Positions 1 through 64,000 of a DNA stretch of 64,000 nucleotides are shown here, piece by piece. Made by a program: the position numbers and the translations under genes. Origin of the DNA: Chlamydiales bacterium. GTDB lineage: Bacteria; Chlamydiota; Chlamydiia; Chlamydiales; JAAKFR01. Each line of letters begins with the position of its first letter. Within the stretch, counting starts at the first letter, position 1. The DNA lies in NCBI GenBank assembly GCA_022601445.1, contig JAJACP010000004.1:23300-87299 (forward strand). Reading direction: 5' to 3'. The notes under the pieces are model-generated. The model saw only the letters and a program-made list of their open reading frames with translations, did not search any database and was not told the DNA's origin.

Positions 1-18718: not shown

Positions 18719-18878
18719 GGTTTTTCGGGCACGGGCGCGGGCGCGTGGATTAAGTGAGTTTTGTGGGTTGTTTTGGATTCATAGTGGTTTGTTGGTTTTT
18801 CGGGAGCAGACATGTTTGTTTAGTGGAGTATGATATCCCTCTAGCAAATATTGAGCAAACTTGGTATCAAGGTTCTGC

Positions 18879-20636
18879 ATGGTTAATCGCACAAAAATTG
18901 TCTGTACAATGGGTCCTGCTGTCGCCTCGTCTGAAAAGATTGAGGAGCTAATTGATGCGGGCATGAACGTGGCACGCCTCAACTTCAGCCACGGTTCCCA
19001 CGAGGAGCATGGTAAAGTCATTGCTCTGCTCAAAGAAGCCCGAGAGAAAAAGAAGATTCCTCTTGCCATCATGCTCGATACTAAAGGACCGGAAATCCGA
19101 CTGGGTAAGCTTAAAAAAGAAAATCTTCCTTTAAAGGTGGGGTCCCACATCTGGTTGGTCAAGGATGAAGTGGAAGGGGACTGCGATCAAATCACCGTCA
19201 CCCCTCCTGTCGCATTGGAAGGCCTAGAAAAAGAGATGTTCATTCTGCTAGATGATGGCTACATCATCACCCACATCGTAGAGGTCAGCTCAAGAGGTGT
19301 TAAGGTTGAAGTGGATCATGGAGGTGAAATCCGCTCTTTGCGCGGGGTAAATATCCCAGGCACTGAAGTAGATCTCCCTCCAATGACCGAAAAAGATATC
19401 GAAGATATCCGTTTTGGTTGCCAGCAAGATGTCGATTTAATTGCCGCCTCTTTCATTCGCTCTGCGGATCACGTCATCACCATCAAAAAATTGCTAGAAG
19501 AAGAGGGTAAGCACGACATAGACGTCATTGCAAAAATTGAAAGCAGACAGGGTGTTCAGAATTTTGACAGCATCGTTCAAATCGCCGATGGTATTATGGT
19601 GGCTCGGGGGGATTTGGGCGTTGAAATGCCGCTTACGCATGTTCCCCGCCTTCAAAAAATGATGATTCGCAAAAGTTACTTAGCAGCAAAGCCTTCTGTT
19701 ACTGCCACTCAAATGCTGGAGTCGATGATAGTCAATCCACGTCCAACACGCGCTGAGGCTTCGGACGTGGCGAATGCCATCTACGATAGCACCTCAGCTG
19801 TGATGCTTTCAGGGGAAACGGCTGTGGGGAACTACCCGATTGAGGTGGTGAAGGTGATGAATGCGATCATTACTGAAACTGAGGGGGATTTCAGCTATTA
19901 CGAGTTTTTCAAGCATGGGACGCAGCGGGTTTTCTACGATGTTCCCTCCTCTGTTACGCAAGCGAGTGTCAACACAGCTTATAGTGCAAATGCGAAGGCC
20001 ATTTTTGCCTTTACAACAAGCGGATCAACAGCGCGTCTTCTCTCCCGCCTGCGCCCTGAGATGCCTATTATTGCCATGACTCCTAGCCTTAAGGTCTATC
20101 ATCAGCTGGCGATCTGCTGGGGGGTGATTCCACTCCTCTGTGGAGAGGTGCATGATATTGAAGATGCCAAAAAATGGATCAGCTCCTTTGCGCTTGAGAA
20201 GGGGATTGTACAGTATGGTGATTTAGTGGTCATCACTGCGGGTACTCCCTTTGGTCGGGCTGGCACGACTAACATGATGATTGTGGATAGTATCGGGGAT
20301 GTTTTGGTACGTGGAAGTGAGGGCGAGGGAGGGCGTGTTCATGGTAAGGTTGTTCTCCACCCTTCTCCAGATGAGCATGAGTATACTGTTCGGGGTAAAA
20401 TCATTGTATTGAATAGTTGCGATGAGAGTGATTTGCCTCTTTTAAAGAGTGCTGCGGGTGTGGTGATGCAGAATCATGTTGATGACACTGATTCTGAGCG
20501 GTATCTGAAGAAGATGGCAGCCCAGCTTGATCTGCCTTTTGTGCTGCGAGCTGAGGGAGCCAGCGAGGTGCTCCGTGATGGACAGCTTGTCACTCTCGAC
20601 CCTTCCGGAGCTCTGGTTTACAAAGGAATCATCTAG
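18879..20636 (+). CDS. pyk: Pyruvate kinase with C-terminal PEP-utilizer-like extension
   Basis: Motifs NFSHGSHEEH, DTKGPEIR and MVARGDLGVE. The likely start is the ATG at 18879 (MVNRTKIVCTMGPA); the ORF track begins at an upstream TTG at 18861. About 110 extra C-terminal residues resemble the mobile PEP-utilizer domain seen in Bacillus-type PK. Confidence 0.95.
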   Translation: MVNRTKIVCTMGPAVASSEKIEELIDAGMNVARLNFSHGSHEEHGKVIALLKEAREKKKIPLAIMLDTKGPEIRLGKLKKENLPLKVGSHIWLVKDEVEGDCDQITVTPPVALEGLEKEMFILLDDGYIITHIVEVSSRGVKVEVDHGGEIRSLRGVNIPGTEVDLPPMTEKDIEDIRFGCQQDVDLIAASFIRSADHVITIKKLLEEEGKHDIDVIAKIESRQGVQNFDSIVQIADGIMVARGDLGVEMPLTHVPRLQKMMIRKSYLAAKPSVTATQMLESMIVNPRPTRAEASDVANAIYDSTSAVMLSGETAVGNYPIEVVKVMNAIITETEGDFSYYEFFKHGTQRVFYDVPSSVTQASVNTAYSANAKAIFAFTTSGSTARLLSRLRPEMPIIAMTPSLKVYHQLAICWGVIPLLCGEVHDIEDAKKWISSFALEKGIVQYGDLVVITAGTPFGRAGTTNMMIVDSIGDVLVRGSEGEGGRVHGKVVLHPSPDEHEYTVRGKIIVLNSCDESDLPLLKSAAGVVMQNHVDDTDSERYLKKMAAQLDLPFVLRAEGASEVLRDGQLVTLDPSGALVYKGII

Positions 20637-21312
20637 CAGCATAAATTTGAGAAAGAGCGGCTAGAGGCGCAGTATCTGTTCTCAAAATCCAAGGATGGAG
20701 CTTCACGCCTCTTACACCCAAAGTCTCCAGAATTCGCTCCTCTTCTGACGTAAAACCCGCCTCAGGACCCACAAAAAAGTGGAGACCTTCCTTCTTTTGT
20801 AAAACGGAGAGAAAGGGAGGAGCCCTTTCAGCTAGTGAGCCGTAGTAGGCAGCAAAGTTAAGCTCCCTCCACTGAGCAAGCGGGGGCTTGATCTGAATGG
20901 AGGGAAGATCTAGACGGCCACACTGTTTCATGGCCGCAACGGTAATCTGCTTGACCCGCTTATACTGATTAGCTGTGAGCTCTTTTTTCTCGCTACGCTG
21001 TCCAGGGAAAAGCCAGAGTTCGGTCATCCCTAGCTCTGTTCCTTTTTCTACAATGGTGTCGAGTCGGTTTAGGCGAGGAATCGCTTGGCATAGAATCACG
21101 GGAGAGGGTGGAGTGTGTTCATTTAGCTCCATAATCTCAGCGGTTTGTGCAGACTTGATCACGGCTTGTGCCAGTTGATTGCGTCCGTTGACCAGCTCGA
21201 TCGGATCACCCTTGTGGAGCCGCATCACTTTGAGGTGGCGCGCTTCTTCTTGCATATCGACTTCTATGTGGAGGGCAAAGGGGGTATCTACGTAGAAACG
21301 GTTATGGGGCAT
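20629..21312 (-). CDS. rsmE: 16S rRNA (uracil1498-N3)-methyltransferase RsmE
   Basis: 227 aa with N-terminal NRFYV and C-terminal FFVGPEAGFTSEEE...LHPWILRTDTAPLAAL, typical of the RsmE SPOUT family. Confidence 0.85.
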   Translation of the reverse strand: MPHNRFYVDTPFALHIEVDMQEEARHLKVMRLHKGDPIELVNGRNQLAQAVIKSAQTAEIMELNEHTPPSPVILCQAIPRLNRLDTIVEKGTELGMTELWLFPGQRSEKKELTANQYKRVKQITVAAMKQCGRLDLPSIQIKPPLAQWRELNFAAYYGSLAERAPPFLSVLQKKEGLHFFVGPEAGFTSEEERILETLGVRGVKLHPWILRTDTAPLAALSQIYAAR

Positions 21313-22493
21313 TCGGGTTTTACCAAGGTTTGGATAATCTTTTCTTGCTCTTGAGGGAGGTGGATCGCTTTGAAGGCACCCAGTTTGCGGTAGTGCTTAC
21401 GTAGGTGAGGCAAATCATAAAAATCAAGCACGAGCTGATAGCGCCAATCACGAACAAAGAGATCCTCTTCTTTTTCGTAAGGGTGCACCTCTTCACCTGG
21501 GATAGAACACCCTTTTTTGGTAAAGAAAGTGAGAAAACTTTTGGGATAAATCTTTCTTAAAACAGGAATGATCTCCAGGTTAGGTTTAGGGGGAAGAACA
21601 ACCAGGATAAACCCATACCGGTAGATCCTTTTTACATGGTTGACACCCTGCTGTTTCCACCGATCATGTACCCACATCCATTGCTCCGGGCACTCTTGGA
21701 TGCTTGTTTCGAGCCGCTCCATGGCCAGGTCCATCATACGTGGAACATCTTCTTTAATCGAGACTTTGGAATTGGGCCAGATAGGTGCAGAGCCTTTGAT
21801 TTCATAACGGCGGCCCACTCTTTTGGTCGTACCTACGACAATGGGACATCCCGTTTTATGGGCTAGAAGGGCAGGGGAAGAGGCTGTCCACGCTCTAGTA
21901 CCAAAAAGAGGATAGGAGTAGGGGCTACTGGGAAAGGCTTGATCACCCACAATGCCCAAAAATTCTCCTCTTTTTAACGCGCGCATCCCTTGATGAATGG
22001 CGCTTTTGGTCATGACAATCTTCCCACCGCACATCTCACGTACAGAGAGAACCCAACGGTAGAGGCGTTGATTTTTGATGGGACGACCAATGGCAATGCC
22101 TGGAAAGCGGGCGGTGACAGCCAAAAAAGGAATTTCCCAGTTCGCTTGATGGGCACTAAGAAAAATCACTCCCTGCTTTTTCTTCAACAAATCCGCAATT
22201 TCGCTCCTCTCTTCCAGTGTAATCAGTTGATCTAGGCGACTTTTTTTCAGATAGAAAAACTCAAGCAGTGTCACCAATAAATTTTGAAAAGAGGCAATGG
22301 CCAGTTTTTTCCGCTCTTTTTCGCTCTTTGTCTTACCATAAGCAATGGCCAGATTGGTCAACGCTTTTTTGCGAAAAGAGCGGTGAAGATAAAAAGCGAG
22401 CCATCCCGTAAATTGCCCAAAAGCAAATAGAGCTCTATGGGGCAGAAGCGCAATAAAAAAGCCAAAAAAACGGATAAAAAAATAGCTAATCAT
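21288..22493 (-). CDS. Lipid A biosynthesis late acyltransferase family protein (LpxL/HtrB-like) with a roughly 110-aa C-terminal extension
   Basis: N-terminal membrane anchor, an HX4E acyltransferase motif (SAHQANWE), and overall length and pattern of the PF03279-type family. Confidence 0.8.
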   Translation of the reverse strand: MISYFFIRFFGFFIALLPHRALFAFGQFTGWLAFYLHRSFRKKALTNLAIAYGKTKSEKERKKLAIASFQNLLVTLLEFFYLKKSRLDQLITLEERSEIADLLKKKQGVIFLSAHQANWEIPFLAVTARFPGIAIGRPIKNQRLYRWVLSVREMCGGKIVMTKSAIHQGMRALKRGEFLGIVGDQAFPSSPYSYPLFGTRAWTASSPALLAHKTGCPIVVGTTKRVGRRYEIKGSAPIWPNSKVSIKEDVPRMMDLAMERLETSIQECPEQWMWVHDRWKQQGVNHVKRIYRYGFILVVLPPKPNLEIIPVLRKIYPKSFLTFFTKKGCSIPGEEVHPYEKEEDLFVRDWRYQLVLDFYDLPHLRKHYRKLGAFKAIHLPQEQEKIIQTLVKPECPITVST

Positions 22494-23563
22494 AAGGTTA
22501 AACGAACAATTTTATCCAATTGCTTAGAAAAATCCAACTCTTTAATACTCTGACGGATTCGAGAGGCGCTTTCGGGAGTTTTCGGAAATTGCAGAGCGCG
22601 CGCTAGCGCCTCTTGAGGTTGGTTCAAATTTTGTATTAAGGTGCCGCTTTGCTCTCCTAGCACCTCATGTCCTCCATTGAATGTGGAGGAGACAACAAAA
22701 AGCCCCATGGCGAGTGCTTCTAGAGTGACATTGGAGAAGGGGTCGTAGATGGAAGGAATAACCAGGGCATCGGCTGCTTGATAAAAAGGTGTCACCTCTT
22801 TTTGAGATCCAACAAAGCGCACAGGGAGTCCATACGCTAACTTTTTATAGTAAGAAAGGTTTTTATCTTTTCCGACTACGGTAAGTTGGAAAGGAGCTTG
22901 AAAAGTGGCCAGTCCTTTCAGCAGAAACTCGAGTCCTTTCCGTTTAAAGCCATTTCCCACGAAAAGAAAGTGATAGGGGCCTGAGCGTGGTTTTTGAAAA
23001 GTTGCCTGAAAAGGCGCTTCTTTTTCTGTCCACTCGACGCCATTGTGCACGACGTGGATCTTTTCAGCAGGTGTCGCGTAAGTATCCAGAATTTCTCGTT
23101 TCACCAGATGAGAATTGGTAAAAAGCGCTTGAAGGGTAGGGGCCTCAAACGCGTTTTTTTCCACCTGTAGGAGGTAGCGATGCAGGGGATTAAATCGAAA
23201 TGAGAGGCGTTTGAACCAAGAGTCTGTTAAAAGACGACGTTTAAGATAGCAAGCGTGTACCCCACTTCCTGCCCTGTAATGGGTTTGATAAGAGGTGCGC
23301 TCCATGCCAAAAACAACTTCTTGAGGGTGTTTTTGGAGCCATTTTTTGCAGAGAAGATCAAACCGACGTAGGTGGTAGAGGGAAAATTTCGAGGTAGGAG
23401 CCAGAGAAATGACTTCAATAGAATTCCAAGAAGAAGGCTCTCCGGTAGTTAAGATTGTTACTGCGCACCCTTTTTTTTCAAAGGCCTCAGCTAGGCGGCG
23501 CGTGTACTTTTCTAAGCCTCCTCTGTGGGATAGGCGACTTTTTAGCAGGACGACAGAGGTCAT
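22490..23563 (-). CDS. Glycosyltransferase, family 1 (GT-B fold), probably LPS-core related
   Basis: C-terminal GT1 signature region (PSIYDPFSNVTLEALAMGLFVVSS). It overlaps neighbouring genes by 4 nt in an operon with the lpxL-like gene. Confidence 0.85.
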   Translation of the reverse strand: MTSVVLLKSRLSHRGGLEKYTRRLAEAFEKKGCAVTILTTGEPSSWNSIEVISLAPTSKFSLYHLRRFDLLCKKWLQKHPQEVVFGMERTSYQTHYRAGSGVHACYLKRRLLTDSWFKRLSFRFNPLHRYLLQVEKNAFEAPTLQALFTNSHLVKREILDTYATPAEKIHVVHNGVEWTEKEAPFQATFQKPRSGPYHFLFVGNGFKRKGLEFLLKGLATFQAPFQLTVVGKDKNLSYYKKLAYGLPVRFVGSQKEVTPFYQAADALVIPSIYDPFSNVTLEALAMGLFVVSSTFNGGHEVLGEQSGTLIQNLNQPQEALARALQFPKTPESASRIRQSIKELDFSKQLDKIVRLTL

Positions 23564-24819
23564 GGATTTTCTTGTGTGATCGTGATCGTGCTCGCATTGA
23601 GGTGAGCATTGAGTTGGATAGGGAGGCCATCTTCTGTATACAAAACCAGATTGCGCAAGTAGTCCCGGAAACGGTAGCGAATGGCCTGTTCACTATATTT
23701 GGTGAAGTTTTCTTCTTCTGCAAACTTCTCTTTAACAAGCTGCGAAGAGGCCTCAACAAAGGCATCTTCCAGGGCTTTTTCATCGATAAATTCAACAGCC
23801 CAATGCAAGTCCTCTTCCACACTCTCTGGAGCCGCAACAATAATGAGCAAAAGGTTGTCGCGGACGACATCGAGAAAGAGTCGGCTCACATCCCGAACAT
23901 AGAGAGGAATGGTTAGACGTTTCAATCCGCTCTTTTTTTGGACAATTTCATTGGTTGCCAGAGAGTAGGTTTGAGGATTGATCGTATTGCTGTACTTCAG
24001 GGGAAAAAAGATGGTGATCGGAAGCTCACTACCAAGGGGGATCAGTTCTTGTTTCAGAAAATCGATACGTAAGAGGTCAGCTCGGGGATCATTGACCGCC
24101 TCTAGCGTATTTTCTTTGAACGGAATCGCCACTTTTTTCCACGCGTCAGGGATTTTAAAGGTGATTTCGTCCCGTTTTCCCTGCCTGTTGTAGAGACTCT
24201 CCAATTCACTTTGCGAAATGCGATTCAGGTTGAGAGTTAAATCCAAACCACGCTCTTTCAGCGCGCGCACTTGCTCTTCAGGACCGCTTATTTTTTGTCT
24301 CAGCCGCTTGGGCCATATGTCAAGAAACTGAAACCCCTTAGGAGGATCACCAATTGGTTTGGTGACGATAATCGGGATTTCTTCGGTAATTAACTTACTT
24401 AATTTAATATAGATATCGTTTGCTGAAACATCAGTGATCGATTTTTGAAGATCAAAATCTTGATTCATGCTGACGACATTACGCTTGTCAATGGTAGCGA
24501 TCCAGCTCTCTTTTTGGCCATCGGCGTTGATCACAATCTCAATATCTGTGGGGCGCAAATCTTTTACGACTGATTTACTCCCCGTGACGGCGATGGAAAC
24601 GCGCTTGTTAAGCAGGCCATTGGGCAAAAGACCGACAACCGTTTTGTCAGAGGGGAGGTTCACAATACGAATGGGAACATCAGGAATCGTCTGTGTGATT
24701 GTGATGGTTTGATTGACGAGAAACCAGACAAATACAGCTGTTAGCATGGCAACGAGTTTGCGAGGCCAGTTGGTGACAAAGAGCCTTTTTAAGAGTTCAC
24801 TCATTTCCACCACCTCCAC
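23560..24819 (-). CDS. cdaR: YbbR-domain protein (CdaR-type regulator of diadenylate cyclase)
   Basis: N-terminal TM helix after LFVTNWPRKLVAMLTAVFVWFLV, repeated beta-rich YbbR-like modules, and a position immediately downstream of cdaA. Confidence 0.8.
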   Translation of the reverse strand: MEVVEMSELLKRLFVTNWPRKLVAMLTAVFVWFLVNQTITITQTIPDVPIRIVNLPSDKTVVGLLPNGLLNKRVSIAVTGSKSVVKDLRPTDIEIVINADGQKESWIATIDKRNVVSMNQDFDLQKSITDVSANDIYIKLSKLITEEIPIIVTKPIGDPPKGFQFLDIWPKRLRQKISGPEEQVRALKERGLDLTLNLNRISQSELESLYNRQGKRDEITFKIPDAWKKVAIPFKENTLEAVNDPRADLLRIDFLKQELIPLGSELPITIFFPLKYSNTINPQTYSLATNEIVQKKSGLKRLTIPLYVRDVSRLFLDVVRDNLLLIIVAAPESVEEDLHWAVEFIDEKALEDAFVEASSQLVKEKFAEEENFTKYSEQAIRYRFRDYLRNLVLYTEDGLPIQLNAHLNASTITITQENP

Positions 24820-25586
24820 AGCTTGAACTTACTGGTTAGCTCGGGAGGGGTAAAGATACTACGCACAATACCTCGGAAGCGGTCCATTTTCACACCACGG
24901 GTCAAGATGCCATCGCGCGCGATTGAAACTTTGCCGGTCTCCTCAGAAACAACAATGATCAATGCATCAGTTTTTTGGCTGGCTCCCAAAGCGGCGCGGT
25001 GGCGAGTTCCCATTGACTTGGCTAATTGGGCTGTTTCATGGGCAAGAGGTAAAATTGTTCCTGCGGCCGTAATCTTGGTTCCTTGAATGACAACAGCACC
25101 ATCGTGAAGGGGGGTGGTTGTCATAAAGATAGATTCGAGAAGCTCTGAGGAGAAGTTAGCGTTCATCGGCACAGCTGAGCTCGCATATTCTTCATACGTA
25201 TCTTGATTTTCAAGGACAATTAAGGCTCCAATTTGTTTGTCTGAGAAACGGTAAACCGATTTGGTCAAACTCTCTAAAAAGAGATCAAATTCGTGAATTT
25301 CTCTGTACTTTCTCCCTTTGATGCGGATCTTTGAAAGGGCCAAGCGGATTTCGGGTTGAAAAATGATAAAGACCGCCAAGACCGCGACATTCACTACATT
25401 GAGCATCAACTTTTCTAAAACAGGAAAGCCAAACCAACTGGCAAGAAAGAAAACGAAAAGAAAGGCAAGAAAACCGAAGACAACATCCATGGCCCTGGTT
25501 CCCCAAAAAAACTTGAGGAGATAGTTAAGCATCACCCAAATGATGACAATCTCGACAACGGGAATCAGAAAGTTTAGAAAAAGCAT
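24801..25586 (-). CDS. cdaA: Diadenylate cyclase (c-di-AMP synthase) CdaA/DacA
   Basis: Three N-terminal TM helices followed by a DAC domain with TPLHDGAVVI and GTRHRAALGASQKTDALIIVVSEETG. Confidence 0.9.
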   Translation of the reverse strand: MLFLNFLIPVVEIVIIWVMLNYLLKFFWGTRAMDVVFGFLAFLFVFFLASWFGFPVLEKLMLNVVNVAVLAVFIIFQPEIRLALSKIRIKGRKYREIHEFDLFLESLTKSVYRFSDKQIGALIVLENQDTYEEYASSAVPMNANFSSELLESIFMTTTPLHDGAVVIQGTKITAAGTILPLAHETAQLAKSMGTRHRAALGASQKTDALIIVVSEETGKVSIARDGILTRGVKMDRFRGIVRSIFTPPELTSKFKLWRWWK

Positions 25587-26402
25587 CTAGTCTTCTATAG
25601 CGTCCATGGTTTCAAGAACCGTTAAAATCAGGCGGTGTTCGGCAACATCATGCACACGTAAATAGGCCACGCCCTCAAGTGCGCTCATTGTATTGAGGGC
25701 AAGAGTTGTTGACAAGAGTTGTGATGCCTCTTTTTTAAGAATTTTTTGTAAAAAGGACTTCCGAGAAAGAGAGATTAAAACAGGAAAATCCAGAGAGCAA
25801 AAAGCTTTCAGATTCTTAAGGATTTGTAAGCTCTGTTGCGGCGTTTTACCAAAACTCCCTCCTCCAATACCTGGATCTAAAATGATTTGGGAGGGATCCA
25901 CTCCCTCTTCAATTAGGAGCGTTGCCTGTTGCGTTAGAAAAGAGCAAATTTCTGAAACCACTCCATTGGGATACGAGGGAGTTGGACAAGAGTGAGGAGA
26001 GCCCTTTGCATGCATGATGACAAGTTGAGCCCCACTTTGGATAGCTAACTGCCGCATTTCAGGATGCGTAAACCCCGTAATATCGTTGAGCATGTTGACA
26101 CCCGCTTTAAGTGCAGCGCGCGCGACGCCTGGTTTAAACGTGTCGATGGAAAGGGGAAGGTCTGAGTGCTTTCGAATCCCTTCCACAACAGGAATGACAC
26201 GTTCGAGCTCCTCCTCTTCGGAAACGCCTTTCGACTGAGGTGCTGTTGACTCGCCGCCAATATCAAGAATATTCGCCCCTTGCTCAAACAGGCTGAGTCC
26301 ATATTCAACAGCTTGATTGCAATCAAGATAGCGCCCCCCCTCGAAATAAGAGTCTGGGGTACAATTGAGAATTCCCATCAGTTGCGTTTGCGTTTTTTTC
26401 AT
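25587..26402 (-). CDS. folP: Dihydropteroate synthase
   Basis: GILNCTPDSYFEGG, DIGGESTAP, MLNDITG and the overall pterin-binding TIM-barrel pattern. Confidence 0.9.
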   Translation of the reverse strand: MKKTQTQLMGILNCTPDSYFEGGRYLDCNQAVEYGLSLFEQGANILDIGGESTAPQSKGVSEEEELERVIPVVEGIRKHSDLPLSIDTFKPGVARAALKAGVNMLNDITGFTHPEMRQLAIQSGAQLVIMHAKGSPHSCPTPSYPNGVVSEICSFLTQQATLLIEEGVDPSQIILDPGIGGGSFGKTPQQSLQILKNLKAFCSLDFPVLISLSRKSFLQKILKKEASQLLSTTLALNTMSALEGVAYLRVHDVAEHRLILTVLETMDAIED

Positions 26403-26449
26403 ACCTGAAGCATAGTGTTGTTAAGTCATTTTTTTCTTAGGATATTGCT

Positions 26450-27802
26450 ATGGACGTGGTCACTCTGTCCCGTATACAGTTTGGGATGAATATCGCCTTT
26501 CACTATCTTTTTCCCCCCTTAAGCATTGGCCTAGGTCTTATTCTGATCATCATGGAAGGAGCATATCTTAAAACAAAAAATCCTGTCTACGAGAGGATGA
26601 CGCGCTTTTGGGTAAAAGTCTTCGCAATTATTTTTGCTATTGGAGTTGCGACAGGGCTTGTACAAGTCTTTGCCTTTGGAACCAATTGGGCCAGTTTTTC
26701 ACGTTTTGTAGGTGATGTCTTTGGTAGCATGTTGGGAGCTGAAGGGATTTTTGCCTTCTTTTTAGAGTCAGGGTTTTTGGCTATTTTGCTTTTTGGGTGG
26801 AATCGGGTCAGCCACAAGGTGCACTTTTTCTCCACAATTATGGTGGCTGTAGGCGCGCATTTTAGTGCGGTTTGGATTGTGATCGCCAACTCGTGGATGC
26901 AAACGCCTGCCGGTTATAAAATTATTGGAGAAGGACCTGGGCAGCATGCTGTATTAGAAAGCTTTTGGGGAGCCATTACCAATCCTTCCAGTCTGGATCG
27001 GCTCGCACACGTTTTAATTGGAGCGTGGTTGACTGGTGCTTTTTTAGTTCTGAGCGTCAGCGCTTACTACCTTCTTAAACGACGCCATCTTGATTTTGCC
27101 AATAAGTCGTTTCGTATTGGGCTTTTAGTTGCTGCGGTTACCGTTATTTTACAGGGAATCTCAGGAGACTCAACGGGTAGAGGTGTGGCCAAAAATCAAC
27201 CGATCAAATTAGCTGCATTTGAAGGTGTTTACAAAACAACGACACCCACGAGCATGTGGGCCATTGGTTATATTGAGCCTGAAGAGAAAAAAGTGATTGG
27301 AATTCCGATTCCAGGTCTACTCTCTTTTTTGGTCTATCGCGATTTTTCTCAAGCCGTTCCTGGTTTAGATCAGTTTCCTCCTGAGTTATGGCCTCCTGTG
27401 GGTATTGTTTTTCAAACGTACCACGGCATGATTTTTATGTGGGGCTTTATGGCATTTGCTGCACTTTTGGGGGTGATTGCCTGGAAGAGGAAAAAGATTT
27501 TGGAGAGCAAGTGGACCCTACGTCTTTTAATCATTTCTATTCTCTTTCCTCAAATCGGAAATCAGTTAGGGTGGTATTCTGCTGAAATTGGGAGGCAGCC
27601 TTGGGTTGTGTATGGTCTACTCAAAACAAAAGATGGTGTCTCAAAGAATTTGGTACCCAGTCAGGTGATATTTTCACTGATTTTATTTGCATTTATTTAC
27701 CTTCTGATTTTCATTCTATTTATCTACTTAATGAATCGAAAAATTCAGCAAGGCCCCGAGGACGTAGAGCCAGATGAATACAGAGATCCCTACAAGTCAT
27801 GA
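26450..27802 (+). CDS. cydA: Cytochrome bd ubiquinol oxidase subunit I (short Q-loop type)
   Basis: N-terminal LSRIQFGMNIAFHYLFPPLSIG, the GRQPW motif (EIGRQPWVVYGL), and multiple TM segments. Confidence 0.95.
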   Translation: MDVVTLSRIQFGMNIAFHYLFPPLSIGLGLILIIMEGAYLKTKNPVYERMTRFWVKVFAIIFAIGVATGLVQVFAFGTNWASFSRFVGDVFGSMLGAEGIFAFFLESGFLAILLFGWNRVSHKVHFFSTIMVAVGAHFSAVWIVIANSWMQTPAGYKIIGEGPGQHAVLESFWGAITNPSSLDRLAHVLIGAWLTGAFLVLSVSAYYLLKRRHLDFANKSFRIGLLVAAVTVILQGISGDSTGRGVAKNQPIKLAAFEGVYKTTTPTSMWAIGYIEPEEKKVIGIPIPGLLSFLVYRDFSQAVPGLDQFPPELWPPVGIVFQTYHGMIFMWGFMAFAALLGVIAWKRKKILESKWTLRLLIISILFPQIGNQLGWYSAEIGRQPWVVYGLLKTKDGVSKNLVPSQVIFSLILFAFIYLLIFILFIYLMNRKIQQGPEDVEPDEYRDPYKS

Positions 27803-27811
27803 GGAAACGAT

Positions 27812-28852
27812 ATGGTTAGCGCAGTTGAATATGGATTTATGGTTTTTTGGTACATCATCGTCATCGCTGCGGTGGTCTGCTATGCCATGTTAGATGGGTT
27901 TGACTTAGGAGTGGGCTCTCTGCAGCTGTACACCAGAAAAGATGAGGAGAGGCGCATCTTTTTAAACGCAATAGGTCCGGTCTGGGATGGAAACGAAGTT
28001 TGGTTAGTGATTGTTGTGGGGGCTTTGTTTGCCGGTTTTCCATTCGCCTATGCGACTCTTTTTTCAGCTTTTTACATCCCGCTCTACTTACTCGTTTTTG
28101 CACTGATTTTCCGGGCAGTAGCCATTGAGTTTCGCAGTAAGCTACCTAAGAGGTGGTGGCGCTCCACGTGGGATACCCTCTTCTGTCTGGGGAGTGTGGG
28201 GATTGCGCTTTCAGTGGGAATCTCGCTTGGCAACCTAGTAGAGGGGATTCCTCTAGACGAGCATTTTCATTATACTGGCGGTGTCATCTTAACCTTTTTG
28301 CGCCCCTATCCCATTCTGGTTGGGATTTTAACCTTAGCTCTTTTTCAAATGCATGGAGCGATCTTTTTAATCATGAAAACGGAGGGCGAATTGCAGCAAA
28401 AGCTGATTCGTTGGCTCCGTCCCTGTATGATCTTTTTCATCATTACCTACGCCATCACCACATTTGTTACTCTCATCTATCAGGAGCACATGGTAGATGC
28501 CATTCGTGAACGTCCTTATCTATTTATCATTGCACTTGCCAACATGTTACTCATTGCCAACATTCCACGTGAAGTAGACAAGCACCACTACGGATGGGCG
28601 TTTATTTCCTCCTGTCTCAATATAGCTTTCCTATTGGTGCTCTATGCCATTGGGACCTTTCCTTATGTGATTCGTTCCAGCGTGGAACCGATCACGAACA
28701 GCATCACTGTTTTAAGTGCTGCTTCTTCTATGCATACTTTAGTGGTTTTATCTATTGTTGTGGCGATTGGACTGCCCCTGGTTTTCGCCTACGGCTTTTT
28801 CATCTACCGCATCTTTCGAGGTAAGGTTCAGATCGACCATCATAGCTATTAA
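27812..28852 (+). CDS. cydB: Cytochrome bd ubiquinol oxidase subunit II
   Basis: DGFDLGVG and WDGNEVWL motifs. Polytopic, and it begins 9 nt after cydA. Confidence 0.95.
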   Translation: MVSAVEYGFMVFWYIIVIAAVVCYAMLDGFDLGVGSLQLYTRKDEERRIFLNAIGPVWDGNEVWLVIVVGALFAGFPFAYATLFSAFYIPLYLLVFALIFRAVAIEFRSKLPKRWWRSTWDTLFCLGSVGIALSVGISLGNLVEGIPLDEHFHYTGGVILTFLRPYPILVGILTLALFQMHGAIFLIMKTEGELQQKLIRWLRPCMIFFIITYAITTFVTLIYQEHMVDAIRERPYLFIIALANMLLIANIPREVDKHHYGWAFISSCLNIAFLLVLYAIGTFPYVIRSSVEPITNSITVLSAASSMHTLVVLSIVVAIGLPLVFAYGFFIYRIFRGKVQIDHHSY

Positions 28853-28999
28853 CCCAAGAAGCTCAGCTCCTTCTAAATATTTGCGTTAATTGTCAGGTTT
28901 TTTTTATTCAAAGCAATAGAAAAAAATTACGTCTATCTGGTCGGCACAGTATGTTCGAGTATCAATCGTCAAAAAGTCTAAAGAAAGCTGTCAAAGATG

Positions 29000-29025
29000 T
29001 TCCTCCCCTCAGAAGAGGGGAGGAA
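29000..29025. terminator. Hairpin between convergent cydB and the SH3b gene (possible bidirectional terminator)
   Basis: Perfect 11-bp stem ttcctcccctc / gaggggaggaa with loop agaa. The flanking T-runs are weak. Confidence 0.35.
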
Positions 29026-29031
29026 GTTGGA

Positions 29032-30249
29032 TTACTCAACAGAGAGTACGTAGTAAGCAGGAAAGGCGAAGTTGTTATTAGGGCGGGGAGAGGCGGTTAA
29101 TGTGACCCTCTTTCCAACTAAACTCTCAAGATTGATACGCGTACTATAGAGAAACGCCACAGGCAGATTCTCCGCGCGAAGCAGATAGTCACCGGGCTTG
29201 TTCTTCACAGGACGATTGTACACTTCCACGATCCCTGAAAGCAGGGTAGCGTTGAGCTCTTCTTCCTTGTAAAAGTCCTCTTTTGTTCGCTCATCGTGCG
29301 CAACAGCCCACAAATGGAACAGAGATTCTTCTAAGGGCTCCCAAACCAACATTTTATCTGTGCGGTCACCCAAAGCAGAGGCTAGTCCCAAGGTATGTGA
29401 GGTTGCATCAGCGATCTCGATCACATCTTTCTCTTGATAAGCAGGTGGAATCTCGATGCCTAGCTGCGCCAGCTTGTCGAGATGAGTAGGATCGATTTCG
29501 GCGTTGACCGTAGAGCGATTTGCCTTGCTCTCCAAGAACGCTATTTTCTTTTGGACATAGATTTCCTGAATCACAGAGTTCGCTTCATGAGCGCGTGTTG
29601 AAATGTCCGGTAGATCCGAATAATCTTGTTTCAGGTTTTGAAACTTTCCATTAATAGCGTCTAAATCGATCTGCTCGAAAGGTCTTTGAATCTGCGCCTG
29701 GGCAAACATGAAAGCGGAGCTCAGGTGGTGAGTGGCTTCGCGATGCCGTTTTTCCATTTTAGCAATTAATTCAACCGGACCAATGTTATCGACATATTCT
29801 TTGGCAACATAGAAATGGGCCGAATCAGGAAGATCCACTTCTAGCCATTTGTTGTTGATGTCACTAACTGTGGTTTGAATGTGGTCGCCCGTGTTTAGCT
29901 GAGCCACTACAGGCGCTTCAATATCAGGATAAAGACGTACATTGACGTGGTCTCCTTCAACAACGCCGTCTAAAACTAATGTGCGGAAGATGTAGCCTTT
30001 CATCCCTTTTTTCGGCTGAATTGCATAAAAATCACTATCCTCTCCATTGACCGCAAAAAGCTGGCCGGTTCGGGTTTCACATACGACGTGTCCCTCTAAG
30101 CTAGGCTGCGTACGCATGCGCACTTTTGAGCCAATGATTTTTCCAGTGAAGGGTTCAAAGTTTGATGTAGGATGCGCTTCCTCTTGGTCCGCAATCAGAG
30201 TAACGGATGCACAAGCCAGAAGTAGTGTGATGAGCAGTTTTTTTGACAT
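29032..30249 (-). CDS. Secreted protein with two bacterial SH3 (SH3b)-like domains
   Basis: Signal peptide MSKKLLITLLLACASVTLIA. Two segments have the SH3_3-like pattern (GSKVRMRTQPSLEGHVVCETRTGQLFAV; GDHVNVRLYPDIEAPVVAQLNTGDHIQ). Confidence 0.75.
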   Translation of the reverse strand: MSKKLLITLLLACASVTLIADQEEAHPTSNFEPFTGKIIGSKVRMRTQPSLEGHVVCETRTGQLFAVNGEDSDFYAIQPKKGMKGYIFRTLVLDGVVEGDHVNVRLYPDIEAPVVAQLNTGDHIQTTVSDINNKWLEVDLPDSAHFYVAKEYVDNIGPVELIAKMEKRHREATHHLSSAFMFAQAQIQRPFEQIDLDAINGKFQNLKQDYSDLPDISTRAHEANSVIQEIYVQKKIAFLESKANRSTVNAEIDPTHLDKLAQLGIEIPPAYQEKDVIEIADATSHTLGLASALGDRTDKMLVWEPLEESLFHLWAVAHDERTKEDFYKEEELNATLLSGIVEVYNRPVKNKPGDYLLRAENLPVAFLYSTRINLESLVGKRVTLTASPRPNNNFAFPAYYVLSVE

Positions 30250-30344
30250 GGATAACCTCTCTCATTCTCTCATGAGTTATTACCCAAACTTGTAATCGTT
30301 AACGACGAATATATCAAGAGAGAATGTGGAAAATTTGAGTTTTT

Positions 30345-31082
30345 TTAGCTATACAGGACAGCTTTGATGTGCTCGCAATCGTGATGTCCACATGTGCATC
30401 CTATGGGGGTTCCCAAATAAACCGTGTACTGTTCCTTCGGATCTAGGGGATTGGTGACACAAAACATGTTTTTTCCATTGTCTTTGATGTCCCAAGTGCG
30501 AAACGTGAGCTCCTCATCCGAAACAGGCTCTTCCTCAACCACCTCTTTTTTCGAAATGTCGTGAATGACACGCGCTAATTGACAGTGCGTGCAGTTGCAG
30601 TGCGGTTCGGGCTTGGGAAAAGATCCGAGATCTCCACCCAACATCATTTTGGCCATCTCAGAAATTTTCTCTAAAACCTCTTGAGGCATGTCGGGTAAAT
30701 CGGCCTGCGCTTGATTGTGCTGAAAGGCCGTTTCAAGATTTTCCATTCCTGGCATTCCACTGGAAATCCCAAACCGAATCGGCATTCCAGAGAGCTGGTC
30801 GGCTGAAAGACCTGTCATTTGCTGGAGCATCCCTCCCACTGTTTTGGGGTCTTCAGTTGTCGGCTTTTTGCCGAGATGCTTCATATGGGCAGAAAAGGCG
30901 ACATCTACAATAGAAGACTCGATCTCAGGGATTTGCACAACCTTTCCGTCAAGCAAGTGGATAGCTAAAGTAAACTTTTTAGTTTCAGGGTTTTCCTTAG
31001 ATTGTAGGGAAGTCACCTGATCCCATGTTGTCGAGATGTGGGGTGGGATACAAATCAACTTTTCGTCTATTTTTACTTTCAT
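30345..31082 (-). CDS. Hypothetical protein with C-terminal SWIM-type zinc finger
   Basis: 245 aa. The C-terminus GCTCGHHDCEHIKAVLYS fits CxC..CxH with the CxHIxAVL tail typical of SWIM. There is an additional CNCTHC cluster. Confidence 0.65.
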   Translation of the reverse strand: MKVKIDEKLICIPPHISTTWDQVTSLQSKENPETKKFTLAIHLLDGKVVQIPEIESSIVDVAFSAHMKHLGKKPTTEDPKTVGGMLQQMTGLSADQLSGMPIRFGISSGMPGMENLETAFQHNQAQADLPDMPQEVLEKISEMAKMMLGGDLGSFPKPEPHCNCTHCQLARVIHDISKKEVVEEEPVSDEELTFRTWDIKDNGKNMFCVTNPLDPKEQYTVYLGTPIGCTCGHHDCEHIKAVLYS

Positions 31083-31240
31083 GAAGACCTCCTGATTCTA
31101 CCTTATAGTTTACAGAAGAGGGAGATTTCAAGCAAGTATTTTTAGCGCTCATGCTGTCTGAGTGCTAATTTTTGAAGAAAGTTTTTTGTTGATTCTTGGG
31201 GAAACAGCCTCTACATTTCGGAAAAATAGGGGAATCGTTC

Positions 31241-32554
31241 ATGACCAGAAAAACATTTGTAATCGACACCAACGTCTTAGTTCATGACCCGGATGCTCTG
31301 GAGACATTTGGAGACAATGATGTCGCGGTCCCTCTGGCTGTTCTTGAGGAGTTAAGCTCAATGAAGGGATTTCGAGATGAACGGGCAAAAAACGCACGAG
31401 CTGTTTTACGCTACTTTGAATCGCTTAAAGGGCAAGGCGAAGGTGATCTTCATGGGGGGGTGAAGCTTCCAAGTGGAACACGGATTCGGATTCAACTGGA
31501 GGTTAAGGCGAACTACAGCCCGAGTTTTTCTCTCTCACTAAATTCGGCAACTTATCGCATCTTGATGGCCGCCTATTTTCTTTTTGAAAAGGGAGAGAGT
31601 GTGGTCTTTGTATCCAAAGATTTAGCGATGCGGGTCAAAGCTGAGGCAATGGGATTAGAGGCGGAAGACTATGAAAATCAGAAATTTTCATACGACAGTC
31701 TTTACAAGGGGTATCGGAAAATTGAGGTGCCAAAACACGCTATCGATCTGTTTTTTAAAGATGGACGCGTGGCTGTTGATGTTCCAGATGTTACGCTTCT
31801 TCCCAATGAATATTGTCTCATGACTTCTGCTGAACACTCATCGGCGGTGGGAAAGTACGATCCTGTGACCAAACAAGTAACCTCTCTTTTGCAGCTGCCT
31901 AGTAACATATGGGGAATCAATCCGTTAAATGTGGAGCAGAGGTGCGCGCTTGATCTTTTGATGCGTGATGATGTGAAACTGGTCACATTAATTGGACCAG
32001 CTGGAACAGGAAAAACCCTGCTTGCTCTTGCTGCAGGTTTGCGTAAGGTGTTCGATGAGTCGGTCTATTCCCGTATCTTAGTGAGCCGTCCGATTGTGCC
32101 ATTGGGGCGCGATATTGGCTACTTGCCTGGCCTAAAAGAGGAAAAGCTCATTCATTGGATGCAACCGATTTACGATAATCTAGAGTATTTGTGCGAATCG
32201 ACAGGAAGCGAGCCCAATGAGACGTTGCGATGGGTGACAGAGGGAAAAAAATTGGAAATGGAAGCGGTGACCTATATCAGAGGACGGACGCTACCGAAGA
32301 TGTATATCATTATCGATGAGGCGCAGAATTTGACTCCTCATGAGGTTAAAACAGTGATTTCGAGGGCGGGTAAAGGAACAAAGGTAGTTTTGACAGGAGA
32401 TCCTACTCAAATTGACAATCCTTATTTGGATAAAGATTCGAACGGCTTAACTTATATCGTAGGCCGTTTTAAAGAGCAGAAGCTGTTTGGCCATGTGTTT
32501 ATGGAGAAAACGGAACGCTCAGAGTTGGCTGCAATGGCTGCGGAGGTGATGTGA
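31241..32554 (+). CDS. PhoH2-type protein (N-terminal PIN domain fused to PhoH ATPase)
   Basis: PIN start TFVIDTNVLVHDPDAL, Walker A LIGPAGTGKTLLALAAG and Walker B YIIIDEAQN. The likely start is the ATG at 31241; the track ORF begins at 31196 with a non-ATG codon. Confidence 0.9.
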   Translation: MTRKTFVIDTNVLVHDPDALETFGDNDVAVPLAVLEELSSMKGFRDERAKNARAVLRYFESLKGQGEGDLHGGVKLPSGTRIRIQLEVKANYSPSFSLSLNSATYRILMAAYFLFEKGESVVFVSKDLAMRVKAEAMGLEAEDYENQKFSYDSLYKGYRKIEVPKHAIDLFFKDGRVAVDVPDVTLLPNEYCLMTSAEHSSAVGKYDPVTKQVTSLLQLPSNIWGINPLNVEQRCALDLLMRDDVKLVTLIGPAGTGKTLLALAAGLRKVFDESVYSRILVSRPIVPLGRDIGYLPGLKEEKLIHWMQPIYDNLEYLCESTGSEPNETLRWVTEGKKLEMEAVTYIRGRTLPKMYIIIDEAQNLTPHEVKTVISRAGKGTKVVLTGDPTQIDNPYLDKDSNGLTYIVGRFKEQKLFGHVFMEKTERSELAAMAAEVM

Positions 32555-33318
32555 AACAGAAGCGACCTTGGAAAGATTCTTGGTGGCTGCTGGTTCTTTG
32601 TTTGATGCTGTTCACTGCCCTGCGCCTTTTGGCCAAAAAAAAAGGCACTCAGGATTCGTTTGAACATGAGAAGCCAGCTGTGCCTGCCCCTGTTGTTGTT
32701 CAAAATGACTCTCTTCTTTCACATCCTTGGGTTCAAAGTCAGCCTGCAATCAAAGAGCTCAACAAAGAAATGGTGCGCGACCTATGCACACTTCAGGAAG
32801 TGTGTGCCCGCGTAAAAGAATTTCCTCCAGAGGACGTTGAGCAGGCTTTGATGCAAACGCTTACAAAATTGCAAGCACAGGTTCCAGTCTCTTTTCCAGA
32901 AGAACTGTACAATGTGATTTGTATCCCCGATCACACCTGGGTTTCAGCTCCTCTTCCCTTTCAAGTATTTCAACGCCTCTATTTAGGGGAGATGGAGACG
33001 GGTCTACCTTTTTATCTCGATGTGCGCGTGTTTGAAGCGAGTGGAGAAAAAGCGGAGGAGGTCATCGCCTGGCACCTGAATACGCTTGATGGAAATCCAA
33101 AGGAGCAACACCGCTCTGCTCATCGAAAAATTTACACGGCAACCGGGGAAAGAAAACATGACACAGCCCATGGATTTGCAACAGGTCAAAGAGGGCTTTA
33201 TCTCGACTGCATTCAGGACAATGAACGGTTATTTGTTCTTTATGCTGAAGGATCTCTAGCGGCCTTTGAGAAGCAAAATTGTGTGTTCAAACAACTTATA
33301 GGACAAATAGATGGTTAA
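32551..33318 (+). CDS. Hypothetical membrane-anchored protein (255 aa)
   Basis: The GTG start overlaps the phoH2 stop. There is one N-terminal TM helix (WWLLVLCLMLFTALRLLA). No motif recognised. Confidence 0.6.
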   Translation: MKQKRPWKDSWWLLVLCLMLFTALRLLAKKKGTQDSFEHEKPAVPAPVVVQNDSLLSHPWVQSQPAIKELNKEMVRDLCTLQEVCARVKEFPPEDVEQALMQTLTKLQAQVPVSFPEELYNVICIPDHTWVSAPLPFQVFQRLYLGEMETGLPFYLDVRVFEASGEKAEEVIAWHLNTLDGNPKEQHRSAHRKIYTATGERKHDTAHGFATGQRGLYLDCIQDNERLFVLYAEGSLAAFEKQNCVFKQLIGQIDG

Positions 33319-33853
33319 ATGGTTATGGATCGTACTGTGCGCGCTGCCTTTGTTTGGCAGTGAGGATTCACTGCAGCGCCTGATGGAGGGGAATCAACGT
33401 TACGTGCAAGGAGACAAAAAACGGGCAGAGATAGATCAATCACCTTTTGCGGTTGTTGTAGCCTGCTCCGACTCTCGGGTTGCTCCTGAATTGGTTTTTG
33501 ACCAGAGCAGAGGTGAGCTGTTTGTTGTGCGTGTGGCGGGGAATATTGTGGGAGATATTGAAATGGAGAGTATCCGGTTTGCAGTCGAGGCATTGGGCTC
33601 CTCACTTGTGATGGTGATGGGGCACGAGGGGTGTGGCGCTGTTGCCGCTGTGATGGATCATCAGACAAAGACGATTCCGGCACTTGCTTCTTTAATTGAA
33701 CCGGCTGTTAAAGGAAAAAAAACTCTGGAAGCAGGAATCAAGGCAAATGTGGCGCACGTTGTTCGCTATTTGGACCAGTCTCTTAAAGTGGAGGTTGTAG
33801 GAAGTTATTACGATTTTGAGACGGGTAAGGTAGAGCTTGTCAACACCCTCTGA
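33311..33853 (+). CDS. Beta-class carbonic anhydrase with signal peptide
   Basis: CSDSRV, VVRVAGN and GHEGCGAV zinc-ligand motifs. It overlaps the upstream gene by 8 nt. Confidence 0.9.
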   Translation: MVKWLWIVLCALPLFGSEDSLQRLMEGNQRYVQGDKKRAEIDQSPFAVVVACSDSRVAPELVFDQSRGELFVVRVAGNIVGDIEMESIRFAVEALGSSLVMVMGHEGCGAVAAVMDHQTKTIPALASLIEPAVKGKKTLEAGIKANVAHVVRYLDQSLKVEVVGSYYDFETGKVELVNTL

Positions 33854-34022
33854 GTCGAATGGGAAATCGTGTCGAGCTGCGCAAGCTTCCTTTAAATATC
33901 TTTGATCCAAACATAAAGGGGCCTATAGGCACATTGGTAAGACCGCAGCTCGGCAAACATGTGTTGAGGACAATCACAAGCGCCACGATTATCGTGCTCA
34001 CCCGACTGCCGCAGTCAGCTCC

Positions 34023-35132
34023 TTAACTCTTTACAAGCAAGTTTGCAAAGTGCTCTCCAATGGCGCTTTGAATCTGATCATCGAAAGAGATATATCCTGG
34101 TGTGTGCTCCTGTAGCATCCCTGCTTGCAGAATGCCCGACATCAGCAGGGCGCGAATCAGCTGAATCTTTTCGGGGTTGACTGAGTGCTTGTCACCAGTG
34201 AAATTGAGTGGAAATCCACTATTAATCAAATGCACCCTTCCCGTATCCAGATCGAAATGGCAATTCGAGTAAGAGGGAAAATTTTTGCGGAAGTGCACAC
34301 TGTCAAATTCCCGATCAGACGATGAGGCGCTCGCAAGAAGGCATCCCTTTTTGAGCAAGTCGTGGTAGATTTTTGGCAGACTTGTTACTCCCGTACACCC
34401 TATGATTAAATCCACCTCTGGAAGTAGCTGTGCTAAGTTAGGACGAAGGGGGTCCATTTTCTCATAGACTGTCACGTGGTATGCATCCTTCAAGAGGTGA
34501 TGAAACGCAGATCCCAGTGCTCCATTTCCCAAAATTAAAATGTGCTTCGAATCGAGTTGGTGGGTGGGATATCTTTTCACAATCTGCTCCAAAACGAGCT
34601 GTGCGATCCAACTGGGCTCACGCTTCTTCTTTAAAGAGAGATTGGCGATATTGAGCACAGGAAAGGGAAGGGTGCAGTGTTTTAACTTTTCATAACCCGA
34701 TGAGGTCTGCTCAATGCCGACGATTTTCGGCGATAGGTGATCGAAATAACGAATGATGCCCGAAAGGAGGTGCCCGCCATCGTCCAGTACAATATACCGG
34801 TCATAATCGCGTTTTCGTTTAAAGCAATCGACCAAAAATTGTAAAACAATTTTATCTAGCAGAAAATCATACGAGCAGTGCGAGTCAAAAAAACCACTCA
34901 GTGAACTGACATAAATTCCTTCTTGTTGCATGCGCTTTGCCACATGCTCATTGGTTGAGTAACACTTTCCTAAAATACAAACATTTTCAGGGTCAAGATC
35001 ATAGGCATACAAAGCTTGGAACATAGAGTGGGTTGTTTCCAGAATGTGTTGCAGCGAAAGAATGCATGTGCGTTTCAACGCATTCCCATTTGGAAAAAGA
35101 GATTTTGTAAATTCTATAAGTGGTAGTTTCAT
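34023..35132 (-). CDS. Divergent S-adenosylhomocysteine-hydrolase-fold (AdoHcyase-like) NAD-binding protein, paralogue P1
   Basis: By-eye collinear matches to SAHH blocks: IVLDDGGHL (DDGGD), GIEQTSSGYEKL (EETTTGV), FPVLNIANLSLKKK (PAINVNDSVTKSK), ILILGNGALGSAF (VAGYGDVGKG), DLIIGCTGV (IFVTTTG) and LASASSSDREF (NIGHFDxEI). Confidence 0.65.
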   Translation of the reverse strand: MKLPLIEFTKSLFPNGNALKRTCILSLQHILETTHSMFQALYAYDLDPENVCILGKCYSTNEHVAKRMQQEGIYVSSLSGFFDSHCSYDFLLDKIVLQFLVDCFKRKRDYDRYIVLDDGGHLLSGIIRYFDHLSPKIVGIEQTSSGYEKLKHCTLPFPVLNIANLSLKKKREPSWIAQLVLEQIVKRYPTHQLDSKHILILGNGALGSAFHHLLKDAYHVTVYEKMDPLRPNLAQLLPEVDLIIGCTGVTSLPKIYHDLLKKGCLLASASSSDREFDSVHFRKNFPSYSNCHFDLDTGRVHLINSGFPLNFTGDKHSVNPEKIQLIRALLMSGILQAGMLQEHTPGYISFDDQIQSAIGEHFANLLVKS

Positions 35133-35192
35133 TTTTTTCCGAAAAAATGTTTAATAAGAAGGAGTTTTTCGCAAAACGTGCATTTTGTGTTA

Positions 35193-35207
35193 CGGTAAAA
35201 ATTACCG
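35193..35207. promoter_or_regulatory. Palindrome in the divergent promoter between P1 and the LuxR gene (candidate operator)
   Basis: cggtaa-aaa-ttaccg, with perfect 6-bp arms, about 50 nt upstream of the LuxR ATG. Confidence 0.25.
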
Positions 35208-35256
35208 AATGCTGTTGTAAAGTTTTGATTTTAAATGGAGTTATATTGGTTTAGGG

Positions 35257-36015
35257 ATGAACAACTTAATAGAACTGATCCGACGGTACACGATTCAGCA
35301 TGACCAGAAAATTAAAAAAATCTGCGAACCGCTGCAACACATAGGAATCTCAACCTATGCCTACTATTCGATCAAGCATGATGGAAGCTTTGTGATTTTA
35401 TCTAACTATCCAAAGCAGCTTGAGTTTTTTTATGGCGAGAAACTGTATTTGACTTGCCCTTACTTAAAGCATCCGAGGCTTTATCGCTCAGGGTTGGATT
35501 TGATTCCATTGACTCCCCACGAGGAGCATCAGGAGACGTCAAGGCAGGTCTATCAGATCGACCACCTTCTTCTGATGATTCAACAGGTAGGGGGAGGTAT
35601 GGAGGGCTTTTTCTATACCAAAGAGAACTTGGGAGCTGAAGATGGGCGTATCTTTCTTCCTAAATTAGCGCTTCTCAGGCGTTTTAATAGCTACTTCAAA
35701 CGGGAAGCTAGAGGCCTGATTGAGGCGGCATTTGCGGATGGTTTTAACATTGGCAAAGTGCGAGGAAGAGGGTTTTTTGAACGGGAGTCTCATCTTCCTT
35801 TGTCGAGCGACCATGATGAGACAGAGCGGTTTTTAAAACAGGTTTGTGCTCTATCTCAACAGGAAGAGAGCTGTTTGAATTTGTTTCAGCAAGGACACTC
35901 GGCTCAGTCAACAGCAGCTTTGATGGGCATCTCACAACGTACTGTCGAGCACTACTTTGAGAATATCAAGAACAAGCTCGGGTGTTCAACGAAGGGAGAG
36001 CTTCTAAACTGGTGA
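35257..36015 (+). CDS. LuxR-family transcriptional regulator (C-terminal GerE-type HTH; N-terminal sensor-like domain of unknown type)
   Basis: The C-terminus LSQQEESCLNLFQQGHSAQSTAALMGISQRTVEHYFENIKNKLGCSTKGELL is a typical LuxR/GerE HTH. The roughly 180-aa N-terminal domain is unassigned. Confidence 0.8.
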   Translation: MNNLIELIRRYTIQHDQKIKKICEPLQHIGISTYAYYSIKHDGSFVILSNYPKQLEFFYGEKLYLTCPYLKHPRLYRSGLDLIPLTPHEEHQETSRQVYQIDHLLLMIQQVGGGMEGFFYTKENLGAEDGRIFLPKLALLRRFNSYFKREARGLIEAAFADGFNIGKVRGRGFFERESHLPLSSDHDETERFLKQVCALSQQEESCLNLFQQGHSAQSTAALMGISQRTVEHYFENIKNKLGCSTKGELLNW

Positions 36016-36045
36016 GAAAAATCGTCAGTATGTTATTCCTTTTGC

Positions 36046-37122
36046 ATGCTAACAAAGACCCATGAAGCGCTTCTAGACGCCTGGGGAGCTCTCGATCAAA
36101 CGGGAGCTCCTTTCCTTTGGCAGTGGCGTGAACATGTAGCCCAAGCACGTCCTTACGCTGGTATGAAGGTTTACCACAATATCCCGCTTTCCATAGAGGC
36201 TGTCTGTAAAATCGATGCTTTGTGTGAGGCAGGTGCAGAGGTGGTTGTCAGCTCCACAGATTTTCTGATCCCAGCGACCCTACCCCACGCACGTGAGTTA
36301 ATTGAGACTGCAGGAATCGAGTTTCGAGAGAGTAAATGGGCCAAGCCCGGGGAGTTTGATTTCTATCTCGATTGCTCGGCTGAACTCTCCGTTCTTCCCC
36401 CACCCAAAAGAAGTGTTGTGGAATTGACCCGCACAGGCGCACTTGTCTATGAGAAGAAGAGTTTTTCGGTGCCCATCCTTTCCGTTGATAACAGCTCTTT
36501 GAAAGTGCTGGAGACCTACTATGGGACAGGTGAAGCTTTTTTGCGCGCCTTTAAGGCTCTTTCGGGTAAGAATGTTAGGGACGAAACCTTTGTTTTATTT
36601 GGCTACGGGAAGGTAGGTCAAGGAGTGGCGCATGCGATCCAAAAGGCAGGAGGAGCGTGCCAGGTGGTCGAAATTGAGCCACGTGCGCGGGCATGTGCAC
36701 AAGAGCATGGGTGTGCTTCTTTTGGGAACGACATAGAGGGTCTACGTGCCGTGGAGAGCGCTTCAGTTGTGGTGACGGCCACGGGGTGCAAAGAAAGTCT
36801 GAGGAGTTCTTTTCCCACGATTCAAAACCATCTAGCGGGAAAAATACTCTGTAACATGGGAGCGGATGATGAAATTGGGAAAGGGTTTGCAGGAGCTCAC
36901 ATTTTAGCAGATGGACATCCGATTAACTTTACTCTTCAGCACCCCACTTTGATGAAGTACTTGGATCCTTCTCTGTATGCACATAACTTAGGGATTCAAG
37001 TTGTGCAAGAGAGGGAGTTTAAACCTGGATTTCATCCATTTCCGCAAGATTTAGATCTGGACATCGTCCAGAGGTGGGCAGAGATCCACGGAGAATCTGT
37101 AGATCCCATACTTGACTATTGA
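36046..37122 (+). CDS. Divergent SAHH-fold (AdoHcyase-like) NAD-binding protein, paralogue P2
   Basis: Collinear SAHH blocks: MKVYHNIPLSIEAVCKIDALCEAGAEVVVSS, VELTRTGA, PILSVDNSSLKVLETYYGTGEAF, FVLFGYGKVGQGVAHAIQKAGGACQVVEIEP (compare GYGDVGKG...TEIDP), VVVTATGCKE and ILCNMGADDEI. It begins 30 nt after the LuxR gene. Confidence 0.75.
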   Translation: MLTKTHEALLDAWGALDQTGAPFLWQWREHVAQARPYAGMKVYHNIPLSIEAVCKIDALCEAGAEVVVSSTDFLIPATLPHARELIETAGIEFRESKWAKPGEFDFYLDCSAELSVLPPPKRSVVELTRTGALVYEKKSFSVPILSVDNSSLKVLETYYGTGEAFLRAFKALSGKNVRDETFVLFGYGKVGQGVAHAIQKAGGACQVVEIEPRARACAQEHGCASFGNDIEGLRAVESASVVVTATGCKESLRSSFPTIQNHLAGKILCNMGADDEIGKGFAGAHILADGHPINFTLQHPTLMKYLDPSLYAHNLGIQVVQEREFKPGFHPFPQDLDLDIVQRWAEIHGESVDPILDY

Positions 37123-37124
37123 GC

Positions 37125-37155
37125 AAAAAAAAGAGGACACCTAAAAGGTGTCCTC
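37125..37155 (-). terminator. Rho-independent terminator of OMP paralogue 1
   Basis: On the minus strand: gaggacacc-tttta-ggtgtcctc followed by T8. The 33-bp block aaaaaaaagaggacacctaaaaggtgtcctcat is repeated identically at 38008-38040. Confidence 0.85.
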
Positions 37156-37178
37156 ATTCATTAAGGGATCTCTTCTGC

Positions 37179-37922
37179 CTAGTAGCAGCAGAGGTCACCA
37201 AATCTATAGTTGACCATGATACGTCCGACCCAAGCTGCGTCGCTTAAGCTAAAGTGAAATCCGTTAAAGCTCTCACTGTTATGACAGAAATGTAGAGTCA
37301 GGAGTTCAACTCCAAAAGACCAGCTGCATCCGAGATCATATTCCATCCCAGCACCTCCGGCCCATCCCCACTTTGTATCGCAGCGGTTAAATCTGCGGTC
37401 ACTTGTGGTTCCGTTTAGATTACGCCATTCGTTGTCAAAGCTTGCCACAGCGGCCCCTGCAGTGACGTAGAGAAGGGCATCATTGCAAACCATCAGGCCT
37501 GCGCGTGCGCGAATTGTGGTGAACCAGTCGAAATCGTTTTTAATAAAACGATCGCTTGTGGCTGTTTGTGTGCCAAATAAACGCTCTTTGTGATCGACGT
37601 TGACCCAGTTCCAATCCACAACCAATCCAAGTACAGAGTTGCAGCACTGCCAGTCGTAGCCAAGTTGGATACCTAGTGTAATATCGGTGTTACATCGATC
37701 AAAACTGAGAACGTTATCATCAAAGAAACCATCTAGATCATTTCGGTACGCCATATGGCTAGCGACACCTATGTTTCCACCCAAGTAGAAACCCTCAAAT
37801 CCTGTTTCACAGCAGTACGGGTCGTACGACTGTGGTGGGCAGCTGTAGTAATCAGAAGCGATTGCCTGCCCCGCTGAGAGTACTCCAGCAAGGGCTAATG
37901 CACAAAAAAGAACCTTTTTCAT
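37179..37922 (-). CDS. Cysteine-rich outer-membrane beta-barrel protein, paralogue 1
   Basis: Signal peptide MKKVLFCALALAGVLSAGQAIA, alternating beta-strand pattern, a C-terminal aromatic residue (YRFGDLCCY), and CC pairs near both termini. Confidence 0.85.
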   Translation of the reverse strand: MKKVLFCALALAGVLSAGQAIASDYYSCPPQSYDPYCCETGFEGFYLGGNIGVASHMAYRNDLDGFFDDNVLSFDRCNTDITLGIQLGYDWQCCNSVLGLVVDWNWVNVDHKERLFGTQTATSDRFIKNDFDWFTTIRARAGLMVCNDALLYVTAGAAVASFDNEWRNLNGTTSDRRFNRCDTKWGWAGGAGMEYDLGCSWSFGVELLTLHFCHNSESFNGFHFSLSDAAWVGRIMVNYRFGDLCCY

Positions 37923-38007
37923 ATTGCCTATCTCCTAGGAATTTTGTTCTGCTTTCAGGTATAGCAGAATCGCTACATTTTTTTGAAGAAGGCATATGTG
38001 AGGCAAG

Positions 38008-38038
38008 AAAAAAAAGAGGACACCTAAAAGGTGTCCTC
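38008..38038 (-). terminator. Rho-independent terminator of OMP paralogue 2
   Basis: Identical hairpin plus T8 as at 37125-37155. Confidence 0.85.
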
Positions 38039-38073
38039 ATAACTAGTAAAGAGTACAGTTTGGTTTGATCTGC

Positions 38074-38799
38074 TTAGAAGCAGCAAAGATCACCAAATCT
38101 GTAGTTCAAGATCACACGACCGACCCAAGCCGTATCGCTTAGGCTGAAGTGGAAGTTGCTGTCAAATCTCTCGTTGTTGTGGCAGAAGTGTAGAGTTAAG
38201 ACCTCTACGCCCATGGTCCAGTTACATCCAAGACCAAATTCTGCTCCAACACCTCCGACCCAGCCCCACTTTGTGTCGCAGTGCTTGAAATTGCGATCGC
38301 TTGTAGTGCCGTTTAAGTTACGCCATTGGTTGTCAAAGCTAGCCACAGCAGCTCCAGCAGTGACGTAGAGTAGAGCATCACAAACTGTGAGGCCTGCTCG
38401 TGCACGAATGGTTGTGAACCAGTCGAAATCAGCTTTGATAAAACGGTCATTTGAGCCGAATAGACGCTCACGGTGATCCACGTTTACCCAGTTCCAGTCG
38501 ACAACGAGTCCGAAGACTGAACTAGCACACTGCCAGTCGTAGCCAAGTTGAAGACCAACCGTCACATCAGTCGTACATCTAGACAAACTGGTCACATTGT
38601 CATCAAAGAAACCATCTAGATCATTGCGGTGCGCCATGTGGCTGATAACACCTAGGTTACCACCGAAGTAGAAACCGTCGAACTCTGTTTCACAGCAATA
38701 CGGATCGTATTGCGGTGGGCAGCAGTAATCATTAGCAGCTGCCTGTTGTGCCGTTAGCATTCCTGCAACGGCTAATGCACAAAAAAGAACCTTTTTCAT
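38074..38799 (-). CDS. Cysteine-rich outer-membrane beta-barrel protein, paralogue 2
   Basis: 241 aa, collinear with paralogue 1 along its whole length (same signal peptide start MKKVLFCALA, ends YRFGDLCCF). The upstream leader attacctatctcctaggaattt is also shared. Confidence 0.85.
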   Translation of the reverse strand: MKKVLFCALAVAGMLTAQQAAANDYCCPPQYDPYCCETEFDGFYFGGNLGVISHMAHRNDLDGFFDDNVTSLSRCTTDVTVGLQLGYDWQCASSVFGLVVDWNWVNVDHRERLFGSNDRFIKADFDWFTTIRARAGLTVCDALLYVTAGAAVASFDNQWRNLNGTTSDRNFKHCDTKWGWVGGVGAEFGLGCNWTMGVEVLTLHFCHNNERFDSNFHFSLSDTAWVGRVILNYRFGDLCCF

Positions 38800-38901
38800 A
38801 TTACCTATCTCCTAGGAATTTCCTTCTAATTCCAGACAGTAGCAAAAAGGGTCTTTTTTTGAAAAAAAAAAGTTGTGTAAGTGGAAAAAAAATATGTGGG
38901 C

Positions 38902-40125
38902 TTATTTGTGCTTCACGTATTTTTTGCGTGAAACGGGTCGAGAAGTCTTTTTCGGGCTGTTTCCTCTGCGGGGCTTTTGAATCGGCTCAGGTTTAATCGA
39001 AAGATCAGGTTCATAACCAGGGATGATTAACTTGGGTAGATTTCGTTTAAGTAGATGTTCAATATCACGCAACAGTTTGTGCTCATCCACACAAACAAGT
39101 GAAAGCGCCTCTCCCTTATGGCCGGCTCGCCCTGTACGCCCAATCCGGTGCACGTAATCTTCAGGAATATTCGGCAGCTCAAAATTCACAACGTGGGGGA
39201 GTTGATCGATATCAAGTCCACGCGCAGCAATGTCTGTTGCCACAAGGACACGGACGCTCCCTTCTTTAAAGTTTGCTAGTGCGCGTGTACGTGCTGCTTG
39301 GCTTTTGTTACCATGGATGGCTGCCGCCTGAATTCCCTTTTTTTCTAGCTGTCCGGCCAGGCGGTTGGCTCCATGTTTTGTGCGGGTAAAGACAAGGACT
39401 TGTTGCCAGTTCTGCGAATCAATTAGGTGCGTGAGAAGATCAGATTTTCGCGTGCGGTCAACTGGATGGATTAACTGCTCGACTTGTGCCGAAGCGTCAT
39501 TACGGCGCGCTACTTCGACCATGATCGGAGCATTGAGGAAGCTGTCAGCCAGCTTTTTGATCTCATGCGAAAAGGTCGCAGAAAAGAGCAAGCTCTGTCG
39601 TTTTTTGGGAAGCAGTTTGATCAATCTGCGTACATCGTGAATAAAGCCCATATCGAGCATGCGATCAGCTTCATCTAAAATAAGAATTTCGACTTTGGAT
39701 AGATCTACAGTTTTTTGACTAACATGATCTAATAAACGTCCTGGTGTCGCCACAAGAATATCTACTCCGCGACGCAAAGCGGCGATTTGAGGCTCTATTT
39801 TGACTCCTCCGAAGATGACAGCCGATTTTAGGGAGAGGTGTTTGCCGTAGGTTTTGACACTCTCGCCCACCTGAGCGGCAAGTTCACGGGTAGGAGTCAG
39901 GATGAGCGCGCGCAGTTTACCCGGCGCATGCTTGCCTAAAAGGTGAAGAAGGGGCAGAGTGAAGCCAGCCGTCTTACCGGTACCTGTTTGAGCGCCGCCC
40001 ATGATGTCCTTACCTTTAAGGATAAGGGGAATTGCCTTTAGCTGAATGGGGGTAGGTGTGCGATACCCCTGTTCTAAGACGGCACGTACTAATTCCTGCG
40101 AAAGACCAAGCGTTTCGAATGACAT
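38902..40125 (-). CDS. rhlE: DEAD-box ATP-dependent RNA helicase (RhlE-like)
   Basis: Q-motif region, [21 protein letters not shown] (LILDEADRM), [13 protein letters not shown], and a basic C-terminal tail. Confidence 0.93.
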
Positions 40126-40219
40126 AAATAAAAGACTCCAAAATTTCGTCTATTATCGACCTCATTCGCTTAATTATCAAGTTTTTAATAAATAATGAAG
40201 CTGATAGAATGTCCCTCTT

Positions 40220-41302
40220 ATGCCAATAAAACCCATTGCTTTTGATTTATCCCTTGCTGATTGGGAGGAGTGGACAGTCAAAGAGTCCATTCCCAAGTAT
40301 AGAGCCAAGCAGATCTTTCAGTGGATTTTTCAAAAAAATAGCACCCATCCAGAGACGTTTACGAATTTATCCCCCTCAGATCAAGAGAAGTTGAAAGCTA
40401 CTTTCTGCTGGGAGCCTCTTCGCCTCGATTCCCAGCTCACCTCGTCTGATGGCAGTCAGAAATTGCTGCTCAAAACAGAGGACAATCTGCTCATAGAGCT
40501 TGTGATCATGCCCTATGAAAAGCGGACGACTCTTTGTTTGAGTTCTCAGGTAGGGTGCCGCATGGGGTGTACGTTTTGCCAGACAGGTAAGATGGGATTA
40601 AAACGGAATCTGACCTCTGGGGAGATTTTAGCGCAGCTGTTGATCGCAAATCAAGTATTAAGTGAGAATCCTGTGACTAATGTGGTCTTTATGGGAATGG
40701 GAGAGCCGCTAGATAATTATGATGCCGTTGTGAAAGCGTGTGCGACCATGATCGATCCGGAAGGGTTTAACCTCTCAAAGTCACGTGTCACGGTCTCGAC
40801 CTCAGGGCTTGTTCCAGAGATCAAGAAGTTAGGTGAGGATCTTCCTGTGCGTCTGGCGATTTCACTGCATAATCCGGATAATGAAAAACGGAGTCGCCTC
40901 ATGCCAGTTAATCGCAAGTACAGCTTGGAGGAGTTGAAAAAGGTGCTACTCGACTATCCAGCCTCTCCACGCCATGGAATTACGTTTGAGTATGTGATGA
41001 TTGAAGGGGTCAATGATAGCCTACAAGATGCAAAAAAATTGGTTCACTTTTTACACGGGCTTAAGGCAAAAGTAAACCTGATTCCGGTGAATCCGTTTCC
41101 TGGAGTGGCCATCACCGCATCGAGTGAAGAACGTATTCGGGAGTTTCAAATGTATTTAACCAAGCGCTCAATACCAGCTCCTGTCCGCTATAGTAAGGGA
41201 ACCGATATCAGTAGCGGGTGTGGACAGCTGGCAGCCAAACGAGAGGGGGAGTTGAATATGGATCCAAGAAAGCTCCATAAGCAACGGCGTCTATTGGTTT
41301 AA
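40220..41302 (+). CDS. rlmN: 23S rRNA/tRNA (adenine-C2)-methyltransferase RlmN (radical SAM)
   Basis: YRAKQIFQWIF N-terminus, radical-SAM cluster motif CRMGCTFCQTG, GMGEPL, and the C-terminal SSGCGQL catalytic Cys. Confidence 0.93.
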   Translation: MPIKPIAFDLSLADWEEWTVKESIPKYRAKQIFQWIFQKNSTHPETFTNLSPSDQEKLKATFCWEPLRLDSQLTSSDGSQKLLLKTEDNLLIELVIMPYEKRTTLCLSSQVGCRMGCTFCQTGKMGLKRNLTSGEILAQLLIANQVLSENPVTNVVFMGMGEPLDNYDAVVKACATMIDPEGFNLSKSRVTVSTSGLVPEIKKLGEDLPVRLAISLHNPDNEKRSRLMPVNRKYSLEELKKVLLDYPASPRHGITFEYVMIEGVNDSLQDAKKLVHFLHGLKAKVNLIPVNPFPGVAITASSEERIREFQMYLTKRSIPAPVRYSKGTDISSGCGQLAAKREGELNMDPRKLHKQRRLLV

Positions 41303-41943
41303 GAAGCGTGCCTTTCTTTCAGTGAAGAAAGCGTTTTTTCTGTTGTTAGAATGATGAGTTCATCATTTTCCTTAAGCTCGCTCTCATCGGATGTGAAGTA
41401 AGGCGTATCTCCTCGGTACAAGCAAATGGGCTTGGCATCTTTGGGAAGTTTTAGATCGTAGATAGGCCCTTCCTCTTTTTTGCTAATCACCATTTTAAAC
41501 AGTTCCACCTCACCCTTAATGTAGTCTTTGAGTTCTGTGGAATTTTCATTATGAGCCAATTTTACAAGAGACTTGCCCACTGTTTGAGAGGGGATAATGA
41601 CATTCTCCAAGCCCAGTTCAGTACATATTTTTGCATAAGCATCATTGCGAATACTCACAACAACCCGTTTAAACTGAAGCGACTCACCAATCAAACCTGT
41701 AATGATATTGTCTTGATCTGAGTCTGAGATGGCAAACAGGGTGTCAACAGACTGAGGGTTGGTTTCTTGTAAAAGGTCTGGATTGGATCCATCCCCGCAG
41801 ATAAACCCACAGTCAAATTGATCTTGAAGAGAGTCCACCTTATCTTTATCTTCTTCAATAATAATGACTTCATGACTGTTTTCTGTCAGTATCTTGACAG
41901 CACTTAAGACCTCTTTTCCCGCACCCACAAATACAATTCTCAT
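41299..41943 (-). CDS. trkA: Trk/Ktr potassium-uptake system NAD-binding subunit (TrkA-N plus TrkA-C)
   Basis: MRIVFVGAGKEV Rossmann start, 214 aa, overlapping trkH by 4 nt. Confidence 0.85.
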   Translation of the reverse strand: MRIVFVGAGKEVLSAVKILTENSHEVIIIEEDKDKVDSLQDQFDCGFICGDGSNPDLLQETNPQSVDTLFAISDSDQDNIITGLIGESLQFKRVVVSIRNDAYAKICTELGLENVIIPSQTVGKSLVKLAHNENSTELKDYIKGEVELFKMVISKKEEGPIYDLKLPKDAKPICLYRGDTPYFTSDESELKENDELIILTTEKTLSSLKERHAS

Positions 41944-43388
41944 GACGTCATCCTCCTACCTATAAATGTTTTGGGATAGATTAAGACAAGTAAAGTCACC
42001 AGTTCCAAACGTCCTAAGAGCATATCTGCGATTAAGACGCCTTTCAGAATAGAGGGGAGTTCAGGTGAGATGGTACCCACGCTCACTCCTACGTTTCCGG
42101 TTGCGGAGACAACTTCAAATAGGCCGTCAAGAAAATTGTAGCCCATTAAGATAAAAACGAATACCGAAATCAAGATGACCATAATGTAGAGGGTTAAGAG
42201 GGTAAGACAGCTATACGCCTCCGTGCGCAGTTGCTCAAACTGATGTGTGGCGTTCGCACTTTTCGTTAAAGAGGTGCGAAAAAAAAGAAGGTGTAGGGCT
42301 TTGAAAATCATAAGCATTCGAATCAGTTTGAAGCCTCCCGCTGTTGATTGCGTCGAACCCCCTATAAACATGGAGATCACGGAGGTGAACTTAGCTCCAT
42401 CGGAAAGGGTAGAAAAATCAAAGGTGGAAAAACCCGCTGTTGTTTGCATGGAAACGGCATTTAGGATAGCTGTGGGAAGAAATGATAGTGAGTGGGGAGC
42501 TACTAGAAAAAACATGAACAGAGAAAATACCAGACAGCAGATGATTAAAGTGCCTAGCTGCCTATCCTGCACAAGGAGCTTGAGATCTTTGAACGAGGAA
42601 ATCCAAAATAGGGGGAAAGAGATAGCCCCTAAAAAAGAGCACGCGATTACGCAGGACCGCACTAAATAAGGAAAGCTACTTAAGCTCCCTTGGTGAGAGG
42701 AAAATCCGCCTGTTGAGACGGCTGAAAAAGTAAAGGTCACGGCATCAAAAAAAGAGAGGCCCATGCTCTTTAAAGCGATCATGCCAAGAAGGGTGATTCC
42801 GCAGTACACAAGCAAAATTTTTCGGGCAAAAATTCTTGAGTTGGCCACAAGATCTTCTTTGTAGAAGACCTTTTTAAACAGTGCTTTAGAGACAGTACTG
42901 GGTTGAGAGGCCAACCCTAGGCTAAAGATCACAATCCCCAGGCCTCCGTACCACTGCATCCATGTACGTGAAAAGAAAAACGTTTTATTATTAAAGATAC
43001 CGATATCCACAACGGATAGACCTGTTGTCGTCACACCAGAGACACACTCAAACCAGCTATCGATGAAGCTTAGGCCGTTGCCCATCATGGGAATCGTGAG
43101 CGCAAGCGAGCCCATTACGAATGTAAGGCCCACGATTGCATAGACTTCATTTGACTGGAGCGACTTGGGGTGATGGACCTTTAAGCTCCCTATCCCGAGA
43201 GCTAAAAAGAGTGCGATTACAATGCCATACCGAAAAGAGGCGGTATATTCCTGCCAAAACAAGGAAAGTGTAAATGGGACAAGAAGAGCACCGATCCCAG
43301 CTAACAGCATTAAACCTAAATACTTATATAAAACAAGCCATCTGACTGAATAGGTGAGTTGAGATGGTAAAGTGCTGTTTGTTTCCAT
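41940..43388 (-). CDS. trkH: TrkH/KtrB-family potassium transporter
   Basis: 482-aa polytopic protein with repeated selectivity-filter-like TTTG/STGG/TTAGF/STAGG motifs (VSGVTTTGLS, AVSTGGFS, MQTTAGFS, GSTQSTAGGFK). Confidence 0.88.
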   Translation of the reverse strand: METNSTLPSQLTYSVRWLVLYKYLGLMLLAGIGALLVPFTLSLFWQEYTASFRYGIVIALFLALGIGSLKVHHPKSLQSNEVYAIVGLTFVMGSLALTIPMMGNGLSFIDSWFECVSGVTTTGLSVVDIGIFNNKTFFFSRTWMQWYGGLGIVIFSLGLASQPSTVSKALFKKVFYKEDLVANSRIFARKILLVYCGITLLGMIALKSMGLSFFDAVTFTFSAVSTGGFSSHQGSLSSFPYLVRSCVIACSFLGAISFPLFWISSFKDLKLLVQDRQLGTLIICCLVFSLFMFFLVAPHSLSFLPTAILNAVSMQTTAGFSTFDFSTLSDGAKFTSVISMFIGGSTQSTAGGFKLIRMLMIFKALHLLFFRTSLTKSANATHQFEQLRTEAYSCLTLLTLYIMVILISVFVFILMGYNFLDGLFEVVSATGNVGVSVGTISPELPSILKGVLIADMLLGRLELVTLLVLIYPKTFIGRRMTS

Positions 43389-43418
43389 GAATCTGGAAGC
43401 GCCTCTTGATTAGCGGCG

Positions 43419-43586
43419 CTAGCCCCCACCTCGAACAAAGTGCATAACTACACTGATAATGAAAAGGATAACAAATACGATGAGCAAAATACGGGCGATC
43501 GACATGGCGCCGCCAGCAATATTAGTAAATCCGAATAGTGCCGCAATGATTGCTACAATAAAGAAAACGAGTGCCCACCACAACAT
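43419..43586 (-). CDS. Small membrane protein of the UPF0391 (DUF1328, YtjA-like) family; absent from the ORF track because it is under 60 aa
   Basis: My manual translation gives MLWWALVFFIVAIIAALFGFTNIAGGAMSIARILLIVFVILFIISVVMHFVRGGG*. This is the characteristic two-helix pattern of UPF0391 (ML.WAL.F..IA..A...GF..IAG.A..IA..LF..F...F). Confidence 0.7.
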   Translation of the reverse strand: MLWWALVFFIVAIIAALFGFTNIAGGAMSIARILLIVFVILFIISVVMHFVRGGG

Positions 43587-43688
43587 AATTGACTCCTTTT
43601 ATCCCGTCTCTATCCTATAAATTCTTTTATTTTTAGGCAAAGCAAATCAATTGGCTTGACAATTGCATTGAAGCTGATGAGGTATTGT

Positions 43689-45920
43689 ATGAATGTGCAG
43701 ACAAAATCTAGTGCTGAGTCGCTTAGCTTACAAAAGCAAATTGAAAGCGGTGAAAAAAAGAAAAAATTTGGGACTTTTGGAGGCGTTTTTGTCCCCACTC
43801 TACTGACTATTTTAGGCGTGATTCTTTTTTTGCGTGAGGGATGGGTAGTCGGTAATGCGGGTTATTTAGGTGGTTCGCTGATTATCTTAATTGCCTTTGC
43901 CATTACAGGGTGCACAGCCGTCTCTATGTCTGGGTTTGTGACCAATACACGTATCGGAGCGGGGGGTGCCTTTTCGATTATCTCTCAAGCGCTTGGGCTC
44001 GAGGTTGGGGGAAGTATTGGCATTCCTCTTTATTTTTCACAGGCCCTGGCAGTCTGCATGTACATATTCGGCTTTCGTGAAGGGTGGCTTACCCTATTTT
44101 CTGGCCACTCACCACTTTTGATTGACTACGCTGTTTACTTAGGAATCTTTGGAATTACCTTGGTCAGTACACGTTTTGCTTTTCGCATTCAGTATCTAAT
44201 CCTCTCCTTAATCGTGGCTTCGCTTATTTCTGTGCTTCTGGCCGCATTTTTCGGTTCCATGCAGTACCCCATCCAGTGGTGGGGACATTTTGAGGGGTCA
44301 GTTGAAAATCAGTTTAGCGGCATTAGCTTTTGGGGTGTCTTCGCCGTTTTTTTTCCCGCTTCTACAGGGATCATGGCAGGCGCCAATATGTCCGGAGAGC
44401 TTAAAGATCCGCGTAAAAGCATTCCAAAAGGAACACTAGCTGCAGTTGGGGTTAGCTTAATCGTCTATTTGGCAGTTGCTTTTTGGCTGGCTAGGTCTGC
44501 GACTCCAGAAGAGCTGCTAAACAACTACTTTGTTTTGATTGAAAAGGCGTTTTACAGCCCGGTCGTCTTGATTGGTCTACTTGCCGCTACATTCTCTTCA
44601 GCCCTAGTTTCTTTTATCGGAGCCCCCCGCATACTGGAGGCATTAGGTGCACACAATATTATCTTTTTTGGCAACTGGCTCTCCACAAGGAGTCGGCGTG
44701 GAGAGCCCTTTCATGCGCTGCTTGTCACATTTGTGATTGTGGGATTGGGGCTTTTAGCTCGTGATTTAAACCTGATCGCCCCTCTCATTACGATGTTTTT
44801 CTTAATTACCTACAGTGTGATTAATCTGGTTGTGCTGATTGAGGAATCAATCCAACTCATCAGCTATAGACCCTACTTACGTGTTCCCAAATTGTTTCCC
44901 TTGATCGGTTTTTTGGGCTGCCTATTTGCCATGTTTATTATCAGTCCTACCTTTGGCCTCATCGCGGCAGCCGCAATTGGCATTTTTTATTCACTGCTAT
45001 TAAAGAGACAACTGAACTCACCATTCAATGATGTCAGAAGTGGTTTGTTTGATGCTGTAGCGGAGTGGTCTGCAAAAAAAGTGATCTTGCAAAAAAGAGA
45101 GTCAGATCGTGCTTGGAAGCCCAATTTTTTGCTTCCAATTGACTCAATTGATAGCCTCGCAGGTGCTTTTCGATTAGTGGCCCACTTAGCCTCACCCGTT
45201 GGGTCTGTGCGGCTACTTGGTATTCAAACGCAACAAGATTTGAGAGAGTTTGAGCATGAGCTTGAAAATGCTGTCGATGTTTACTTAAAAAGGAAAATCT
45301 TTGCCACCTCATCGCTCATGGAAGAAACAGAGTTTGCTGATGGGATCGTGCGCGGTATGCAGGCCTTAAGAGGCTCTTTTTTCCGTCCCAATATTCTTTT
45401 TTTAGAGCTGCCCAAAGATGTGCATTTACATCAATCGCTGCGTCGTGTCATTGATGTGGCCGCGTACTCAAAAATGGGAGTGGCTCTTATTGTCTACCAT
45501 CCAGAAGCTAGATTGGGTAAAGAAGAGCGCATCAACGTATGGATTCCTCAACCCACTAACTGGGAAATCGAGATGAAGCAAGGGATGGTTGATTTGGCCT
45601 TGTTGCTTGGTCATAGGCTGCATGAAAGCTGGCAGGGGAAGCTGCATCTTTATATGACAGTCGAAAGTCGTAAAGATCAGCAAAAAGCAAAAAAATATCT
45701 AAAGCGTCTTGTCGCCGTCTCCAGGCTGCGTGTCGTTGAGCAGATGGTTTGGGTCGCGCCTTCTTTTCATGAGGCCCTTGAACAAGCTCCTTCACCAGAT
45801 CTCACGATCATGCCGATGGTAAATGGGAAAAATATACAAGAGATGTGGCGCTTAACCAAAAAGACGCATTCAACTTGTCTGCTGTGTCAAGATAGTGGCA
45901 ATGAAAATGCGTTTGCGTAA
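43689..45920 (+). CDS. APC-superfamily transporter resembling cation-chloride cotransporters (SLC12-like): 12-TM core plus large cytoplasmic C-terminal domain
   Basis: N-terminal FGTFGGVFVPTLLTILGVILFLREGWVVG is typical of CCC/AA-permease TM1, followed by a soluble C-terminal domain of about 270 aa. The start is uncertain (ATG at 43689 or 43677; the track begins at 43656). Confidence 0.8.
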   Translation: MNVQTKSSAESLSLQKQIESGEKKKKFGTFGGVFVPTLLTILGVILFLREGWVVGNAGYLGGSLIILIAFAITGCTAVSMSGFVTNTRIGAGGAFSIISQALGLEVGGSIGIPLYFSQALAVCMYIFGFREGWLTLFSGHSPLLIDYAVYLGIFGITLVSTRFAFRIQYLILSLIVASLISVLLAAFFGSMQYPIQWWGHFEGSVENQFSGISFWGVFAVFFPASTGIMAGANMSGELKDPRKSIPKGTLAAVGVSLIVYLAVAFWLARSATPEELLNNYFVLIEKAFYSPVVLIGLLAATFSSALVSFIGAPRILEALGAHNIIFFGNWLSTRSRRGEPFHALLVTFVIVGLGLLARDLNLIAPLITMFFLITYSVINLVVLIEESIQLISYRPYLRVPKLFPLIGFLGCLFAMFIISPTFGLIAAAAIGIFYSLLLKRQLNSPFNDVRSGLFDAVAEWSAKKVILQKRESDRAWKPNFLLPIDSIDSLAGAFRLVAHLASPVGSVRLLGIQTQQDLREFEHELENAVDVYLKRKIFATSSLMEETEFADGIVRGMQALRGSFFRPNILFLELPKDVHLHQSLRRVIDVAAYSKMGVALIVYHPEARLGKEERINVWIPQPTNWEIEMKQGMVDLALLLGHRLHESWQGKLHLYMTVESRKDQQKAKKYLKRLVAVSRLRVVEQMVWVAPSFHEALEQAPSPDLTIMPMVNGKNIQEMWRLTKKTHSTCLLCQDSGNENAFA

Positions 45921-46126
45921 CTGGTTAAGCTGTATAACGTTTCCATCCTGTTTTGGTAGTTATTTTCATTTTGAAATCGTTGGAAAAGTCGGTCTTTGAT
46001 CATGCTTTTGGCTGAGGCAAAAAACAGTTGTTCAAGAACTCCAGGAGTGTTTGAGGCTATCAGGGCTCCACTAGAAGAAACAGGTTTTCCTGTTCATTCA
46101 GCGCGAAAAACGTAACGAGAAAAGCG

Positions 46127-47653
46127 TTAACTCCATAAAGCTTTGCTCAAAACTTCCTCACACTCGTGGCTTAAGTTTTTAATTTTCAAGTTTTTGCCCA
46201 CAGACTTGTAGCGCGTAATGACCCATTCAATGGCATGAATGGCTGATTGGTCTGTCACGCGTGAATATTTAAAATTGATCACAACCTCTTGTGGATCATT
46301 TTCGATCTCAAACAACGCTTTAAACTGGGAAATAGAACCGAAAAATAGAGGATTGTGCAGCTGATACTCCTTTGAGCCATCAGCATGGAGGGTTTGATTG
46401 GCGTAGATGTTTTTTGCCGATTCCCATGCAAATACCAGAGCAGCGATGATCACTCCCGTAATCACAGCAATGGCTAAATTGGTCATCACAGTGACAACAG
46501 TCACCACAACAATGACAAAGGCATCGTGTTTGGGAATTGTACGGATCCACTTAAACGTGGCCCATTCAAAGGTTTCAATCACGACCATAAACATCACTCC
46601 AACAAGTGCCGACAGTGGAATCATTTTGATCATGGGCCAGAGAAGCAGGATGAAAAGCAAGAAGGCAAGACCTGCCACCAATCCGGATAAACGGCCTCGG
46701 CCACCTGACTTGATGTTGATCATGCTCTGGCCTAGCATCGTACACCCACCCATACCCTTAAAAAAGCCACACACCACGTTGGCGATTCCTTGAGCAACGC
46801 ACTCTTTGTTAGCTCGTCCGCGTGTGTGGGTGATTTCGTCTATAAGAGAGAGTGTCATTAGAGATTCTGATAGTCCCACAATGCAAAGGGTGATGGCGTA
46901 GGGGACGATGATTTTAAAGGTTTCAAAGGTGAAAGGAACCTGCAGCCAGGCAAAGGCCGGCAGACCACCCGCAACCTGCCCTCCATCCATCATGTCGTTC
47001 ACAACACGTGTATTTAAACCAAAAAAATGGACACATGCTGTTATCAAGATAATAGCGACAAGTGCGGCGGGGAGTTTTTTGGTGAATTTGGGTAAAAAGT
47101 GGGTGACAGCCATGGCAATCAGGACAAGTCCAATCATTAGACAGAGTGGGCCTGAGGCCAGCCATTGCATTTTGCCATCCACATGAACCTTGAACTGCTC
47201 CAACTGTGCCCAAAAGATGACAATGGCTAAGCCGTTGACAAAGCCAACCATCACCGATTTGGGCATAATACGGATCAGCTTGCCGAGACGAAACATTCCC
47301 ACTAAGATTTGAAAAAGGCCCGTTAAAACGACGGTCGCAAATAGATACTCAACACCATATTGGGAAACGAGAGAGACGATTACAATTGCCATCGCGCCGG
47401 TAGCTCCCGAGATCATGCCTGGCCTGCCTCCAAATAGAGCTGTCAATAGACAGAGGAAAAAGGCTGAATATAAGCCTATTAAGGGGTCTAGATGGGCGAC
47501 AAGAGCAAATGCAATGGATTCAGGGACAAGGGCTAAGGCAACTGTTAATCCTGAAAAACAATCGAGGTTCCACTTGCCGCCTATAGGCATTAAAAAGTTT
47601 TTGATTTTTTGAAGCATTCTAAAAATAATGACACTTAAATCTTTAAAAGTCAA
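46127..47653 (-). CDS. SulP-family anion (sulfate/bicarbonate) permease with C-terminal STAS domain
   Basis: GLTVALALVPESIAFA motif and a polytopic core, with a C-terminal STAS-like region (LFFGSISQFKALFEIENDPQEVVINFKYSRVTDQSAIHAIEWV). The real start may be Met13 (47617). Confidence 0.88.
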   Translation of the reverse strand: MTFKDLSVIIFRMLQKIKNFLMPIGGKWNLDCFSGLTVALALVPESIAFALVAHLDPLIGLYSAFFLCLLTALFGGRPGMISGATGAMAIVIVSLVSQYGVEYLFATVVLTGLFQILVGMFRLGKLIRIMPKSVMVGFVNGLAIVIFWAQLEQFKVHVDGKMQWLASGPLCLMIGLVLIAMAVTHFLPKFTKKLPAALVAIILITACVHFFGLNTRVVNDMMDGGQVAGGLPAFAWLQVPFTFETFKIIVPYAITLCIVGLSESLMTLSLIDEITHTRGRANKECVAQGIANVVCGFFKGMGGCTMLGQSMINIKSGGRGRLSGLVAGLAFLLFILLLWPMIKMIPLSALVGVMFMVVIETFEWATFKWIRTIPKHDAFVIVVVTVVTVMTNLAIAVITGVIIAALVFAWESAKNIYANQTLHADGSKEYQLHNPLFFGSISQFKALFEIENDPQEVVINFKYSRVTDQSAIHAIEWVITRYKSVGKNLKIKNLSHECEEVLSKALWS

Positions 47654-47680
47654 ATAGGCGTGGTTTTTCTTGCGCTAAAA

Positions 47681-47706
47681 ATCTGTAATGCTGTAACATT
47701 ACAGAT
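47681..47706. promoter_or_regulatory. Perfect palindrome abutting the trpR start codon (candidate autoregulatory operator)
   Basis: atctgtaatg-ctgtaa-cattacagat, with 10-bp arms and a 6-bp spacer, ends 1 nt before the trpR ATG at 47707. It lies in the 53-bp divergent region shared with the SulP gene. Confidence 0.45.
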
Positions 47707-48012
47707 ATGGCAAAAAAGCAAGCCCACAAGCAGCAAGGATGGGAGGGACTGTTGGATCTCTGTACAAGTTTCTCTGACTCTCAAGCTTTAGAGCGCTTTT
47801 TTGATCTATTTCTGACTCTTGAAGAGAAAGAAATGTTTATCGGTCGCTACCTGGTGATTCAGGCCTTGCTAGAGGGTGAGTTGACCCAGCGGGAGATTGC
47901 CAAGCAGCACCGCGTGAGTATCGCTCAAATTACCCGGGGTTCCAATGCCTTGAAAGTCATTGACGCCTCATTAAAGAAAAAACTGGAACAGCATTTTGCT
48001 GAAAAATTATGA
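47707..48012 (+). CDS. trpR: Trp repressor family protein
   Basis: 101 aa. LVIQALLEGELTQREIAKQHRVSIAQITRGSNALK matches the TrpR HTH (E. coli ...[27 protein letters not shown]). Confidence 0.8.
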   Translation: MAKKQAHKQQGWEGLLDLCTSFSDSQALERFFDLFLTLEEKEMFIGRYLVIQALLEGELTQREIAKQHRVSIAQITRGSNALKVIDASLKKKLEQHFAEKL

Positions 48013-48157
48013 TCTTTTTCATTAAGACATCTACGTTCAAATCTTCTTCCATTATCTGGGCCCGCGCCCTCTAGTATTCTTTTTTTACAGTTTTAAATTC
48101 AAGAATCTATCCCACAATTAGGCGTGAGATAGGCCGTTATTATTTAAGGAGATTGTT

Positions 48158-64000: not shown

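Follow-up and report, generated by a model that had tools for sequence, protein, structure and literature searches.

We have found that the very divergent SAHH-like proteins (SAHH, S-adenosylhomocysteine hydrolase) described here are linked, by comparison across genomes, to signal-sensing systems and not to housekeeping metabolism. Three such proteins, P1, P2 and P3, are encoded at two loci (A and B) in the 64,000-nt stretch of chlamydial DNA that was analysed (the window), and we put at about an even chance the interpretation that this window carries two small-molecule-responsive regulatory units built on SAHH-fold NAD-binding proteins. Most likely, P1, P2 and P3 would bind NAD and act as modules for sensing or processing a nucleoside-like metabolite, with dedicated regulators receiving their output. 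We found no published description of these proteins.

Gene organization

The five ORFs have the coordinates and strands given in a preliminary description of this DNA (Table 1). Examination of the ORFs of the whole window showed only 2 GerE ORFs and only 2 P2-family genes, with each GerE ORF directly upstream of one P2-family gene. We observed only a weak hairpin, without a T-run, in the 30-nt gap between LuxR1 and P2, and these 2 genes are probably co-transcribed. The hairpin 3' of P2 is terminator-like on the minus strand.

Table 1. Features of loci A and B, numbered from the first nucleotide of the window
Feature	Position	Strand	Size	Remarks
P1	34023-35132	-	369 aa	SAHH-fold protein, P1 family
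P1-LuxR1 divergent intergenic region	35133-35256	.	124 nt	
17-nt box TTACGGTAAAAATTACC	35190-35206	.	17 nt	Conserved; candidate LuxR1 operator
Palindrome CGGTAA-AAA-TTACCG	35193-35207		15 bp	Exact; contained in the 17-nt box element
LuxR1	35257-36015	+	252 aa	GerE match
P2	36046-37122	+	358 aa	SAHH-fold protein, P2 family; 30 nt 3' of LuxR1
GC-rich hairpin	37133-37155	.	10 bp	Between P2 and a convergent outer-membrane-protein gene
LuxR2-P3 cassette	52175-54256	+	2,082 bp	96.6% DNA identity to sister genome
LuxR2	52210-52932	+	240 aa	SnoaL + GerE
Hairpin	52921-52947	+	12 bp	Spans the LuxR2 stop codon; T-rich stretch after
P3	52994-54166	+	390 aa	P2-family protein

Relationship of P1, P2 and P3 to SAHH

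P2 and P3 both pass the Pfam gathering score for AdoHcyase_NAD (27 bits), with 41.9 and 37.1 bits, respectively. As a single sequence, P1 gave a weak SAHH match (TIGR00936, 2e-6; PDB SAHH, 1.7e-11). The P1-family profile matched AHCYL/SAHH entries of the PDB at 4e-19 and the P2-family profile matched SAHH/AHCYL at 1e-32, each covering both domains; the best PDB matches for the P1 family were 3mtg and 3gvp. AlphaFold models of P1 and P2 had a pLDDT of 94.2 each, and the top 50 Foldseek PDB matches to each model were all SAHH or AHCYL (E ~1e-18 to 1e-20; TM 0.7–0.8). The SAHH relationship proposed in the preliminary description is thus borne out, and assignment to an unrelated Rossmann family without substrate-domain homology is not what was found, because the family profiles match SAHH/AHCYL over both domains and the top Foldseek matches are all SAHH or AHCYL. 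From these models and profiles we conclude that P1, P2 and P3 have the two-domain SAHH fold. P2-family members also gave weak TrkA_N matches, and P3 has a hydrophobic N-terminal extension of ~28 aa.

P1, P2 and P3 share with SAHH/AhcY (EC 3.13.2.1; PF05221 + PF00670) the two-domain fold, a Rossmann NAD site with GxGxxG and, following beta-2, an acidic residue, the Lys186/acidic-190 pair and, in identical order, equivalents of DDGGD, EETTTG, NVNDSVTKSKFDN and NIGHFD. However, they are 40–75 aa shorter than human SAHH and lack its C-terminal tail, and their families are partnered in genomes with regulators, kinases or methyltransferases instead of with methionine-cycle genes. As had been proposed, they are not housekeeping SAHH. 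Their scores are far below family thresholds (27–66 bits against TIGR00936, for which the cut-off is 497.6) and several catalytic residues are gone.

We mapped P1, P2, P3 and the family alignments onto human SAHH numbering. P1 and its family keep His55, Asp130/131, Thr157 and Lys186, with Glu in place of Asp190; in P1, Glu156 is replaced by Gln, and the motifs of P1 read QHILETTH, GKCYS, DDGG, IEQTSSG, K168/E172, GNGALG and SASSSDREFD. P2, P3 and their family keep the NAD site and the Lys186/Glu190 pair, but the hydrolytic residues are changed: Pro takes the place of His55, Cys that of Asp131, Leu that of Glu156 and Ala/Gly that of His301. The motif strings previously picked out by eye (GYGKVGQG, GYGNVGSG, GADDE, GGNDE and SSSDRE) are present, the NAD-binding motifs are kept in P1, P2 and P3, and the reported loss of the GHFD His applies to all 3 proteins, at position His301. 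Replacement of the KSKFDN Asp also stands, but the change is a conservative one, from Asp190 to Glu in all 3. Invariant positions in the P1-family alignment are H29, D117/D118, E141-Q142-T143, K168, E172, GxGxxG and S270-F276; those in the P2 family are D109, C110, E126, T128, K153, E156, R167, GYGKVG, N270, G272, D275, E276, N294/F295 and P300/T301. The fold and the conserved residues suggest that these proteins could be neofunctionalised enzymes acting on nucleosides or SAM derivatives; since several SAHH catalytic residues are missing, turnover may be absent altogether, which counts against the explanation that we prefer. The locus A genes are under strong purifying selection, with dN/dS values against the sister genome of 0.067 for P1, 0.021 for LuxR1 and 0.085 for P2.

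P1 and P2 represent 2 families

The earlier reading of the 2 loci as one module that recurs did not hold. P1 is in a family of its own, the neighbours of which differ in being SAM-dependent methyltransferases, and P3, at 38% identity, is no recent copy of P2. Homology between the P1 and P2 families extends over 296 columns (P1 vs P2: BLAST 8e-4, hhalign 1e-12). The P1 family is large, with named members in Chlamydiales, and a Chlamydiales MAG encodes a protein, S4CHLAM2_07290, with 100% identity to P1; the P2 family has a patchy distribution (~314 clusters at 50% identity). P1-family genes often adjoin those for SAM-dependent methyltransferases, and of 77 loci examined, 17 have an FkbM or MTS methyltransferase, which in 13 is the immediate neighbour; in the operon of one locus, L177, the P1 orthologue and then an FMN dehydrogenase lie between two methyltransferases.

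The P1-LuxR1 pair and its intergenic box

LuxR1, which is 96% identical to its sister-genome counterpart, consists of an N-terminal domain of ~190 aa (a chlamydial family) followed by a GerE helix-turn-helix (1.6e-9). Weak matches to Autoind_bind, below significance, were given by 4 of 28 LuxR1-family members; the N-terminal domain showed no secure homology to ligand-binding domains or solved structures, which counts against the explanation that we prefer. The divergent P1-LuxR1 pair is conserved in loci L007, L171 and L172, and in L177 a methyltransferase gene sits between the 2 orthologues. Three further pairs are indicated by P1-type and LuxR1-type genes on contigs of the same short lengths (2.3–3.9 kb). 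More distant LuxR1 paralogues do not adjoin P1, again a point against a dedicated unit.

The P1-LuxR1 intergenic region had a mean column identity of 95% in a 3-sequence alignment in which 2 of the sequences are copies of the sister genome. The palindrome noted previously is exact; by itself it is not significant, and it lies inside a conserved 17-nt element, TTACSGTAAAAATTACC, that is unique to P1-LuxR1 intergenic regions. This box occurs once in the window and, among 177 fetched loci, only in P1-LuxR1 intergenic regions; L007, L171 and L172 carry the form TTACCGTAAAAATTACCCTAT in their orthologous regions, and L177 carries a variant. Divergent pair and operator-like box persist in chlamydial relatives at 47–83% P1 identity, which upholds the view that the link to the regulator is not due to chance. 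A search of positions 35133–35256 gave no match to the sigma-70 consensus, which speaks against the explanation that we prefer. Most likely, LuxR1 would bind the 17-nt box in this divergent promoter and so regulate both P1 and, in the opposite direction, the luxR1-P2 operon to which it belongs.

Association of the P2 family with kinases and regulators

At least 10 representatives have a P2-like domain fused, as the N-terminal part, to PAS_4 and a kinase core; 7 of these 10 contain PAS_4, HisKA and HATPase_c (with or without REC and Hpt) and 3 contain HATPase_c with a weak HisKA match or none. In 2 more representatives, the P2-like domain precedes PAS_4 only. The fused P2-like domains keep the core residues of P2 and P3. 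In 9 loci, a stand-alone P2-like gene is closely followed by a gene for a kinase to which the kinase parts of the fusions are 25–43% identical. Two alphaproteobacterial MAGs have a LuxR1-like regulator 5' of a P2-like gene, directly so with a 75-nt gap in one (L086) and at a distance of ~570–620 nt in the other (L008). Through these fusions and adjacencies, the P2 family has connections with signal-transduction proteins in several phyla.

The earlier reading also needs revision in that LuxR-P2 adjacency is absent from chlamydial-type P2 orthologues (50–60% identity), which in related PVC-type genomes stand alone beside housekeeping genes, without a regulator. Also, ~65 of 80 P2-family loci have no signalling neighbour, and other recurrent partners (a 285-aa domain with DUF3293, GDP-sugar genes and nucleoside phosphorylase) point to plain metabolism. 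All of these observations weigh against the regulatory interpretation. In the aggregate, the comparative data favour a signal-input role for P2 and P3 no less than a purely metabolic role.

The LuxR2-P3 cassette

LuxR2 has an N-terminal SnoaL-like (NTF2-fold) domain, followed by the GerE helix-turn-helix that is all it shares with LuxR1. Identity of the cassette to the sister genome compares with a background of ~78% (76–84%), and its dS is 0.08–0.09, as against 1.2–1.7 at locus A. On these values, locus B is a recently transferred two-gene cassette in which LuxR2 and P3 travel together. The hairpin at the LuxR2 stop codon is a possible terminator or attenuator before P3, which would not favour a joint unit.

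Discussion

In the interpretation that we prefer, the substrate of P1 would be S-adenosylhomocysteine or a similar 5'-substituted nucleoside, which P1 would oxidise at the 3'-OH and cleave, and the cleavage would relieve product inhibition of neighbouring SAM-dependent methyltransferases. P2 and P3 would serve as a signal-input module that binds NAD and a nucleoside-like metabolite, the signal being either a reaction product or the domain closure that ligands typically induce in SAHH. A neighbouring sensor domain would read this signal; the kinases would use PAS for this purpose, and LuxR1 and LuxR2 their N-terminal domains.

A less likely explanation, which nevertheless deserves weight, is that P1, P2 and P3 are ordinary, locally regulated metabolic enzymes of an intracellular bacterium (NAD-dependent nucleoside or SAH salvage, or detoxification) and that the LuxR proteins are substrate-inducible regulators with no wider signalling. 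The stand-alone P2 orthologues in housekeeping contexts, one beside a uridine-kinase-like PRK gene, are in keeping with this, as are the methyltransferases, SDRs and cupins near P1-family genes, the nucleoside phosphorylase, methyltransferase and GDP-sugar genes near P2-family genes, and the known pressure on Chlamydiae to remove SAH by means other than a canonical SahH (PMC3104491). Yet, repeated in-frame fusions of P2-like domains to PAS-histidine kinases, and conserved kinase-response regulator operons, are unexpected for a housekeeping enzyme, and P2 and P3 lack the residues that SAHH uses for hydrolysis.

We consider it improbable that the P2 family makes or finishes a nucleoside- or homocysteine-derived signal detected by the adjacent PAS-histidine kinase or LuxR-type regulator. 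As in LuxI/LuxR, LuxM/LuxN, CqsA/CqsS and PhcB/PhcS/PhcR, a gene for a putative small-molecule enzyme lies, according to lineage, beside that for a LuxR-type regulator or a histidine kinase, the latter in some cases accompanied by a response regulator. The invariant active-site-like residues of the P2 family suggest chemistry and not binding alone, and a GNAT-like acyltransferase (weak matches to Acetyltransf_5 and OlsB-type models) is encoded directly upstream in 6 Legionellales or gammaproteobacterial loci, 2 of which encode a receiver-domain protein after the kinase. However, the window loci have no acyltransferase and, to our knowledge, the SAHH-like NAD-binding fold is not that of any known autoinducer synthase. 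The partner kinases and fusions, unlike those operons, appear to be cytoplasmic because the parts examined by domain maps have no membrane-spanning sensor region, and enzyme and kinase are often one polypeptide, an unusual arrangement for a synthase and its own receptor.

That regulator adjacency has no functional meaning and reflects only the gene order of a small lineage, with P1, P2 and P3 as decaying SAHH paralogues, is strongly disfavoured and very unlikely: the confinement of LuxR-P2 adjacency to the window lineage among chlamydial-type genomes and the non-significance of the palindrome alone would fit, but dN/dS is 0.02–0.09 with many invariant residues in both families, the P1-LuxR1 pair and box persist in relatives with saturated synonymous divergence, LuxR2-P3 moved as a unit, and LuxR and kinase links of independent origin occur in other phyla.

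Our preferred interpretation, that of regulatory units built on SAHH-fold proteins, has partial precedents. Eukaryotic AHCYL1/AHCYL2 (IRBIT) likewise use an SAHH-fold protein for regulation and not for bulk SAH hydrolysis. In IRBIT, however, nearly all SAHH residues are kept and a phosphorylated N-terminal extension carries the regulatory interactions, whereas P1, P2 and P3 have no such extension and their partners are bacterial transcription and two-component proteins; as we read it, the parallel lies in the logic and does not make P1, P2 and P3 members of this group. LuxR1 is similar to LuxR solos with non-AHL ligands in its size (~250 aa), its ~190-aa N-terminal domain, a C-terminal GerE that keeps the family Glu, Leu and Gly (E203, L207 and G213), the palindromic box that precedes its gene and the lack of an adjacent synthase gene. 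It differs in that its N-terminal domain is not significant for Autoind_bind, and LuxR2 carries a SnoaL/NTF2 domain instead. A 2015 survey placed LuxR proteins with quorum-sensing domains, within Chlamydiae/Verrucomicrobia, in Methylacidiphilum only (PMC4338825). Rex and TrkA-N/RCK proteins also use a Rossmann NAD-binding domain as regulatory input; P2 and P3, in contrast, retain a complete second (substrate-binding) SAHH domain and a conserved Lys/Glu/Cys pocket, which points to a second ligand besides NAD.

Genes of the two loci

The preliminary description had assigned coordinates to five open reading frames: those for three divergent proteins of the S-adenosylhomocysteine hydrolase (SAHH) fold (P1, P2 and P3), and those for two GerE-type regulators (LuxR1 and LuxR2). 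All of these were borne out, and they are listed below with the other elements discussed here. P1, LuxR1 and P2 form locus A; LuxR2 and P3 form locus B. P1 is identical to the hypothetical protein S4CHLAM2_07290 from a Chlamydiales MAG. A related genome, referred to below as the sister genome (MAG ERP117304_co1_155), is syntenic with it around locus A at ~78% DNA identity. The dN/dS values of P1, LuxR1 and P2 (0.067, 0.021 and 0.085, respectively) denote strong purifying selection.

Coordinates of genes and sequence elements in the window and in fetched relative loci (L-numbers)
Feature	Sequence	Position	Strand	Remarks
P1	window	34023-35132	minus	369 aa
Box	window	35190-35206		TTACGGTAAAAATTACC
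LuxR1	window	35257-36015	plus	252 aa
P2	window	36046-37122	plus	358 aa; start 30 nt past LuxR1
Outer-membrane-protein gene	window	37179-37922	minus	
Outer-membrane-protein gene	window	38074-38799	minus	
AAA ATPase	window	50785-51966	minus	
LuxR2-P3 segment	window	52175-54256		2,082 bp
LuxR2	window	52210-52932	plus	240 aa
P3	window	52994-54166	plus	390 aa
P3 N-terminal extension	window	52994-53080		~28 residues, MNVSAKYFLVLFAYLIFLVSKDC...
Segment missing from sister genome	window	54256-59684		5.4 kb
LuxR2-P3 segment	L022 (sister genome)	56-2137		
Box	L007			identical to window
Box	L171 and L172			TTACCGTAAAAATTACCCTAT
Box	L177			CTACCGTAAAAAAACACCCTAG
Palindrome related to box	L173	4938-4954		GGTACAAAGTACCCTAT
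Tandem LuxR1-family paralogues	L175	6001-7544		253 aa each
285-aa domain/DUF3293 locus	L056	5866-8304		
285-aa domain/DUF3293 locus	L025	4540-7035		
285-aa domain/DUF3293 locus	L041	5941-8275		

Fold and catalytic residues of P1, P2 and P3

We observed that all three proteins are SAHH-like, with the two-domain fold of that enzyme (a substrate-binding domain and an NAD domain), and that none of them is a canonical SAHH. SAHH was the sole substantial match of each in NCBIfam and the PDB, and scores against TIGR00936 were 26.8 (P1), 66.2 (P2) and 57.3 bits (P3) vs a cut-off of 497.6. P2 and P3, alone of the three, exceeded the Pfam gathering score for AdoHcyase_NAD (PF00670), and all three fell below the cut-off for PF05221. 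Profiles built from the respective families matched SAHH/AHCYL over both domains, including the N-terminal substrate-binding domain (P2 family, 1e-32; P1 family, 4e-19). AlphaFold models of P1 and P2, built from the family alignments (pLDDT 94.2 each), were compared with the PDB by Foldseek, and the top 50 matches were all SAHH/AHCYL (E 2e-20 for P2 and 2e-18 for P1; TM 0.7-0.8). Membership of an unrelated Rossmann family had been named as the outcome that would overturn the assignment, and this did not come about: 2-hydroxyacid dehydrogenase, TrkA-N, PylD and DpaA gave only weak partial matches to the NAD domain, and SAHH alone was matched at full length, by profile and by fold.

The NAD motif, GxGxxG with an acidic residue at the end of beta-2, reads GYGKVGQG with E209 in P2, GYGNVGSG with Asp in P3, and GNGALG with the E of 'VYEK' in P1, with little or no variation at these positions in either family. 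The catalytic set of human SAHH (His55, Asp131, Glu156, Lys186, Asp190 and His301) is incomplete in each protein, as can be seen in the table below. In the human sequence used for this mapping, all six catalytic positions agree with published numbering.

Residues of P1, P2 and P3 at positions of human SAHH
Human SAHH	P1	P2	P3
His55	kept	Pro	Pro
Asp130	kept	kept	kept
Asp131	kept	Cys	Cys
Glu155	kept	kept	kept
Glu156	Gln	Leu	Leu
Thr157	kept	kept	kept
Asn181	Ala	Asp	Asn
Lys186	kept	kept	kept
Asp190	Glu	Glu	Glu
His301	Ser	Ala	Gly

In SAHH, the C-terminal tail (Lys426/Tyr430) completes the NAD site of the neighbouring subunit. This tail is missing from P1-P3, which are 358-390 aa in length vs 432; position ~343 of the P2-family profile aligns to human residue ~398, after which ~15 residues are left. 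The earlier view that these are not housekeeping SAHH was right in outline; the proteins are relatives of SAHH that depart from it in catalytic set, C-terminal tail and family score.

Two separate families

As single sequences P1 and P2 are barely alike (8e-4); comparison of their profiles shows clear homology (hhalign 97.8%, E 1e-12, 296 columns). P1 carries the motifs of its family, QH..ET, GKCYS, DDGG, EQT(S/A)(S/A)G, K168/E172, SSSDREF, GFP.NF and IQL, with every invariant column of the family alignment A2 present and an E of 2e-153 against the family profile. P2 and P3 belong to a second family, which is annotated 'NAD-binding protein', and share its invariants D109, C110, E126, T128, K153, E156, R167, GYGxVGxG, N270, G272, D275, E276, N294, F295, P300 and T301 (profile E 9e-145 for P2 and 7e-127 for P3). 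The two are 38% identical, and P3 is equally distant from P2 and from the P2-family members of Legionellales, so that it is not a recent P2 duplicate. Of the proposal that the regulators and the SAHH-like proteins make up one system, the link to regulators stands, and the single system gives way to two families, each with different partners.

The P1 family is large (923 database matches) and strongly conserved (46% mean column identity). Named sequences in it come from Chlamydiales, Simkania and Rhabdochlamydia, and from MAGs labelled Verrucomicrobia and archaeon. We surveyed 77 metagenome loci with a family member and observed an FkbM/MTS-type SAM-dependent methyltransferase in 17 (directly adjacent in 13), an SDR in 8 and a Cupin_5 protein in 7; a LuxR gene near the family member was found in none of the 77. 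Binet et al. examined 26 chlamydial genomes and reported sahH in Parachlamydia and Waddlia only, with export of SAH via a SAM/SAH transporter in the others (PMC3104491). The P1 family matches no Pfam model, and would therefore have escaped that survey; an overlooked SAHH-fold family beside methyltransferases reopens the question of whether chlamydiae lack SAH hydrolase (PMC3104491).

The P1-LuxR1 pair and its conserved box

LuxR1 has a GerE helix-turn-helix at residues 199-249 (1.6e-9), preceded by ~190 residues with no Pfam match, and shares with LuxR2 the helix-turn-helix only. Its family (93 database matches, mostly ~250 aa) is conserved over the full length, and the few named members are chlamydial. 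With reference to the conserved GerE residues Glu178, Leu182 and Gly188 of TraR (listed in PMC4338825), E203 and G213 of the LuxR1 family are invariant and L207 is nearly so, with the same 4+6 spacing. In its size, in these signature residues and in the possession of a box, LuxR1 resembles a LuxR solo. Residues 13-65 of LuxR1 match the TraR N-terminus weakly (E 0.0025), and 4 of 28 family members match the autoinducer-binding domain PF03472 weakly (best E 3e-4). LuxR1 itself does not match this domain, its N-terminal profile found no homologous solved structure in the PDB, and its N-terminal domain is not assignable to the autoinducer-binding family. Nothing LuxI-like was noticed beside LuxR1 or LuxR2 in the 64-kb window, and a 2015 survey recorded LuxR proteins with quorum-sensing domains in Chlamydiae/Verrucomicrobia only in Methylacidiphilum (PMC4338825).

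The closest LuxR1 orthologues (51-62% identical) adjoin, in divergent orientation, the closest P1 orthologues (47-55% identical). The same divergent pair is present in L171 and L172, and in L177 the divergent operon consists of a methyltransferase, the P1 orthologue, an FMN-dependent dehydrogenase and a methyltransferase. Three further P1/LuxR1 pairs come from contigs of matching short length (2.3-3.9 kb) and are probably adjacent as well. More distant LuxR1 paralogues (<=49% identity) have other neighbours. Two LuxR1-family paralogues stand in tandem on the chlamydial-type contig L175, the family being multi-copy in some genomes.

Orthologous P1-LuxR1 intergenic regions could not be aligned with each other except for one common 17-nt element, the box. 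The 15-bp palindrome CGGTAA-AAA-TTACCG noticed earlier is present and lies within it. The box occurs once in the window, and among 177 fetched loci it was found only in P1-LuxR1 intergenic regions; we consider it a candidate LuxR1 operator in the divergent promoter. No sigma-70 promoter consensus was seen in this region. The idea that the palindrome serves as a repeated operator was dropped, since no further copy was seen in the window, be it at locus B or upstream of P2. A related palindrome is located upstream of a LuxR1 paralogue in L173, a locus without a P1 gene, and suggests a family-wide operator type, GTAnAAAnTACCCTAT.

Partners of the P2 family

The P2 family (314 representatives at E<=1e-30 among 1.84 billion cluster representatives) has a patchy distribution that takes in several Legionella species, Legionellales MAGs, Kangiella, Aquimarina and other Flavobacteriia, Ruegeria, Hoeflea, Actinophytocola, Elusimicrobia, Bdellovibrio and Chlamydiae. 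Genomic contexts are heterogeneous, with three recurrent links: to histidine kinases, to LuxR-type regulators, and to a 285-aa domain with DUF3293. The LuxR pairing first described resolves into a conserved chlamydial pair, P1-LuxR1 with its common box, and a signalling-associated module of several phyla, the P2 family; the wiring to regulators was in outline correctly perceived.

Ten representatives carry a P2-like domain (residues ~1-350) ahead of PAS_4 and a kinase core. Seven of these have PAS_4, HisKA and HATPase_c, with or without REC and Hpt, and the remaining three have HATPase_c with a weak HisKA match or none. Two further proteins consist of the P2-like domain and PAS_4 only, and all family-invariant residues are kept in the 12 fusion proteins. 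The kinase parts of the fusions share 25-43% identity with kinases whose genes directly follow stand-alone P2-like genes; such split loci number nine, six from Legionellales/gammaproteobacteria and three from Elusimicrobia. The fused and split arrangements represent fusion and fission of one system. In the window there is no kinase beside P2 or P3, and a GerE regulator holds that place.

In six Legionellales/gammaproteobacterial loci (L010, L011, L013, L016, L017 and L018) the gene directly upstream of the P2-like gene, at ~700 nt, encodes a GNAT-like acyltransferase of ~215-265 aa with weak similarity to Acetyltransf_5 and OlsB-type N-acyltransferases. A PAS-kinase is present in five of the six, and L010 and L013 add a downstream receiver-domain protein of ~330-340 aa. 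The operon order in the Elusimicrobia loci L073, L077 and L082 is nucleoside phosphorylase, P2-like gene, ABC-type substrate-binding protein and hybrid histidine kinase, the phosphorylase (PNP_UDP_1) having been identified in L073 and L077 only; it gives a second hint of a nucleoside ligand.

Outside the window and the sister genome, a LuxR1-like regulator also precedes a P2-like gene in two alphaproteobacterial MAGs, directly in L086 and at ~570-620 nt in L008. In Flavobacteriia and Ruegeria the P2-like gene shares an operon with the genes for the 285-aa domain and DUF3293; all three are joined, in two domain orders, in single proteins of Actinophytocola (812 aa) and a Myxococcota MAG (831 aa). 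No homologue of the 285-aa domain or of DUF3293 was found in the window. A role in anti-phage defence was rejected, as P1-P3, LuxR1 and the 285-aa, DUF3293 and GNAT-like partners had no meaningful PADLOC match.

The LuxR2-P3 cassette

LuxR2 consists of a SnoaL-like domain followed by GerE. The LuxR2-P3 segment has 96.6% DNA identity to the sister genome, vs 76-84% at locus A and in the flanks of the sister contig, and dS is 0.08-0.09 at locus B vs 1.2-1.7 at locus A. From these contrasts we infer that LuxR2 and P3 were recently transferred horizontally, or gene-converted, as one unit, which argues that they work together. A plasmid origin of the cassette was not borne out, as PLSDB contains canonical ahcY only, at 22-31% identity.

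Between the cassette and the next shared gene, the sister genome lacks 5.4 kb that in the window contain ORF402, a C-N hydrolase-like gene, an RlmK-like SAM methyltransferase and a 126-aa SnoaL-like ORF; it retains the first ~86 nt of ORF402 and then diverges. An AAA ATPase gene lies divergently upstream of LuxR2. Homologues (27-36% identical) occur within a few kb of P2-family genes in L013, L070, L055 and L008, vs only 1 of 80 P1-family loci; the gene may mark a mobile island, or the association may be coincidental. No other P2-family member has the hydrophobic N-terminal extension of P3, a possible signal or anchor sequence. The AGGAG ribosome-binding site of P3 abuts the ATG, so that GTG at 53000 may be the true start.

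Proposed roles and alternatives

Chlamydial transcription factors are few, and the signal is known for very few of them. We propose that LuxR1 binds the box and thereby would control both P1 and its own luxR1-P2 operon, the LuxR1-P2 gap containing just a weak hairpin and no T-run. P1 may act on SAH or a related 5'-substituted nucleoside and so serve methyltransferases. P2 and P3 would be signal-input modules, with ligand binding or a reaction product being read by a sensor domain of the partner, which would be PAS_4 where the partner is a kinase and the N-terminal domain of LuxR1 or LuxR2 in the window. In SAHH, substrate binding closes the two domains, and by analogy such closure would suit a sensor role of P2 and P3.

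One alternative is plain substrate-inducible metabolism, in which the regulators would simply respond to the substrate of the enzymes that they control; the methyltransferases beside P1-family genes can be read in this way, and the fusions of P2-like domains to kinases are to be set against it. A second is a synthase-receptor, quorum-sensing-like pair. Chance adjacency of regulators and SAHH-like genes fares worst, since the window has two GerE ORFs, each directly upstream of one of its only two P2-family genes, an arrangement with a roughly estimated chance of <1e-3 among ~60 genes, and the association noticed at the outset is real and non-random. Nevertheless, three P2 orthologues (50-60% identity) from related PVC-type genomes lack both a regulator and a P1 gene in their vicinity, and ~65 of 80 P2-family genome loci have no signalling neighbour, which argues against a universal regulatory link.

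Returning to P2 and P3 as signal-input modules, we suggest, tentatively and with some doubt, that the P2-type SAHH-fold domain may be an unrecognised signalling module: either a new cytoplasmic sensor whose ligand is a nucleoside, SAH or a metabolite linked to NAD, or the synthase for a signal of a new class, derived from a nucleoside or from homocysteine. In Legionellales-like bacteria and Elusimicrobia the readers of its output would be PAS-histidine kinases, and in Chlamydiae and alphaproteobacterial MAGs they would be LuxR-type regulators. If this were true, then environmental chlamydiae, with P1-LuxR1 and the box, would gain a ligand-responsive regulon tied to the methyl cycle, which is thought to be largely lost. 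With its target gene and its box both conserved, the LuxR-type regulator offers a directly testable chlamydial regulon. An enzyme-derived, SAHH-like domain N-terminal to histidine kinases would be a new input domain in bacterial signal transduction, one that could sense methylation or nucleoside status.

We rate the P1-P3/LuxR units as belonging to the LuxR-solo and two-component kinds of regulation, with a new SAHH-fold partner. The likeness to eukaryotic AHCYL/IRBIT would lie in the use of SAHH-fold proteins for regulation. However, the N-terminal regulatory extension of the latter is absent from P1 and P2, whose modelled folds begin within the first 5-20 residues, and P3 has just its hydrophobic ~28 aa N-terminally. 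A literature search of incomplete coverage, and hence absence of evidence only, gave no description of such bacterial SAHH-like paralogues, of DUF3293 or of an SAHH-like domain in histidine kinases, and a search on chlamydial LuxR proteins found nothing relevant.

Other features of the window

No Rfam family reached its gathering score anywhere in the 64-kb window, with no recognisable tRNA, riboswitch or sRNA, and riboswitch control was ruled out on these grounds. Directly downstream of P2, and convergent with it, are two tandem paralogous genes for cysteine-rich beta-barrel outer-membrane proteins, which in the sister genome are identified as OMP_b-brl.
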